From a virus (taxonomy: Duplodnaviria > Caudoviricetes): a stretch of 64,000 bases of DNA. Positions 1-64,000 of this stretch are shown here, piece after piece; position 1 is the stretch's first letter; each line of letters starts with the position of its first letter. Where the stretch lies: the IMG/VR virus record IMGVR_UViG_3300008954_000001; one strand, written 5' to 3'. The notes under the pieces were generated by a model. The model saw nothing but the letters and a program-made list of their open reading frames with translations, was not told the origin of the DNA and searched no databases. Both the position numbers and the translations under genes were made by a program.

Positions 1-921
1 ACGGGGGAACTTGGCCTTGACCTTTTCCCACGCCTTCTTGACCCCTTTTTCGGAAATAGGCTCTCGCCCATCTCGCTCTCGCTTTTGGTTGATGAACTCA
101 ACCGCCGCTCGATAGCCACCTTGGATACCACCCTTTTCGGTCGCCCCTAAGGTTTGATACGCTTCCAAGACATCCAGTTGCCCTTCAGTCATACGGCCTC
201 GACCGTTTCCGACCACATGCTCGTTGAACCATTCTTTCGCTCGGTTGTAATAGCGGTGGGAAGGGTTGGAAATAGCATCGAACAAGAGGACCACAAGACT
301 GTCGGTCCCAACTTCGGGAGCCTCAAACCCTTGACCCGCAATATCAGCATCCCCTTCATTTTGAACCTGCCCCGCCGCCTGTGCGATTTTGAGAGCATGT
401 TGAAGGAGAGCTTTATTGGTCGCTCCATTCAACCACTTCAAAGTGGTTGAACCGCTCTTGATACCGCTGGCGGCCTTACGGCCCAACGCATACCAATAAT
501 CAGGCTGGCTGATCCCCATGCCGTCACCACTGAAACTCGGCATCATGGCGGAACTCCACATACCAGCCAGAATCATGTCCACGGACATACCACGGCCACC
601 AGACTTCTTGATGATGGAGTCAGCTTTAGAAAGGGCATACTTGGTAACTGGACCCTGCATGATCCCCGAACGTGAGAAATCCAACAGTAGTGGGTCAACG
701 GAAGGGGCGACTTCCATCTTTGCCAAAGCTGAAGCGACTTGTTCAGGGCGGGTGCCTCTACGAAGAAGGCTGTCTTTTTTCCATCCGTGTGCGCCTTCGA
801 GAATATTCGCTCTCGCAATCGGATTGTAATCTTTAAGGTTGTCCGAGAACCCGGCGGTCTTACCCGTTCTGGCAGCCCGTAGCGTAAGCTGGATCGCTAT
901 GCGTAATTGATGTGCTTCCAT
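1..921 (-). CDS. Hypothetical protein, runs off the left edge; N-terminal leader ends in GKTA|G
   Basis: ATG at 921 with GAGGA RBS; translates MEAHQLRIAIQLTLRAARTGKTAGFSD... and appears open to position 1 (absent from the ORF track because no stop is in the window). Confidence 0.7.
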   Translation of the reverse strand, partial: MEAHQLRIAIQLTLRAARTGKTAGFSDNLKDYNPIARANILEGAHGWKKDSLLRRGTRPEQVASALAKMEVAPSVDPLLLDFSRSGIMQGPVTKYALSKADSIIKKSGGRGMSVDMILAGMWSSAMMPSFSGDGMGISQPDYWYALGRKAASGIKSGSTTLKWLNGATNKALLQHALKIAQAAGQVQNEGDADIAGQGFEAPEVGTDSLVVLLFDAISNPSHRYYNRAKEWFNEHVVGNGRGRMTEGQLDVLEAYQTLGATEKGGIQGGYRAAVEFINQKRERDGREPISEKGVKKAWEKVKAKFPR

Positions 922-1091
922 TTTATCCTCTCCAACGCCCTGAGGGTTTCGTTGCTGTCTTCAGCGGATCTATAGCGGTTTTACCGTCTGCCCGAAATCT
1001 TCTCGAACCCCTTAAATTCCCTACTGAAAAAAATCCTTGACCCACCTTGCAATCCCCCGTTCAATGGCATAAGGTTGGAAAAGATACTTCA

Positions 1092-1123
1092 GGGGGGGCT
1101 AAATTTTAGTCCTATCAGTAGTA
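1092..1123 (+). promoter_or_regulatory. Bipartite promoter motif GGGGGGGCT-N15-CAGTA
   Basis: Matches the motif found 11 times with a fixed 15-nt spacer; about 95 nt upstream of ORF 1218. Confidence 0.6.
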
Positions 1124-1217
1124 TCGTTAGTAGGCATAGACCTCGTTCTCCGAACACTGTCGCCGCCTCGAAACTGAAACGCTTAACCAAGGCCAAAAGG
1201 CCAAAGGACATTATCAG

Positions 1218-2381
1218 ATGGGCAACGCCACAGCCACCACAACACGTCCCCTACTTACTGAATGGATGACCGAGAACTATCAGTCATTCTTCAAATACTC
1301 CCTCAAACACCTCCCGAAGTATCTGGGGAACGACGAAGATCGTGAGGATGCGGTAAGCAACCTTATCTTCAAGATGATCCGTACCGAGAGCTTCGAGAAG
1401 CGATTGGCACAAGGCAAAGACCTGTCTTTCAGCGTCTTGCTGAATTTCGTGTGTCAGATGCACGGCCAAAGCCTCGACCATGACGGTCGAGATATGCTCG
1501 GTCGCTCCAAAGGGTGCAAGACCCGTGCGGAATTGAAAAGCGGTGAAGACTTCCCCGTCCTCGTTCCTGATTGGGGCGGTGAGGCTGTCCGACTCCCGAA
1601 GGATCAGGAAGCCGACTCGAAACAGGCTTCGGATCAGGTGGATTTCGTAGACCCTTCTCCAAGCCCTGACGACATGCTGGTTGTTGGCGAGCTTTGGGAG
1701 ATCATTGAAGCTGGAATGGAGCGAGAATGGTCGGGAGAAGCCTTGGCTCGACGGATGCGAGTTTTGAAGCTCCAAGCCGAAGGGGGAACCCAAGGCGACA
1801 TTGAACGAGAGTTTGGTGTAGGACCAACTCGTGCCAAGACCTTCAAAAAGGAGATCCGAGAGGTAGTCACCCACGCTCTCCGACCCCGCAAGACAGTGAT
1901 CAAGCGGAGCCGACCCGTAAAGAAAACCGACTCTTTCGTGATGGAAGTCTCGAAACCCGTGGAGCAGGTGAACGGATCAAATGTTCCTCAATTCGATAAC
2001 TTAGAGATTCTTCAAGAAGCCCTCCAAAATTGGGGAACTCTCCCGTCCTTATCAGACCGTCAGGTCGGGTATCTCACCCACGCTCTCCGAGCTATGGACC
2101 TAACCGACGAGAATGGCTCCCTGACGAAAGTTGGGAAGGCTTTGAACATTACCCCTCCCGCCTACTTCAAAAGGGCTATGAGGCTCGTTTTTGAGGCTTC
2201 TGTGGTGGGTCAAACTTGGTTGAAGTGGTCAGACTCGTTCGGTGTGAACGGCCTTGATCCAGATTCAGCGTTCGACTTCCTTCAAAGTCGATCTACTCTT
2301 TCCGAGAGTACCGCAAAGCGTAGAGCACGAACCCTGCGGTATTGGGCGACATTTCTTCAGACCCCCTCCCTATCAAATTGA
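1218..2381 (+). CDS. Sigma70/ECF-like factor with an extra C-terminal domain
   Basis: Region-2-like DEDREDAVSNLIFKM; region-4-like RRMRVLKLQAEGGTQGDIEREFGVG; C-terminal STAKRRARTLRYW extension. Confidence 0.55.
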   Translation: MGNATATTTRPLLTEWMTENYQSFFKYSLKHLPKYLGNDEDREDAVSNLIFKMIRTESFEKRLAQGKDLSFSVLLNFVCQMHGQSLDHDGRDMLGRSKGCKTRAELKSGEDFPVLVPDWGGEAVRLPKDQEADSKQASDQVDFVDPSPSPDDMLVVGELWEIIEAGMEREWSGEALARRMRVLKLQAEGGTQGDIEREFGVGPTRAKTFKKEIREVVTHALRPRKTVIKRSRPVKKTDSFVMEVSKPVEQVNGSNVPQFDNLEILQEALQNWGTLPSLSDRQVGYLTHALRAMDLTDENGSLTKVGKALNITPPAYFKRAMRLVFEASVVGQTWLKWSDSFGVNGLDPDSAFDFLQSRSTLSESTAKRRARTLRYWATFLQTPSLSN

Positions 2382-2461
2382 GAGGGTGCCCGTTTTCCTC
2401 CCTATCTCAGTACGTAGATAGGTGAGGGCGTGACCCTCCGAACCCCCCTTGGGAGGACAAC

Positions 2462-2746
2462 ATGGAAGAAGTAGAGCTTAAAACCATTACCAAAGACCGC
2501 CAACCCGCCCTGATCGTGGACTTTTCACAAGTCCAATCGGAGAGACCAACTCGCTATGTGTTGGGCTTTTACAAAGGCTGGACAGGCTCTACCAAAGAGT
2601 TTGGTGGGCAAGAGTACAATGACGGCTTCGATGCTGGTGTAGCGGTTCGAGAGGGCCGTCAAGAGATGCCCTCATGGGCGTTTCGACCAGAGGACCAGTT
2701 TGGAGACACGATCTTCGAGCATATCGAAGATCAGTCAGTCTCGTAA
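2462..2746 (+). CDS. Hypothetical protein
   Basis: GGGAGGA RBS, 94 aa. Confidence 0.6.
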   Translation: MEEVELKTITKDRQPALIVDFSQVQSERPTRYVLGFYKGWTGSTKEFGGQEYNDGFDAGVAVREGRQEMPSWAFRPEDQFGDTIFEHIEDQSVS

Positions 2747-3111
2747 CCGTACTCCGCTTCAAGTAGGAATGATTCTAAATCGTCTTGCATGGGTGCCACC
2801 CAAGACTCGGCCAACGCCTCGGCTTCTTCTTCATCCATCTGCGGCCCAAGTGACGCAAGCTCATCCAATGCGGCCAGCCTACTCAAATCCCACATTCCGT
2901 TCTTAGGTAAGTAGGTTCCAGTGGCTTTGCACTGTCGAACAAAACATAGAACGACCTGTTTAGCGAACTTCACATCAGCCCCCTCTTCTCGAAGGACTTC
3001 AATGAAGTGTTGGGAGTTCACATCGGCGGTTTGAGATCGGAGATCCTTACCAGCTAAGTCAGCTACGTAGGCTTCCCAATCTTCGATATTGTTTGGCCGT
3101 TCTTTACTCAT
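2731..3111 (-). CDS. Hypothetical protein
   Basis: Start moved to ATG 3111 (MSKERP), which overlaps the SNF2 stop. Confidence 0.6.
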   Translation of the reverse strand: MSKERPNNIEDWEAYVADLAGKDLRSQTADVNSQHFIEVLREEGADVKFAKQVVLCFVRQCKATGTYLPKNGMWDLSRLAALDELASLGPQMDEEEAEALAESWVAPMQDDLESFLLEAEYGYETD

Positions 3112-6100
3112 CCTCATCCTCCACTCCGGGGGGGCGGGATCGACCAGCGTAAGGGCTTGCTTGTAGGTCAAGCACCTTCTTATCGAGCCGCCACTTACTT
3201 GCATCCCGTTTTGAGACTGACCCCCATTCTTCGGTCAGGTCCATTTCTTGAGAGGCTTTGATGATGTCATCAAAGATGTCGGAATCCATCTTCTGGTAGA
3301 GAGCACGAATCGTATCAAGGGTTACGTCTTCGTAACCTCGCTCACCCACATTACTTGCCGACCCCGAATAACAAGAGTCAATCGTGATCTCCTGTACCTT
3401 TTGCTCTTGCCCTTGTCGCCAAGCACGAGCGGTGCGCTGCTTCATCGCTTCGCTGTTCCAGTGGTTACGGTCAAGGTGAACAACGGTATCGAAAGTCTGA
3501 AGGTTGTGTCCGTGAGAGTATTCCTTCCCCAACATGGTTGCGGTCTTGATCTCAGGGTTCTTCTTAACGATTTCTTTGAGCACAAACTGTTGCCATTGGG
3601 CCGCTGGATAGTTCTTATTCAAACCCTCGGCTCGAACCAGCTTCGTTTTAGGTGGAAGGTTCGGGTACTTGCGATACTTGCGCTTGCGGAACGGTAGTTG
3701 AAAAATGGCTCGACCACCCGCTTCAGCTACCCACCGATCAGCTTGATCTGCAAACAACAGTTCCATATCACCACGCTCAAACGGCACGGTGTAGGAATCG
3801 ATGGGGGAACCCCCTTCGTATAGTTGAATCGAATCTTTGAGGGCCAAAACATGAAGCCCCCCAATCCGAGAGGACATTCGCATCACGGAGTCGATACAGA
3901 GCTTCGGGTCATCGCTAAAGATCAAGGCTCGTGAGCCAGTAAAACCCCCGCTCTCTTCCGTAGAGATGATCTTATCCGCAAGAGTTTGCTCGCAAGTGTC
4001 CAGTTTGGGGTTCGGCATCGTTTCAGCCAACCGCTCGATTTCTTCTGGCGACCCCAATTGGTCCAAGAGAGTTTGTCCAACCTTCTTGATCCCACGAGGA
4101 TATTCGCCCCAGTTTTTCCGAAACCGCTTTGAATACTTGTACTTCTCTGGCGGGTTTCCAGAAGCGATCTCCGACAAGTCTCGCATAGCGTCAGCGGGCC
4201 TGTTCGAGAGGGTGTTCAATAGATTGACCCAAGGCCGCAATCGTAGTCCGAAAATATCTTCGGCTTTCTTGTCTCGATAAGAGTCTTGTTTGCGCCGTTC
4301 CTTGAACTTGACCGCAGCCGCTTGAAGAACGGTAGTCATTTGAGCGGTGACTGCTCGGTAGGCGGTTTCGACTTCGGGAGCCATCTCCGCTACTCGTGTT
4401 TCCACTAAGGGATCAGGGAGGTCATATTCATCGACCTTGGTTTTATCAGCATAAAAAACATTACGCTTTACCCAAGTTTTCATATCTCGTGCTGAGTTTT
4501 CATCACGAGTTACGCCAACAATGCGGCCACCAACGATATTGCAGAAGCGGTTTTTGAACCGCTGCATGGTCTTTCGGTTCTCTCGTGGTTCAACATCCCG
4601 CCCAAATAGAGGGGTGTTGTTCGAGATGGCCGCCAACACATAGGCTTCCATGGGGTTCTTTTCCATAGGGGAAGCTGTCAGACAGACTTTACGGGGGTGC
4701 CACAGTTTGAGGGCTGCTTGGGATCGCTGTGTCTTAGGGTTCTTGAGTGCGTGAGCTTCATCGAAGTAAATCTGAACGTACTCTTCGGGGTTCCACGCTT
4801 TCGGGGGCTTCTTGCTCTTAGCAGCTTGCTTCCCCACGCCCCCATATTGTTGATCCCACTCTTCTTGCTTCTGTTTCCAGTAATCATGCTGCTTCTTCAA
4901 AGGAGCGGGAATCTTCCCCGAACGAGAGGAACCTGAAAAGTTGGAGTAGGGGAGACAGTCAACTCGGTCGATCAACCCCCCGCCTTTACCTTTGATAAAG
5001 GCTTCAATCTCTTTAGGCATGTTGCCTACCAGAGACTTTGGACACACATAGAGGAACCGCCCATTGGTCTTTACTTCACGACCATCTGGCCGGGTGTAGC
5101 TGGCATCTTCTTCGAGCCAACCATCACGGACAGCTTTAACCATGCCACCAATCGCCGTGAGAGTCTTTCCTACGCCTGTTTCCAGAGCGCAAACCCCTGC
5201 CCCACCATTGGCATCAATCCACGCCAGAGCTTCCCGCTGCTTGCCCAACAACTCGAACTCTTTAGGCTCCCCATCCTTTTTGTAGGATGGGATAAAGGTG
5301 AAGTCCTCTACGATTTCTCCATTTTCATCCCGAATAGCCGTACTCAAGTTCGCCGCCTTGTATGCGGTGGTGTCCTTGGTCGCTTCTTCGGCGTTCGCCA
5401 GATCCTTGTAATACTGTTTGATCTTCTTATTTGCGGCTTCGGATAAGGCCAACCCTTCGGTTTTCTTCATCACCGTGCCGTAATCTTTGGGATCAAAGTA
5501 CACGGAGATGGCACGAGACCCTTTTACTGGGAACCATTCCATACTCGGAATACATCGCCTTGCGGGGGAAAAGGACTTGGTGCCACCAGCGCAGCAGAGT
5601 TCTTTTAGGTCGTTTCGGATATCTTTAAGAGGACCATCTCCTGGAATGGTGATCATCATCTTTTGGGTTTTGACCTTCTTCCGCTTCCCCATCACCGTGC
5701 GTGTTTTCGTTACATCCGCAACGGTGACATACGGCTCCCTTTCAGCAGGGTCGATCCGTTCGGGAACAGGGTGCGAAGCCCCACTTCGAGGATTGTAGGT
5801 ATAAGCGGTGCCTTCAATCATACGCCCATTGGCGTTGATCATGTCATCAAGGAAAATCCCCTTGTAGCGACCCCCCGTAATCACCTTCATTTCGGTGTAG
5901 GTGACGTTACCTTCGCCGTCTGTCACGGGAACGCTGATCATTTTTGTGGGGTACAGGCGGGTGAGCTTGCCTCGTTTGGCCTTATCATCCGTCAGGGAAG
6001 AGTATTCGGTTTCTCCACCAAGCTCTTCAATGGCTTCATCGTCTACTTTGCGTAGCCGCTTGAGGGGGACATTGACCTTTGTGGGTAGCTTGGACAGCTT

Positions 6101-6898
6101 CTTTTGCTGTTCCTCGTAGGTCTTTCGCTTCTCGATGTATTCTGGGATCGTGAGCTTTTTCCCGTCTCGGTCATAAATCAGCTCTTCCCCAGTTTCCTCG
6201 TTAGTCGCAACTAATGGGATTCTTCCCATTAGTTTAATTCGACGAACGCTGTGACCATCGGCCCGCATAGCCTTTTCTGTGTTCAGGTCAATCTCTCGAA
6301 GGGTCTTCTTTTCTTCAAGCATCAACGCATAGGTTTCAGGATCTTCGTCTTTGATCCTTTCGAGTTCAGCGGTGCCTTTCGCAGCAGGCTTGAGGCGCAA
6401 CCACCATTCGGTTGGTGGCACTCCACCAATCCTCATGGACTTCATGTAAACACCCTTATCTCTGGCGACCTCAATTAACAAAGGCACGAGGATTCGATTG
6501 AGCCGACCCCATAGGATCGAGCTTTCGGGGCGGGCAACGACTTTACGAATACATTGAAGGACTTCTGTTCGCTGGTCTGCGAGCATGTTGACAATAGTTG
6601 GACTCAGCCCTCGCTTGTCCACGGGGGATGTAATGCGAGTCAGCCGTAAGGCTTCTTTGCGGTACAGGATGACAAGGTCTTCCTGTAAAGGCATCCCATG
6701 TCGGAATTCCCACAGCTTGCGGTAGATTTGGAAGAACTCTAAGCCCTTCACAGTGAAAGCCCTACGGAGCTTCACTTCAATGGCGGGCTGAATTAGCGTC
6801 CGACCAGCTTCAATCAGCTTGATCTGCGCCTTGCTTAATCCAAGCTCCTCCAAATTGACTTTAGCTGTCTTGGAGGGAAGGGCATTCCCAACTTCCAT
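3104..6898 (-). CDS. SNF2-family (SF2) helicase/ATPase with a long unknown N-terminal half
   Basis: Motif I ETGVGKT, motif II DEAH, motif III TASP, motif VI QRTARAWRQGQ. Confidence 0.85.
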   Translation of the reverse strand: MEVGNALPSKTAKVNLEELGLSKAQIKLIEAGRTLIQPAIEVKLRRAFTVKGLEFFQIYRKLWEFRHGMPLQEDLVILYRKEALRLTRITSPVDKRGLSPTIVNMLADQRTEVLQCIRKVVARPESSILWGRLNRILVPLLIEVARDKGVYMKSMRIGGVPPTEWWLRLKPAAKGTAELERIKDEDPETYALMLEEKKTLREIDLNTEKAMRADGHSVRRIKLMGRIPLVATNEETGEELIYDRDGKKLTIPEYIEKRKTYEEQQKKLSKLPTKVNVPLKRLRKVDDEAIEELGGETEYSSLTDDKAKRGKLTRLYPTKMISVPVTDGEGNVTYTEMKVITGGRYKGIFLDDMINANGRMIEGTAYTYNPRSGASHPVPERIDPAEREPYVTVADVTKTRTVMGKRKKVKTQKMMITIPGDGPLKDIRNDLKELCCAGGTKSFSPARRCIPSMEWFPVKGSRAISVYFDPKDYGTVMKKTEGLALSEAANKKIKQYYKDLANAEEATKDTTAYKAANLSTAIRDENGEIVEDFTFIPSYKKDGEPKEFELLGKQREALAWIDANGGAGVCALETGVGKTLTAIGGMVKAVRDGWLEEDASYTRPDGREVKTNGRFLYVCPKSLVGNMPKEIEAFIKGKGGGLIDRVDCLPYSNFSGSSRSGKIPAPLKKQHDYWKQKQEEWDQQYGGVGKQAAKSKKPPKAWNPEEYVQIYFDEAHALKNPKTQRSQAALKLWHPRKVCLTASPMEKNPMEAYVLAAISNNTPLFGRDVEPRENRKTMQRFKNRFCNIVGGRIVGVTRDENSARDMKTWVKRNVFYADKTKVDEYDLPDPLVETRVAEMAPEVETAYRAVTAQMTTVLQAAAVKFKERRKQDSYRDKKAEDIFGLRLRPWVNLLNTLSNRPADAMRDLSEIASGNPPEKYKYSKRFRKNWGEYPRGIKKVGQTLLDQLGSPEEIERLAETMPNPKLDTCEQTLADKIISTEESGGFTGSRALIFSDDPKLCIDSVMRMSSRIGGLHVLALKDSIQLYEGGSPIDSYTVPFERGDMELLFADQADRWVAEAGGRAIFQLPFRKRKYRKYPNLPPKTKLVRAEGLNKNYPAAQWQQFVLKEIVKKNPEIKTATMLGKEYSHGHNLQTFDTVVHLDRNHWNSEAMKQRTARAWRQGQEQKVQEITIDSCYSGSASNVGERGYEDVTLDTIRALYQKMDSDIFDDIIKASQEMDLTEEWGSVSKRDASKWRLDKKVLDLQASPYAGRSRPPGVEDEDE

Positions 6899-6899
6899 T

Positions 6900-9317
6900 T
6901 CAGTCTACCCAAATGATCTGTGCCCCGTCAGGCAAGTCCGTAACGCTGGTGTAAGTGACATACTCGTTGCCAACCTTCACGGCATGACCAGCTTCGTAAC
7001 CGTGCTGGCCCATATCGGGCTGTACCTTGTTGCTATCCTCATCATTGGGGAGAGTGCTGTGGCCTTCGGCCTTCTCTTTGAGTTCAGAGTCTTCAGCAGC
7101 CTGTTTAGGCGGCGTGGTGGTTCCGTTGAACTCGGTTGCCCCTGGATTGTAGCCAGAGTTGCCTTCGAGCTTAGGCTGCGCTTCGTTGCTCTCATCTTCA
7201 CCGGGAAGTTGTGAGCGGCCCATGCCTTCGCCTTCTTTGTCCTCGTCCTCGTCATCCTCCGCACCAAACATGACACGGCCTCGTTGAAGTTCGCCGTTAG
7301 CGATACGGGTAGTCAGACGGACACGGGAGGCTTTCTTCGGGTTCAAACCATCTTTGATGGCTTTCACGACTGGAGTTCCAAGCAGCCCCGAATCTTTTTC
7401 GGCTACGATGGCGGGATCACCGGATTCTTCATCCTCGGTATCATCGTCCTTGGCGGCGGCCTTCTTGCCTTCGTCTTCGTCGTCCTCGCCTTCCTTGCCT
7501 TCGCTCTTTTTCTTTTCGCAGTTTTCCTTCAAGGCGGGAGGCAGTTTTTCGCAACCAGCGGTCTTACCGTCCTCATCCTCATCTTCACCTTCTTTGTCGC
7601 CATCTTTCTTCTTGGCTTCGCAAGCCTCTTGCATGGCTTCATTAGGAAGGTTCTCACAACCAGCGGTCTTACCGTCTTCGTCGTCCTCGCCTTCCTTATC
7701 TCCATCCTTCTTTTTAGCTTCACAGGCTTCTTGCATCGCCTCATTGGGGAGGTTTTCGCATCCAGCGGCTTTAAGGATAGCCTCGGCTTGGGCGATCAGT
7801 TTGTTCGCCCACATTGATTTCAGGTGGGGGTTGTTGTTATCCGACAACCACCGCTCCACATCAGACCAAAGGGTCTCTGTGTCCTTGATGCGCTCCAAGG
7901 ATGCCCGAACATTACGGGGGAGGTCGTCGTAGCTCATGGCGTTGCCACCACTCGCCAGATACTTCTCAAGCACCTTCTCTTGCCGCTTCATAAGGCGAGC
8001 AGCCTTGATGTGCTTCGAGGGATCTTTGGCATTGGCCGCAAGCTCTTCGGGCATCTTGCTCAAAGGAACCTTCTTACCCTTTTCGTGCTTGGCCTCTTTC
8101 TCATCGGCCTCTTTCTCATCCTCTTTATCGGAGGCGGTCACAAGAGAAGCGGCTTCGGGGTAGAAACGGAGAAGAATACGGGCAAACCGACACCGGCCAC
8201 GCTTCGAGTGATCACGGAGGAACGAAGTGATCTTCTCATACTTGGCTGTGCGGCGTGTGTGCAGGTCGTAAGCAACTGATCCCGCTTCTTGGGAAATGTC
8301 TAAACAAGCCTGAAGTGCCAACTTCGCCGTCTTCACTCGGTAGCCATACATTCCGTGACCAGCAGCGATCTTGGTGGATGCCTTCTTGGTCGAAGTCAAA
8401 CTAACTTTCCACTTCGAGGTGCCTCCGCCGAGCGACTCCGCTTTGGTCTTGACACCATCCTTCTCGATTTGCTTGGCGAACGCCTTGGCGTCTTTCTCTG
8501 CTTGGATACCGTTCGGCTCACTATAAAACGTGACTGAGCCATTCCCGTTAGCGGCGGCAATAATGAGGCTGACATCACTCTTTGGGCGAGACTTCTTGAT
8601 GGCTGCATCAATCGTAGCCCCAAGCTCATCGTTCTTTACCATTCGCTTGGTGGATGCCACCTTGGGTCCGATGTCCTCCATCGCAGCACAAAGGATGCGA
8701 GCAGACAGGGAGTTGGAACGCTTGGCATGGAGGTCAAGGAACGCAAACGTGGCCCTGTCCTTCGCATAAATCGTTCGAGCGATCTTATTAGCGACCTTTT
8801 GAACCTTACGAACCGAAGCCAAAACATCCCTTTGGGTCTGTTTCGTGTAGCCGTACAGTCCCCCAGAAGGGCGTTTCTTTACTGTTTTCAGGGCGGTAGC
8901 CATCTTGGAGAGGGACAACTCGTCCTCTTTCTCCAAAGACTTCAATACGTCTTCTAAGTTCATCATTTGTCGTTCCTCATGGTAATCAACTTCCCCATAA
9001 TCGGGCTGAGTCCTTAAAGGTGTGACCTGTAGAGGCTCACCTTCAAGTGTCTTATAGAAGGAGGATTGAAGTTCGGCGTTCGCAAGAGCCTCAAAATCAG
9101 CCCCACCATCCCGATCTTCATCCCATTTCTTCTTGTGTTTCGGTCTACGGCGACCCTTCGCCACATCCCTCACACGGCTGTCCTCTTTCATGGGGCCAGC
9201 GTTCGGTGTATTTTCAATGTGATCTCGCATGATCTCATTACGGGTCTTGGGCGTGTCTCGCCTGATCTTCATCTTGTCCTTTTGAGACAAGGGCTTCTTT
9301 TTCCTACGTCTACCCAT
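6900..9317 (-). CDS. Charged repeat-containing protein, putative internal head or polyprotein-like
   Basis: Likely start ATG 9317 (MGRRRKKK) overlapping the upstream stop; duplicated GLYGY/GMYGY domain, tandem AGCExLP repeats, many KxA sites. Confidence 0.65.
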   Translation of the reverse strand: MGRRRKKKPLSQKDKMKIRRDTPKTRNEIMRDHIENTPNAGPMKEDSRVRDVAKGRRRPKHKKKWDEDRDGGADFEALANAELQSSFYKTLEGEPLQVTPLRTQPDYGEVDYHEERQMMNLEDVLKSLEKEDELSLSKMATALKTVKKRPSGGLYGYTKQTQRDVLASVRKVQKVANKIARTIYAKDRATFAFLDLHAKRSNSLSARILCAAMEDIGPKVASTKRMVKNDELGATIDAAIKKSRPKSDVSLIIAAANGNGSVTFYSEPNGIQAEKDAKAFAKQIEKDGVKTKAESLGGGTSKWKVSLTSTKKASTKIAAGHGMYGYRVKTAKLALQACLDISQEAGSVAYDLHTRRTAKYEKITSFLRDHSKRGRCRFARILLRFYPEAASLVTASDKEDEKEADEKEAKHEKGKKVPLSKMPEELAANAKDPSKHIKAARLMKRQEKVLEKYLASGGNAMSYDDLPRNVRASLERIKDTETLWSDVERWLSDNNNPHLKSMWANKLIAQAEAILKAAGCENLPNEAMQEACEAKKKDGDKEGEDDEDGKTAGCENLPNEAMQEACEAKKKDGDKEGEDEDEDGKTAGCEKLPPALKENCEKKKSEGKEGEDDEDEGKKAAAKDDDTEDEESGDPAIVAEKDSGLLGTPVVKAIKDGLNPKKASRVRLTTRIANGELQRGRVMFGAEDDEDEDKEGEGMGRSQLPGEDESNEAQPKLEGNSGYNPGATEFNGTTTPPKQAAEDSELKEKAEGHSTLPNDEDSNKVQPDMGQHGYEAGHAVKVGNEYVTYTSVTDLPDGAQIIWVD
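7465..7770 (-). repeat. About 3 tandem in-frame repeats of ~102-105 bp (AGCENLPNEAMQEACEAKKKDGDKEGEDDEDGKT)
   Basis: CAACCAGCGGTCTTACCGTC recurs near 7552 and 7657, with a variant near 7760; copies differ at synonymous sites. Confidence 0.85.
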
Positions 9318-9906
9318 GATGCCCCCCAAACCAAATGGCTTGTAATTCCTCACCTGCGGTGCGGGTCGGTGTTTTCATAGAAGCCATGACTTGCCTTCCT
9401 TCAACTGAAACCTCCAAAGAGACAACTAAAGCGGGCCGCCGAACAATAAAGTCGCCCCAATCTTCACCCCATTTGGAGTAAAAATCGTCCTCATGCACTA
9501 TACGCACGGTTTTACTTGGGTTCGGGATGTTGGGGTCGGCAACATGGACATACAGGCCATCTTTCCGTTGTTCCACATCAAAGACCAAACTGGCGTGTGA
9601 CCAAGGCCGATTTTCGGGGTTCCAAGCAATCAACACAGGAAGCCCCCGATCTGTACACCTCTTTAATTGAGCGACAGTGGAGGGGGCCGTAAGGGTGCCT
9701 CTGCACCCAAAATACTGGATAGTTGCCAAGGCTTCTTCCCAACGAGCACCTTTTTTCGGTTCTGCGCCAAGGATTTTGTTTACATGGTCCTCGGTCAGTT
9801 CTGTTTTCCCAAGAGCCTTCAAAGCCATCAAAACAGACGTAGCTACGCAAGTGTACTGCGTTCTCTGGCGTACAGGGTCTACATTTGCTTTGGCTTTTTT
9901 GTGCAT
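9310..9906 (-). CDS. C39-family cysteine peptidase-like protein
   Basis: QRTQYTC (Q...C), WSHASL (His) and VADPN (Asp) match the papain-like C39 arrangement. Confidence 0.7.
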   Translation of the reverse strand: MHKKAKANVDPVRQRTQYTCVATSVLMALKALGKTELTEDHVNKILGAEPKKGARWEEALATIQYFGCRGTLTAPSTVAQLKRCTDRGLPVLIAWNPENRPWSHASLVFDVEQRKDGLYVHVADPNIPNPSKTVRIVHEDDFYSKWGEDWGDFIVRRPALVVSLEVSVEGRQVMASMKTPTRTAGEELQAIWFGGHHG

Positions 9907-10016
9907 CTTTCGTCACCTACCGTTGAAGCGGTTTCTATCTATGAGTCGGTATTGGCCCGATACCGTCCCATAGACAGATAGCCTTTTGTTTGAGGCATCG
10001 ACTGAGGATGTTCTAA

Positions 10017-10277
10017 ATGAAGTATGACCAACTCGTAAGAGCAATATCGCAGCGAACAGGGCTGGCGAGCGAGATCGTCAAGAAAATCTTGTCCGAACTG
10101 CCGGAAGCTCTGTCCCATTTAGAGGACAACGAGAAAGTGCGTACTCCGCTTGGCACCTTTGTAGCGTGGCCCAAAGAAGAGAAGAAAATCAAACTCCCTA
10201 CGGGGGAGGATGCTTTCAGGAAAGCGGAAACGGTTATTCGGCTCCGACCGGGCAAAGCACTGAAGCGGAAAAAGTGA
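10017..10277 (+). CDS. HU/IHF-family DNA-binding protein
   Basis: 86 aa; PLGTF...KLPTGE...IRLRPGKALK beta-arm pattern. Confidence 0.8.
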   Translation: MKYDQLVRAISQRTGLASEIVKKILSELPEALSHLEDNEKVRTPLGTFVAWPKEEKKIKLPTGEDAFRKAETVIRLRPGKALKRKK

Positions 10278-10439
10278 GATGTGGGATCTGAAAGTAATCG
10301 TTGCCTTAAACAAAGTAGCCCATGAGCTTGCTAAAGCGGGAAAAAACCCATCTGGCGCACTTTCAGAGTTGTATCGCCGCTCCCAAGAGAAGAAGCCTAC
10401 CCCAACCACACCAACGAGCAATACTGACAGGGGGTAGGA

Positions 10440-11375
10440 ATGGAAAATCTGCCAATGGTCAGGATCGTATATGGACCAACGGGCGGTAGATTTCCCATCA
10501 TGTTTGGCGTAGCCAAAGCCCTTGAAGAAGCCCTTGCCCGCTTAGGTGTCGGGATCATTGATCGAGTGGGGATATCAGGAGGGGCTATTGTAGCCGCCGT
10601 TCGGAGTGCGGGTCGAGACTTCCCTGATTGGATGCGAGAAAACGAGGGTTTAGGGAAGCACTGTTCTATCGGAGGTTGGAACCTTCCGAACCAGCTTTGG
10701 ACCTTGATTCGATATGGGGGGCTGCTGAACTCTAAGGCCGTTCTCCAAAAGACTTTCCAATCCTTGATTGCAACAATACCAACTGAGCCTTGCTATGCTG
10801 TCAGTTGGTGTAGTTCGGCTAAAAAGCCCGTAGCGTTCTCTTTGATGAACAACCCTTTAGCCGCCACTTGCGTATTAGCCTCTACAGCGATCCCGATTGC
10901 TTTCTCTCCCGTTGAGATTGCCAACCACGATCTTTCCCCAGCGATCCGACAGCAGATAGGGGTTGGAGAAGAGGGGGTGTCTCGCTTTCAAGACGGGGGC
11001 TTATCAGATGCTTTCCCCGCTATGTTAATAGACAAGAAGATCGTTCCAACCATCATGGTCTTCATCGACCCTGTGCCAATGGGGGTAGAAGATCAACAAA
11101 AGCCCAAAGATGTTTGGGAGCGGGTGTTTGGTATCCAAAACAAAGCGATTCTATTGGCCGCCAGTGCTCGTAAAAAACAGAACACACAACTGTTTGTAGT
11201 TCCCACTGTCCCTGAAATGTTGGTCCACAGCATGAAGTTCGACTTACAGATGGAAGACGCTATGACGATGTACCGCCACGGCTTCGTTATGGCCCACTAC
11301 ACCTTTCGCCTCCAACTCGACATTCCCACAAAAGAAGTTGAGGAGAGGGGGGCCGATTTTCTCGAACAACGGTAA
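10440..11375 (+). CDS. Patatin-like phospholipase
   Basis: GISGG nucleophile elbow, ASTAIP and DGG motifs. Confidence 0.8.
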   Translation: MENLPMVRIVYGPTGGRFPIMFGVAKALEEALARLGVGIIDRVGISGGAIVAAVRSAGRDFPDWMRENEGLGKHCSIGGWNLPNQLWTLIRYGGLLNSKAVLQKTFQSLIATIPTEPCYAVSWCSSAKKPVAFSLMNNPLAATCVLASTAIPIAFSPVEIANHDLSPAIRQQIGVGEEGVSRFQDGGLSDAFPAMLIDKKIVPTIMVFIDPVPMGVEDQQKPKDVWERVFGIQNKAILLAASARKKQNTQLFVVPTVPEMLVHSMKFDLQMEDAMTMYRHGFVMAHYTFRLQLDIPTKEVEERGADFLEQR

Positions 11376-11395
11376 TACACCTGTTCGAGGAGTAT

Positions 11396-12061
11396 TTGAT
11401 GAGCATAATGATCAGACGTGCCGAAATGACGGAGTGTGGGGATTTCCATTCCTACTTCTGTGTGGGCGTAAATGGTGAGAAGGTGGGGGACACTGAAGAG
11501 TGCGACCACTCTATGGGCTGTAATGGGGACACCCCCTACCTATCCATGGATGGCGACACCCACTGTATTTCTTGTGGGATAAAAGAAGCCCTTCTGTGTA
11601 AAGAGGCCATCCTTTTTAGTATTGATGAAACCACCGCCCGTAAGGATGACGATGTGATCGTTCTGTTTACGGAAATGGTGTGGGATCGAGTTTACCTCGA
11701 TGGGATGAACGCCCACCAAGATAGCGAGGAATACAAAGCTGGCTACCAGCAATTCCGAGACGGCTCTTGGGACGAAACAGCCAACGGAGCTTTTTGGCGT
11801 TGGTCAGATGAGCGGCTACACCCCTTCATTATGGCTTCCTACACGAGCTTCTTGGGGGACTTGCGTCAGCTAATGTTGACGGCTGTCAACGACGAGACGG
11901 TAGGCACAGAGGCCCGTGACACCTACGATGCGGTCGCAAGCCTGTTAGAGCACCTACTCAAAGCGAGTGAAGATTCTGTTCATGTTTCCCGTGAGGAGGC
12001 GGCAATCGATTTGCTGAACGCTATGGCTGAAAAAGGTGAGCTTGAACCACTAAATGAATAG
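11396..12061 (+). CDS. Hypothetical protein
   Basis: 221-aa ORF in the operon, with N-terminal Cys/His pairs. Confidence 0.55.
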   Translation: MMSIMIRRAEMTECGDFHSYFCVGVNGEKVGDTEECDHSMGCNGDTPYLSMDGDTHCISCGIKEALLCKEAILFSIDETTARKDDDVIVLFTEMVWDRVYLDGMNAHQDSEEYKAGYQQFRDGSWDETANGAFWRWSDERLHPFIMASYTSFLGDLRQLMLTAVNDETVGTEARDTYDAVASLLEHLLKASEDSVHVSREEAAIDLLNAMAEKGELEPLNE

Positions 12062-12502
12062 TGGAATATCTTCCCATTCAGACGGTTGTTGAACATTCAT
12101 CATAAAGGATGGGTCAGGTAGAATATCAAAGCGTTGGGCGGCGATTACTTCCCGCCCTTCCAAAATCGCTTTACATAGACGATGCACTCCGTCCACGATA
12201 ACCCCCGCCTTGTCGAGAAGGATTGGGTAATCAAGGTCGGCTCCCACAATCCTTCTTGTGTGTCCTAAGACCCAATGCGGAGTGGCATCCTCATCCTCAT
12301 CTGTCCAACAGGTGCCTTCTAATTGTGAAATGAGTGTTTCAATCGGGACATACTCCACAGGTAGAGTTTTAGCCAACTTCCATAGAAGCTCTACTTTCCA
12401 ATACTGGCGAACCCCGTCAACGGTAGTTGAGTAAGTTTGGCCGTCCACGATGCTGCCCATAGCCCAAGTCTCCTTATGTTGTCTAAGACAATACCCGTCC
12501 AA
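12050..12502 (-). CDS. ParB/sulfiredoxin-like domain protein
   Basis: ADLDYPILL...IVDGVHRLCKA. Confidence 0.65.
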   Translation of the reverse strand: MDGYCLRQHKETWAMGSIVDGQTYSTTVDGVRQYWKVELLWKLAKTLPVEYVPIETLISQLEGTCWTDEDEDATPHWVLGHTRRIVGADLDYPILLDKAGVIVDGVHRLCKAILEGREVIAAQRFDILPDPSFMMNVQQPSEWEDIPLFI

Positions 12503-12528
12503 TCATTTGACTGTAGTAGGAGAGTTAG

Positions 12529-13275
12529 ATGATCAAGCCCCTTGTCTTGATAACCAATGATGACGGGCACTTTGCCCCCGGCATCGCTGCGCTGATTGAA
12601 TGTGCTCGCCCGCACTGGCGGGTAGTTATCGTAGCCCCAGATCAAAACCGTTCGGCGGTTGGGCGTGGGCTATCTCTCCAAACCCCAATCCGAGTTCGAG
12701 AAGTAAACGATTGGTATTTCACCACCAACGGAACCCCCGTGGATTGTGTTTGCTACGCTTTAAGTATGCTCCTCGATGAGAAGCCCGCTTTAGTTTTGAG
12801 CGGGGTCAACGATGGGGCCAACCTTGGTACAGACGTATTGAGTTCTGGCACGGTTGGGGCGGCAATAGAAGGTTATATGCGAGGCATCCCTTCCATCGCT
12901 GTGTCCCAACACGGCAAGGGAGACTATAAAGCGGCGGCGGACTTAGCCGTTCGTTTAGGTATTCAAATCATTGAAAAGCAAGGAAGCCCCCTCCTTCTCA
13001 ATATGAATGTTCCCGGCCAAGGGTATGATCATGTTCGGTGGACCAAATTAGGTACTCGTATTTACGACTACTCCGTTGAGGCTTGCACAGATCCAAGAAA
13101 TAAGGACTATTATTGGGTCGGAGGGAGAAGCATCGGCTTAGGAGAAGGGTACGGCACAGACTGTCAAGCGATGTTGGATGGACACGCTTCAGTAAGCCCC
13201 CTCCAGTTAGATTTGACTGACTATAAGGTATTGGATTCCTTGGGGCATTATTGGCCCGTCTTGGATAAGGAGTAA
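12529..13275 (+). CDS. surE: 5'/3'-nucleotidase SurE
   Basis: ITNDDG, APDQNRSAVG, GTPVDCV, SGVNDGANLG and SGTVGAA motifs. Confidence 0.95.
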   Translation: MIKPLVLITNDDGHFAPGIAALIECARPHWRVVIVAPDQNRSAVGRGLSLQTPIRVREVNDWYFTTNGTPVDCVCYALSMLLDEKPALVLSGVNDGANLGTDVLSSGTVGAAIEGYMRGIPSIAVSQHGKGDYKAAADLAVRLGIQIIEKQGSPLLLNMNVPGQGYDHVRWTKLGTRIYDYSVEACTDPRNKDYYWVGGRSIGLGEGYGTDCQAMLDGHASVSPLQLDLTDYKVLDSLGHYWPVLDKE

Positions 13276-13342
13276 CCTTCGCAGGGGTTTTTCATTTCCC
13301 CTCAACCGCCTTCATTCATCCCCCCAACTTTTCTCGCCTTCT

Positions 13343-13377
13343 ACCCCCGCAGCCATTGGTTGCGGGGGTTCTTTATT
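13343..13377 (+). terminator. Intrinsic terminator after surE
   Basis: ACCCCCGCAGCC-ATT-GGTTGCGGGGGT followed by TCTTTATT. Confidence 0.7.
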
Positions 13378-13546
13378 CTGGGATCAATGTTTCCCAAATT
13401 GATCGTGAGGCGTAAAATTTGGCCAGGACCGACATCGATTTATCTGACAGTTTATCGGCGTTTTTCTAAACTTTTTTCTCAAACCTAATGATAACAAAGG
13501 TTTGCGGCGGGTAATCGGTAGTGGAACGGTAATGGAACGGTAGGGT

Positions 13547-13945
13547 TTACGACAAGGGTGAAACTGACTCGGCGGCCAATTTATCGAATTCAGCAATCTT
13601 AATGTTTCCCATTTTGGGATCAGCTACCCATGGGTGATCCGCTCCCACCCCTCTACACCAAGAAGAATCTTCCTTTGACCAACGAGTGCGGTTGACTCCT
13701 CGCTTACCTCGTTTCAAGGCTCGCTCGGCTTTCATCGCTTCGCTTTGGTTAGCGTAGGGGCCATACAAGGCTCGTGCAGCCCACGGTTGCCATTTAGAGG
13801 TGTACTTGCCCCCACCTTTGATTTCCCCACAATGCTGTCGGATACGGCGGGAAGGGCAGGTAGTGCAGCCTACGTAGTAAGGCCCCGGTCTACCCATCGA
13901 AGCGAATTTTCGATGCTTCGATTGGATGACATAGACCCACCACAT
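13547..13945 (-). CDS. GIY-YIG nuclease (SLX1/UPF0213-like)
   Basis: VYVIQS...YYVGCT..PSRRIRQH.GEIKGGGKYT..WQPW...AMKAERALK. Confidence 0.85.
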   Translation of the reverse strand: MWWVYVIQSKHRKFASMGRPGPYYVGCTTCPSRRIRQHCGEIKGGGKYTSKWQPWAARALYGPYANQSEAMKAERALKRGKRGVNRTRWSKEDSSWCRGVGADHPWVADPKMGNIKIAEFDKLAAESVSPLS

Positions 13946-13949
13946 AAGG

Positions 13950-16367
13950 TTAACAGCCCCAGCGTTTGATTTCAGCTTTGAGGGTTGCTTGAAGTTTCTT
14001 GTTCAGGTTGTCCCCGAAGACCAACAGTAAGACTTCTTCCATGCGGTTCGCAAAATGAAAAGTCATCTCATCTTTGATCTCCTGTGGGATCTCTTCCGTG
14101 TCCTTTTCATTCCATGCGGGCATAACGATTTCCTGAATCCCCGCCCTGTGTGCCGCCAAGACCTTTTCTTTGATTCCACCTACGGGAAGTACAGCACCAC
14201 GGAGCGTTGCCTCTCCCGTCATGGCAATGTCATGTCGCACAGGAATGTCTAAAAGCAAAGATAGAATGGCCGTCATCATGGTCACACCAGCACTCGGACC
14301 ATCTTTCGGCACCGCCCCACTGGGAACATGAACATGAAAATCTGTGTCGTTGAAGGATTCTTTTGTAACCTCAAGTTTCGGAGCTATGCTCCAAACCCAA
14401 CTGGTCGCCACCCCTACGGACTCTTTCATCACATCGCCTAAAGAACCAGATAGCTTCATGTTCCCCTTGCCGTGATGCTTGGTCGCTTCAATGAACAGGA
14501 TGTCCCCACCCGCTGCGGTCCACGCCAATCCACAAACAACACCGGGAACAGCCGTGCGCTGTTTGATTTCGTTGTGGTACTTCTCAGGCCCTCGGATCTC
14601 CCGCACCTTTTCGGGGGTGATAACCCAAGGTTCTCGATCTTCGGGTTCGAGGTCACCGTCCTTTCGACGCTCGGCTACGCCTCTGGCGATGCGGCGGCAA
14701 ATGGCAGCGATTTCTCGTTTTAGGGATCGAACACCCGCTTCTCGTGTGTAGTCCTCGATGATCTTTCGGATGGCATCGTCTCCGAACACAACAACTTCAT
14801 CATCAAGACCGTGCTCTTCAATATTCTGCGGGAGAGAAAAACCTCTGGCGATTTTGAGCTTGTCTTCGGGGGTGTAGCCCGGAATGTGGATTACCTCCAT
14901 ACGGTCATGCAAAGGACTGGGAATAGTATCCGCCCGATTTGCGGTAGCGATGAAAAGGATCTTGCTCAAATCGTATTCAACATCGAGATAATGATCGAGA
15001 AATTCGTTGTTCTGTTCAGGGTCGAGAACCTCAAGTAACGCCGAAGCGGGGTCGCCTCGATGATCGCTGACTAACTTATCGATCTCATCAAGAACGAGTA
15101 CGGGGTTGATTGTTCCCGCTTTCTTCATCCCCTTGATGATCCGACCGGGCATCGACCCAATGTATGTCTTGCGGTGACCTCGAATTTCAGCTTCGTCTCT
15201 CACCCCGCCAAGGGAAATGCGAGCCAACTCCCTACCTGTTGCACGAGCCACAGATTTCGCAAGAGAGGTTTTACCTACTCCTGGGGGGCCTACCAAACAA
15301 AGGATTGGTCCCTTCATGTCTTTTTTGAGCATCCGAACAGACAAGTATTCGAGGATGCGATCTTTGACCTTCTTTAGGCCGTAGTGGTCTTCGTCAAAAA
15401 TCTTCTGCGATTCTTCAATGTCGATTTCTTCCCCGGTTTCTTTTGCCCACGGGATCGACACCATCCAATCTAAATAGGTCTGTGAGACGGTGTACTCGGA
15501 ACTCTGCGGATTCATCTTAACCATGCGACGGAACTCTTTGAGACAGAGTTTCCTCACATCGTCGGGCATGTCCATCTCGGTCAGCTTCCGCTTCAACTCA
15601 TCGAATTCGTCCTCATCGTCTCCTTCAACACCAAGCGTATCCAGTTCTTTTCGGATTGCCTTTAGTTGCTCTCGGAGCATGTATTCTTTTTGTGTCTTGT
15701 CGATGCCTTCCCGAACAGTCTTTTCAATGCGGTTCATCATTTCGGCCCCCTCCAACTCTCGCTGGAGGGCTTCAATGACGTAATCCATTCGGGCTTCTTG
15801 ATTTAGGATCTCCAACACAACCTGCTTATCTTCCAGCTTGGTCAGCAGATTGTGAGCCAAGAGGTCAGATAGGGTTCCTGGGGAAACCACGCTTTCGATA
15901 ACGAAAAAGGCATCTTTCGGAATATCGGGTGTTCGAGAGATATACTGTTTTGCTAAGTGGTGGAGTGTGTTCACTTTAGGCATCACTGACTCTTTGTCAG
16001 CGAGTTCTTCTTGTACTACCGTACATTCGGCCCGAAGGATTCCATCAGTATCCAACCATTCCGTAACTCGGCAGCGGGCGATCCCTTGTAGGACAACGGC
16101 GATCTTATTCTTTTGAACGACACGAGTTACACGAACTATGGTGCCTACTTCATACAGGTCTTTGGGGGCAGGATCGTCTAAATCGGGATCACGTTGGGCA
16201 ATAACGGCCAGTAAGCCATTTCGTTTTGCTTCCTTGATCGCAGCGATAGACTTTTGCCTCCCCACATTGATCGGTGTGGAAAGGTTCGGATAAAGAACCG
16301 TATTTCGCACCGCCACGATGGGTAGCTCTAACACGTCTGGGAGCTTTACTTCGGAACCGTCACTCAT
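13950..16367 (-). CDS. lon: ATP-dependent Lon protease
   Basis: Lon N-domain, [22 protein letters not shown] catalytic Ser motif, GGIKEK. Confidence 0.97.
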
Positions 16368-16495
16368 TGTTACCTCTCAAATTGGGGGCAGTACCCACCT
16401 ACACTCTTGGCTTCTATAGATAGATTACTCATCCCCATTGGGGGCCAATATGACGGTGAGTACGGGGACTCCCCGTTGATTCGTCAATTCTACCC

Positions 16496-16816
16496 TCAAA
16501 AAAAGTCTTTGGCCGTGAGAGGGTGTTTAGAAGAGTCCAAAAAAACTTGCCCATTACGGGTCACGGAGAGAAAAGACCCATTGGAAAGTTCAAATTTCGT
16601 TTCAGTTGTAGAAATAAGTAACCATGCGTTAGCCAAATCCCGTTCCCGACACTTCGGGTCAATCTCCCCAACAAGCAACAAATCAAGATAACGAACCGCC
16701 GTGGCTATAGCAGAAATGCCCTCGGCAGTTGCTTTGTCTCCCTTACGGGTAGCACAAAGGCTGTCGAGGGCATCTTCTATGAGGGCTAAGGCTTCCTTCG
16801 GTCCTTGGTTATCCAT
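16496..16816 (-). CDS. Hypothetical protein
   Basis: 106 aa, in tandem with the upstream ORF. Confidence 0.5.
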   Translation of the reverse strand: MDNQGPKEALALIEDALDSLCATRKGDKATAEGISAIATAVRYLDLLLVGEIDPKCRERDLANAWLLISTTETKFELSNGSFLSVTRNGQVFLDSSKHPLTAKDFF

Positions 16817-16819
16817 GTC

Positions 16820-17104
16820 TTACCGATGCTCGTATCGAGGTGCGAGATCGACATCAATAACATCACCTTGCTCGTAGTTCAGGTTGCGAGGCGGCTGTTG
16901 TGGGTAACGGGGATACTGTGGGGGCTGAACATAAACAACATGCCGTTGTTCTTGTTGGGTCGCACGACCAAAAAGGCCCCGCAAAATAAGCGTAACTACA
17001 AAAGCTGCTTTCGCCCCTGCCCAAGCGCCACCGAGGATCACACAGAAACCGCCAATCCAAATCCATAAGGGTTCCATTCCTGCTATCATTTCTCTCTCCT
17101 TCAA
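16820..17104 (-). CDS. Small membrane protein with a Gln/Pro-rich tail
   Basis: Hydrophobic N-terminal half; directly downstream of a promoter motif. Confidence 0.55.
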   Translation of the reverse strand: MKEREMIAGMEPLWIWIGGFCVILGGAWAGAKAAFVVTLILRGLFGRATQQEQRHVVYVQPPQYPRYPQQPPRNLNYEQGDVIDVDLAPRYEHR

Positions 17105-17137
17105 AGATCCTGTAAGGGGCGTATCCCCTTACAATTA

Positions 17138-17168
17138 GACTACCGATAAGGAGACAGATCAGCCCCCC
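17138..17168 (-). promoter_or_regulatory. Bipartite promoter motif GGGGGGCT-N15-CGGTA
   Basis: Minus strand reads GGGGGGCT GATCTGTCTCCTTAT CGGTAGTC. Confidence 0.7.
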
Positions 17169-17170
17169 TT

Positions 17171-18757
17171 CTAAGTAGTCTGAATGATGGCGGTCTCGGC
17201 AGTAATAAGGGTGGAAGCAACTGAAATAGCTGCGGAAATGACGCATCGTGCCATCTTTGCGGAGTCCACAATGGGGGAGCCTTCCAGCAAGTTTCGCACT
17301 TCGCAGGTAACGGGATCGAAGCCTTCAAAGGACGGTATATCCGCATCCTTCGTATGGAGTTTAGCCACCTCTCCGTGGGTTCCTCCCGATTCGGCTAATT
17401 TCATAAAGGGCTGTCTTAGGGCATTGGCTACGATTTTCCAGCCGTGCCGCCCATTTGCTTCCGCCTCAAGGATATCTCCAAGAAGCAACAGGCCGTTGCC
17501 CGCTCCTGGAACAACCCCTTCTTCTAAAGCACCTCGGATAGCTCCAAGGGAGTCCTCAATCCGAGCACGGCGTTCTTTCATTACCGCTTCTGTAATCCCA
17601 CCCACTCGAAGGATGATCAAACCACCAGACAAGCCAGCGGCTTGTTCGTTTAGGCGGTCGGCATCGTAGTCAGAGGTGGAGGAAGATGCTTGCGCTTTGA
17701 TCTCACGGACCCGCTGAGAAATCGTCTCGGCGGCTTCGGGGAAAGACTCAAGCGTTGTAACCTTTTGAGTGACGAGTGCCTTATGAACACTCCCGAACCA
17801 TTCGGCATCAAAGCTACCCCGATGATCGAAACCTTGCTTGGGATCAATGAGCGTGGCTCCCGAAACCGCCGCTAAATTCTGGAGCCACTCCTCTTGCCAG
17901 CGGCCCGTGCCGGGAACTTTGACGGCACAAGAATGTACGATCCCTTTCTTATTGTTCACCACCATCGTTTGAAGGGCTTCCCCTTCAATGAAAGGGGCGA
18001 ACAGTAACAGATGATTATCGGGCCATTGACTGGCTTCCTCCAAGATCGCTTGAACATCAGCCACCGTTTGAAGCCCCGTGCTGACCACAGCCACCAAAGG
18101 AGCTTTAAGGTCTCGATCAACCCCATTGTTCGTGAAGTATTCGCTGGCCCAACCAGATGGCAGTTCCATGCCGTCCTTGGTTTCGATTTCAAGACCAAGG
18201 GTCACACCGTCTTCAACCGAAACTGTGCCTTCTGTGCCCGCCATCATGCAGGCTTTCGCCAACGCTTCCGCCACCTCTTGATCCCCGTTCGAGGCGATCA
18301 GGGCTACGCTTTCCACTAAATCTTGCGACTTGATTGGGATGGCTAACTCCGCAACCAAGGCTACAGCCATCTCGGAGGCTTCCTTCATCTCACGAGAAAG
18401 AGCCACGGGGTCGAAGCCCGCAATCGCAAGTTTCTGGCCTTCCCACAAGGCTTGGTAAGCCACAATCGCTGTCGTAGTTGTACCATCCCCCGCCATCTGC
18501 TCTACTTTCAGACAGGCTTCCTTAATCATAGCGGCACCAAGGCCCGTTAATCCTGGCCCTGGCTGGACTTCTCTGGATACAGTGACCCCATCGGAAGTCG
18601 CTTGAATATGGTTGAAGGCTTTATCCAAAAGGACGATTCCACCTTTAGGGCCAAAGGTACATCCGATGGCCTTAGCCGCAATTCCAGCACCGTTCAGGAT
18701 ACCCTTGCGAGCATTTGTCCCTGAAACGACTCGAATAGGCTTTTTGTCTTTGGCCAT
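17171..18757 (-). CDS. groEL: Divergent GroEL-like chaperonin
   Basis: TFGPKG, TSDGVTV, AGDGTTT and GVVPGAG motifs; no GGM tail. Confidence 0.9.
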   Translation of the reverse strand: MAKDKKPIRVVSGTNARKGILNGAGIAAKAIGCTFGPKGGIVLLDKAFNHIQATSDGVTVSREVQPGPGLTGLGAAMIKEACLKVEQMAGDGTTTTAIVAYQALWEGQKLAIAGFDPVALSREMKEASEMAVALVAELAIPIKSQDLVESVALIASNGDQEVAEALAKACMMAGTEGTVSVEDGVTLGLEIETKDGMELPSGWASEYFTNNGVDRDLKAPLVAVVSTGLQTVADVQAILEEASQWPDNHLLLFAPFIEGEALQTMVVNNKKGIVHSCAVKVPGTGRWQEEWLQNLAAVSGATLIDPKQGFDHRGSFDAEWFGSVHKALVTQKVTTLESFPEAAETISQRVREIKAQASSSTSDYDADRLNEQAAGLSGGLIILRVGGITEAVMKERRARIEDSLGAIRGALEEGVVPGAGNGLLLLGDILEAEANGRHGWKIVANALRQPFMKLAESGGTHGEVAKLHTKDADIPSFEGFDPVTCEVRNLLEGSPIVDSAKMARCVISAAISVASTLITAETAIIQTT

Positions 18758-18830
18758 CTACCTCTCCTTTGTAGGATGAACACAGCGGTAAAGTGTCAGT
18801 GCATACTTTACCCATAAAGCAAGAGAGACC

Positions 18831-19379
18831 ATGTCCCGCAACAAAACAAAAGCTCGAAAAGCCCAAGAAACCAAACGCCGAAAGGCCGAGAAGCGGGCCA
18901 AAAAGAAAAAGGCCATGGCGAAAACACAAAACAGATCCGCCATATCCGCTCAAAAAAGGATGCAGCTTCTTATCAAAGGCTTCAAGGAATCCCCTGAGTA
19001 CATCTTTTGGGTTGCCCATGGCTTGAACATGCTGGCTTCCAACTACACTGAAGGGACTTGGACTCCCGTGTTTCCAGATATCTATTCTGGAAGGGCTGTT
19101 AGCGAAGAAGAAGTTGGGGCATATCTAAAGAAGCACTTCAATGAAAAAGATAAGACTTGGACAACGGAAGGCCGTCAAGCGGTTGGTTGGGCTTGTTCTC
19201 CCGCAGCCAACATTTATGCTATTCAGCAAAAAGCTGTTGCCGAAGCGGAAAAGAACGACGTTGACCCCAAATCTTCCGCTTGCGGCCCCGTGTGGCGAAT
19301 CTTCCAAATTATGTCGGAGGAGATTGAAAAAAGGATGGGAAATCAACACCTGACCCCACAAACGGCGGTCCAACCGTAG
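18831..19379 (+). CDS. Hypothetical protein with a basic N-terminus
   Basis: 182-aa ORF with RBS. Confidence 0.55.
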   Translation: MSRNKTKARKAQETKRRKAEKRAKKKKAMAKTQNRSAISAQKRMQLLIKGFKESPEYIFWVAHGLNMLASNYTEGTWTPVFPDIYSGRAVSEEEVGAYLKKHFNEKDKTWTTEGRQAVGWACSPAANIYAIQQKAVAEAEKNDVDPKSSACGPVWRIFQIMSEEIEKRMGNQHLTPQTAVQP

Positions 19380-19448
19380 CCGACCCCACCAAAGTCGAGA
19401 CCTTCCCTATCCCAGCACCTAATTAATGCTGATGGAGGGTTCGACTGA

Positions 19449-19664
19449 ATGAGTAGATTACCTGCTCACATTATTGATGCAATCAGGAAGCGGCGTGAGC
19501 AGCAGGAAGAGCAGCGCCCCTTTTTAGAAATCCCTGCACCCGACGCTGAACCCATTGATCCCGAACCAAAAGAAGAAAACCCCAAGAAAGACGACAAAGG
19601 GGTAGTCATTATTGATCTCAGCATCGACCTCTACGAGGACTTCACTTTCAAGGTGGTGTCATAA
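19449..19664 (+). CDS. Hypothetical protein
   Basis: GGAGG RBS, 71 aa. Confidence 0.55.
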   Translation: MSRLPAHIIDAIRKRREQQEEQRPFLEIPAPDAEPIDPEPKEENPKKDDKGVVIIDLSIDLYEDFTFKVVS

Positions 19665-19674
19665 TGAGGTTTGC

Positions 19675-20214
19675 ATGAAGATTGTGGTAAGTGGGGATCT
19701 GTTCAGCTTTTTCCTTGAACAACTTAAAGCCCCCGCCGACACGCATAAGCTAAATTCAGATCAAGCCCTTTATCTCGCAAAGCTCCTCGCTGATCGCTCC
19801 AAACCCCAAAACGGCCCGACCACCCTATTTGAACTGTACAAACAAGCAGTTGAACAGGGAGGTATGAAGGCCGTTTCTTGCTACAGGGAGATGGGAGACA
19901 GATCCCTTTTCTTGGTTGGAGCCTTCCCCCAACACCTCAACCGACGAAGAGGGATGGGCGAAGTGTACTACTGCAATATGGGCATGGCGGCCTACGCCAA
20001 CCTCGCCAACCTTTTGAAAGAGCAGCGATTCGCTCAACTCTCCCAACGCTTCGGGGATTGCGTCAAAGCAATCCGAGACACGATGGGGAATGTGCGTTGG
20101 GCCGAAGAAGATGATGCTAACGCCCTATACGAGGCGTGGCTCATTGGGGGAAGCCCCATGGCCGAACAGCGTATTCAGCAACTTGGACTCCCTCTCAAAC
20201 AGTATTTCTCATAA
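19675..20214 (+). CDS. Conserved hypothetical protein (bacterial-like)
   Basis: REMGDRSLFLVGAFP...YYCNMGMAAY pattern recalled from uncharacterised proteobacterial proteins; start set at ATG 19675. Confidence 0.55.
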   Translation: MKIVVSGDLFSFFLEQLKAPADTHKLNSDQALYLAKLLADRSKPQNGPTTLFELYKQAVEQGGMKAVSCYREMGDRSLFLVGAFPQHLNRRRGMGEVYYCNMGMAAYANLANLLKEQRFAQLSQRFGDCVKAIRDTMGNVRWAEEDDANALYEAWLIGGSPMAEQRIQQLGLPLKQYFS

Positions 20215-20235
20215 CCACGAAGGAAAACGACACGA

Positions 20236-20640
20236 ATGAACCTTGAAGCCACCTCAACCCTTTACCGCCTAAATCCAATATTCTATACCAGAGACCGAAT
20301 AAAGCCTGTGGTTGCCCTTAAAGAAGCACCACCACAGAAGCGACCTCGGCATGTTGAGCGGTTGAGTAAGTTCCTTCAAGACAGAGCTTTGGGTCACGAC
20401 CCTGTTCGAGATCGGCTTGAGAAAGAAGCAAATAAAAGAGCCGACGCATGGCTCGCAAAAAACCGACCAGGAAAAGTCGTCACTCCCGCAATACGGGAAT
20501 TGTGTAAATCAATTAATGGCCCCGACCTCGACCTGCTTGCTTGGTACGAATGCACCGAGAGTTTCGACCAAAAAGCAGGTGAAGAGGAAGAGGAAGATGA
20601 TGACCCCGATCCCGTTGGGGGTATCATCAAACAGATGTAG
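20236..20640 (+). CDS. Hypothetical protein
   Basis: 134 aa, operonic. Confidence 0.55.
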   Translation: MNLEATSTLYRLNPIFYTRDRIKPVVALKEAPPQKRPRHVERLSKFLQDRALGHDPVRDRLEKEANKRADAWLAKNRPGKVVTPAIRELCKSINGPDLDLLAWYECTESFDQKAGEEEEEDDDPDPVGGIIKQM

Positions 20641-20648
20641 GATATAAA

Positions 20649-21044
20649 ATGGAATACAACGAATCAGCATTACCAATAAGTATTCTTAGTGAAGAAGATG
20701 TGGAAACCGCCGAACAGTGGGTTGGGAAAAACATAGAAGACCCCAACCTTCGAGAGATTTTCGGCAAACTAATCCTTCACGGACGGAACCATCTATTTCA
20801 CTCCCAAATCCCAATGGAGCAATCCGATTGTGGCCTCATATTTCGCCACTGGGGGAACGAAATCTATCTAACCGAGATAGAGGGTGGGATCGCTGACGAG
20901 AACCGCCTACGGCTCGCTGTGGCGGTGAGAGCGATTGCCTCCGAACAAGAAGACCCTTCCCTTTGGACATACCTAAAGGACTTCAAGGATATCCTTGAAG
21001 AGTCTCAAACCGACCTACAGGTGATCTGCGGCGGAAAACGGTAG
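20649..21044 (+). CDS. Hypothetical protein
   Basis: 131 aa, operonic. Confidence 0.55.
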   Translation: MEYNESALPISILSEEDVETAEQWVGKNIEDPNLREIFGKLILHGRNHLFHSQIPMEQSDCGLIFRHWGNEIYLTEIEGGIADENRLRLAVAVRAIASEQEDPSLWTYLKDFKDILEESQTDLQVICGGKR

Positions 21045-21084
21045 TCTCCCTATCCTCACCTCAGGTGAGACAGGAGTTTCCGAT

Positions 21085-21387
21085 ATGGCTCGCAGAGCAT
21101 CTACCCACGCTGTACTACAACGGCACATGAAGCGACGGGCGGACAATAGTCCCGGCCAGCATAGTTGGGGTCCGTTCGCTGAAGGCGACCGTGAAGCGGA
21201 TAAAGACGGGAACTACATGAGCGTCCAAAACATGAAGGACATTCATGCGATTTCTGGTCAACTTGTAGGGCGTATCCAACCCGGCACAGAGATGGAAGAT
21301 TGGGTTGAGGATAAGATCAGCGCAGCCCGACAGATCATGTCCGACCTCGAACGCTTTTACAACAAAGGCCGTGCGAGCAAGTCTTGA
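21085..21387 (+). CDS. Hypothetical protein with KRRA leader site
   Basis: Basic leader MARRAS...HMKRRA, then an EDWVEDKISAA domain; GGAG RBS. Confidence 0.6.
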   Translation: MARRASTHAVLQRHMKRRADNSPGQHSWGPFAEGDREADKDGNYMSVQNMKDIHAISGQLVGRIQPGTEMEDWVEDKISAARQIMSDLERFYNKGRASKS

Positions 21388-21683
21388 CCTACAAACCTCT
21401 CCCCCCATGCCTCACTATTAGGCCATCGGGAATTGAGGGCCTTGGACTATTTGCCGTAGAAGATATCCCCGTAGGGACAAACCTCGGCATCTCCCATATC
21501 GCTGATCCCCGTTACGAGGACGGACATATCCGAACACCGCTTGGTGGGTTCTATAACCATTCTGAAAACCCGAACTGTGCAACCTTGAAGCAAGACAATG
21601 AGACTGTCAGCCTCGTTACATTAAGGGACATCAAAGCTGGAGAGGAACTTACTTCTCGCTATTGGTTGTACGAGATAGGTTAG
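21384..21683 (+). CDS. SET-domain protein
   Basis: SGIEGLGLFAVEDI, GGFYNHSENPNC, RDIKAGEELTSRY. Confidence 0.9.
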   Translation: MTYKPLPPCLTIRPSGIEGLGLFAVEDIPVGTNLGISHIADPRYEDGHIRTPLGGFYNHSENPNCATLKQDNETVSLVTLRDIKAGEELTSRYWLYEIG

Positions 21684-22444
21684 AGCAGGGAAGCCCACTG
21701 ACGCTTCCACTTTTTCAAGCGGTGGTAGTGGTTAGGGAACTCATTACAACGTCCCTCAGGTTTAGGTGCTCGAATACCTGTTACCCACGCCACTCGCCAA
21801 ATGCGAGATACATGGTGTTTCGATATGCGACACTTCTTGCGAACCTTGTTCCGTTGCTTGTCGATATGGGTCAACCAAGACCTTGCGTTCACAAGAGGCT
21901 CCCGACGATTGATTCCGTAACCACCCTTTTCTACGGGGGCGGTCCACCACGGCCACAGTTGTAGAAGACCGATAGCCTTGGGCTTCCCTCGCTTCGAGAA
22001 CTTATGATCCCCTTCAGCGTTTGGGTTATACCCCGACTCGGTACAAGCGGAGGCTAACAACATGCCTCGCATATCTTTAGGGATGTTGAACTCACGCTCC
22101 ATAAGGATGAGCTTGGTCAACAGAACGGGGTCTCGGTACTTCTTTTTGGCCCGCTTACAAGTGAGGGCCACTTCGAGAATCCGTTGCTCTAACTCCGTCA
22201 AAACCGGAGGAGACAAGGGAACTTCTTCTTTAGTCTGATGCTGTGCGGGGATAAAGATATGGGCGGGCTGAAATTCAAGGTTGGTATCAACAAGAGGTTC
22301 AGGAGCCTCTTTTTCTACCGTAGCCACTTTTGGCGGGGGACCATTCGCTTGTTCATGACACCCCATAAATAAGATGAGTGGTATTAGATGAACTTGTCTT
22401 TTCAAAATTTGATTCTCCTCATACAAAAAAGGACCGTTCCCCAT
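21680..22444 (-). CDS. Lytic transglycosylase (SLT-like), possible lipoprotein
   Basis: LLASACTESGYNPNA (catalytic Glu), AIGLLQL; LILFMGC lipobox-like. Confidence 0.7.
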   Translation of the reverse strand: MGNGPFLYEENQILKRQVHLIPLILFMGCHEQANGPPPKVATVEKEAPEPLVDTNLEFQPAHIFIPAQHQTKEEVPLSPPVLTELEQRILEVALTCKRAKKKYRDPVLLTKLILMEREFNIPKDMRGMLLASACTESGYNPNAEGDHKFSKRGKPKAIGLLQLWPWWTAPVEKGGYGINRREPLVNARSWLTHIDKQRNKVRKKCRISKHHVSRIWRVAWVTGIRAPKPEGRCNEFPNHYHRLKKWKRQWASLL

Positions 22445-22480
22445 GAACGGCCCCCATAAGAAAGCAGTCCTGATTAAGAG

Positions 22481-22681
22481 TTATTCAGTTTCGGTTGGAG
22501 AGGGGCACCACAGTTCCAAAGCATCTTTCAAACGAATCTGACGATACTTTTTCTCCCCTTCTTCTGATCCGAAGCTCAGGTGCATGAACGATTGTACCCA
22601 ATCATTGATGGCACGAAGCTCCCGAATGTTACCCGAAAACACAAGTTGGCCGTTTTTATTAGTTCCTCGAACAAGCGACAT
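22481..22681 (-). CDS. Hypothetical protein
   Basis: GGAGG RBS, 66 aa. Confidence 0.5.
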   Translation of the reverse strand: MSLVRGTNKNGQLVFSGNIRELRAINDWVQSFMHLSFGSEEGEKKYRQIRLKDALELWCPSPTETE

Positions 22682-22748
22682 CTTCTTTCCTCCTGTTGTT
22701 ACAGCATATTACTGCCATTTCCATTAGAAGGGACATAGAAGATGCTGT

Positions 22749-23081
22749 CTAATTTTTAGACTCGCTTTTTAGGATCTTACGAGCCTCACCCGCTTCTGGG
22801 AGGCGATCTTTGACGTAGGCTTCGAGATCGAAATCGGTAATCGAAGATTTGAACTCGTTGAAGGCCCTTTTCCAATCGGGGTCAAATTCAAGCTCAGTCT
22901 TACCTTCGTGTCCGTGAATGGCTCGAACTTCACCAATCGAATCATAGATCGTGGTTGAGGGATGTTCAGATAACCATGTGACAGCGACCTTGCCGTTATC
23001 AAACACGAAACCTTGAGCCACACGTCCCGTGCCGCTAACGCCGCTTTCGTCTTCTTTCCGTACTAAATAGAACATTCTCAC
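22749..23081 (-). CDS. Hypothetical phage protein
   Basis: LVRKEDESGVSGTGRVAQG pattern. Confidence 0.6.
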   Translation of the reverse strand: MRMFYLVRKEDESGVSGTGRVAQGFVFDNGKVAVTWLSEHPSTTIYDSIGEVRAIHGHEGKTELEFDPDWKRAFNEFKSSITDFDLEAYVKDRLPEAGEARKILKSESKN

Positions 23082-23180
23082 TGGTTCCCCCAGCCCGTTA
23101 GCCGCACCTACACAGCAACCGCTGGTTGTCTTGAGTTACAGTAGGCGTACTACCTTCACGATAGATAAACAGGATATCGC

Positions 23181-23872
23181 TTACGTTGCAGGTTTGCACC
23201 CTACGACCACAGGTTCCCATGCTGGCTTTAGAGCAGTCCCCACACCACGATAAGGTAACGCTGTTTCACAAAGTTCCGTATCTTGCTCATCCGCTTCGAT
23301 TTCTGAACTGAACATGCGGCCCTTCCGATAGTCTACTTGGCCCGTAGGGGCGTAAGATTCCCCCATACGAGCCATGCGAAGGTTCTTGGGGGCCGTACCC
23401 CCTGTCAACACCAGTGCGTTGATTGCACGGGCCACGTTGTGCGATTTTGGAAAGCCGCTTCCATAGAGCCACCCTTCAAGGCGGATATCCGTGAAGCCCG
23501 CTTCGGACATGGCGGCAGCCAGACGATGATACGTTCGAGTACCAGAGAACGCCTTGATGATCCCAGATGGGCGTAGGACTCGGTAAGACTCCTGCAACCA
23601 AAGAAGGTGCCACTCTTGCTGTCGCTGAAGAACATCTTCGGACTTCCCGTAAGAAGCGGTGCCTCCGTATCGAACTTTAGATCGACCGTATGGGTTATCT
23701 ATGTCGGAGAACTTTCCGTCCCCCGGTTGGTCAGGGACGCATTTGTCCCAATCTTTCCCCATAAACTCCAAACCTAACCGTAGGGAGGATCACAAATGAT
23801 GCTCCCTACGCTTCCCTCCTTCATTTCGGACATTCGAGCGATACAATCGCCGTGTAAAAGACGAAGGATCAT
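23181..23872 (-). CDS. N4/N6 DNA MTase catalytic half, interrupted after DPPYG (5-nt gap containing TAG)
   Basis: ATG 23872 overlaps the upstream TGA; 32 codons to DPPYG, TAG at 23776-23774, then LEFMGK...WLYGSGFPKS...GTALKPAWEP in the -1 frame. Confidence 0.8.
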
Positions 23873-24726
23873 TTAACCCCTACACAAACTGGTTCCCAAC
23901 TTGGCTTGAGGGCCGTACCCCACCCGTCCCATGTTTCGGACTCTGGTGTAGCGGGAGCAGTAACAGGGATTTCTGATGGTCCTTCAGAAGTGAAGGCCAC
24001 CCCTGGAACGGCTTTGCGGTATCCGACGATCTCACGCTCGGCTTCAGCGAAGAACTCGTCCAACTCTCCATCCATTTCAGTTTCGCTCTCGCAACCCAAC
24101 ACCCGCTTCATGGTTTCCCACTTCTCAGGTGAGGGAAGGACGTTGAACCAAGGGTCGGGCTGCTTGCCGTCCTCTGGAACAGACAAGTAGTTGCAAGCCC
24201 GAAAGCCACACTCCTTATCGATCTGAGAGCGGGTCTTGCCCGAAGCGTCGAACAACTTACGAAGTTCCTCTTTCAAAACCGTGACGGACGAATTCATACG
24301 ACCGTGCTGCTTATCGATGGCCTTGCCAATGTTCATAGACTTTGGAAACCCAGAACCGTAAGTCCACGCCTCTACCCGAATGTCCTTCAAGCCAGCGTGT
24401 TCCATAGCCTCGGCCATTCGGTGAAACGTCCTTGTCCCTCCAAAGGCTTTGACGACTCCACCGGGTTTGAGGACACGGAAAACCTGACCCCAAAACTCTT
24501 GGCTAAAGGCGATCCCAGTTCCGTCCCATTCTTTACCCATGAAGCCTTTGGATTTGCTTGGCCCACTCCGTCCATAGGGAGTTTCCAAGTCCCCCGGTTG
24601 AGGGCTTCCATTACGAGAGTTCCCAACAAGGTCGTAAGGAGGGTCACACACGAAGGCGGCGACCGAGTTGTCTTCCATTTCACTGAGGCGAATAATGCAA
24701 TCGCCATGCTTCAAGTTTAAGTTCAT
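23869..24726 (-). CDS. N4/N6 DNA MTase catalytic half (intact) with an HTH-like insert
   Basis: Start ATG 24726 (ATGA overlap); HGDC, DPPY, GFMGKEWD, WTYGSGFPKS, GTALKPSWEP; no FxGxG. Confidence 0.85.
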   Translation of the reverse strand: MNLNLKHGDCIIRLSEMEDNSVAAFVCDPPYDLVGNSRNGSPQPGDLETPYGRSGPSKSKGFMGKEWDGTGIAFSQEFWGQVFRVLKPGGVVKAFGGTRTFHRMAEAMEHAGLKDIRVEAWTYGSGFPKSMNIGKAIDKQHGRMNSSVTVLKEELRKLFDASGKTRSQIDKECGFRACNYLSVPEDGKQPDPWFNVLPSPEKWETMKRVLGCESETEMDGELDEFFAEAEREIVGYRKAVPGVAFTSEGPSEIPVTAPATPESETWDGWGTALKPSWEPVCVGVK

Positions 24727-25327
24727 AGCTTTACTCCTACGATTATGGGTTCCCAAGCTGGCTTCAAGGCTGTCCCCCAACCTTCCCAAGGCTTCGCTTC
24801 GGTGGTTGTTACAGACCATTTTCCACCGGGCTTGTTTCGATATTGTCCCGCCTTCGTGCCTTGCCACTCTTCACGGTCGAACTCATGGCGGATCATTTCG
24901 GTAGTGGGATCTTCTTGGCCGCTCATGGCACGGGCATCGGCAATCTGTTTGGGGGACGACCCTCCGAACAGGACCGTGGCTTCAATGTTCTTTCCAATGT
25001 TATAGGACTTTGGAAAGCCAGAACCGTACATCCATGCCTCTATGCGTATATGTGCATATCCAGCTTGCTCCATAGCGGCTGCGAGCCTGTGGTAAGTGCG
25101 AGTACCGCTAAAGGCTTTGATATTTCCGCCAGAACGAAGAACTCGGTGGGCCTCTTGTAGCCAGCGCACATGCCAAAGTTGTTGTGAATCTAACTTGTCC
25201 CAACCTTTACCCATAAATTCGAGGCCATTCAGCCGTAGGGAGGATCACAAATAATCCCCCCTACGCAGCCCTCCTTCATCTCGGACATGCGCTGTACGCA
25301 ATCCCCAAGCCTAATGGTTAGATTCAT
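24723..25327 (-). CDS. N4/N6 DNA MTase catalytic half, interrupted after DPPYG (8-nt gap containing TGA)
   Basis: ATG 25327 overlaps the upstream TGA; 32 codons to DPPYG, TGA at 25231-25229, then GLEFMGK...GTALKPAWEP in the -1 frame. Confidence 0.8.
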
Positions 25328-25533
25328 CCTGAATACCCGTCCTTGGCCCAACCGCCACCTTTCAATGAAAAGGAGGTCTTGGAAATGAGCTTCTTTAACT
25401 TGCCTTTGCCCTTGTCCTTCTTCTTACCTTTGCAAAGGTCTTTAGAACAGGTCTTCAAAGGGTCTTCAGACATACGCTGCATCACTTCAAAGCAATGCCC
25501 GCACCTTTCACACTCGTACTCATAGATCGCCAT
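25324..25533 (-). CDS. FmdB-family zinc-ribbon protein
   Basis: MAIYEYECERCGH...TC...LISKTSFSLKGGGW. Confidence 0.9.
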   Translation of the reverse strand: MAIYEYECERCGHCFEVMQRMSEDPLKTCSKDLCKGKKKDKGKGKLKKLISKTSFSLKGGGWAKDGYSG

Positions 25534-26690
25534 TAACTGCCCATACCGAACAGATCGGACAATCCAACTGCTTCCTCTTCTTTGGTTTCCGTTGGGGCTT
25601 CCGAGTCAATCTTTGCCATACGGCCACGCCATTCAGAGGAATCCCAATACCGAACACGGGCATCGGCAATCCGAATGTAGTCTTCCTCTTTTTCGATGCC
25701 GATAAAGTCATGTCCTGTATGAAGGGCGGCGATCCCAGTTGACCCTGACCCCATAAAAGGATCAACCACAGGGCCGTTGCCCTTAGGGACAGTGTTGAGT
25801 AGGGCTTCCATGATGGCGTAGGGCTTTACGGTCGGGTGGTCATTACCAAGCCGCTTTCCATCCTTACGAAGTTTCGCACAACCCGCTTCTCGTTCCGAAC
25901 GAGAAGCCTTGGGGACATACCAAAAGCCTTCGGCATCAGTAACGAACAAGATGCTGTCCCGAATCTCGAACCCACCATCCTCTAAACGGCAAGCACCAAC
26001 ATGACCTGTGGGCATATCGTCGGGAGCGACCAAGAGAATGTGTCCTCCCGGTTTGAGGACTCGATCCATCTCTTTCGTTTGATCTTCGGTAGGTGTCCCT
26101 TCCGCAATCAAACCGTGAATGGATTGATCCTCCACCTCGGACAAGTCGTAAGCATTTACGTCCTTCATATAAAGGACACCCCCATCCCCCGTGATGTGGG
26201 ACGGGTCAATCAAGTCCGTCAAATACGACAGCAATTCGCTTGGGATAGCGTCATTATTTTCCATGTTATCCACCTCTTTGAAATATCTTGATGCCCCACC
26301 AGTATCTTCATACCCTCGAACAGTCGTGTCCCTGACATCATTTGAGTTCCATTCCACCGAAGATCCTTCAGTAGAATAAATAGGTTCCCCGGTAGGTTGC
26401 CGTAAACCCGTCGATGAAATCCCACTTTGTTCGTCTAAGGCTCCCGAACTGGTTTCGGTAAGGACCACATTTGCGGGCCACCGTCCTTCAGGATGTTGGC
26501 CTTGGGCTTCAAGGTCGTCCTTCATTCCGAAGTTGATTGACGAAGCCTCTCGGTTGTTTGACCCAATGGACAAGGTATCGGTTGTACCGATACGCACATT
26601 GTCGATGTTCAGCCCACCACACCCATGTTTCAAGGTGTTGGCGGCGACCGTCCCTATGAGGGGCTTTCTGGCTACTGTGATTCCTTTCAA
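25533..26690 (-). CDS. N4/N6 MTase-like SAM-binding protein lacking DPPY
   Basis: Likely TTG start 26690 with GGAGGTG RBS; ARKPL, GRWPANV, HPTVKP, DPFMGSGSTG; IAEGTP sits where DPPY is expected. Confidence 0.8.
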   Translation of the reverse strand: MKGITVARKPLIGTVAANTLKHGCGGLNIDNVRIGTTDTLSIGSNNREASSINFGMKDDLEAQGQHPEGRWPANVVLTETSSGALDEQSGISSTGLRQPTGEPIYSTEGSSVEWNSNDVRDTTVRGYEDTGGASRYFKEVDNMENNDAIPSELLSYLTDLIDPSHITGDGGVLYMKDVNAYDLSEVEDQSIHGLIAEGTPTEDQTKEMDRVLKPGGHILLVAPDDMPTGHVGACRLEDGGFEIRDSILFVTDAEGFWYVPKASRSEREAGCAKLRKDGKRLGNDHPTVKPYAIMEALLNTVPKGNGPVVDPFMGSGSTGIAALHTGHDFIGIEKEEDYIRIADARVRYWDSSEWRGRMAKIDSEAPTETKEEEAVGLSDLFGMGS

Positions 26691-27280
26691 GGAGACACCT
26701 CCGCAATTTGGTTGCCCCAAGAGTGCCAACCGGGGCGGTCTCTCCGTGCGAACACTTCTAAGTAAGGGCCATCTGAAACCGTCTCCACCAATTCATAGAA
26801 CGCATCGGGTTTCCGTGAATGGGCGGTTCGGTCAGCATGGACCACAGTCGGGGGCCTTCTATCTGTGGAAGGGACCATTGCTTTCCCTTTGACCCCAAAC
26901 AAAAGAAGTTCATGCTGACCCCGCATATATTGGCCTAAACCTTTTCGTTGTTTGACCCACACGGCGTTGGTTACATAACGGAACCCAAGTTCTTCCATGA
27001 GCCACAAGCCGTCCGTTAGGTAGTTGTTTGTTGCCCATAACCACAGGTGGCAATCGTCGGCGGGTCGCCAAAGATCCCCTGATTGGATTACCGCTGGCAT
27101 GTCCTTGGTCTTTACCAAGGGATAGTGTCGATCCGCACCTCGCTTAATGGTTCCCCCTCCCACTTCGGTCCATGGAGGGTCCATCATAATTGCTCGGTAT
27201 CCCGCTTGAGGTACTTCCCCAAGCGACATGATGTGCGGGGGCTTTTGAACCCCCATGGCGAACAGATCAGACAGTTCCAT
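26687..27280 (-). CDS. MT-A70-family adenine methyltransferase
   Basis: IMMDPPW, LWLWAT, GQHELLLFG, HSRKPD, LEVFAR. Confidence 0.9.
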   Translation of the reverse strand: MELSDLFAMGVQKPPHIMSLGEVPQAGYRAIMMDPPWTEVGGGTIKRGADRHYPLVKTKDMPAVIQSGDLWRPADDCHLWLWATNNYLTDGLWLMEELGFRYVTNAVWVKQRKGLGQYMRGQHELLLFGVKGKAMVPSTDRRPPTVVHADRTAHSRKPDAFYELVETVSDGPYLEVFARRDRPGWHSWGNQIAEVSP

Positions 27281-28448
27281 CGCTGTTTCTCCGCACGATT
27301 TCTTTAGCCCTCTCAGCCATTTCAGGCATGTTCAGGCAAGGGTGGGCGCAATCAATCTTTCGTTTCGTAAGGTTGTAGTGGTTGATGAAGCCGTTGAACA
27401 CCGCAGCAACACTTTCACCGTGAAGCCCTGTTTCAGGGGTGCCATCATCTTTGGTCGGGACATCAAGAGGAATCCCCAAACCTTGATGGATAGCTGCCCA
27501 CAGTGCAGCAAGAGCTTCCAACTGTACGGGATAGAAGCCCATGAAAGGCTTCATTGAACGACCATGGCAAGTACCATCCGTAATAATAGGTCGAGGGTCT
27601 AACCCCTTGTCCGTGTAGAACTTCTGATACTTTTCGTAATAGGGATTGCAGATTTCGACACCAATCCCCGTGTGGTTCCACAATCGACCCCCGGCTTGCC
27701 ATGCGGCATGTTGAGTGTCGAGAAGTTGGTAAATAGTCCCATCGTAGTCGATGCCAAAATGGATGCTGATCCCACGCTTGGCAATCACAGCCGCCATAGA
27801 CTTAGTGGTTTTACAGACATCCCAGTGGTTCACGAAATGATTGGGCGCACGGTCTGGCTTCCCCGCATACGAGGAATAGGTTCCCGACTCACACTTCAAG
27901 CCCCCAACATCTGACCAGAGAACCACACGGTCCCAGTCAATCTCAATGAAGTTGCCGTTGTGTACGATGTGCTGCTGTCGTTTGATAATGACAGGCTCGT
28001 GGGCATCAATATCCTCTTCTCGCTCCGTCCAAATGCGACGGAAAGTTGAAGGGCCACACAAGCCGTCTGCGGTCAAATCTCGATCCGTCTGCCACTTCGC
28101 AATCGCTTCAGTGAGATCGGTATCAAAAGCCGCAAGGCCCTCCCCAAACCAATCGGGGGTCCAGCCGAGCTTTTCAGCCGAGCTTTCGTTGTAGAACTCT
28201 TTGCCTGAAGTGCCGTTGCTTTCTTGTTCTTCGGCTTCCTTTTCAGTAGCGATTTTACGCTCTTGAATAAGAACCTTAAAGGTTCCAGGGCCGCACAGCC
28301 CATCTGCGGTGAGGTTGTGGGAGGATTGCCAAGCCGTAATCGCTTCGGTCAGATGTTCATCGAACTCTTCAAACTTTCCAAACCATTCAGGTTTCCAACC
28401 TAATTTTTGGGCCGAGTTCTCGTTGTAGAATTCTTTATCGATTGCCAT
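27267..28448 (-). CDS. N-acetylmuramoyl-L-alanine amidase with two peptidoglycan-binding repeats (endolysin-like)
   Basis: Two AI..WQ....LTADGLCGP repeats; VNHWD, SIHFGID.DGTIYQ, GIGVEI, HY...KIDC. Confidence 0.85.
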   Translation of the reverse strand: MAIDKEFYNENSAQKLGWKPEWFGKFEEFDEHLTEAITAWQSSHNLTADGLCGPGTFKVLIQERKIATEKEAEEQESNGTSGKEFYNESSAEKLGWTPDWFGEGLAAFDTDLTEAIAKWQTDRDLTADGLCGPSTFRRIWTEREEDIDAHEPVIIKRQQHIVHNGNFIEIDWDRVVLWSDVGGLKCESGTYSSYAGKPDRAPNHFVNHWDVCKTTKSMAAVIAKRGISIHFGIDYDGTIYQLLDTQHAAWQAGGRLWNHTGIGVEICNPYYEKYQKFYTDKGLDPRPIITDGTCHGRSMKPFMGFYPVQLEALAALWAAIHQGLGIPLDVPTKDDGTPETGLHGESVAAVFNGFINHYNLTKRKIDCAHPCLNMPEMAERAKEIVRRNSDGTV

Positions 28449-28496
28449 ATTCTGCCTCTGAGCAAGTGGTTGTCACACTCCCACTTTACCCATGAG

Positions 28497-28528
28497 GTAT
28501 TACGGCAAGGGTCGGAATTTAGCCCCCC
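28497..28528 (-). promoter_or_regulatory. Bipartite promoter motif upstream of the amidase-MTase operon
   Basis: Minus strand reads GGGGGGCT AAATTCCGACCCTTG CCGTAATAC. Confidence 0.6.
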
Positions 28529-28877
28529 TACGCTAACAGTTTGCGGATCAAGTCCATGCGAAGGTCGAGTAGAGCGTCCTCGTAAAGCCATACCCACACT
28601 GTTTCACGGTGGTCGTGATCCATTTCATCCCACCAATGAAGCAACGCTTCTACACACTCGTCCAATGTCCACGACCTCCGCCGCAGATGCTTACAGATCA
28701 AACACATGCTATCGCCCCCGATATCTAATAGTTCCTAAAATCAATCCAAAAACGCTTTAGATTTTACATTTGAGGGTTTCCAGTGATCTAAAGGGGGGAA
28801 AAGTACGTTCAGTTATTGAAAAAGATAACTGACGGTCGGTTAGCTTCCAATCTCTCTATCTAATTAAGGGAGGTTAT

Positions 28878-30041
28878 ATGAAGCGAGCCGTTCGTTTCCT
28901 TTTAATTTCATTACTTTTCGTAGCTTGCGAGAACGACTACCAGCTTTATGACGCTCGGTGTGGAGCACCCTGTTACACGGGGGATGTAGATACCAGAGAG
29001 GTCGGAGAGTGCAAGGACGGCATTGGCATCTGCGAGAACCGAGTCTTTGTAGCTTGCGAAGGCGAACTCCTTCCTGACATTGAATACTGCGACTCTTTAG
29101 ACAATGACTGCAACGGCATTGTTGACGACGAATCCCAAGATACAGGGATGTATGAGATTTGTGGTTCGGGCATTGGTGAATGTGATTTCGGAGCGATGGC
29201 TTGCGTAGACGGCGGCCTCATGTGTACCGATTACATTGATCCCGTGGAAGAAATCTGTGATGGCTTAGACAACGATTGCGACGGCGTTGTGGATAACCTC
29301 GATATTATCGAGGGTTGTTACGACGGTGAAGAGGAGGAGTTGTGGCACGGCATCTGTCACATGGGCTTCTATACCTGTGACCCCGTTTCGTTAGAAAAAG
29401 TTTGCACCAACCAGCAACTTCCCGAAGAGGAAGTATGCGACAACGTCGATAACGATTGTGACGGCTTCATTGATGAAGATTTGAATGAAGACGAAGAAGT
29501 GGACATCGTGTTTATGATCGACCTTTCGGGATCAATGAACAGCTACTTCGCCAGCGTTGCTTCGGCGGCTCAGATGTTCTCCACAGCCTTTTCTGGAAAC
29601 CCCGATTTCCGATTCGCTTTGGTTGGTATCCCGTACCCTTCAGACCGTGAGCCAGGGATTATCCTCGACTTCACAGACGCTTCAACCTTCTATTCGGCAC
29701 TGACAACCCTCTCTACATTAGGAGTCGGTTCGGAACCCTCTTGGGATGGCCCGTACTTGGCCTGTGAGGGTACTTTAGGGCTTTCGTGGAACGCTGGCAC
29801 CCGTAAGTATGTTGTGCTCTTTACAGACGAACGTGGACAGTCCTACGACGGTATTGATGAAAGCGATGTAGCCGACTCTTGTTACAACAATGATGTGACC
29901 TTCTACGGATTCATCAACGCTGGCTTTAGCTCCTACTTCGATGACATCTCTTCTATGACGGGCGGGGATCTATATTACTTGTCCACACCGACACAGATGG
30001 AAGACGACCTTTCAGAAATCTTCGATGACGAGTGTTGGTAG
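28878..30041 (+). CDS. Lipoprotein with Cys/Asp-rich CDGxDNDCDG repeats and a C-terminal vWA domain
   Basis: LLFVAC lipobox; CDSLDNDCNG, CDGLDNDCDG, CDNVDNDCDG; MIDLSGSM MIDAS motif. Confidence 0.85.
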   Translation: MKRAVRFLLISLLFVACENDYQLYDARCGAPCYTGDVDTREVGECKDGIGICENRVFVACEGELLPDIEYCDSLDNDCNGIVDDESQDTGMYEICGSGIGECDFGAMACVDGGLMCTDYIDPVEEICDGLDNDCDGVVDNLDIIEGCYDGEEEELWHGICHMGFYTCDPVSLEKVCTNQQLPEEEVCDNVDNDCDGFIDEDLNEDEEVDIVFMIDLSGSMNSYFASVASAAQMFSTAFSGNPDFRFALVGIPYPSDREPGIILDFTDASTFYSALTTLSTLGVGSEPSWDGPYLACEGTLGLSWNAGTRKYVVLFTDERGQSYDGIDESDVADSCYNNDVTFYGFINAGFSSYFDDISSMTGGDLYYLSTPTQMEDDLSEIFDDECW

Positions 30042-30157
30042 ATCGTTTTTGATCTAAACTTGACTCTCGTCCATATCAAATAAGATATGCGACCTCCCTG
30101 CCCTTGCGTGATGGGCAGTCAGTATTAGAGTAGGCTCCTAACCTTGAGGACTCTTTC

Positions 30158-30631
30158 ATGGCTCGATATCGACCAACCTGTCCAAGATGTCGTAGTAGTT
30201 TATGGTACGAATCTTGTTCTTACGGCCACTCCCAAATCGGTTGCTCCTGTGGGTTTCGGATGATGGGAGATAAGTCTGTTCGTGGCTTCGTCACACAACA
30301 GAAAGCGGCTTGGCAACTTGAGCAGGTTGAAAAGACCAAGGCTCGTGTGGTCCTTGATCAGACTTCAAAGGTGAAGAAGGTTGAAACGAAAAGCGGGCCA
30401 ATGCTTGTACGGCAAAGTGAGCCTGCGGTGGCCGCCCCCACACCTACACCAACCCCCGCACAACAAAGGCGTGGGGCTACTACGCTTACGCAATGCGCTT
30501 GTTGTGAGAAGCCCCTATTCCGTCGCAAGAAAGAGGTGGATGGCGGGAACTCATTTTGTTCCTCGGCCCACCAACGAACGTGGCTTAAAACTTCTCTAAA
30601 TCCGACAGGTCGCTCTCGTCAGAGTGCTTAG
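30158..30631 (+). CDS. Zinc-finger hypothetical protein
   Basis: CPRC, CSC, CACC and FCSSAH motifs. Confidence 0.55.
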   Translation: MARYRPTCPRCRSSLWYESCSYGHSQIGCSCGFRMMGDKSVRGFVTQQKAAWQLEQVEKTKARVVLDQTSKVKKVETKSGPMLVRQSEPAVAAPTPTPTPAQQRRGATTLTQCACCEKPLFRRKKEVDGGNSFCSSAHQRTWLKTSLNPTGRSRQSA

Positions 30632-31076
30632 AGGAATCCTTTAGCCAAGACAGGTCAAGGGTCCATTTCTCTTGTGAGCGTTTAGCCCACAAGCGAAAGC
30701 AGTCGTCTACATAGGTCAAGGCTGTGTCTATGTTCCATTCGTTGACCTTCATCAAATGCTGAATGGCGACCATAGTGCGTCCCATGGCATCGGCTCGACC
30801 AATATGTTTAACCTCATGGCATGAAGGGCAAAGTGCGATCAGCCCTTCAAGGTGTTGGGTCTTGGTTGCTTCATCATATCGCCAGCGTTCGTGGCACTCT
30901 ACGGGCCACTTTGGACCTTTGCCCCCGCATATCTCGCAACGGTGGCCCGCCTTGGCGTATGCGGCTTTACGAAGCCTGTCCCATTCGGCTTTAGGAAGCT
31001 CTGAACGAAGGTTAGCCCCCCATTGACCTTTAGGGACAAGTTCAATCGTTAGTTTCATTCTGGCGCAGCCATTCAT
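30585..31076 (-). CDS. HNH endonuclease-like protein
   Basis: CEICG...VECHERW...LIALCPSCHEVKH. Confidence 0.8.
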   Translation of the reverse strand: MNGCARMKLTIELVPKGQWGANLRSELPKAEWDRLRKAAYAKAGHRCEICGGKGPKWPVECHERWRYDEATKTQHLEGLIALCPSCHEVKHIGRADAMGRTMVAIQHLMKVNEWNIDTALTYVDDCFRLWAKRSQEKWTLDLSWLKDSSKHSDESDLSDLEKF

Positions 31077-31293
31077 GCGGATTCAACCCGTTCTCCTGCG
31101 TCGAGCGTAATTGCTGATTGTTCCTCTCGTATCATACGTCTCTCTCCCTATAGAGTTGCTATTCTGTGCAAGTACGCCCACCAGAAGTGGGTACTGTGGT
31201 CACAAAAAGTAATCACTTACCGCCGATTGTTGACTAAATGGTCCCGGTTGAGTCCACGGTCAAACACCCTTATTTAGAGTGGGACACGGGCTG

Positions 31294-31818
31294 TTAAACT
31301 TTCTCACCGCTGTTCAAGTCGTGATGCCCCAACCCTTTCTGATGCTTACAGCTATAACACTCAGTCTCGATGGAAGGCGGGACTCGTAGCAGGTATTCAC
31401 AACCATCACACCGCCAACGGTGCGCTGTTGAGTCATCCATACCCAAATCTCCCATAAGATCGGACCAGCGTTTTGTAGCTTTATCGTAAGCGGCCTTCCC
31501 TCCTGTGGCCCAAGCCTCTTCACTAACCCCGTTCCAAAATTCATCTCCAACCAAATCATTACGGATGAGGATCGCTGGTGAAGTGTGGGCAGACGCATCT
31601 ACTCGATGAATCCTAATGTCCATGGAGCCTCCGATGGGGCCTGTGTCCATGAACTCTTGGACAGACTCGACCAAACCACAAGGACTCCAATCATCATGGT
31701 CGCAATAGGAGTCACGCATTTCTATAAGGTATTTCATGTTTGTACTACTGACTGAATTCTCATTTGGGCATCCCTGATTCTCATTTGGCACCGATGGATT
31801 GGAAACTACGTTTTCCAA
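31294..31818 (-). CDS. Hypothetical protein
   Basis: 174 aa with a C-terminal CxxC pair; start uncertain. Confidence 0.5.
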   Translation of the reverse strand: MENVVSNPSVPNENQGCPNENSVSSTNMKYLIEMRDSYCDHDDWSPCGLVESVQEFMDTGPIGGSMDIRIHRVDASAHTSPAILIRNDLVGDEFWNGVSEEAWATGGKAAYDKATKRWSDLMGDLGMDDSTAHRWRCDGCEYLLRVPPSIETECYSCKHQKGLGHHDLNSGEKV

Positions 31819-31876
31819 TCCATGTCCGCCCTACAAATGACGAGATCCAATAATGAGATCAACGATCCCAGATTTC

Positions 31877-32068
31877 TCAATGGCCAGAATCCTGCTCATT
31901 GAGAGCGAACGGAACTCCTTGATCCACATCCCAAAACAAAGAACAGTCTTCCCCAAGCCGCTCTGGAAGAACAACACTCTGACGGTCTTTCGATTTGACC
32001 ATGCGGTAGCGAGCGCAACGATTCCGTAACGGACACTCAGACTCACAACATGCGGCGTAATCAGGCAT
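31877..32068 (-). CDS. Small Cys-rich phage protein
   Basis: CCESECPLRNRCARY. Confidence 0.55.
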   Translation of the reverse strand: MPDYAACCESECPLRNRCARYRMVKSKDRQSVVLPERLGEDCSLFWDVDQGVPFALNEQDSGH

Positions 32069-32103
32069 AACTACCGTACCCCCTTCAAGGGTACAGTATC
32101 CCT

Positions 32104-32445
32104 ATGGACACCCGCCAACAACTTATCGAAGGCCACTGTCAACTTGCAGAGATGACCAAAGCGATGTGCGACGATTGCCACTGTAGTCAGAGGCAAGAAC
32201 CTTATCGGTGTTGCCACGATTGGGCCTGCGAATTGACAATGGCCTTCGCTGAGTGGAGGTGGGGTGTTGAGCTTACTCCCACTGGACACCCATCACTCCC
32301 CCTCATGGGTCCAGAAGGATGCACCGCTCCACCCCACCTCCGCCCGGCGTGTTCGGGCCATATCTGTGAAGGGTTGGTTAGCGATGCTCCACTTGAGTAT
32401 TGGGAACTCAAGAGCAAGATGGCAAAACTGGAGACACAGCTTTGA
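32104..32445 (+). CDS. Cys-rich hypothetical protein
   Basis: CDDCHC, CC..WAC, GCTAPPHLRPACSGHIC. Confidence 0.55.
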   Translation: MDTRQQLIEGHCQLAEMTKAMCDDCHCSQRQEPYRCCHDWACELTMAFAEWRWGVELTPTGHPSLPLMGPEGCTAPPHLRPACSGHICEGLVSDAPLEYWELKSKMAKLETQL

Positions 32446-32690
32446 AAAAGGTAACACCCATTCAAATCGAAGCGTTGGTTGCACTCGATCCCGAACACCC
32501 TTCCTATGACCCCTCACACCGTCCTCGTGGCAGCTTAGAACGCCTTGCCAAGAAAGGGTTGGTCGGAGGAAATCGCAAGATAGGGTGGCACCTCACGCAC
32601 GAAGGTAAGGCTTACCTTCTAAGGCACGGGATCGTAGCCGGAACCCCCTTGAGGATTGCAACGCCTGATTCTGGCCCAACCCATCTGTGA
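32442..32690 (+). CDS. Small winged-helix-like protein
   Basis: TTG start overlapping the upstream TGA; [11 protein letters not shown]...[11 protein letters not shown]. Confidence 0.45.
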
Positions 32691-32858
32691 CCCTTTGATC
32701 GCTCCGTATTTAGCGATGGCTTGCTCTGCGTACTCTGAACAAGAGGGTTGGTAATGGCACCGTCGTCGGTAAGGTAAAGGTCTGTCGCCCAGATGAAGCC
32801 ACCTTTGGTTGGCTATCTGGTAGAGGCGGATTGAACGTAGAAGCAGCCGAGCGAGCAT
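32619..32858 (-). CDS. yidD: Membrane protein insertion efficiency factor YidD-like
   Basis: [23 protein letters not shown]...RIRRCNP...GYDPVP. Confidence 0.9.
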
Positions 32859-33080
32859 CTAAGACCCCTACATGCTCGCATGTATAAAAGGGGTACTGAC
32901 GGTACACGGCCAATAACTCCCTCTGAATGGAGGGAAGCATGAGCGTACTTGAAGGTATTGGCTTGACCGCTGACACGATTATCGTTGGGGTCGCAGTAGG
33001 TTGGTTGATCGGAAGGCTCCGTGCTTGGAGCAAAGGCTTCAGTGAAGCCATGCGCCAAGGGATGCGAGGATAACGACCAC

Positions 33081-33130
33081 GAACTTTAAGAGTATAAGTT
33101 CTACTTTAGCCGTCAAAGTAAAACTTATAC
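33081..33130. promoter_or_regulatory. 16-bp inverted repeat, candidate operator
   Basis: GTATAAGTTCTACTTT-N7-AAAGTAAAACTTATAC (15/16); the left part matches 48558-48577 at 19/20. Confidence 0.55.
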
Positions 33131-33146
33131 GCCCAAAGACACCGCT

Positions 33147-33644
33147 TCAATTCAATCGTGAGGTGGTCATCCACTTTGGAAGATCCACAACCATCGAACA
33201 GCTTTGATCGGGAGCAAGCTCAACAGCCAGAGCCGTTGTTTCCTCAGAAGTGACGGGCATAAGGATACTGTGCCGTGTACCCAAAGGGGTATTACCCGGC
33301 ACAGCATAGACATCCTTCATCAATTCGTGGATTGCCTCTAACCATATCTCCTCGTCATCCCAAGACAACGGAAGAAGGGGTAGACGAAAACTCGCCTGCT
33401 CTAAAGCATCTTCGGCAGACCCCCTTCTGCATGTTGCCATCCCCACAGGGCGAAAGGACAACTTAGGGGTAAAGCCTTCATAAGCCGATTCGATCAAGAC
33501 GGGAGTAATCTCAGCTTCCCATTCGTGACCGAGCACTTCCGAAGGGTCGTCGAGGTCCGTCATCTCAACAAGCTCAAGAGCAAGATTCAATGTAAGGACG
33601 GGTTTGAGTTGGTTGTTTGTGTTTGGATTAATTTCATGTTTCAT
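33147..33644 (-). CDS. Hypothetical protein
   Basis: Start set at ATG 33644 (GGAG RBS). Confidence 0.5.
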   Translation of the reverse strand: MKHEINPNTNNQLKPVLTLNLALELVEMTDLDDPSEVLGHEWEAEITPVLIESAYEGFTPKLSFRPVGMATCRRGSAEDALEQASFRLPLLPLSWDDEEIWLEAIHELMKDVYAVPGNTPLGTRHSILMPVTSEETTALAVELAPDQSCSMVVDLPKWMTTSRLN

Positions 33645-33754
33645 ACTCCAAGACGGCTGGGAAGCACTTTTTCTGACACAGAAAAATGAACTTTCTTTCA
33701 AGTGCTCGGAATCATTGGCGGGACAGATTTTGTGCGTACTGTGCGTAGGCCAAG

Positions 33755-33792
33755 AAAAAAGAGGGTTTCTCCCCATACGGGAAAAACCCTCT
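33755..33792 (-). terminator. Intrinsic terminator downstream of tRNA-Leu
   Basis: GAGGGTTTCTCCC-N5-GGGAAAAACCCTC with an adjacent A-run (U-tract on minus). Confidence 0.7.
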
Positions 33793-33802
33793 TGATCCCA
33801 GT

Positions 33803-33888
33803 TGGTAGGGATGGGGGGACTCGAACCCCCACGAGCAAAGCTCGGCAGATTTTGAATCTACTGCGTCTACCTATTCCGCCACATCCCC
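33803..33888 (-). tRNA. tRNA-Leu(CAA)
   Basis: GGGGATGTGGCGGAATAGGTAGACGC...GTAGA-TTCAAAA-TCTGC, long V arm, GGTTCGAGTCC, encoded CCA. Confidence 0.95.
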
Positions 33889-34083
33889 TCAAATCGTATG
33901 GGTGTCGTCTTCCCAGTTGGTCAGTAAGTCCTTTGCGATCTTCCGTAGGATCGCCGCCTTACTGCGAGAAGGCTCATATCGTGCGGCATCCCGAATGACT
34001 TCACCTAATGAGGCTTCTGTTTGTAGGAGTCTTACTGAAATCATTTAGGAAAAGGCGGGGGAAACCCCATGAAATACAGGGGG

Positions 34084-34293
34084 TTAGCTGTCCCGCCGCA
34101 TAGCCTCGCACTTACCATCAGAAATCAACTTGTACGCCATGCGACCGTAGTGGCCTTGAAGGTTCCAAGCCATCCCTGTGTTGATAAGCATCTGGAAGAA
34201 CACAACGGTCTCTTCTTCCGTCATCTGACCACTCTCGTAATCTTGGAATTGCTGTGGCATCGGTTCTTGGGTGTTCTCGATCTCGGTAGACAT
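34084..34293 (-). CDS. Conserved small phage protein
   Basis: FQMLINTGMAWNLQGHYGR pattern. Confidence 0.65.
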   Translation of the reverse strand: MSTEIENTQEPMPQQFQDYESGQMTEEETVVFFQMLINTGMAWNLQGHYGRMAYKLISDGKCEAMRRDS

Positions 34294-34397
34294 TATCGCT
34301 CCTGTCTAAAGTAAAGGGTGTCGGAAACCTCACGGTTGGAGGTCAGGTGGATGATCCTCGTAACAAGCAGTGAGGCTCCGACATAGTTTAGTAGTGC

Positions 34398-34470
34398 CTG
34401 GGGCGGGTGGAGTCGAACCACCAACCTTGGGCGTAACAGGCCCCTGCGCTGCCAATTGCGCTACACCCCA
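34398..34470 (-). tRNA. tRNA-Asn(GTT), CCA not encoded
   Basis: TGGGGTG/CGCCCCA acceptor stem, loop CT-GTT-AC, GGTGG-TTCGACT-CCACC T arm, discriminator G. Confidence 0.9.
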
Positions 34471-34485
34471 AGCACAGAGAGGTCA

Positions 34486-34740
34486 TTATCGATTGCTGGA
34501 AACGAAAGCGTTTAGCTTCGTGGCCGTTTCGATAACTTCGTCAGTGGTAAAGAAGGTCTTGCGATCCTTCGCCTTGTCTTCACGAGCCATGTGAGCACCC
34601 GTTTCCAAAATGTCCTTCGCCAGATGGAGAAGGTCAAACCGCAACTCGTATGGGTTGCGACCCTTTTCGGGGAGGGGGGTGCTTGGATCGTATCCAAGAA
34701 TCTCGGCTGCGCTTGAGCCGTCAGGTGTTTGAGAAGCCAT
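34486..34740 (-). CDS. Hypothetical phage protein
   Basis: KGRNPYELRFDLLHLAKD; start ATG 34740 with GGAGG RBS. Confidence 0.6.
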   Translation of the reverse strand: MASQTPDGSSAAEILGYDPSTPLPEKGRNPYELRFDLLHLAKDILETGAHMAREDKAKDRKTFFTTDEVIETATKLNAFVSSNR

Positions 34741-34830
34741 AATGCTTCCTCCTTTGTGTGTGTTTGCCCAAATGGGCGTGTGTGTGTACGCCGTACATCT
34801 GTACGACAAAGGATTATACCGACGTGGAAG

Positions 34831-34906
34831 TGGTGGGCCGTCAGGGACTTGAACCCTGAACCTACGGATTAAAAGTCCGGTGCTCTACCTGTTGAGCTAA
34901 CGGCCC
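34831..34906 (-). tRNA. tRNA-Lys(TTT)
   Basis: 76 nt, GGGCCGT/ACGGCCC acceptor stem, loop CT-TTT-AA, CCA end. Confidence 0.95.
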
Positions 34907-34916
34907 GTGGCTGGAG

Positions 34917-35013
34917 TGGTAGGGGCGGTGGGACTCGAACCCACGACCTTGCGTTTATCAGACGCTAATACGAGGTATAAGCTCGCTGCTCTAACCAACT
35001 GAGCTACGCCCCC
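34917..35013 (-). tRNA. Atypical 97-nt tRNA-Ile(TAT) with a second, GAT-bearing anticodon-like arm
   Basis: GGGGGCG TA GCTC AGTTGGTTA GAGC A GCGAG-CTTATAC-CTCGT ATTA GCGT-CTGATAA-ACGC A AGGTC GTGGG-TTCGAGT-CCCAC CGCCCCT A CCA. Confidence 0.9.
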
Positions 35014-35016
35014 GAA

Positions 35017-35358
35017 TTAGTCTATTCGGGTAGTGGACGCTAACTCTGAGAAGCCTTCTGGATACCGCTGTTTGAGTTTGTTGATGTTGTTTTCAGCGAT
35101 GGTGTTGAGATCAAGCCCCATGGCGGTAGCCATACATGCCACGTACCAAAGGACGTCCCCGATTTCTTTCTCAAGGTATTCGGGGGAAAGCTCGTGTCCG
35201 TGAAAGATGGCTTTCTTAACGTGTTCGATGACTTCGCCGCTCTCGCCAGCCAACCCTAAACACATATTCGTGATCTGATCGTTGCTCTCTCGGTCGGTCG
35301 GCATCGTTCGTGCCGCCAACGCCTGATACTCTGCAAGGTTCATTCTAAATTCCATCAT
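35017..35358 (-). CDS. MazG-like nucleotide pyrophosphohydrolase
   Basis: GLAGESGEV, EIGDVLWY, NINKLKQRYP. Confidence 0.9.
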   Translation of the reverse strand: MMEFRMNLAEYQALAARTMPTDRESNDQITNMCLGLAGESGEVIEHVKKAIFHGHELSPEYLEKEIGDVLWYVACMATAMGLDLNTIAENNINKLKQRYPEGFSELASTTRID

Positions 35359-35456
35359 CCCAATCCGAGCCTGAAAAGTGTTTCCACAAACAATAGCTCA
35401 AAAGACATGCCAAAAGCACCCTCAACACGAGGTCTAACATAGCCAACAATACCCTC

Positions 35457-35505
35457 AAAAAAACGGCCCCTCCTCGCTCAGGGGGAGGTAGAACGAGGAG
35501 GGGCC
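35457..35505 (-). terminator. Intrinsic terminator
   Basis: GGCCCCTCCTCG...CGAGGAGGGGCC 12-bp stem with an adjacent A-run. Confidence 0.65.
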
Positions 35506-35532
35506 AGAATGTTGACGAAGGTATTGGGAGCT

Positions 35533-36054
35533 TTAGTTGTCGAATCGACCGAAAGCCATTGCCATCTCTTCAATCAGAGCATGAAGCATGGGTTCGGGGA
35601 GTTCGATGCTTCCATGACGCTCCGCCGTACTCAACAAGCCCTTGATAAAGGGACTATTGTTCCCCACAACCTCGTAGAACGAAGTGGGTTCATCGACGTT
35701 GAATACGTTGACGGGCGTGAAGGTGCTCTTGTCGTTTCCGTTGTCCGTCTTGGACACGGCCTTCTTCCGCAACTTGGTCGTCTTCTTGACAGTGGTGGAA
35801 GCGGTTGAGCTTGCTTCCCAAGTGCCACGGCTCGGCTGATACACCTTACCGCTCTTTGCCAGAGCCTTCAGCTTGCGCTTGGCCCAATCCGTTGCCCGAT
35901 CTGCCTTGGGCCGCTTGCCTTCAGGTCCGGGGGAACGCCAATCGTCATAAAGGGCCTTCCCTACGGTTTCAGTCGTAGCACTGGGGTTCTTGGTCAGGAA
36001 ATCAAAGATCGCCTGCTCGAAGTTGAGCCGTTGCTCGTTGCTTACTCGTGCCAT
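35533..36054 (-). CDS. Winged-helix DNA-binding-like protein
   Basis: AIFDFLTKNP...LKALAKSGKVYQPSRGTW. Confidence 0.55.
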   Translation of the reverse strand: MARVSNEQRLNFEQAIFDFLTKNPSATTETVGKALYDDWRSPGPEGKRPKADRATDWAKRKLKALAKSGKVYQPSRGTWEASSTASTTVKKTTKLRKKAVSKTDNGNDKSTFTPVNVFNVDEPTSFYEVVGNNSPFIKGLLSTAERHGSIELPEPMLHALIEEMAMAFGRFDN

Positions 36055-36643
36055 TTTTCTATCCTCCGAATGGGGGGGTTGATGTCAGCAGAAATGCCGA
36101 CAACGGAAAGCAGTATTAAAGCCCTTTTCAAATTTGGCAACCCCATTGTTGTATTATGTTGCAACTCGGTTCGTCAAATTGAGGGCGTGTTTCCATTTTT
36201 CCGATCACATAATACCCAACTCAAATGTATGATAACACTGGTATTATCGTGTACGCCCTTTTGCCAGGAAACGCCAGAGCCATGCGAAAAACTTTGGGTG
36301 AAGAAAAGCGCAAAAGAGGAAAGAGTTAAGGTCCACTTTCACTCTCAGGTAAGTCAAGCCCTGTATCTAAAGGTAAGTCGGGATACCGTGGCTGTGGGGG
36401 TTCTGGTGTCTTTTTCGGACAACCATAAAGGATCAAGCCGAAAAGAAGGGTGGGGATGGTGGCATACTGTAGTTTCATCGGGGCTTCCCTTTTACAAGGG
36501 AGGCTTAGAATAGCCCTGCTACCGTAAGGAATTTGGGGTAGTGCATTTTTTCGAGGTTGAGCACTATCCCCCGTTTTATGGGCTGTAAGCCTTTTGGGGG
36601 TATGCCCATTTTCGGCCTTTTACCTAAACCGCCCATTCAACCT

Positions 36644-37369
36644 TCAAGGTATGGTTGCCTTCGCCGCTGCGAGAACTGGCATCTCGTCCCATGTTTGACC
36701 TTGAAGGACACGCCCTGTTTTCTTCTTATTCACGCCGCCCCACTGCTTAAAGAAGAACGGTGTCCCCGCTACCTTGCACATCTCTTGAATCTCTGTGACC
36801 CACTCTTCTTTCATTGGTCGAGCCTTCGGACCTGACTCACCACCAACGATACACCAATCAATCCCCTTCATCTCCATCCCCACAAGAGAACCGATGAGAG
36901 GTTCCGCACTGATAAAACGAACCTTGGCGGGAACCATCTTGAGATGACTCGCACGATTGATCACTTGCCCGTCTTCCACCGATACACCCATCCAAATATT
37001 GTCGGGCCACGGTAGTTTCGGAGCGAGTTGCATGAGCCGAACCGAACGCTTGGTTAGAACCTGAAACCTATGCCAATGAGCCTTCTCCATTACGGCGAAC
37101 ACCTCTTGGATATACTCGGTCGGAACCTCTTTATGAAAGAGGTCACTCATCGAGTTCACGAACACGAGCCGAGGCTTACGCCACGAGAGAGGTTCCTGAA
37201 CCTTGTCTGGCTGAAGAGTTAGCTTGAAACCGTTTCGATAGCGATCCATGCCCATCGCTTGCAACCGCTTCGCCATTCTGTCGGCATAGCAGTTCTTACA
37301 ACCCGCCGATTTCTTCGTACACCCTGTTACGGGATTCCATGTTGCCTCTGTCCATTCAATTTTCGACAT
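36644..37369 (-). CDS. DUF5131 (phage Gp37/Gp68) family protein
   Basis: [54 protein letters not shown]. Confidence 0.9.
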
Positions 37370-37431
37370 TTTTCACCTCAGGTTCATGCCTCCCTCAACT
37401 CTAACCCCACTAATACTGTAATTTATGGAGA

Positions 37432-37794
37432 TTAGTGCATAGGGATAGACAAAACCCGCCACTTGCCACCCCAATCGGTGTACCGAACCTGCCGAATCTT
37501 CATCGCAGCGATAATCCGCTGACAGAAGGAGCATGGTTTTGCCATGGTATGACTACCATCGGCTTTGAAACGCAAAACTTCAATTGAATCACCCTCACGA
37601 GCGAAACGCAGAACATCCATCTCTGCATGAAGCTCGGCGGCGGTATCACCATTTGGATAGTGGCGTAGGGCCATCGGATGCGTCTTAGAACGGTTGTAGC
37701 CGATTCTGACGGCCTTTCCGTTGCGATAGAGTATGGCGGCAAGGTGATACTGCCTACCGTTGCTCAGAGCCAGCCTACGGGCCTTGTAATACAC
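37432..37794 (-). CDS. Cytidine/dCMP deaminase-fold protein
   Basis: LHAEMD and KPCSFC zinc-binding motifs. Confidence 0.8.
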   Translation of the reverse strand: MYYKARRLALSNGRQYHLAAILYRNGKAVRIGYNRSKTHPMALRHYPNGDTAAELHAEMDVLRFAREGDSIEVLRFKADGSHTMAKPCSFCQRIIAAMKIRQVRYTDWGGKWRVLSIPMH

Positions 37795-37821
37795 TTGGCA
37801 TAAGTCACTCCACAGGTGTTC

Positions 37822-38073
37822 TTAGAATAGTACCCGTGTTTCGGCTGAACAGGGGCAGCAATCCTCCCTTATTTCGATCCAACCCTTCAAAGTGGATGTG
37901 TGGATCGAGAGAATCTCCGCAGCATCGTGGATAGCGAAGCCCTGTTTTATCACTTCATCGGTGAACCAAAGGATTTTAGTCTTTTGCTCAAGGGTAAACG
38001 AGCACCGACCCGACTTAGATCGCCTACTTGCCCGCCTTACCAGTTCTCGTATCTCAAAGATTAATTCAATCAT
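37822..38073 (-). CDS. Small HTH protein
   Basis: FTLEQKTKIL...DAAEILSIHTSTLKGW. Confidence 0.55.
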   Translation of the reverse strand: MIELIFEIRELVRRASRRSKSGRCSFTLEQKTKILWFTDEVIKQGFAIHDAAEILSIHTSTLKGWIEIREDCCPCSAETRVLF

Positions 38074-38537
38074 GTTAGACTCCTACTCTAAAGGGGGCTG
38101 AAACAAGGTTAGCTGACAGAAAAAGTGACATAATTCGGATTGCCTTTGTTCTCACTTTTGAGTACAGAGGCACACACAGGGCAAGGCTCTCTCCTTTGAG
38201 GTCCAGTCGGACCTCAAACGGTCAAAAAAAGATCAACAGACACACAGACAGAAACACTTTGCTTCCGCATCCTTGTTGTCCCCCTTCCTGATCATCCCAT
38301 TTCAGGGAGGGGGCTGCTTCCTGACGAAGCTAAGTCTCGCATCATGTCGCCTCCTCGAATCTCTACATACCTAACGACGGTGAACATCGTTTTCGGATAC
38401 GGAGACTCAAGAAAGTTCGAGAAAGTTCTAACCCCCACACTCTATAGGGGACGTGGAAGCCAAAACGTGCCAAAAAAGATGCAGATTTTACATCTCTCAT
38501 CTTTATAGGGGTCCGAAGTTGGGGCTTTGGAACTCGC

Positions 38538-38897
38538 TTAGGGGCTTTTTTCTGCCATCAGAGCAATAAACGGCTTGTTGCAGGGCGGGTCGTCCTCGTG
38601 CAAGTCCTCAATGGTGGTGGGGCGGTCCAGCCTTGTCTCCATACACGGACGACACAGCATATCTTCATCTTGATCTACGACTTGCGCCCACAAATCGTCC
38701 TTCACCATGATGTAATCCCCATCAGGCCACAAACGGACAGGCCGAGCGCACTCTTCACACGCTTGGGCGGCTCTCTTGTACTGATCGATCAACGAATTCA
38801 GCCTCGGATCGGGCTTTGATTGCTTTTGGAAGTTCAACAGCACCCCTAAGACCATTTCGGCGGCCAAAATCTGATCCATGATGGGGTCGTCGTACAC
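38538..38897 (-). CDS. Hypothetical protein
   Basis: CEEC...YIMVKDDLW...LCRPCMETRL. Confidence 0.55.
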   Translation of the reverse strand: MYDDPIMDQILAAEMVLGVLLNFQKQSKPDPRLNSLIDQYKRAAQACEECARPVRLWPDGDYIMVKDDLWAQVVDQDEDMLCRPCMETRLDRPTTIEDLHEDDPPCNKPFIALMAEKSP

Positions 38898-39326
38898 GGG
38901 AGGCTCCTACTTGGTACGTATTACTGACATAATCGAAGATTAGTCAGTAATTTGGTACGCAGTGGGCGGGGTTTGGCTTTTCGAGGTCAAAAAATTTCCC
39001 CAAAAGAAATTTGAGGATCACTTTCCGTGATTTCTGGATCGAAAAAATTGAGGAAAACAGCTTTCAACCCGTTCCGACCTTTGGTTCAGACGGTTGAACA
39101 TTCGAGTCTGTCGTTTTCAATACAGGTTCATATAGCCCTAATTACTATAGAAGGGGGGTAGGGCATGTTTTTTATACGGTTCCTGGAAAGGGGCCAAATT
39201 TACCCCCCCACCCCCATATACCCCCTAATTCGGACCCGAATTGGCCGAAATTGTCCGAAATTTAAGGGGGGCCGGTGAGGGAGGGGGGGTCCAGGAGGGG
39301 TGTCCGAACAGCACCCCCACACAACT

Positions 39327-39721
39327 GAGTCGAGTTTTTTTATAGCTACTTAGAACTGCTGCGAACTCTGAGCGCCGCTGCCAGGGCCTGGTGCGCCCAC
39401 TGTGATCTAACGCCCTTGATCCCAGCCCATTAGCCCCCGTCACACAGGGGGACACACAGGGGGACACAGTTGCACAAGCTCACACCCACTCAGTTCATCA
39501 CACCACCCATGCACATGAGACCCACACACACCAAGTCGAGTTTTTCTATAGCACCCCCCCTACGTGAGACACCCCCCTATATGGGGCTACTCTCATAGGC
39601 CCGTAGGCCATAGGCCATATAGGGGGTGAGAGGGGGTGCCTGTGCGGTGCGGGTGCGGCTATCCGTATCTGCCCACCCACCTATGGCACCCCTAAAGAAA
39701 TGAGCCGAGTTTTTCTATAGC
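39327..39721. repeat. Three dispersed direct repeats (G)TCGAGTTTTT(C/T)TATAGC in a ~1.15-kb non-coding region
   Basis: Copies at about 39327-39346, 39533-39552 and 39702-39721. Confidence 0.75.
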
Positions 39722-40068
39722 CCCCCACTGGTAAGGGTCTCTCGAAGCATCGCCCTGCTGATGGGGTTGGAAGATCGACCGCATCAACCTCATGCTGTTC
39801 TCAATATGCTGATCGTGATCTGCACATAGCACCCCCCTCCTCTGAGGGAACCCTTCATAGAGAACCCTCTCTTGATCTGGGATCAAGGCACCCCACCACC
39901 CCCACCACTGAGGACGTGCCCCACGTGCCCTGGACGTGCGCTGCCGATATACGACGTAGAGAAGCCCCCCCAACGTAGAGAAGCCCCACCCTCAGGAGGT
40001 CAGGTTCCTGAGCATGAGGCTTCTCATATAGACCCCCCTCTGTGGGGGAGCCTTATTGTAGGTTGTTA

Positions 40069-40293
40069 TTAGGGATGTGACACCAAGACCACTTGGTCCC
40101 ATGGGAGCGGGGTCGTGGGGGTAGGTGCCAATGCCCTGCACATCTCATTGTGCAGCTTGAGCATACCATCCTCATCAGGGGGCTTATCGACCCGCCGCCT
40201 GAACTGGTTCTGGCCACCTACAACCACGAACACGTCAACCCACCCGTTAGTGGGGGCCTCAGTGGTGGTTTCCATGTTTTCAGGTTCAGTCAT
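40069..40293 (-). CDS. Hypothetical protein
   Basis: GGAGG RBS, overlaps the upstream stop. Confidence 0.5.
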   Translation of the reverse strand: MTEPENMETTTEAPTNGWVDVFVVVGGQNQFRRRVDKPPDEDGMLKLHNEMCRALAPTPTTPLPWDQVVLVSHP

Positions 40294-40861
40294 TTGTATC
40301 CTCCTCGGAGATCCACACGTGGGCGGGCCTCCGTTTGTGTGTCCTTGAAAAAGACACCCGTGGTGTAGGGGTCTCCACTCGAATCATGTCGAGCAATAGA
40401 TCCCTCACGCTCTCAGGAAGGTCGGAAAGACTCTCCTGTGCTCCTCGGCGCAGTTTGTATGTGGTGCTCTCCTCAATGATGTCACCAAAACAACTGTCAG
40501 GAAGCTCCCCTATATCGACCCCCTTCTTGAGAGAGTACCTTTGGTCAGGGCTAACTACCCTCGCCTGTATGTTCTTGTCTCGTGAGAACACCGTGAACTT
40601 CGCACCCTTCGCATCAGCCGCCAACTTACGCAGGTCTGACTTGAAAGGCTCCAAGGCAACCCTCGCCTGTTCAGATAGATCCCACAACACCATCGCTGCC
40701 TCGACCTTAATCTGCATCGGCACATCATCCTCGGCCAATAGGCCCTTCAAATAGTCGATGTCCTGAGCCAAATCGTCACGACAAGTCTGAATGTCCTCGA
40801 AATTGTCCATTTTGGTTGGTTTGTTAGTCATTTCACTACCCACTACTTGAATGCTACCCAT
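40286..40861 (-). CDS. Hypothetical protein
   Basis: 191 aa, operonic. Confidence 0.55.
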   Translation of the reverse strand: MGSIQVVGSEMTNKPTKMDNFEDIQTCRDDLAQDIDYLKGLLAEDDVPMQIKVEAAMVLWDLSEQARVALEPFKSDLRKLAADAKGAKFTVFSRDKNIQARVVSPDQRYSLKKGVDIGELPDSCFGDIIEESTTYKLRRGAQESLSDLPESVRDLLLDMIRVETPTPRVSFSRTHKRRPAHVWISEEDTND

Positions 40862-41459
40862 GATCCACCTCCCACTGCACCATGACGGATTCGGGAACCG
40901 TCATTACGATCTCCCCCTCGGCATTGAAGCCTCGCCATTGATCAAGGGCTGCGTCCCATCGAACAGTCTTCACGATCTGGAACATCGCTGAGATGCCCGT
41001 CAGGTCCACCGTGGTCAGGGGGTTGTTTCGATAGAAAGCCAACGAGTCGTGTGACTGAGGCTTCAACTGGCTCTGCCCGTCCTGTACCGTGACATACCCG
41101 TTACCACGACCATGACGAACTTGACCGTTCACCAAAGAGGAAGGCGAAGCCACATAGCCCTTGTCAGCCTTCTCCTCGACCTTTCGGACAATGGACATGA
41201 ATGACGGGTGCTCTTTCCTCGTACCACTGGTGCCTACTCGACCCCACTTCACATAGAACCCGTTGCGATCCTCGCCAGCCTCGTAGAACTTGTGGCTGTT
41301 CTTATGCGTGTCGTGGAACTCCATGTAGGTGAACCATCCACACGAGCCTTGACCGTTCTTGGCACAAAGCTGATCGGCTACTTGTCGGGCCTCGTCCATG
41401 ACCCGTTGGGCCTGATACCCGTGGGCGAACGGGTCCGTTACAATGTATTGGAAACTCAT
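40854..41459 (-). CDS. WGR-domain protein
   Basis: SHKFYE...YVKWGRVGTSG...EEKADKGY; start set at ATG 41459. Confidence 0.75.
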   Translation of the reverse strand: MSFQYIVTDPFAHGYQAQRVMDEARQVADQLCAKNGQGSCGWFTYMEFHDTHKNSHKFYEAGEDRNGFYVKWGRVGTSGTRKEHPSFMSIVRKVEEKADKGYVASPSSLVNGQVRHGRGNGYVTVQDGQSQLKPQSHDSLAFYRNNPLTTVDLTGISAMFQIVKTVRWDAALDQWRGFNAEGEIVMTVPESVMVQWEVDHG

Positions 41460-41460
41460 G

Positions 41461-42354
41461 TTACGCCCCCTTTCGAGCAAGAGCCAACTCGACACAGCCC
41501 TCGTGGACCAGACCGAAGTTGGGAATGATGACCCCGTTGGTGCCTACCACAAACTCTTGCTTGCAACAGTCGCAGGGGATGCCTTCCATTTCCACAGGGA
41601 GAACCGTCAGGTTGCTCATGTCTACGCCCGTAGGGGTAGCCTCAGGAGCCTTTTCCTCAACCTCAGGTTCGGGAGCGGGTGGTTCCACCAAGCCCAACAC
41701 GATACCAAGGTTGCCATCGGAGACACCTCGCTTGACGATTTGAGCCAGATCGCTCAGTCGAGAGGACCGTGCTTCTGCACATGCCCCCGCAATAGGACAC
41801 CGAGCACATACCTTGCTCGATCCGCTGAACGCCACACCAAAGCAAGGGCTGTTAGCCAGTTGAAGGCTCAACAGATACCCGTCTGTCTTGGGGGCCTCAG
41901 GGAGGTCCAAAGTCGTTCCACCAGCCATCACCGTGATCCGCTTACCTGAACTCGAAGCAGATGCTTTCGGAGTCTTGGCCTTCTTGGGAGCAGGGGCCTT
42001 CTCCTCGACCACAGCCTGAGGAGTCGTACCTTCCATCCCACAAAAGAGCGCATAGCCAGCAGGGGTCAGGGAATACTTGCCCCGTCCAGCGTCAGCACAT
42101 TGGCCCTTCTTCTTCAAGAGGTAGTAGTTGGAGGTCAAAGCCTTCGTTGCGGGGTTGCGTGATACGCCACCCCAATTGGCCGCCTCGAAAGTGTCAGGGT
42201 CGATGCCCATGATCTCGAATGCCCGTGTGCGAACATCCTTCACCTTCACGGCGACATGAGCGGTCCCTGCGATCTCCCCTATGGCCTGAATCAGAGCGTT
42301 CTGAATCTGTGCCTTGCCGGGAAGTGAGGGTTGAGTTGTTTGAGTCGTAGTCAT
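41461..42354 (-). CDS. Hypothetical protein with an HTH-like N-terminus and Cys clusters
   Basis: 297 aa; CARCPIAGAC and CDCC; preceded by a promoter motif and leader hairpin. Confidence 0.6.
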   Translation of the reverse strand: MTTTQTTQPSLPGKAQIQNALIQAIGEIAGTAHVAVKVKDVRTRAFEIMGIDPDTFEAANWGGVSRNPATKALTSNYYLLKKKGQCADAGRGKYSLTPAGYALFCGMEGTTPQAVVEEKAPAPKKAKTPKASASSSGKRITVMAGGTTLDLPEAPKTDGYLLSLQLANSPCFGVAFSGSSKVCARCPIAGACAEARSSRLSDLAQIVKRGVSDGNLGIVLGLVEPPAPEPEVEEKAPEATPTGVDMSNLTVLPVEMEGIPCDCCKQEFVVGTNGVIIPNFGLVHEGCVELALARKGA

Positions 42355-42411
42355 TGTATTTTTCCTTTGGGCCTGTGGCCTCAGTTATTCTGTGCCGATA
42401 GGCGGCTACTC

Positions 42412-42442
42412 TGTTTACCGATAGGCGAATGAATCCGCCCCC
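42412..42442 (-). promoter_or_regulatory. Bipartite promoter motif (variant)
   Basis: Minus strand reads GGGGGCG GATTCATTCGCCTAT CGGTAAAC. Confidence 0.55.
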
Positions 42443-43708
42443 TTAGAAGCCCTCCACAAGGTCTTCGTCATCTTCAAGGTCTGCTGCGCTGATAACGCCA
42501 CCCTTCATGTACGGATCGATAACCCGTGTCGCTTCCATGCGAGTCTCCTCGTCAGGAAGGCCGTCAATCCATGACCGAGCCGAGTCCTGAAGCAAACGAT
42601 CCGTCTTAGCGTTGGGTCGCCACTTCAACTGTGCTTCGCAAACGGAGGCCCAGTTACACACATCTCGGTGACTGAACTCCATGTAAAGCTCGCCCTTGTC
42701 GATACAGCTACGGAGAGCCTTCGTACATGCCCCGATGGTATCGAGAGCGTCAGGGTGCTTGCCGAACAAGACAGGGAACTTGGAGCGCATCACTTCAACC
42801 TCATCCTTCCACGACATTCCGTGAAAGATGACCTTCGTGTTGAAGCGGTTCATGATCGAGCTATCGATAGCCCGTGCCGAGATACAGCGTCCCGTGGTGT
42901 CTCCACCACCTTGACTGTTAGCGGTAGCCACGAACTGCGTTCCCGGTACGACCGTTACAGCCTCACCGTCTGGCGACATGACACGACCCTCAATCGAGTC
43001 GAGCATCAAGCGCAAGGTTTCGATCTGCGCCTTCGTAGCACGGTCAGCGTCCGAGAGAAGGACAATGTACGGACGAACCGTTCCATCAGCCGTAACATAG
43101 CCCTCGGTGAGAGCCTTCCAAAGCTGGCCGTACTCCCAAAAGGTCTGGACATTGCCATCCTCATCGGGAGCGAAGCTGCGAGTGTAAAGGTAGGATTCGA
43201 GATCCATTCCCGGAGCGATGGTGATCATCAGCGCAGGGCGACGAAGCATCGCACTGAACGCATGGATGAAAGCATCCTTACCCGTACCGGGGGTTCCGCT
43301 GATCCACTCATGGAAACGGGAAGCCGTGTACAGGGCCGCACGAGAAATGTCCTTGCCGAGCGTACCGTACTTAGGAAGGCGGTAGTTGGCTGGCATTGGG
43401 AGACACGCACTTGCAGGTACATCGTGCCACACATCAAGGTCGAGTCCAGCGAAGGCTACGGACAGTTCGTCCAAATCCTTGCCAGCCCTACGGGTGACCT
43501 TAGGTTGGGTGGCCGACTCGATCTCCAGCAAGAGGTTCGAGATAACGGGCTTGCCCTTGTGAGCAACCTGATACTCAGCCACAGACATATTGTGGGCCTC
43601 GGTCAGGTGGTCGGCAAGGCTTAGATCCTTGTGACCGCAAATGGCACAGGTAATGTTCGCTGCGTCGATTTGCTTTTGGGTCAGGTTTTCGAGTTTCATT
43701 TTTGACAT
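42443..43708 (-). CDS. MoxR/CbbQ/CobS-like AAA+ ATPase with an N-terminal zinc finger
   Basis: CAIC...HLTEAH; Walker A GTPGTGKD; atypical Walker B LLSDADRA; FVATAN; MNRF. Confidence 0.85.
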   Translation of the reverse strand: MSKMKLENLTQKQIDAANITCAICGHKDLSLADHLTEAHNMSVAEYQVAHKGKPVISNLLLEIESATQPKVTRRAGKDLDELSVAFAGLDLDVWHDVPASACLPMPANYRLPKYGTLGKDISRAALYTASRFHEWISGTPGTGKDAFIHAFSAMLRRPALMITIAPGMDLESYLYTRSFAPDEDGNVQTFWEYGQLWKALTEGYVTADGTVRPYIVLLSDADRATKAQIETLRLMLDSIEGRVMSPDGEAVTVVPGTQFVATANSQGGGDTTGRCISARAIDSSIMNRFNTKVIFHGMSWKDEVEVMRSKFPVLFGKHPDALDTIGACTKALRSCIDKGELYMEFSHRDVCNWASVCEAQLKWRPNAKTDRLLQDSARSWIDGLPDEETRMEATRVIDPYMKGGVISAADLEDDEDLVEGF

Positions 43709-43755
43709 CTTAGTGTTTCCCTTGGGGCTATGCCCTCAGTTCTGCTTGTTACAGT

Positions 43756-43790
43756 CGTATTACCGATGGGGGAGGTTTTTAGCCCCCCCC
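43756..43790 (-). promoter_or_regulatory. Bipartite promoter motif
   Basis: Minus strand reads GGGGGGGGCT AAAAACCTCCCCCAT CGGTAATACG. Confidence 0.7.
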
Positions 43791-43801
43791 TCGGAGTTCC
43801 T

Positions 43802-44254
43802 TTAGGCAACCTTCGTTACCGACAAATCGTGAGCCACCTTACCCAAAACAGGGGTCTTGGGAAGCTGCGACACAACCTGTGCCTTGAAGTCAGCTTCGGC
43901 CTGAGCCACACCCATCTCTGCGAGAATAGTGTTCTTGGCCTTGGTATCCAACTCCATCGCCTCTCGCATAGCTTCAACCAGCTTGGCGGTAGCCGAGTCA
44001 CGGGTACAACCCATGTTACGGAGCAAGAGCGCACAGGTAGCGAGCAGGGGAATCGAGCAGGTGCTATCCTTCTCGGTGTCGTCTGCACGGCCCATATCGC
44101 CCGTGATACGAACGGTGAAGTCTACATGCGTGGACTTCACAATCTTCTTCTTCTCAACACCCGTGGGTGCCATCGAAGTTTGGGCCAGCTTCTTGGCCTT
44201 GCTGTTAATCGCATTGGCGAGTGCCAGCGTTTCTTCGTGTGTTAGGTTCATCAT
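43802..44254 (-). CDS. Hypothetical protein
   Basis: 150 aa; AAAGG RBS and leader hairpin. Confidence 0.6.
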   Translation of the reverse strand: MMNLTHEETLALANAINSKAKKLAQTSMAPTGVEKKKIVKSTHVDFTVRITGDMGRADDTEKDSTCSIPLLATCALLLRNMGCTRDSATAKLVEAMREAMELDTKAKNTILAEMGVAQAEADFKAQVVSQLPKTPVLGKVAHDLSVTKVA

Positions 44255-44313
44255 TCTTTTTCTTCCTTTGGGGCTATGCCCTCAATCAAATCCGTGGTGG
44301 CCCTATTGCCTCT

Positions 44314-44576
44314 CCACATTTAGTCTACCGATGGGCTTTCCAATCAGCCCCCCCATACGATTTGTTTTCGATGGGGTCGGTTTCCCTCACATTTGGTCTA
44401 CCGAGGGGCTTTCCAATCAGCCCCCCCTTGGGTGTTTGAAGATTCATTAAGTCACCAACGCACCTCACAGGACTACCCATGGTGGAATCGAACACACCCT
44501 CTTTGATGACTTAAGGAACCTTCAACCGTTCCCTCTTACATTTGGTCTACCGACATGAGGGTAAATCAGCCCCCCC
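44314..44576 (-). promoter_or_regulatory. Three leftward promoter motifs (44314-44354, 44386-44427, 44537-44576)
   Basis: Each reads GGGGGGGCTGATT-N11-CGGTAGAC(C/T)AAATGT on the minus strand. Confidence 0.75.
44430..44535 (-). ncRNA. Candidate ~100-nt hairpin RNA
   Basis: 25-nt imperfect inverted repeat TTGAAG(A/G)TTC(A/C)TTAAGTCA(C/T)CAA; two of the mismatches become G-U pairs on the minus strand. Confidence 0.4.
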
Positions 44577-44612
44577 TTACGTGCGTACACGTATTAATTG
44601 TTAGGCATCCCC

Positions 44613-44963
44613 AAGGGGGGGCTGATTGAGGGGGCCATCGGTAGACCAAACATGAGGCAATAAAGCCTCCAATAACAAAGCGTTAGATACAGCCGATGGG
44701 CATTAACCCATCACTTGAGAAGGTAAGGAGGCACCTATTAGTCAAAAAGCCAACAGAGGGAGATAGGTGGGGGTGGATTTCTCACACCCCCATCTATCAA
44801 ACCCTACCAAGATAGATAAGCGTGATAGGGCTGCTTCCAACAGTGAGGCGTTACGGCGAAAGCCGAAGTATGGAGTGCTCTTGGAATCAACCCTATCCCA
44901 CTTATCAATCCCCACTAAGGGGGGGGCTAATCTAAAGCCCTAACGGTAATACGAATGTGAGGG
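44613..44963 (+). promoter_or_regulatory. Two rightward promoter motifs (44613-44657, 44917-44963)
   Basis: GGGGGGGCT GATTGAGGGGGCCAT CGGTAGAC and GGGGGGGGCT AATCTAAAGCCCTAA CGGTAATAC. Confidence 0.75.
44655..44910 (+). ncRNA. Candidate ~250-nt structured RNA between two promoters
   Basis: 14-bp hairpin at 44762-44798; long nested stem at 44811-44910 with a CGGC-GAAA-GCCG tetraloop; no ORF. Confidence 0.45.
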
Positions 44964-44996
44964 CAACGAAGCCCCAACAAAAGAGGTGAGAGAGAT

Positions 44997-47663
44997 ATGA
45001 GTTACGCAGGCAAAAACCCCGGCATCCTACGCACCAAAGGTGAGAAGGGTGTCATCAGTTCGACAGCACTGATTCAGAGTACGCATCAAGCCACGGTCAA
45101 TGCCTTGGCACTTCCCTTGGGCAAGAAAGCCCCTAAGGTGTATGTTGGCGGAAACGGATACTGCATTGTCGCATACTTCCCGTGCAGGCTCCTTATTGAT
45201 CGCCTGTGCAACTTCGCACGGAACTACCCTGAAAAGGCGATGACCCGTGATGACCTTCGACAGATCGTAGATGAGGTCAACTACGCCCCCAACCAAGATT
45301 GGCGGCTTCAACCAGAACACAAGCGGATTCACATCGCTGGCTTGCCTGAGCAGGCTTCACGCAATGTAAAGGCCGCAGCGATTGCGGGCTGCATCCACGA
45401 AGAGGGCCACGACCTGTTTACCCGACAGGAAAAGCTCGACTTTGAGGAGATCGCCAGCATCGTCCTTCCTCGTTGGAACGCTGTGACCAACTGGGCACCC
45501 TACAAGGGCCTGTTGCTTCAAGCGGCTAACATTTTCGAGGACATTTACATTGAGCGTCTGCTTTGCGCCCTGTACCCCGGTGTGCGTGGCAAGATGGCTG
45601 CACTCCAAGACTTTATCCTGACCATGGAAGACAAGGGTCGCACCGAAGCTGGTGCTGACCTGACCCCCATTTCAGCCCTGATGGGTCTGATTCGGGATGT
45701 TGGCCTTGGTTACAAGACCGACCTTCAACGCAAGGCTGTGAACAGCTACCGTGAAGCTCACGCTGATGTGTGTGACCTTATGCTTACGGGCAAGGGTCAA
45801 ACCATCCTTCGTGACTCCATCCCCAATGTTTCTACCTCCGAGTCCATTAAAGAGGCTCGTGTAGACAACCTTGGTTCAACTCGATTGGCCTTGGACCTGA
45901 TCATCCTTATGGAAGAAGTGGGCGGTGCGCCTCCCCAAGAGCCTGAGGGTGAAGGTGAGGGTCAAGGTAAGGCATGTTGCCCCAACTGTAAGGCACCTGC
46001 TTCCAAGCTCCGTACCAAGGCTGTGAAGGACGATGACACCAAGATCGCCATTACCTGTACCGCTTGCGGATGGCAGGAAGTCATGGACAAGCCTGAACCC
46101 CAAGAGGGTGGCAACTGTGAGGGCGATGATGATGGTATTGCCATCGAACTTCCCCCCGAAGACGGTCAAGAGGGTCAACAGGGTAACGGCAAGCCCCCTA
46201 AGGACACTATCCGCTTTGACGATAGCGAAGAAGCTGATGACGAGTCCAAGGCTGGCGAGGCCCAAGAGGACGATGAGTCCGAGGATGGTGAGGGCGAAGG
46301 CGAAGGCTCCGAGTCTGACGAGTCCGAGGGCGATGACACCAAAGGCGAAGATGAGTCCGACACCAAAGGCGAAGATGAGTCCGAGGGCGAAGGCTCCGAG
46401 GATGGTGAGGGCGAAGATTCGGATTCCGATGGCGACTCTGATACCGAGGGCGAGGATGGTGACGGTGGTGAGTCCGACGATGGCGACCACATTGACAACC
46501 TTTGGGACGATGCTCGACCCGAACCCAACACCGAGGACTTGGATTCCAAGGCCGATGACGGCAAGGGTGGTGGAAACCAGTGGGGTGCGGCAGACGGCAA
46601 CACGGACAATGTGGCCCAAGAGGATCTGCTCGGCTCGTTGATTGACAGCATCGCCGCAAACGGTGAGGCCGACCTTATGGATTACGCTCAGGCATTGGGC
46701 GGTGAGTCCGAGGCCGAGATTCAGGAAGCCTTGAAGCACGATGTTCGTGATGGTGAGCGGGCATGGAACCCACAGACCACGGCTGGTGATAGGATTCTCT
46801 GGCCCGATGCGAACGACGATTGGGCCAAGGCTGCGGGTCGCAAGATCACGAAGTCGGTACGGCGTGAGTGCTCTTACTTGCTGGCACGGCTCCGTCAGAT
46901 CGTAATGGGTCAGGACGAAGTTATTGTGGAAGAGGGTTGCCCCAAGGGTCGCAAGCTCTCATCCCGTAACCTTGCCAACACTTACGCACAGGTAACGAAC
47001 TTTGAGCGTCCGGATCGGGCCTTCAAGCGGGTCGATGAGGAGGAACTCCCTTCCACGGCGGCTACCGTGTGTGTGGACGAGTCGGGATCGATGTACAACA
47101 TCTTGACCGAGGCTGGTCAGGTGGCATCGGCTATCGCCATGCCTCTCGATGCTCTCGGCGCAAAGGTCATGGTTCACGGTATTCGTTCAGGTGGGCGCAG
47201 TGTTCCCCACAACCCCCAACAAGGGTATCGCTCGAACTGTCACCGAAGCGGTGGGGTGACCCACGACATTATCAAGGGCTTTGATGAGTCCTACCGCCAA
47301 GCGGAAGCTCGGTTCTCCAAGCTCCAAGCTGACGGTGGAACTCCCCTGTCTGACGGCATCCAGTTTGCGATGGACAACCTCGAATACCGAGATGAGGACA
47401 ACAAGGTCATCTTCGTAGTGACCGATGGTTGGCCGAACGGTGGTCATGTTCCCGTGATCAACCGCCAGATTCGCCTCGCTAAGGAGCGTGGGTGGCACAT
47501 GGTTGGTGTGGGTGTAGGTGCGGATGCACAGTATGTGCAGAGCCTGTTCCCCGATAGCGTGTACAGCCCAACGGTGTCCGAGATTCCGAAGCTGTTGGTC
47601 AAGAAGCTCAATGAACTCATGTCGAACGGAACCGTTCAGAGACGGTCGGTGAAGTCGGCCTAA
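44997..47663 (+). CDS. CobT-like vWA protein with an N-terminal HExxH domain, zinc finger and acidic linker
   Basis: GCIHEEGH; CPNC...CTAC; long D/E/G linker; VDESGSM, GGTP and VVTDG MIDAS motifs. Confidence 0.85.
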   Translation: MSYAGKNPGILRTKGEKGVISSTALIQSTHQATVNALALPLGKKAPKVYVGGNGYCIVAYFPCRLLIDRLCNFARNYPEKAMTRDDLRQIVDEVNYAPNQDWRLQPEHKRIHIAGLPEQASRNVKAAAIAGCIHEEGHDLFTRQEKLDFEEIASIVLPRWNAVTNWAPYKGLLLQAANIFEDIYIERLLCALYPGVRGKMAALQDFILTMEDKGRTEAGADLTPISALMGLIRDVGLGYKTDLQRKAVNSYREAHADVCDLMLTGKGQTILRDSIPNVSTSESIKEARVDNLGSTRLALDLIILMEEVGGAPPQEPEGEGEGQGKACCPNCKAPASKLRTKAVKDDDTKIAITCTACGWQEVMDKPEPQEGGNCEGDDDGIAIELPPEDGQEGQQGNGKPPKDTIRFDDSEEADDESKAGEAQEDDESEDGEGEGEGSESDESEGDDTKGEDESDTKGEDESEGEGSEDGEGEDSDSDGDSDTEGEDGDGGESDDGDHIDNLWDDARPEPNTEDLDSKADDGKGGGNQWGAADGNTDNVAQEDLLGSLIDSIAANGEADLMDYAQALGGESEAEIQEALKHDVRDGERAWNPQTTAGDRILWPDANDDWAKAAGRKITKSVRRECSYLLARLRQIVMGQDEVIVEEGCPKGRKLSSRNLANTYAQVTNFERPDRAFKRVDEEELPSTAATVCVDESGSMYNILTEAGQVASAIAMPLDALGAKVMVHGIRSGGRSVPHNPQQGYRSNCHRSGGVTHDIIKGFDESYRQAEARFSKLQADGGTPLSDGIQFAMDNLEYRDEDNKVIFVVTDGWPNGGHVPVINRQIRLAKERGWHMVGVGVGADAQYVQSLFPDSVYSPTVSEIPKLLVKKLNELMSNGTVQRRSVKSA

Positions 47664-47664
47664 G

Positions 47665-48546
47665 GTGGACGACATGACAAACCCATTTGAACAACTCTCT
47701 CAAGGTGCGGAAGCACCTACCTCCAAGTCGGCGGCGAAGGCTATTGCTGATTCGCTTTCACTCTCTCTCACGAAGAAGGGTATTCTTCGCCGCCGACCTC
47801 TTTCCTTTGGCAAGCAAATCGCCCGTGACCACTTTGGGTGGAAGCGTATGGGTGAGAAGCGTTGGCAAGAGATACTTCAGATAGGCTTGGACGCTGGATG
47901 GTTCACCATCGAGGGCGGGAAGCTACTGGGATCATTGTCTCCCGATGAGGATGCTGAAGAAACTATAGCGGAGGCGGGCGGAGGCAGCGAAGAGACGACT
48001 GAGGAGACGGAAGAGGACGATTGGGAACCTCCACCCCCACCCAAGAACGGTCGTTGCGGCCCCAAGATGTTCGATTGCGGCCATTGGAACTGGGGTGGAG
48101 ACCATGCAAGTGCTCATAAAGAGGGCAAGTGTTGTGCGAACTGGAGTCAACAACCGTCATGGCAAGACCTGAAGGGCGAGTACCTACGGCCTTTGCCCAT
48201 GAATGTGCGTAGGACACAGCACAAGACGGATCATCCTGGGTTTCCGGGCTACTGTTGTGACTCGAAGGGCTATTACGTTGGTGGGATTGGCAACAACTGT
48301 CGGTTCAACAAGTCCAAGCGTAAGCGTTGCCCTGTCCATGGTGGCAAGCCTTACGAGCCTGAGATCAAGAAGTCCAAGAAGAAAGCTGCTCCTAAAGCTG
48401 TAGCTGCGGGCAGTATCAAATCCAACACAGAGAATGTGGATTCCTACACTGACCTTGGGAAGTCCATCACTAAGGACAAGAAGGCTGACCTCCTGAATGT
48501 GGAGGAGGCGATTGAGCAATCTTTAAGCACAGAAGTTGAACTTTAG
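47665..48546 (+). CDS. Hypothetical protein with a Cys/His-rich domain
   Basis: 293 aa, starts 1 nt after the upstream stop. Confidence 0.55.
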   Translation: MDDMTNPFEQLSQGAEAPTSKSAAKAIADSLSLSLTKKGILRRRPLSFGKQIARDHFGWKRMGEKRWQEILQIGLDAGWFTIEGGKLLGSLSPDEDAEETIAEAGGGSEETTEETEEDDWEPPPPPKNGRCGPKMFDCGHWNWGGDHASAHKEGKCCANWSQQPSWQDLKGEYLRPLPMNVRRTQHKTDHPGFPGYCCDSKGYYVGGIGNNCRFNKSKRKRCPVHGGKPYEPEIKKSKKKAAPKAVAAGSIKSNTENVDSYTDLGKSITKDKKADLLNVEEAIEQSLSTEVEL

Positions 48547-48584
48547 ACTCTAAAGATGAACTTTAAGCGTATAAGTTTGGGGGT

Positions 48585-48623
48585 GGGGGGCTGATTTACC
48601 CTCCCATCGGTAGACTAAGTGAG
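48585..48623 (+). promoter_or_regulatory. Bipartite promoter motif
   Basis: GGGGGGCT GATTTACCCTCCCAT CGGTAGAC. Confidence 0.7.
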
Positions 48624-48873
48624 CAAAGGAGACTCGATTATGGAAGTTACACACCAAGATAACGGGCTTTACGCACCCACAGCTACCGTTTCGATTCAGC
48701 GTAGCTCTGACAAGGGCATCATTGACATTACGGTGGCGTGGACAATGCGAGGCAACCAGTGGTTCATCACCCACATCCTCGATGAGGATGGTCAGGAAGC
48801 CTTCCTGACCAAGACTGAAGAGCAGCTTGCTCGGTGTCTGGTTGAGGCGGGCGTGGACGAGACAGGTCGGTAG
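48619..48873 (+). CDS. Hypothetical protein
   Basis: The real start is probably the ATG about 20 nt downstream, after the AAAGGAG RBS. Confidence 0.5.
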   Translation: MSKGDSIMEVTHQDNGLYAPTATVSIQRSSDKGIIDITVAWTMRGNQWFITHILDEDGQEAFLTKTEEQLARCLVEAGVDETGR

Positions 48874-48917
48874 GGCCGACTCTCTCGTAAGATCGAAAAA
48901 CGCTGTGGCGGCGTGTC

Positions 48918-48953
48918 GCCCCTCATCTTCAAATGAAGGTGGGGGGCTTTTTT
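48918..48953 (+). terminator. Intrinsic terminator
   Basis: GCCCCTCATCTTCA-AA-TGAAGGTGGGGGGC followed by T6. Confidence 0.7.
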
Positions 48954-49326
48954 ATCTGCGTTCAGCTTGGGCGTAGATTTTATCGAGGATCTGAGGCCAC
49001 AGCCCACAGGACTTGGCGGCAGATTCAGAAATCACGGAGTCGTCTTCGGCGGTATAGATGCGGATGTTCTCGTTAATAGTGTAGCGTTTACCAGCCACTA
49101 CGATGATTGAGGTGGAGAGCATCAGTGTATCCACGAGGTCAGCCTTAAGGTCAGTGAACCCGTAGTCGGCATACCACTTCGTGAAGTCATCGTAGTTCAG
49201 AATCGTGGAACAGATATACCCATCAGGCGAGAAGTCGATGCCGCACTGTTTGGTTTTGAACAGTTCCATGCAAGGAGGGTGATCAGCACCCTCTGCGTAT
49301 TGAGCGATCACATACATGGTCGTCAT
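48952..49326 (-). CDS. Hypothetical protein
   Basis: 124 aa. Confidence 0.5.
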   Translation of the reverse strand: MTTMYVIAQYAEGADHPPCMELFKTKQCGIDFSPDGYICSTILNYDDFTKWYADYGFTDLKADLVDTLMLSTSIIVVAGKRYTINENIRIYTAEDDSVISESAAKSCGLWPQILDKIYAQAERR

Positions 49327-49400
49327 CCTAAGTCGAGAGCCTTGTACTCATCATGTACGGTTATCGTACACTCGAATAGGGGAAACGATAGGGGGAGTAT

Positions 49401-50348
49401 TCAGACCCAATTAGGGCTGAGACCCCATAGCTGTTGGGCTACACGGCGAATCAGGTTGATGCACTTGGTAATGATGCCTTCTCGGATCTCCAAATGCCCT
49501 GCAATCTCCCGTCGTTTCCACCCATCTACCAGTAGGGGCAGAATCTGAAGGCTCAGTTTCTGCTTACAATACTTGCCGTCTTCAAGGGGGCCATCTGCGG
49601 AGAGCTTGTTGAGAGCTTGGGTTAGCTCCGCCAAAAGCTCCGATTCCTGGATTGCATGTCCTTGATCCCCATCCTCCCAAGCGTAGTTGCTCTCCGCTAC
49701 GTCTACTTCACACAGCCCACCGTCTCGCATCATGAAGACACCCACGGTTTCCTGAGAGTTAATGCGGTTGTACTTGCGGTGGTAGTTGGACAGGATGCAC
49801 CCACAAACCATGTGGACATAATGCCCGAAGCTGGACTTGCGAGCGTCCCATGGGCAAGTACCCAAGTTGCGAGCCAGCAGTCCCTTGTAGACATCTTGAA
49901 GAACATCCTCAGGGTCATAGCCCATCGCTACGATCCTACGACCGAACCCTGCATAGAGCAGCTTCTTTACTTCGTGAGATCGGTTCTCCAGGTCAATGCC
50001 CAGGACAATGGAAGGCAGGGGAGGAGGCTCCTCCGCCTTGATCCCAAAAAGATCGAGGGTCGTGATCTGCACAGGGAACGGAATCACATCAGCAACTGCG
50101 GGTGGCTTCACTGATTTCTGGTTCCACCGCCCCGCCTTGAAGTATCTCTCTACTTGCAGGTGGGGGTCACGCCCATTGTGGATCGCCCGCATCAATGCCC
50201 GCCCTGACCTGAACTCTTGCGCCCCGTCTGGATAGTGGATGACCCACTTGTTTTCTTTTGATCGAGAGACAGGGTGTGACCCATGCTCCCACTTGGTCCA
50301 GAACATAGGTTCTACTACTACTGGTTCAGCTACAGCGGCTAATGACAT
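49401..50348 (-). CDS. ECF-type sigma factor with an N-terminal extension
   Basis: YDPEDVLQDVYKGL...WDARKSSFGHYVHMVCGCILSNYHRK (region 2); LLVDGWKRREIAGHLEIREG (region 4). Confidence 0.8.
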   Translation of the reverse strand: MSLAAVAEPVVVEPMFWTKWEHGSHPVSRSKENKWVIHYPDGAQEFRSGRALMRAIHNGRDPHLQVERYFKAGRWNQKSVKPPAVADVIPFPVQITTLDLFGIKAEEPPPLPSIVLGIDLENRSHEVKKLLYAGFGRRIVAMGYDPEDVLQDVYKGLLARNLGTCPWDARKSSFGHYVHMVCGCILSNYHRKYNRINSQETVGVFMMRDGGLCEVDVAESNYAWEDGDQGHAIQESELLAELTQALNKLSADGPLEDGKYCKQKLSLQILPLLVDGWKRREIAGHLEIREGIITKCINLIRRVAQQLWGLSPNWV

Positions 50349-50813
50349 TCAGGCTCCCCCTTATTTGTGTGTCTCTTTAGACTTCAGCGGCCCCAAATAC
50401 CTTTGGAATCTAAAGTTGAACTTTTGCGTTTTAAGTTTCGTGCTGGTTTGGATGTTTTCCAACCCACCGTCTACACAAAACCCCCCGTTTGATCGCCATT
50501 TTTGGTTCCCATACGTTTCAAGTATCGGAACACTATTGAAACAGTGATGCCCGTTACGAAGTGGGGTTAGCGTAGGGTTAGGTTGTAACAACCCCCTTTG
50601 CCTCTCGAAACCCGCCCCAGTTTGACCACAATCAATTTTGATCGTCAAGTTTCTTGGTGCTGTTCTATTGAGGGGGGAAGAGAGGGGGGACATATCTAAC
50701 CGCAGGTATTGAGTTTTTCGGTTTACCGAAATGAGGTGGGAAAGGGCAGGTCTCTCTACCTATATTTCACAGGTAGAATGAAAGAGTTTCTTATAGCTCT
50801 CGGAGGGTGAGAG

Positions 50814-51056
50814 ATGATGACTTGGACTGCCGTAGTTGAGAACACGACGACCCATGAGATCACAACACCTATATTCCAAGGATCGTGGTCTGGCAAACAA
50901 GCTCTTTCTTTGGCTGAAGAATTATTCAACTCACCTAAAGAGCGGATCGTATGTTTGGTCAAGGGTTCTCAGGCACAGGGCATTTACCCGTCCCTTGATA
51001 ATGATGGTTACAGTTACGAGTTGCGTGACACGGGTGAGGGGCATTCGGATCGTTGA
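50814..51056 (+). CDS. Hypothetical protein
   Basis: GGAGGG RBS, 80 aa. Confidence 0.5.
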   Translation: MMTWTAVVENTTTHEITTPIFQGSWSGKQALSLAEELFNSPKERIVCLVKGSQAQGIYPSLDNDGYSYELRDTGEGHSDR

Positions 51057-51259
51057 GGGAGGAAACTCAAATGGAATTACTGTTCAAGGTGTTGAACCTT
51101 TTAGGTCTGCAAATCGAAACCATCCCCAAGTCGGAGGCGTTAGCCGTCATACTTAATGGGATGCCTTCAGGTTCATTGGTAACAGCATGGGTAGGTGAGG
51201 ATGACGAGTTTGATTCACCTATGGGGCATTAGGGGCTGTTATGGTTCGTATGTGGGACT

Positions 51260-51838
51260 CTAAAGCGGATCACCTGTGGCTGTGCTTATGTTCCACATGG
51301 CATCGCAGGTTCCTAAACGCCTTGTAACTAACGCCGTACAGGTTGGTGGGTAGGGAGTCCGTTCAAAGAACTCCTCACAGTTGTATCCAGTTTTGCATGA
51401 CCCACTGATCGGGATGTCCCTACACCGCTCGTTTACTTCCACGATATCTATAAAGGTCGGGTCGTACCCTCTTGGTGAAGGCCGATAGAGTGATCCCACT
51501 ACCTGCTCACCCGTGACATCACACTTGGAGTCTATGGAGAAAGGGTGGCCGAGGGGTCTCCCACCGAAAGCCTTTTTCCCACACAACTTGTACATATGCC
51601 GTTGGGCAGGGACATCAGGATGAACCTCCCCCTCAGGTATGGGAATCTTGATGGCTCGCCAGAACTGACGGGCAGGGCCACCAGCATACACTTTGACGCA
51701 CATGGGAAGATTGTCAGGTGGGCTGTCTGATACCGTACCTTCCCCTATGACTTCTACTGTCTTGGTGGGGGGGCATCCCATCATTAGGAAGGTTATGACC
51801 AGCGCAAAGGCCCCCATGAGCAATCCTGTGTGCTTCAT
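51260..51838 (-). CDS. Cys-rich putative lipoprotein
   Basis: Hydrophobic signal ending LMMGC. Confidence 0.55.
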   Translation of the reverse strand: MKHTGLLMGAFALVITFLMMGCPPTKTVEVIGEGTVSDSPPDNLPMCVKVYAGGPARQFWRAIKIPIPEGEVHPDVPAQRHMYKLCGKKAFGGRPLGHPFSIDSKCDVTGEQVVGSLYRPSPRGYDPTFIDIVEVNERCRDIPISGSCKTGYNCEEFFERTPYPPTCTALVTRRLGTCDAMWNISTATGDPL

Positions 51839-52380
51839 TTGTTGGTCCTCTCTGGCTCACACCAAAAGACCCTTTGTGGTCCAGACGGGTTTGGGGTCAA
51901 GGGATACATTTGGCAGAATCTCGATAGCTGCCCCAACTCGTTACAGAATACGGTGGCTGTCTTACGGCTGTCTTGGTAGCCCCATTTGAGCGTCCAAACA
52001 TGCCCGGACGGAGGCGTAGGGCAATAGTTGTCCATGCACCGTGCTTCTGACGGGTTCCATTCGTAGATCATGCGGCCATCTGGACACTCTTGCTTTGGTT
52101 CTGATGCAACAGCCTCATCTTGTTTTCCGGGCCGCACTTTCCTACCACCCTCACAGACGTGGCCGTCCAGTTGGGGTTCCCCGCCGCTTTCTCGGCATTC
52201 TTGCTCCAAACATTCGAGCCAGCCTTTTGCCCCTTCGATAAGACCCCGCTGCTGGCATCTTTCCCAATTGGTGTTCGCATCTACTTTAGGGGCTTCTGGT
52301 GTGTCATCAGGACACCCCATTAGGGCGAATAGACAAACAGCAAGTGCTATCCTTCGTAGGTTCATCCTTCGGCAAACCAT
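51835..52380 (-). CDS. Cys-rich putative lipoprotein
   Basis: MNLRRIALAVCLFALMGC signal/lipobox. Confidence 0.55.
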   Translation of the reverse strand: MVCRRMNLRRIALAVCLFALMGCPDDTPEAPKVDANTNWERCQQRGLIEGAKGWLECLEQECRESGGEPQLDGHVCEGGRKVRPGKQDEAVASEPKQECPDGRMIYEWNPSEARCMDNYCPTPPSGHVWTLKWGYQDSRKTATVFCNELGQLSRFCQMYPLTPNPSGPQRVFWCEPERTNK

Positions 52381-53255
52381 TGTACGAGGGTTTCCAAGTT
52401 CTTGCGGTCAAGGCCCGTGAGGGAGGTCTTTTCCAGATGCCAAGATCGTTTCACGTCCACTCTCCACACACCCGGCGTTCCTTTGGGGAGTGTTTCTACC
52501 CGCAAGTTGCGGCCTGTTTCCCAATAAGTGCTTTTCGGGAAAATGGGGTGGGTTGATTTCTCTATGGGTCGGCTACTGCCATCGTCTTCAGCACCTTCGC
52601 CGTGGACCGCAGGGTCGAGAGTAACATAAGGCAGTTCGTCAATGTCCCGTTTGATCGGAAGGTCACGAGTGTTCCTGAAGTCACCCCACTCAACAGCAAC
52701 ATAGATGACCCCTGTGATGATGCCACCCTTGATCTTGATGTGCAGGGAATCGCCACCACCCCAATCATTCCATACCCAAGGGGCACCAATGTATCGGTCT
52801 ACATCCTTTCTTGCGGCATCATAAAAAATGTCCAAAACATTCTCATCAGTTTCGTAATCCTCATGTTTGCGACCTTCGAGCAGGGCGTGAAGTATCTCAT
52901 CCGAGTATTGACTCAAACCACCCATCTTCTTGACGAAGGTGCTGAACTGAGGGCCTTTCAGAGCTTTGAAGGGAATGTCCTTGATCCTATCAGCAGGTAT
53001 TTCGGCCAAAAGGCTCGGTGTATCGAACAACAGCTTCAAGGACTCCTTTGGAGGAGCCTCGGCTAAGACTTTGCTCGGAGGGACAACCACAGACACAGTG
53101 GCCTCAACTACAATGCCCTCAGGGACCACCGTGTAGCCCCCGACCTTGGGTTCACCTACAAGGTTCCCTGATCTCAACCCCTCTTTAACAGCTTCCGCTA
53201 AAGGGCTGGCTACACGCTTGGAGAACCATACGGCTTGGAGTTGTCTTGGGTTCAT
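52362..53255 (-). CDS. Leader-B protein (MNPRQLQAVWFSKRVA)
   Basis: Start ATG 53255 overlaps the upstream TGA. Confidence 0.65.
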   Translation of the reverse strand: MNPRQLQAVWFSKRVASPLAEAVKEGLRSGNLVGEPKVGGYTVVPEGIVVEATVSVVVPPSKVLAEAPPKESLKLLFDTPSLLAEIPADRIKDIPFKALKGPQFSTFVKKMGGLSQYSDEILHALLEGRKHEDYETDENVLDIFYDAARKDVDRYIGAPWVWNDWGGGDSLHIKIKGGIITGVIYVAVEWGDFRNTRDLPIKRDIDELPYVTLDPAVHGEGAEDDGSSRPIEKSTHPIFPKSTYWETGRNLRVETLPKGTPGVWRVDVKRSWHLEKTSLTGLDRKNLETLVQWFAEG

Positions 53256-53629
53256 ACCAAACTCTCCCAAAGCCTGAGTAGCTTGCTACCCTCGGCCTTG
53301 ATGCGTGGCTTTGGTTTCCACTTGGGATCGTGAGTCACATCCCACCTCATTTCGCCCAAGTTTCCGAGTAACTTGTACATCTTGAACATCTCATTGACGA
53401 ACCCAAACCATGCCTCACTATCAACACGGGGAGCATCGTAGTAACGATCTGCCCAGTCATCAATCGTTTCTCTCAGAGCCAGCCAGTCATCTTCAAATCC
53501 GTCGTACAAAGGCGAAGTGCCCTCCGCTAACTGCTTGAGGAGTTTCTCCATTTTCTGATAGTTTACGGGAGGTGGAATTCGGGCGGTCTTACCGAACCAT
53601 GTAGTTTCGAGTTGTCTCGTGTTCATCAT
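53252..53629 (-). CDS. Leader-B protein (MNTRQLETTWFGKTA)
   Basis: Shared leader, operonic overlap. Confidence 0.65.
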   Translation of the reverse strand: MMNTRQLETTWFGKTARIPPPVNYQKMEKLLKQLAEGTSPLYDGFEDDWLALRETIDDWADRYYDAPRVDSEAWFGFVNEMFKMYKLLGNLGEMRWDVTHDPKWKPKPRIKAEGSKLLRLWESLV

Positions 53630-53955
53630 CTCACCACCATGTAAGCAATCGCTGCACCTACAATCAGAGCAGCAATATGGGTTACGACCGCATACAAGAA
53701 AGACATTGAAGCTGAAGGCTTGTCCTTTTCAGCCTCACTCTCGTCCTTTTCGTGATCCAAGAGGGCCGTGCGGTGCTTTTGTTCCAGCTTCGCCAATTGA
53801 AGGCCAAGTACCTTGATCTGTTTTTCTAAAGCCTCAATGCGCTCTTTGTAGTAGCTGGACTTATGAACACCGCAGTAACGATTCCCGTATTCGGGCTTGG
53901 CGGCATGGTCGCATTGTTCATGCTCACAGTCGTAGTGCTGGCAGGTGTCGCTCAT
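53626..53955 (-). CDS. Coiled-coil protein with a C-terminal TM helix
   Basis: Cys/His N-terminus, heptad repeats, hydrophobic tail. Confidence 0.55.
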   Translation of the reverse strand: MSDTCQHYDCEHEQCDHAAKPEYGNRYCGVHKSSYYKERIEALEKQIKVLGLQLAKLEQKHRTALLDHEKDESEAEKDKPSASMSFLYAVVTHIAALIVGAAIAYMVVR

Positions 53956-53956
53956 T

Positions 53957-54424
53957 TCATGCCTGCTTCCAGCCGTTTCGGGCTAACCAATCGATTAGGT
54001 CATCGGCGTAGGTTTCATCTTCGGCAGGGTTGAAGTTCCCCTTATCTCCCTCACCCCTTCGCAAAGGCATGATGTCTTGGACCTTCACACGAACGACCAG
54101 TTTGGCTCCGAAAACCCCGCCCTTAGAGGCCGTAATGCTCGGTTCCTTGAACTTCGCTTGTCCAATGGGCTTCATTGTGGGGGCGACCATCTTGGGCCAA
54201 AAGCTCCCAACCGTTCGATAGGCTTCTTCAAGCCCCATCTCAGCCATACCCCCATGGCTCTTGACGGTTAGGTCTGCCAAAAAAGTAAGGAAGAGGTCGC
54301 TTGAATTATCTCCCACAGAGATGTGGTTGATCCCAACCCGCTTGTTCGTCCAAGCGGGAGCAGCAGCCTTACTATGACCAGCTTGGTTCATAAACCATTG
54401 AGCTTGTAGTTGTCGGGTGTTCAC
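53957..54424 (-). CDS. Leader-B protein (MNTRQLQAQWFMNQAGHSKAA)
   Basis: Shared leader. Confidence 0.65.
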   Translation of the reverse strand: MNTRQLQAQWFMNQAGHSKAAAPAWTNKRVGINHISVGDNSSDLFLTFLADLTVKSHGGMAEMGLEEAYRTVGSFWPKMVAPTMKPIGQAKFKEPSITASKGGVFGAKLVVRVKVQDIMPLRRGEGDKGNFNPAEDETYADDLIDWLARNGWKQA

Positions 54425-54447
54425 AGGGGGCCTCCATCCGGGATCGT

Positions 54448-54687
54448 CTACTCTCCCCGTTCCATAGGCGAGTTACCGTTCTTAGTGAGATTCGCCAGCG
54501 TGAGGCCCATATGTTCGCCCCACCCTTCGCAGATTTCTGCGGTGCTTACCTCGATTTCATCGCCAGGTTCCCAACCCAACTCAGCCATCAATTCGAGGGA
54601 CAGCATAATGTACTGTTCCCCGTTCTCATCTTCTTCAACCTTAGCTGTGTGTACACACTCAGTCGGAACACAGAATGTCATCGTCAT
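54448..54687 (-). CDS. AbrB/MazE-like small DNA-binding protein
   Basis: KVEEDENGEQYIMLSLELMAELGWEPGDEI. Confidence 0.6.
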   Translation of the reverse strand: MTMTFCVPTECVHTAKVEEDENGEQYIMLSLELMAELGWEPGDEIEVSTAEICEGWGEHMGLTLANLTKNGNSPMERGE

Positions 54688-54955
54688 CTCCTTGCCACTC
54701 GTCGTTTGTTTGCTCTCTTCCGTTGGGGTTATTCTTTATTGTTAGTCCACCCTGCCATTTAGACTGAAAGTATCCATCAAAGGCTTCCCATAGGAGGTTT
54801 TTGAGGCTTTCAGAGGAGGGGGCATCATGTGTTTCGCTATCCTCGAAGACCAATTGGCGATCAGCGAGGTCATCGTCTTCATCAGGAAGGATCAATAACC
54901 ATCCGTTTTGGACTCTTTCGATAATCACAGTCATGGCGTGTCCTGTTCGTGGCAC
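54659..54955 (-). CDS. Hypothetical protein
   Basis: IERVQNGWLL pattern. Confidence 0.5.
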   Translation of the reverse strand: MPRTGHAMTVIIERVQNGWLLILPDEDDDLADRQLVFEDSETHDAPSSESLKNLLWEAFDGYFQSKWQGGLTIKNNPNGREQTNDEWQGDDDDILCSD

Positions 54956-55386
54956 GATTCACATAGCGTTTTTATCCACGCTGTATTGCGAGCTTTGCCA
55001 AGGTTCCCACAGCGTTCACAGGTGTGGTCGGACATGGCTTCAGCCATACGGACCATACCCTCGATGTAGTGGTCGCCGCCGTGGTAGTAGAAACGAAGCC
55101 CACCGAACTTCTCTTTGACCTGTGTGGCTTCTACTTGAGCGAGGGGAGCGTAGTTCTCGTCCTTCTCGTTGTACTTGCGGTTGTGCTCGTACTTACCCTC
55201 TGCGTTGTGCCAATCCAGATGGTGCTGGATGTTGGCGCATAGGGTATCAAGGATGGAGTACCAGCCATCTCCACACTCCATGCCCCAACACATAGCGGTT
55301 TGGGTCATGGGCAGATTGACTTGACGGAAGATTCTCGGATGCGCTTTCAGCAGCTTGGTTTCGAGTTCAGCTTTCATAGTTGCCAC
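54931..55386 (-). CDS. Conserved phage protein
   Basis: CGDGWY...QVKEKFGGLRFY...CERCG. Confidence 0.65.
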   Translation of the reverse strand: MATMKAELETKLLKAHPRIFRQVNLPMTQTAMCWGMECGDGWYSILDTLCANIQHHLDWHNAEGKYEHNRKYNEKDENYAPLAQVEATQVKEKFGGLRFYYHGGDHYIEGMVRMAEAMSDHTCERCGNLGKARNTAWIKTLCESCHEQDTP

Positions 55387-55581
55387 CTCCCTCAGTAGAG
55401 GGAGGATAGGCTAACTATCTCTACGCCTTTTAGTTACTCGTTTGCGTATCGGACGGAGGGTGGCACGACGGAGTGAGTGTGCGATTTGGTCAATAGAATC
55501 AAGGAAGATTTTGCCGATGGCTTGGATGAGGACAACGGAGATGATCAGTACAGCTATGAGGACTTCAAGGCCACCCACCTA

Positions 55582-55902
55582 CTACCTCTCGCTCCACCCG
55601 TATCGGCTCGGATCGCTTGGGTTGCGGGGAATTTTCTTTACCACCCCGTCATCAAACTCCATGTCGTGATCTTCATAATCTTGGAACCAAACCCTCTTGC
55701 GAAACATCCCCCGTGCAAACTCTTCCATCGACTTTCTATCGGGAAATGGCCCGTAGTAGTCGATCAGGCGGTCGTAGTCGTAGCCCGTTTCTTCGCCATG
55801 TACCAAATAGTATTCATTGGGCCGACCCTTCCAACCCTTGGCATATTCGTTATTGCTTGCGGTCTTACCAAACCATGCTGCTTGTAGTTGCTTTGCGTTC
55901 AT
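55582..55902 (-). CDS. Leader-B protein (MNAKQLQAAWFGKTA)
   Basis: Shared leader, starts 1 nt after the upstream stop. Confidence 0.65.
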   Translation of the reverse strand: MNAKQLQAAWFGKTASNNEYAKGWKGRPNEYYLVHGEETGYDYDRLIDYYGPFPDRKSMEEFARGMFRKRVWFQDYEDHDMEFDDGVVKKIPRNPSDPSRYGWSER

Positions 55903-55903
55903 C

Positions 55904-57589
55904 CTAATACTCGCTTGGGAAGAGGATTGTGGTCACAGATCGATCCCATTCAGTGATGATCCAGATATCGCCCTCACTGGTCGGGTAAACACCCATGATG
56001 CGGTCATCCCCGCTCTTTACAGCAGCATCGTTCATGCGCTTGTCTTTGCTGATCCCCCAGTCGCCCCGTATGTATTTGCTCAGGGCCGCCTTGATCTCAT
56101 CACCAAACCCATCATTTGTACGGGTTTTGTGGTCTACCCCACGAGTCTGTACGAGTCGGCCAAGGGAGAATCGGCCAGCGGTCTTGGTGGAGGCCAGAGA
56201 CATCTGATTGTAGGTGGCTTGATCCTCGTAACGAATCTCGGCTTTCCCTTTCTGGAGTCCATTCCACATCGGTCCAAGTAGACCTCGGATTTTAGGCTGC
56301 TCCCAAAGCTCCTCTCTGAGCCGCCCCCCTTCTGGAGTCCAACCCGTGATGCTTGAGCGATACTTCCGCATAAAGTCTTTCTCGGTGTACCGCTGTGGCT
56401 TGTTACCTTGGGTAACGACCATGTAAGTGAACTCGCCAGCATATGTGGCGGCCCGTCTCCCTGTTAGGTTGCCACCAACGCCACCAACGCTCTTCCCTCG
56501 CAGGGATTTGATTAGGTCGGCAGCCGATGCGTTTTTGACCTTCTTTGGGGGCCGTAAGGAATCGGCAACTTGAATGATTTGGGAGTCCATCTTGCCTCCA
56601 CGAACCTTGCTACGAAGGGTCTCAAGGAGCTTTTCCGCACTCCCCTTCATGGCATCTTCCTCTCCAACGAGAAGCCAATCAAAAAGGCGAGGTGTCTTAT
56701 TCGTACCCCAAGGGTCGGATCGCACGTCATGCCCACTGTCGGTTTCTAAACCAGCGTAAGCAACGAGTTTGGTTCCACCCGCCTGTTTCAAATGGGGGAG
56801 GATCTTGGAACGAAGCTCAGGGTTCTCATGGGCTAAGTGGATCAATTTGGTTCTGTTTGAGGTCATTGTAGTCTCCGTAGCTCTTTTCTTAAGTTTGGAC
56901 CGAGTAGAATTGAGCATGTAGTCCTTAGTGAACTCCTCACAGAATTTCTTGACGTCTCGATCCCCATACCGTTTTTCCAGCACATGCCTTACACGCCCGC
57001 CGGTGACATCATCAAGATCCTCTAAGGCAAACTCATCAAGATCCTCACCGGGACAGGTGTACTCGAAGGCGTGGGTGATGAAATCGTCCACATCGACCTG
57101 CTCTTCCTCATACCCCGTTTCGCTCTCGCCCTCGTAACCATAGAAATTCATGAGTAGGGTCGGAGATAGGGGTCGATCCGCCGTGATCTTCTTCCCCCCT
57201 AATTGCAGCGTTTGGCCCGCCTTTAAGGACATCTCCAAGGACACCATAGCAATCCACCTATCGTCATCCTTATCTCGGTCATCCACATCGAATCGGTCTA
57301 CTTTCCAGCCTTGACGCTTGAACTCGTTCGCTATCTTTTTGAGGTTTTTGCGAGTCTCTTTTTCAAACGCCTTGAAACTGTACTCCTCCTCATCCTCTGG
57401 ACATTCGCCTGAAGGCATTTCCATGTAGTCGCTTGGGTCGGGGCGGTCATCGTAGTCATCGTAGTCATAGTGACCGTAAGCCTGCTTGGAGATCGCCTTT
57501 GCTCGTTTGAGTAGGTCCAAGATATCGCTGCGATGCTCTGGCTGCGTGTGCGCCAAACGGATCAGCTTGGTTCGTAGGTCGTGGCTCAT
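55904..57589 (-). CDS. Multi-domain leader-A protein with two leader copies
   Basis: LRTKLIRLAHTQPEHR at the N-terminus, NRTKLIHLAHENPELR internal; C-terminal IWIITEWDRSVTTILFPSEY domain. Confidence 0.7.
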   Translation of the reverse strand: MSHDLRTKLIRLAHTQPEHRSDILDLLKRAKAISKQAYGHYDYDDYDDRPDPSDYMEMPSGECPEDEEEYSFKAFEKETRKNLKKIANEFKRQGWKVDRFDVDDRDKDDDRWIAMVSLEMSLKAGQTLQLGGKKITADRPLSPTLLMNFYGYEGESETGYEEEQVDVDDFITHAFEYTCPGEDLDEFALEDLDDVTGGRVRHVLEKRYGDRDVKKFCEEFTKDYMLNSTRSKLKKRATETTMTSNRTKLIHLAHENPELRSKILPHLKQAGGTKLVAYAGLETDSGHDVRSDPWGTNKTPRLFDWLLVGEEDAMKGSAEKLLETLRSKVRGGKMDSQIIQVADSLRPPKKVKNASAADLIKSLRGKSVGGVGGNLTGRRAATYAGEFTYMVVTQGNKPQRYTEKDFMRKYRSSITGWTPEGGRLREELWEQPKIRGLLGPMWNGLQKGKAEIRYEDQATYNQMSLASTKTAGRFSLGRLVQTRGVDHKTRTNDGFGDEIKAALSKYIRGDWGISKDKRMNDAAVKSGDDRIMGVYPTSEGDIWIITEWDRSVTTILFPSEY

Positions 57590-57851
57590 GTATATCTCTC
57601 CCATCGCAACGGCGGTCTACTTTGTCCGTGCGATAGGATGATTACCGTTTGCCAACCAACCATAAGAAAAGCGATTGGAGGCCCCTCCATACTCCGTGGA
57701 TCATAAGACAGACCCGTAACACCGTAACGAGGGTGAAAAAGAGTAGATAGGCCATGCAGTCTTTGAAGAAGTCCCACATGCTCTCTATGGGTGATAGCGG
57801 GGGTAAAGCCTCTGTACCTCAAACCCATAGTGCGATGGGCGAAAGCCTGTC

Positions 57852-58109
57852 TTAATCTACGATCCGCCGCCCAGACCTTGTGGGCTGACGCTTTTTGTCT
57901 GTTTTGGGGACTCTCCGTAATGCTTCCATCATCGTGTATTCAGCTACACCAATGAGATCATAGCGGTCATCTTGTGGGAGGTCGGGTAGGAGGCCATGCC
58001 GAAACGCATGGGCGGAGGCTTTGAATAGATAACACCCTAATCCAAAAGCGTATTTTAGGTGCTGCCAGTAGGACTCACCAACGGATGCTGGATGGGTCCA
58101 CAGCGGCAT
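57852..58109 (-). CDS. DUF6356-like small protein
   Basis: HPASVGESYWQHL...HGLLP; ATG 58109 overlaps the upstream TAA. Confidence 0.55.
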   Translation of the reverse strand: MPLWTHPASVGESYWQHLKYAFGLGCYLFKASAHAFRHGLLPDLPQDDRYDLIGVAEYTMMEALRRVPKTDKKRQPTRSGRRIVD

Positions 58110-58870
58110 TACGAACTGGCCCACCCGTAGAACATCCAGCCAAGGGACTTGCCTAAGACAACTTGGTAGCGAGTTCCTACTACTTGCCAAGTCGGGAGTC
58201 GGGTAGCTTCACTGAGCTTTTCCACATATCCCAGCCTCTTTACTTGATAAATTGGAGATTTGGTCCCTACTCCCCATCGGGTATCGGCAAGGAGAGCCTT
58301 TGCTAATAGCAGGGCTTCTTTACGAGTGGGTGCTTTATCCGACCCGTGTAACGACCCAACAAGAAAGTAAGACACATCTTCTTTGATGAATCCTGTTTTG
58401 GGAACGCCACCCTCTCGGATCTTCTCGCTTTTCCGACTATCAATATCGACTTGGACGGTAGCCCCTTGGCGACTACGGCCTTTCGCAGCGATAGCTTCTT
58501 TCCCCTTTGCCTGTGCTTCGTTCCAACTTCGAGCTTGGACTTTGACTGCATATTCCTTTTTTCCGACCACTTTGGACTCAGCAATTTGGATAGCGAAGGC
58601 TGGCCCCCACTTATCGTTATTGTCCATATCCTTATCAATGAAATCGTTGGCTTGCGCTCGTGTCATTAGGGTTCGGCTTCGGATCTTGAAGCCGTCCTTT
58701 TCAGCGATTGTTCCCGTGTATCCTCGGTTGCCGTTTTCATACCGAGCTTCTTCTACACATTCGGCAAAAGCCCGGTGTGGGTCAGTTTGGCGAGAACCGT
58801 CCACAAAGGTTGTGCCACCAGCGGTCTTTTTCATCAGGTGTCGTGAGGCGACTCGTTGTGCCAAACTCAT
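58109..58870 (-). CDS. Leader protein (MSLAQRVASRHLMKKTA|G)
   Basis: Basic leader, then a GYTGTIAEK domain. Confidence 0.65.
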   Translation of the reverse strand: MSLAQRVASRHLMKKTAGGTTFVDGSRQTDPHRAFAECVEEARYENGNRGYTGTIAEKDGFKIRSRTLMTRAQANDFIDKDMDNNDKWGPAFAIQIAESKVVGKKEYAVKVQARSWNEAQAKGKEAIAAKGRSRQGATVQVDIDSRKSEKIREGGVPKTGFIKEDVSYFLVGSLHGSDKAPTRKEALLLAKALLADTRWGVGTKSPIYQVKRLGYVEKLSEATRLPTWQVVGTRYQVVLGKSLGWMFYGWASS

Positions 58871-59679
58871 TTCAACTCCTTGAAGCCCATGTTGTCCACG
58901 AACCAGAGCTTTCGACCTTGCATGACAATATCGCCCACACTCATAGAGGTATGCCCCGATCCCGACTTAGAAATCAGGCCACGGGCTTCCCCACGAGGCG
59001 ACCACATTTCGCCTTGCATCATCGTAAAAATGCTATCGAGGTTGCGCTCACCAATCTCACCAATCAGAACATGGGTTTCGGCAAGGGTCTTATAGGTGGG
59101 AACATGGGGGACGTTGCCCATTCCAGCATCTTCACCGCCCCGCTCAACCAACCATTCGTAGCCCATGCCCATGTCACGGCCCATACGAGCCTTGTAATAC
59201 CAAATCTTTGATCCCGATCCCGCATACGCTGGATTGCCCGTCGCTTCGGCAGCATCACTGAGCTTGCGGTATTGAGAGGCCCCCATCTTTTGAAGCACTC
59301 GTTCAACAGAAACGGAGGCTTGCTTCTTTTCTAACACTCGCTCAACAGAAGCCATACGCAGATACCATCCTGTGTGGGATTCAAAGGTTTCAACCAACAT
59401 ATCGAAGAACAAGCCTTTGAATTCTTTGACCTTCTTCTTCCCTCGTTTTGAGACATTGAAAAAGGTCATGTCGTAAAGGTCGGCACCCGTCAACTCGATC
59501 TCAACGTAGTTACCTCTGGAGCGTTGCTTGTTGGGCCACTTGAAGCCCACACCACGCCCACGAAGATCAATGAACTGCCGAACACCAAGCATCGCAGTCA
59601 GGCGGCCAGCGCCACCCATCTGTTTGAGAATGGTCTTGCCGACTGAGGCTTGCTTTGATGTTTGAGGGCTTGTGTTCAT
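58867..59679 (-). CDS. Two-domain protein punctuated by KQA|S and RMA|S sites
   Basis: TILKQMGG domain; tandem SVERVLEKKQA / SVERVLQKMGA linker; TSMSVGDIV domain. Confidence 0.65.
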   Translation of the reverse strand: MNTSPQTSKQASVGKTILKQMGGAGRLTAMLGVRQFIDLRGRGVGFKWPNKQRSRGNYVEIELTGADLYDMTFFNVSKRGKKKVKEFKGLFFDMLVETFESHTGWYLRMASVERVLEKKQASVSVERVLQKMGASQYRKLSDAAEATGNPAYAGSGSKIWYYKARMGRDMGMGYEWLVERGGEDAGMGNVPHVPTYKTLAETHVLIGEIGERNLDSIFTMMQGEMWSPRGEARGLISKSGSGHTSMSVGDIVMQGRKLWFVDNMGFKELK

Positions 59680-59680
59680 T

Positions 59681-60361
59681 TTAGTGTCCGTACATTGGGT
59701 GGGTTTTGCGTTCAGGTTTGCCGCCCCAAGGAGTGAGATAGATAGAACTGTTTAGGCTTACGCCGTTACTCTGATCGACCTTCTTCTTATACACCTTGTT
59801 ATCCCACCAACTGTCCTTGGCAGGCATTACAAGTAGCTCTTGTCCCCGATCACCAACGACTTTGTGGTTGATACGCCTGACTTCGACCATCTTGCTACCA
59901 ACGAGCTTGGTGACTTGAGCAAAGGTTACGTTCGTCTGGTCATAGCCCCAACTCCCACTAAGAACGTCTCCAACCTTTAGTGAGTGTTGGAAAGCGGCTC
60001 TCTCGTCACGCTGCTGCTTCTTTTCATCCAAACGCTTTTTCACGTTTAGGATAAGGGTCTTGTAAGCCTTGTTTCTTTCAGCTTCGCTTCTGTAAGACTT
60101 GAAGCCTTTGACACGCCTCGCTCGCTTGTTCGATGCCCAAGCCAAGTAATACACGCCCCGCACTTCATCGGGCCAAGCCCAAATGCGGAGATTCTTTAGA
60201 GGTTCCGTTAACTTACCGCCCGCTTGATCTGTCCAGCGTTGCACGGATGAAATATCAACTTCTTTATTGTAGCCCCACGCCTCTTTCAACAAAGGACGCA
60301 GCTTGCCCCTCAATTCAGGCTTCTCGTAGGCAAGTCGAATGATTTGATCCCGCAAACTCAT
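59681..60361 (-). CDS. Leader-A protein (MSLRDQIIRLAYEKPELRGKLRPLLKEA)
   Basis: Shared leader, then an SWGYDQTNV domain. Confidence 0.7.
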   Translation of the reverse strand: MSLRDQIIRLAYEKPELRGKLRPLLKEAWGYNKEVDISSVQRWTDQAGGKLTEPLKNLRIWAWPDEVRGVYYLAWASNKRARRVKGFKSYRSEAERNKAYKTLILNVKKRLDEKKQQRDERAAFQHSLKVGDVLSGSWGYDQTNVTFAQVTKLVGSKMVEVRRINHKVVGDRGQELLVMPAKDSWWDNKVYKKKVDQSNGVSLNSSIYLTPWGGKPERKTHPMYGH

Positions 60362-60362
60362 A

Positions 60363-60557
60363 CTATTTCCCTGCCGGTGTGTTCTTTATTTGCTCAATCA
60401 AATGAGCACGAAAGGTAGGGTTCTGCCGAGAGAGGGCCGATAACTTGGCTCGGATATGCTGCTTTTGCTTTTTTGGGTCACCACTAATATCGATTTTCAA
60501 GTGGGTTCTCAGGGTTGGCGAGCCATACACCCGCTGGACGATTTCATTTAGGTTCAT
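60363..60557 (-). CDS. Small protein made of two degenerate leader-A-like units
   Basis: VQRVYGSPTLRTHL and IRAKLSALSRQNPTFRAHLIEQIK. Confidence 0.5.
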   Translation of the reverse strand: MNLNEIVQRVYGSPTLRTHLKIDISGDPKKQKQHIRAKLSALSRQNPTFRAHLIEQIKNTPAGK

Positions 60558-60632
60558 AGTAATACTCCATGGACAGTTCTTGGCCGCCCTTCACAAGCGA
60601 ACGGGATCTACTCTGGCCGTTCAATCGAGAGG

Positions 60633-61295
60633 TTATCGAGCCTTACTTCGACAGTTGCAGCGTTCCACAACATGCCTCACGCTGGCGGAACGCCCGCCGG
60701 GGCTGTAGATGCCCCGTTCTCTGGCCCATGTTTTTAGTTCTGCCTCGAACATCTTGAACTGAGGGCCATGATTCATATGCCGTAGGTGAGCAAGTTCGTG
60801 GATCATGGTGGACATGATGGCACTGTATTTACGGAGCTTCATGGGGTTCCGCTTTTGGCGGACGTTCAGGGCGATAATCCTTCGCCCTCGATTAAACCCC
60901 AATGATCCCTCGGCCACCGATTCCTTCAGTGTCTGAAAGGACAGCTTGAACTCTCGAAGGATGGGCTGAACGTCTCGTTGGGCTTTCGCCAAGATCGCCG
61001 CAACCTCTTCCTTACCTTCCAAGTCGTACACGGAATAGCCATCTTCAACTGTTCTGCGCCACTCTTTCTTGGTTTGGACCCGTTCGGCTTTCTGACCCAA
61101 CTTCTTTTTGGCCCACTTGACCCACTTAGGTAGGTACTTGGTGCGAACGTGGCTGCCTTCGGGAGCATCTAAACCCCACTTGATAAGGAGCTTGTTGCCT
61201 CGAATGGATGCGTTGGAACGCCGATTGTCGGTAGAGACTTGTGTGACCTTCAGGCCATCGATCTCGGAATCTACATAAGGACCAATAGCTGCCAT
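60633..61295 (-). CDS. WLM/SprT-like zinc metalloprotease
   Basis: GFNRG...STMIHELAHLRHMNHGPQF (HExxH plus a third His); ATG 61295 overlaps the upstream TGA. Confidence 0.7.
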   Translation of the reverse strand: MAAIGPYVDSEIDGLKVTQVSTDNRRSNASIRGNKLLIKWGLDAPEGSHVRTKYLPKWVKWAKKKLGQKAERVQTKKEWRRTVEDGYSVYDLEGKEEVAAILAKAQRDVQPILREFKLSFQTLKESVAEGSLGFNRGRRIIALNVRQKRNPMKLRKYSAIMSTMIHELAHLRHMNHGPQFKMFEAELKTWARERGIYSPGGRSASVRHVVERCNCRSKAR

Positions 61296-62941
61296 CAGGA
61301 GCCTCCCAATCGAACAACATCTTCTTGCCAAGCCTTGATCTCTGGGATCGCCTCACGCACTGATTTCTGCAAACCACTCATCGTTCGAGGCTTGAGTTCC
61401 CATTTGCTCATGACTTGAAAATCATGCTTCATCTCTCGAACGGAAACGATGTGGTGTACCCGTGCCGAAGGGCCGGGGACCGATTGAGGGGAGAACTGAC
61501 GAGAGGCTACATAAACAACTAAAGAGTCCTCTTCCGTACCTTGCCACTTCCATGACTTGAGTCCAGGCACACGAGAAGCTGCTTTGGTATCAAACTTGAA
61601 CCCTAATCGCTTGAGGTCTCGGTCGAAGCTCTCAACGATCTTGCGATACTCAGCCATCTCATCCTGTGTTTCAGGGTCTTCGGGCTGATAACCCTTCGAC
61701 CAATCAAGAGAGGCCAATAAGGGCAGCAGATGGGGTCGTAGCTCTGGATTACTGTTGGCCAAGTAAATGGTTTCAGCACGGAGGCGAGAGGCTTGTTTGA
61801 ATTCGTTGACGATAGGATTGGATTCTGGATTCAACCAAGTCTTAGTGAGGTTTTTCCATTTCTTATAGGAGTCCATCATGGTTTTGACTGCCCCATCATC
61901 CTTCCTTTTTTGTTTCTTTTTGAAATGTTCGTCGTACTTATCCATCTTATTTTTGATTTTCTCTGCGGAGTAGCCTTTACCTTCAAGGGACTTTTCATAG
62001 TCTGCACGATGGTCTGCCTGTTCTTGCTTTTGCCTCTCTTGGGTAGACATGCTTTCCGTTTTCTTATCTTTGTCGTACTTGGCCATCTCTTTCTCAAGCC
62101 CACGACCAATGGCTGCTTTGTCATCCCCGTGCTCTTCTTGGAGCTTTTTGAGAGCAGCGTCTTCGTGTTTCTTGCGGGCTTCGGCATCTTGCTTCTTATG
62201 GCCCGAAGTCAGTTCTTCACGATCTTGCTTCGCCTTGTCCTCTTTGTCCCGTTTCTCTTGCTGGTCGTAGTTCCGCATAGCTTCGGAATACTCGGCATCC
62301 ATTTCGGCTTTGGATTCTTCGGATAAGTTGCCTTCCTCGTCTCTTTCACTGTCGTACTTCTTGTTCAACGAAGTAACTGTAGCCTTACCGTGCTGCTCAC
62401 GGGTTTTCTTTTTGGCTTGGCCCACTTCAGTCTTTTTGGGATGGTAATCTTCCCCACCTTGACCCGATCCTGGTTGAGGCTTTGCCTTTTCTGCGTCGGC
62501 TTCCTCTTGCTTTGCAGCGTCCTCTTGAGGCTTTGCGTTGGGGTCTAAGAAGTCCTTTTCGGTTTTGGTTGTGTCCGGGTGGTCAGCCTTGTACTTCTCG
62601 AACATCTTCTTGGCCGCTTCGGGCGTAGCTCCGAGATCATTACGGCTCTTGGACTTGGGTTTCGAGTCCCCTTCGGCCTTGGGCTTATCCTCTTTCTTGG
62701 TGTCTCCCTTGGGTTTGTCCCCCCAAGGCCCCTTGATAACTTTCCCGCTATCGCTGTCTCCCCCACCGCTCGGAGGCTTTGCACCACCACCCGTGTCAGG
62801 AGAAGGGGCAGGTTTAGACGCTGGCTCTTGTTTGAGAGCGGGGGCCGCACTGCCTCGACCTTCCTTCAACAAAGGGAGCAACAGAGGTCTGAGTTCTGGT
62901 TTGGCGTGGGCCAACCGAATTAGGTGGTTTCGTAGGTTCAT
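61295..62941 (-). CDS. Highly charged leader-A protein with two leader copies
   Basis: MNLRNHLIRLAHAKPELRPLLLPLLK; internal LRAETIYLANSNPELRPHLLPLL. Confidence 0.7.
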   Translation of the reverse strand: MNLRNHLIRLAHAKPELRPLLLPLLKEGRGSAAPALKQEPASKPAPSPDTGGGAKPPSGGGDSDSGKVIKGPWGDKPKGDTKKEDKPKAEGDSKPKSKSRNDLGATPEAAKKMFEKYKADHPDTTKTEKDFLDPNAKPQEDAAKQEEADAEKAKPQPGSGQGGEDYHPKKTEVGQAKKKTREQHGKATVTSLNKKYDSERDEEGNLSEESKAEMDAEYSEAMRNYDQQEKRDKEDKAKQDREELTSGHKKQDAEARKKHEDAALKKLQEEHGDDKAAIGRGLEKEMAKYDKDKKTESMSTQERQKQEQADHRADYEKSLEGKGYSAEKIKNKMDKYDEHFKKKQKRKDDGAVKTMMDSYKKWKNLTKTWLNPESNPIVNEFKQASRLRAETIYLANSNPELRPHLLPLLASLDWSKGYQPEDPETQDEMAEYRKIVESFDRDLKRLGFKFDTKAASRVPGLKSWKWQGTEEDSLVVYVASRQFSPQSVPGPSARVHHIVSVREMKHDFQVMSKWELKPRTMSGLQKSVREAIPEIKAWQEDVVRLGGS

Positions 62942-64000
62942 TTATCCCTCGCAAGAATCTTCCGAATAGCTGAAGCCCCGCCGTCAGAACTCACATCAAT
63001 GGCATCCCTGCCGACCTTCTTCGCTATGGCAAGAATCGAAACTACTACGGCATCGTATGGTTTGCGGGCGGTTTTACAGAAGTCCCACTCCCCTTTTTTC
63101 TGTGTCAGATGAAAGGTCTCGTGGCCCTCTTCGCCTTCGCCGTTAAGCCAGATTTCTTTAGAGTTGAGAACAGGTCTTGATCCCGCCTTCCCCGACCCAT
63201 CAACAATAGTGATGCCTTTCCCTTTGGCGGCTCGGATAATCTTCTTCGCAGCAGCGACAATCGTTGACCACTCCTCTGGGAGGAAGTCTCTCGACTGTTC
63301 CCAATAGTGGGTGTAGCCAGCCTTCTTGATGATGGGAAGCAAGTGTGGGCGAAGCTCAGGGTGTGCGTAAGCAAGCCGAATGGTTTGAGGTAGGAGTGAG
63401 GCCCATGGCCCTTGGATGACGTTCCCACCATCCTCTTCATCGTCATCTCCCATGGCTCCGAGAGCCGCTTCGGGATCAAAGTTAGGCTTTTTCGATTGCT
63501 CGATGGCCTTCTTTTTGTCCTCTGGGGACATTTTCGATTTCCTGATGGCCTCTTGGTAATCTTTGACGAGTTCAGCCTTGGACTTCTTCCTTTCAGGTTT
63601 GTCCTTTTTCTTGTCTTTAGGCTTATCCTTGCCCTCTTCCTTATCTTTCTTGGGGCCGTCTTTCTGTTTCTTCTCGGCTTCGGCCTTCTCTTTTTCGGTC
63701 TCTTTTTTCTTCTTCCGATACTTCTTTACTTCGGTCTCAGCCTTCGCTTCGGCCTCTTGTAGGGCCAGTATTTCGTCAGCTTCTTCTTTAGAGAGTTCGA
63801 TGTGTTTCCACCCTTTGGGTAGTTCGGCTCCAAACTCATCGTCGTGCCAAACAAATTCGACATCGTTGGGGTCCATATCTCCCCAGCCCGCCTTTTCCAT
63901 TAGCTTTTTCTTGGCGGCGTTGCTTTTGATGGTCGCCTTTTCTTTTTTCTCTTCGGCTCCGAACAGGGCTTTGCCGATATCTTTTAGTAGCTTCGCTATG
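62938..64000 (-). CDS. Leader-A-containing protein, 5' end beyond the window
   Basis: Frame stays open to the right edge; QTIRLAYAHPELRPHLLPIIKKA|GYTHYW...FCKTARKPYD. Confidence 0.7.
   Translation of the reverse strand, partial: IAKLLKDIGKALFGAEEKKEKATIKSNAAKKKLMEKAGWGDMDPNDVEFVWHDDEFGAELPKGWKHIELSKEEADEILALQEAEAKAETEVKKYRKKKKETEKEKAEAEKKQKDGPKKDKEEGKDKPKDKKKDKPERKKSKAELVKDYQEAIRKSKMSPEDKKKAIEQSKKPNFDPEAALGAMGDDDEEDGGNVIQGPWASLLPQTIRLAYAHPELRPHLLPIIKKAGYTHYWEQSRDFLPEEWSTIVAAAKKIIRAAKGKGITIVDGSGKAGSRPVLNSKEIWLNGEGEEGHETFHLTQKKGEWDFCKTARKPYDAVVVSILAIAKKVGRDAIDVSSDGGASAIRKILARDK

What the first reader, a model, noticed from the sequence alone, without database searches (positions are those of the whole stretch)
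55904..64000. Shared leader A (LRxxLIRLAHxxPELRPxLLPLLKxA) on unrelated domains: candidate capsid-targeting and processing system
Seen in sequence: the ~26-aa motif occurs at least six times in four otherwise unrelated ORFs (55904 x2, 59681, 61295 x2, 62938), with a degenerate form in 60363. Most copies end in a [KR]xA (once KEG) site and are followed by a different domain, e.g. KKA|GYTHYW, KQA|GGT, KEA|WG. Other KxA sites also mark domain junctions: KTA|GRFSLG in 55904 and KQA|SV in 58867. Several of these domains I recall as stand-alone small phage or plasmid proteins, some beginning MGYTHYW (unverified). Established: T4 internal proteins use a cleaved capsid-targeting leader and are injected, and IPI* blocks GmrSD; phiKZ head proteins are processed at short motifs. 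Inference: a library of tagged cargo proteins is packaged, cleaved after KxA and ejected, possibly as anti-defence effectors.
Basis: partly seen in the sequence, partly recalled or inferred. Interest (0 to 1): 0.8.

Follow-up and report, generated by a model that had tools for sequence, protein, structure and literature searches.

The report
Clip-off address tag in megaphage proteins
A clade of uncultured ~440-485 kb marine phages attaches the same 29-residue two-helix peptide, bracketed by Lys-x-Ala sites that look like protease cut sites, to many unrelated small proteins, most likely to dock them in the assembling head and then clip them free, though packaging has not been shown.

Summary
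The motif (tag A, about LRxxLIRLAHxxPELRxxLLPLLKxA) occurs six times in four ORFs of the window. Two more copies lie just past the window edge in the same gene. None occurs elsewhere in the 64 kb.

It is not a simple leader. In 150 related proteins it is N-terminal 118 times, internal 175 times and C-terminal 55 times. Some proteins are made of tags and linkers alone.

The strongest new result concerns K-x-A:
- The GYTHYW domain normally starts at residue 2 of stand-alone proteins. When it is internal, [KR]-x-A precedes it exactly in 32 of 37 cases.
- K-x-A is enriched about 20-fold directly before tags.
- K-x-A is the most over-represented x-spaced pair in the acidic scaffold-like proteins of related phages.

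All ten tag-bearing viral contigs tested share one capsid-protein family.

Best reading (0.45): a position-independent docking tag that the head maturation protease excises at K-x-A. Main rival: a leader read by the clade's C39-like peptidase. Packaging, ejection and anti-defence roles remain untested.

The scan has noted analogous tags before, in this genome (RVAxRY) and in other huge phages.

The parts
57494..57580 (-). tag A copy 1 (N-terminus of the 566-aa protein), followed by KRAKA and ISKQA
   Evidence: profile hit 55.8 bits; coordinates
56774..56860 (-). tag A copy 2 (internal, residues 249-277 of the 566-aa protein), ends LKQA|GG
   Evidence: 60.2 bits
55907..56173 (-). C-terminal cargo domain of the 566-aa protein, beginning right after KTA|G
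   Evidence: 1297 mostly stand-alone ~92-aa homologs starting MKFELG.. at this boundary; model pLDDT 97, no known fold
55904..57604 (-). 566-aa multi-domain protein with two tags
58109..58870 (-). 253-aa protein starting with a different tag (MSLAQRVASRHL, the RVAxR[YWHF]L type) followed by KKTA|GG
   Evidence: sequence; tag type from earlier notes; the same tag type replaces tag A on homologs of the 92-aa cargo
58867..59679 (-). 270-aa protein: 11-residue leader ending KQA|S, then a phrog_9437 domain, then two short ERVL..K/MxA|S junction repeats
   Evidence: phrog_9437 profile positions 3-98 align to residues 13-109; this domain carries tag A in 2 other proteins
60272..60358 (-). tag A copy 3 (N-terminus of the 226-aa protein), ends LKEA|WG
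   Evidence: 60.6 bits
59681..60361 (-). 226-aa protein: tag plus phrog_37844 domain
   Evidence: ~190-aa stand-alone structural relatives align to residues 36-226; a tagged homolog exists in distant relative G001
60363..60557 (-). 64-aa ORF with two tag-like but non-significant repeats
   Evidence: 6.4 bits, E 0.57
60633..61295 (-). WLM/SprT-like zinc peptidase inside the cluster (HExxH)
   Evidence: PF08325 E 1.4e-14; public gene aa; no homolog in 5 other tag-bearing contigs
62852..62938 (-). tag A copy 4 (N-terminus of the 548-aa protein), ends LKEG
   Evidence: 51.3 bits
61700..61786 (-). tag A copy 5 (internal, residues 386-414), preceded by KQA|S
   Evidence: 52.5 bits
61295..62941 (-). 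548-aa protein: tag, ~350-aa charged low-complexity region, tag, C-terminal domain
63313..63399 (-). tag A copy 6, ends IKKA|GYTHYW
   Evidence: 56.4 bits; modelled as two helices running straight into the first strand of the domain
62941..63315 (-). GYTHYW cargo domain
   Evidence: 234 homologs; invariant G-Y-T-H-Y-W at the extreme N-terminus; AlphaFold DB relatives align from their residue 2
62938..64000 (-). 3' part of an 864-aa three-tag protein that continues beyond the window
   Evidence: full length read on L006 7410-10001
9310..9906 (-). C39_2-like cysteine peptidase, a candidate K-x-A/tag-reading protease (outside the finding's range)
   Evidence: PF13529 25 bits against a cut-off of 24; family present in 8 of 10 tag-bearing contigs

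Best explanation
Tag A is a mobile 29-residue basic amphipathic helix-kink-helix module. A clade of ~440-485 kb megaphages attaches it to the start, end or domain junctions of many unrelated small proteins. It is bracketed by Lys/Arg-x-Ala sites. I propose that it docks the tagged protein in the assembling prohead, perhaps on the acidic scaffold core, and that the head maturation protease then cuts after K-x-A. That cut excises the tag and separates polyproteins into free domains with native N-termini, which stay in the head. Shown here: the tag's modularity and spread; K-x-A exactly at domain boundaries; K-x-A enrichment in scaffold-like and protease proteins. Inferred: that K-x-A is cleaved; that the head protease does it; that the tag's partner is in the prohead. 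Not addressed: ejection and effector function.
For: (1) The profile search finds 3553 representative proteins (342 at E<=1e-10), with up to 6 tags each. Cargo domains are diverse (RelA_SpoT, pentapeptide, WGR and several DUFs). (2) K-x-A flanks the tag. [KR]xA occupies -3..-1 in 71 of 239 copies, against 1.2% background. It ends the tag at position 27 or 28 in 176 of 293 copies. In an unbiased a-x-b scan KxA is the top pair upstream of tags, at 20x. (3) GYTHYW starts at residue 2 in nearly all stand-alone homologs. When internal, it is preceded exactly by [KR]xA in 32 of 37 cases, with or without tag A, including 5-residue leaders MRKTA|G. In other phages the same boundary follows an L-x-E leader of the T4 type. 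(4) KTA|G in the 566-aa protein is the start of a family of 1297 homologs, mostly ~92 aa and stand-alone. Some members carry tag A-like or RVAxRY tags instead. (5) In related tag-bearing phages the acidic protein between the head maturation protease (phrog_18299) and the capsid protein has 13-40 KxA sites (z 4.0-9.2 against shuffles). The protease has z 2.0-4.1. Capsid protein, portal and terminase show none. KxA is the top a-x-b pair there (z 9.8) and is kept across different repeat units. (6) All 10 tag-bearing viral contigs tested share capsid family phrog_2522. In the complete 437-kb genome G009, 12 of 16 tags lie within 15 kb of the capsid gene and two tagged genes directly follow it. In G003 a tagged gene lies between portal and protease.
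Against: No virion data exist and no cultured phage carries the tag. Across seven genomes tag genes are mostly scattered; proximity to the capsid gene is only modest overall (Fisher p 0.024, driven by G009). The cluster in this window lies, by earlier unchecked notes, about 100 kb from the head module. Tag-only proteins (e.g. 63 aa, two tags) have no cargo to deliver. Five-residue MRKTA leaders show that K-x-A junctions exist without any docking tag. Scaffold enrichment partly reflects repeated low-complexity units (ExE and AxK are also enriched). A C39-like peptidase found in most relatives, and fused to K-x-A-segmented polyproteins, could be the protease instead. The head genes of this very phage could not be read here.
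Confidence: 0.45

Rival explanations
1. Tag A (and its sister tags) is a leader read by the clade's C39-like cysteine peptidase. This would resemble the way double-glycine leaders are read by C39 domains. The peptidase would cut after K-x-A in the cytoplasm to release or activate domains, with no capsid targeting.
For: The window encodes a C39_2-like peptidase next to an 817-aa K-x-A-rich protein (22 sites). The family is present in 8 of 10 tag-bearing contigs. Many long GYTHYW proteins are polyproteins with a C39 domain (N-terminal in the one checked) and K-x-A|G junctions. By my reading of the sequence, the tag's second helix places Leu at P4, P7 and P12 before the cut, as in double-glycine leaders.
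Against: The complete genome G009 has 16 tags and a K-x-A|S-repeat scaffold-like protein but no C39 match. The strong K-x-A enrichment in scaffold-like and head-protease proteins is not expected for a cytoplasmic leader peptidase. Cleavage motifs of known C39 enzymes have Gly at P2, and here P2 is variable. C-terminal tags do not fit a leader.
Confidence: 0.2
2. Tag A is a docking or co-assembly 'sticker' for some other shared partner. Candidates are another tag, a replication or compartment scaffold, a chaperonin or the ejection machinery. K-x-A would only mark linker ends.
For: Position independence, multi-copy and tandem arrangements, tag-only proteins and many tag-linker-tag proteins. Tandem tags score as LRV-type alpha-repeats in 1 of 97 proteins. 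The exposed hydrophobic face of the modelled hairpin needs a partner (inference).
Against: It does not explain why K-x-A sits exactly at the native N-terminus of cargo domains, or why K-x-A marks scaffold-like proteins. No candidate partner gene was found.
Confidence: 0.15
3. Tag A is a degron or adaptor signal for the phage-encoded Lon protease (or GroEL) that times the turnover of early proteins.
For: The window encodes Lon and GroEL. The tag is hydrophobic and basic, as many Lon degrons are (recalled, not tested).
Against: Lon was found in only 1 of 5 tag-bearing records. It is missing from the 92%-complete G008, which has 11 tags. A degron does not explain exact K-x-A domain junctions.
Confidence: 0.04
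4. The shared sequence is a DNA-level recombination linker or a recent duplication with no function in the protein.
For: Mosaic phage genes sometimes share boundary sequences (general knowledge).
Against: Nucleotide identity between copies is 0.43. Third-position identity at identical residues is 0.33, which is near random, while the protein motif is conserved across thousands of proteins.
Confidence: 0.01

Closest known systems
Phage T4 capsid targeting sequence (CTS) of IPI-III and Alt, removed by the gp21 prohead protease
   Same: A short shared peptide on unrelated proteins, ending in the cut motif that also riddles the scaffold core. The cut-off leaves a native N-terminus. In other uncultured phages the same GYTHYW cargo carries an L-x-E-ending leader of this type.
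   Different: 29 residues and two helices instead of ~10 residues. Found at N-termini, junctions and C-termini, in up to 6 copies. Bracketed on both sides by K-x-A rather than followed by (L/I)-x-E. No T4-type protease profile match in relatives, though that control was uninformative. Packaging is unproven.
phiKZ/SPN3US giant-phage head protein propeptides cut by the prohead protease (PMC10052503)
   Same: Many head and ejection proteins are trimmed at one short motif. Propeptides are cut several times and the protease cuts itself. Ser is preferred at P1', as after many K-x-A sites here.
   Different: Those propeptides are N-terminal, 20-254 residues long and not one shared module. The cut motif here is basic-x-Ala.
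Polyvalent proteins of phages and conjugative elements (Iyer et al. 2017, PMC5512222)
   Same: Strings of small domains, each also found alone, with peptidase domains proposed to process them and delivery with the DNA proposed. A zincin (WLM/SprT-like) gene lies in the cluster.
   Different: Here a defined tag and a defined junction tripeptide separate the modules. The proteins are shorter (226-864 aa). A search of that paper for 'linker', cleavage and helical terms found no such tag described.
Double-glycine leaders and C39 peptidase domains
   Same: An amphipathic helical leader before a small-residue cut site. A C39_2-like peptidase is encoded in the window and in 8 of 10 relatives.
   Different: The cut motif is K-x-A, not G-G/A/S. 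No ABC transporter was seen fused in these hits (the window's peptidase is a 198-aa stand-alone ORF). Tags also occur internally and at C-termini.
P22-type scaffolding protein C-terminal helix-turn-helix coat-binding domain and encapsulin cargo-loading peptides
   Same: A small basic helical hairpin or short peptide that works as a portable signal for loading cargo into an HK97-fold shell. This resemblance is from memory and from the model.
   Different: No sequence similarity was tested or claimed, and the partner here is unknown.

Membership tests
T4-type CTS / prohead-protease cargo system | Short peptide at the free N-terminus of unrelated proteins | tested here: not met
   Shared by unrelated proteins, but only 118 of 348 copies are N-terminal; 175 are internal and 55 C-terminal.
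T4-type CTS / prohead-protease cargo system | Leader ends in the (L/I)-x-E motif of the gp21-type protease | tested here: not met
   Ends in [KR]-x-A. L-x-E leaders occur on the same cargo only in other phages.
T4-type CTS / prohead-protease cargo system | The same cut motif is abundant in scaffold core and protease | tested here: met
   Tested for K-x-A in related phages, not in this phage: scaffold-like proteins z 4.0-9.2, protease z 2.0-4.1, capsid protein, portal and terminase none.
T4-type CTS / prohead-protease cargo system | Tag is sufficient to load proteins into proheads and is removed there | not testable with these tools
   Needs virion proteomics or a tag-reporter packaging assay.
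Polyvalent proteins (Iyer et al. 2017) | Single polypeptide combining several domains that are otherwise stand-alone in phages or plasmids | tested here: met
   566-aa and 864-aa proteins; GYTHYW, the 92-aa domain, phrog_37844 and phrog_9437 all exist alone.
Polyvalent proteins (Iyer et al. 2017) | Hallmark domains (LPDs, ParB-like, zincin MPTase, SNF2, methylase) in the same protein | tested here: inconclusive
   Only a weak structural match to an LPD29 cluster (TM 0.40). A DGHHRW motif was seen, but no ParB profile hit. The zincin is a separate gene.
Double-glycine leader / C39 peptidase | C39 peptidase encoded with the substrates | tested here: met
   PF13529 in window ORF 9310-9906; 8 of 10 relatives; absent from complete genome G009.
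Double-glycine leader / C39 peptidase | Cleavage after G-G (or G-A/G-S) | tested here: not met
   P2 is K, T, Q or E, and Gly is not preferred.
LRV / HEAT-like alpha-repeat | Profile match to the repeat family | tested here: not met
   PF01816 matches 1 of 97 tagged proteins, one with tandem tags. No hit on the window's proteins.

The most novel reading that the evidence does not exclude
These megaphages use a natural, position-independent capsid cargo-loading tag together with a new maturation code (cut after Lys/Arg-x-Ala). If so, the packaged and probably injected protein set of an uncultured ~450-kb phage can be read from sequence alone, and polyproteins are taken apart inside the head into dozens of free small effectors.
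Probability: 0.4. Interest if true: 0.85.

Novelty: new variant of a known kind. Interest (0 to 1): 0.7.

Why it matters
If the reading holds, it would extend the T4 and phiKZ idea of targeted, trimmed head cargo to a whole clade of uncultured megaphages, with a different tag architecture and a different cut motif. It would give a sequence rule (tag A and its sister tags plus K-x-A) for predicting which of their hundreds of unknown genes make virion-borne proteins. It would also offer a ready-made portable tag and protease-site pair for loading foreign proteins into phage capsids. The K-x-A junction rule alone already helps to split these phages' multi-domain ORFs into their true functional units.

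Tried and rejected
- **Own genome and head genes.** No genome is held for the window. The public contig cannot be searched as a record, so this phage's head genes could not be read.
- **Near-identical DNA.** None in phage or plasmid collections or IMG/VR.
- **Cultured phages.** None carries the tag. The apparent DSS3P8 match is only the GYTHYW domain with a probably mis-called start.
- **Locus search with the tag alignment.** A degenerate DNA pattern replaced it.
- **Tag self-association.** Complex prediction with two copies gave 'no answer' (score 0.02). This is not evidence either way.
- **WLM/SprT peptidase as the dedicated protease.** No homolog in 5 tag-bearing contigs.
- **Lon linkage.** Found in 1 of 5 records.
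- **Pfam profiles in relatives.** T4 gp21, HK97 protease, gp23 and HK97 capsid profiles gave no hits. PHROG profiles did find the head genes.
- **Cargo function.** No PDB or Swiss-Prot fold match for GYTHYW or the 92-aa domain. PDB sequence searches and the Atlas named-cluster search were empty.
- **DNA-level linker idea.** Rejected by saturated synonymous sites.
- **Promoter.** The bipartite promoter motif of the window has no copy in 49-64 kb.
Full report
**What is in the window.** The region is a run of minus-strand genes in a phage-like window that also encodes Lon, GroEL, an SNF2 helicase, CobS/vWA-like proteins, an endolysin and four tRNAs. A deeper 84-row profile gives the same answer. 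The 'degenerate' copy in ORF 60363 scores 6.4 bits (E 0.57), so it remains unproven. The exact protein of ORF 61295 is found on public marine metagenome contigs of up to 323 kb. On one of these the truncated last ORF is 864 aa and holds two more copies. The phage therefore has eight copies in four proteins of this cluster, and none in the 10 kb beyond. Third-codon identity between copies at identical residues is 0.33. The motif is thus maintained at the protein level.

**What the tag is.** A profile search of 1.84 billion representative proteins gives 3553 hits at E<=0.001 and 342 at E<=1e-10, with 2-6 copies per protein among the best 150. Of 348 copies, 118 are N-terminal, 175 internal and 55 C-terminal. 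Several proteins are nothing but tags and charged linkers, for example a 63-aa protein made of two tags. An AlphaFold model of tag plus GYTHYW domain (pLDDT 91.9) shows two helices (residues 7-17 and 19-32) that run straight into the first strand of the domain. It is therefore a portable helix-kink-helix module and not a classical leader. Cargo partners are diverse and mostly of unknown function: RelA_SpoT, pentapeptide repeats, WGR, DUF2958, DUF7007 and several PHROG families, including those of the window's own ORFs 59681 and 58867.

**Which phages have it.** No cultured phage record carries it. A degenerate DNA pattern finds 45 loci in IMG/VR, mostly on contigs of 50-485 kb. Ten of ten such contigs tested share one capsid-protein family, phrog_2522. 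They include a complete 437-kb genome with terminal repeats (G009) and a 92%-complete 485-kb one. Each record has 7-16 tags. G001 shares only 7 of 85 window proteins with this phage, so the tag spans a broad clade.

**K-x-A behaves as a processing site.** This is the main result, and four lines of evidence converge.
- *GYTHYW boundary.* The GYTHYW domain is invariant from its first Gly and starts at residue 2 in nearly all of the 120 listed stand-alone homologs and in AlphaFold DB relatives. Among longer proteins where it is internal, the three preceding residues are [KR]-x-A in 32 of 37 cases, x-x-A in 2 and L-x-E in 1. This holds with tag A, with other leaders, with the five-residue leader MRKTA, and inside polyproteins carrying C39-peptidase and intein domains. 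A domain that otherwise always has a free Gly N-terminus, and is always preceded by one tripeptide when fused, is hard to explain without cleavage.
- *Other cargo boundaries.* KTA|G in the 566-aa protein is the start of a family of 1297 homologs, mostly stand-alone ~92-aa proteins (MKFELG...). Some members instead carry an RVAxRY tag or a tag A-like leader, each followed by basic-x-Ala. The PHROG profiles of ORFs 58867 and 59681 extrapolate to starts just after KQA and KEA.
- *Tag flanks.* [KR]xA sits at -3..-1 before 30% of non-N-terminal tags, against 1.2% background. It ends the tag in 60% of copies, and Ser is the commonest next residue.
- *Head proteins of relatives.* The head modules run terminase, portal, long polyprotein, head maturation protease (phrog_18299), acidic scaffold-like protein, capsid protein. 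The scaffold-like proteins hold 13-40 K-x-A sites (z 4.0-9.2 against shuffles). The proteases have z 2.0-4.1. Capsid protein, portal and terminase show none. An unbiased scan of all a-x-b pairs puts KxA first in the scaffold-like proteins (z 9.8) and first upstream of tags (20-fold). The repeat units differ between phages (for example EKEA|KKA|D against SDKDA|SL) but keep K-x-A. This argues against a mere composition effect, although ExE and AxK are also enriched.

**Which protease.** The pattern in scaffold and protease mirrors T4 and SPN3US, where the prohead protease degrades both at its motif (PMC10052503). The head maturation protease is therefore my first candidate. A real rival is the C39_2-like peptidase, encoded in this window (9310-9906) and in 8 of 10 relatives. 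A C39 domain is also fused to K-x-A-segmented polyproteins. Against that rival, the complete genome G009 has tags and a K-x-A|S scaffold-like protein but no C39 match. The WLM/SprT zincin inside the cluster has no homolog in five tag-bearing contigs.

**Is the tag a capsid address?** The support is indirect. Tags are excised at what looks like the head protease's motif, which would place them in the prohead. Tagged genes sit inside or next to head modules in G001, G003, G008 and especially G009. In G009, 12 of 16 tags lie within 15 kb of the capsid gene and two tagged genes follow it directly. The same cargo carries T4-like L-x-E leaders in other phages, whose neighbouring genes share that leader. 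Three points weigh against. Overall proximity to the capsid gene is only modest (Fisher p 0.024). Tag-only proteins and MRKTA leaders do not fit a simple 'tag carries cargo' picture. Nothing shows packaging. I put this reading at 0.45.

**What is not supported.** No cargo domain could be linked to anti-defence or to any known fold. Ejection is untested. The resemblance to polyvalent proteins (PMC5512222) is architectural only.

**Relation to earlier notes of this scan.** The same genome was noted to carry another tag (RVAxRY) and K/R-x-Ala-rich head proteins, and a 'leader B' next door. Here I saw the RVAxR-type tag on ORF 58109 and on homologs of the 92-aa cargo. I confirmed the K-x-A scaffold pattern independently in five related phages. 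Similar shared tags have been reported by the scan in other huge phages.

**Limits.** The head module of this very phage was not readable. The scaffold and protease evidence comes from distant relatives. Gene calls in relatives are my own simple ORF calls. All statements about cleavage rest on comparative inference.

Noticed in passing
L006:7410-10001 (continuation of window ORF 62938->64000): The full 864-aa protein carries a DGHHRW motif (ParB-like nuclease signature by eye) between tags 1 and 2, but no Pfam ParB hit. Tags 1 and 2 are each followed by the same ~25-residue module F.SQ.ELDEY(L/M)K.HP.AD....H.V, which also follows tags in many unrelated hits.
   Followed up: partly
window 52362-55902: Neighbouring genes start with another shared leader (MN.RQLQA.WFGK.A). 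Three of the four have [KR]xA ending at residue 16-21.
   Followed up: partly
window 58867-59679: After the phrog_9437 domain the 270-aa protein has two tandem short repeats, SVERVLEKKQA|S and SVERVLQKMGA|S, which look like miniature junction tags.
   Followed up: no
window 61295-62941 and 62938-63999: A second short shared motif, G.VI.GPW (GKVIKGPWG and GNVIQGPWA), occurs in two tagged proteins, once directly before a tag.
   Followed up: no
L004:9591-16180: In an unrelated uncultured phage the GYTHYW protein and several neighbours share a different leader (M[RK][RK]T[LI]E.TEA..., with L-x-E-type endings). This is an analogous array under a T4-like code.
   Followed up: partly
GYTHYW domain, window 62941-63315: The same domain, always from residue 2, heads fungal proteins annotated as heterokaryon-incompatibility (HET) domain proteins in AlphaFold DB, so it may be a conflict-system domain shared across kingdoms.
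   Followed up: no
P0401, P0405, P0406: Phage polyproteins of ~1500 aa combine a C39 peptidase domain, an intein with a LAGLIDADG endonuclease, and K-x-A-separated segments including GYTHYW.
   Followed up: no
G001:149738-152974 and equivalents in G003, G004, G005: A ~1040-1400-aa protein with a polynucleotide-kinase-like N-terminus sits between portal and head protease in all these relatives. This echoes the enzyme-bearing polyprotein noted at that place in this genome.
   Followed up: no
window 57852-58106: An 85-aa DUF6356 gene (PF19883, E 2e-12) lies between two tagged genes.
   Followed up: no
window 1094-48612: The motif GGGGGCT-N15-CGGTA occurs 12 times (0.34 expected) but has no copy in 49-64 kb, so the tag cluster seems not to use that promoter.
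   Followed up: partly
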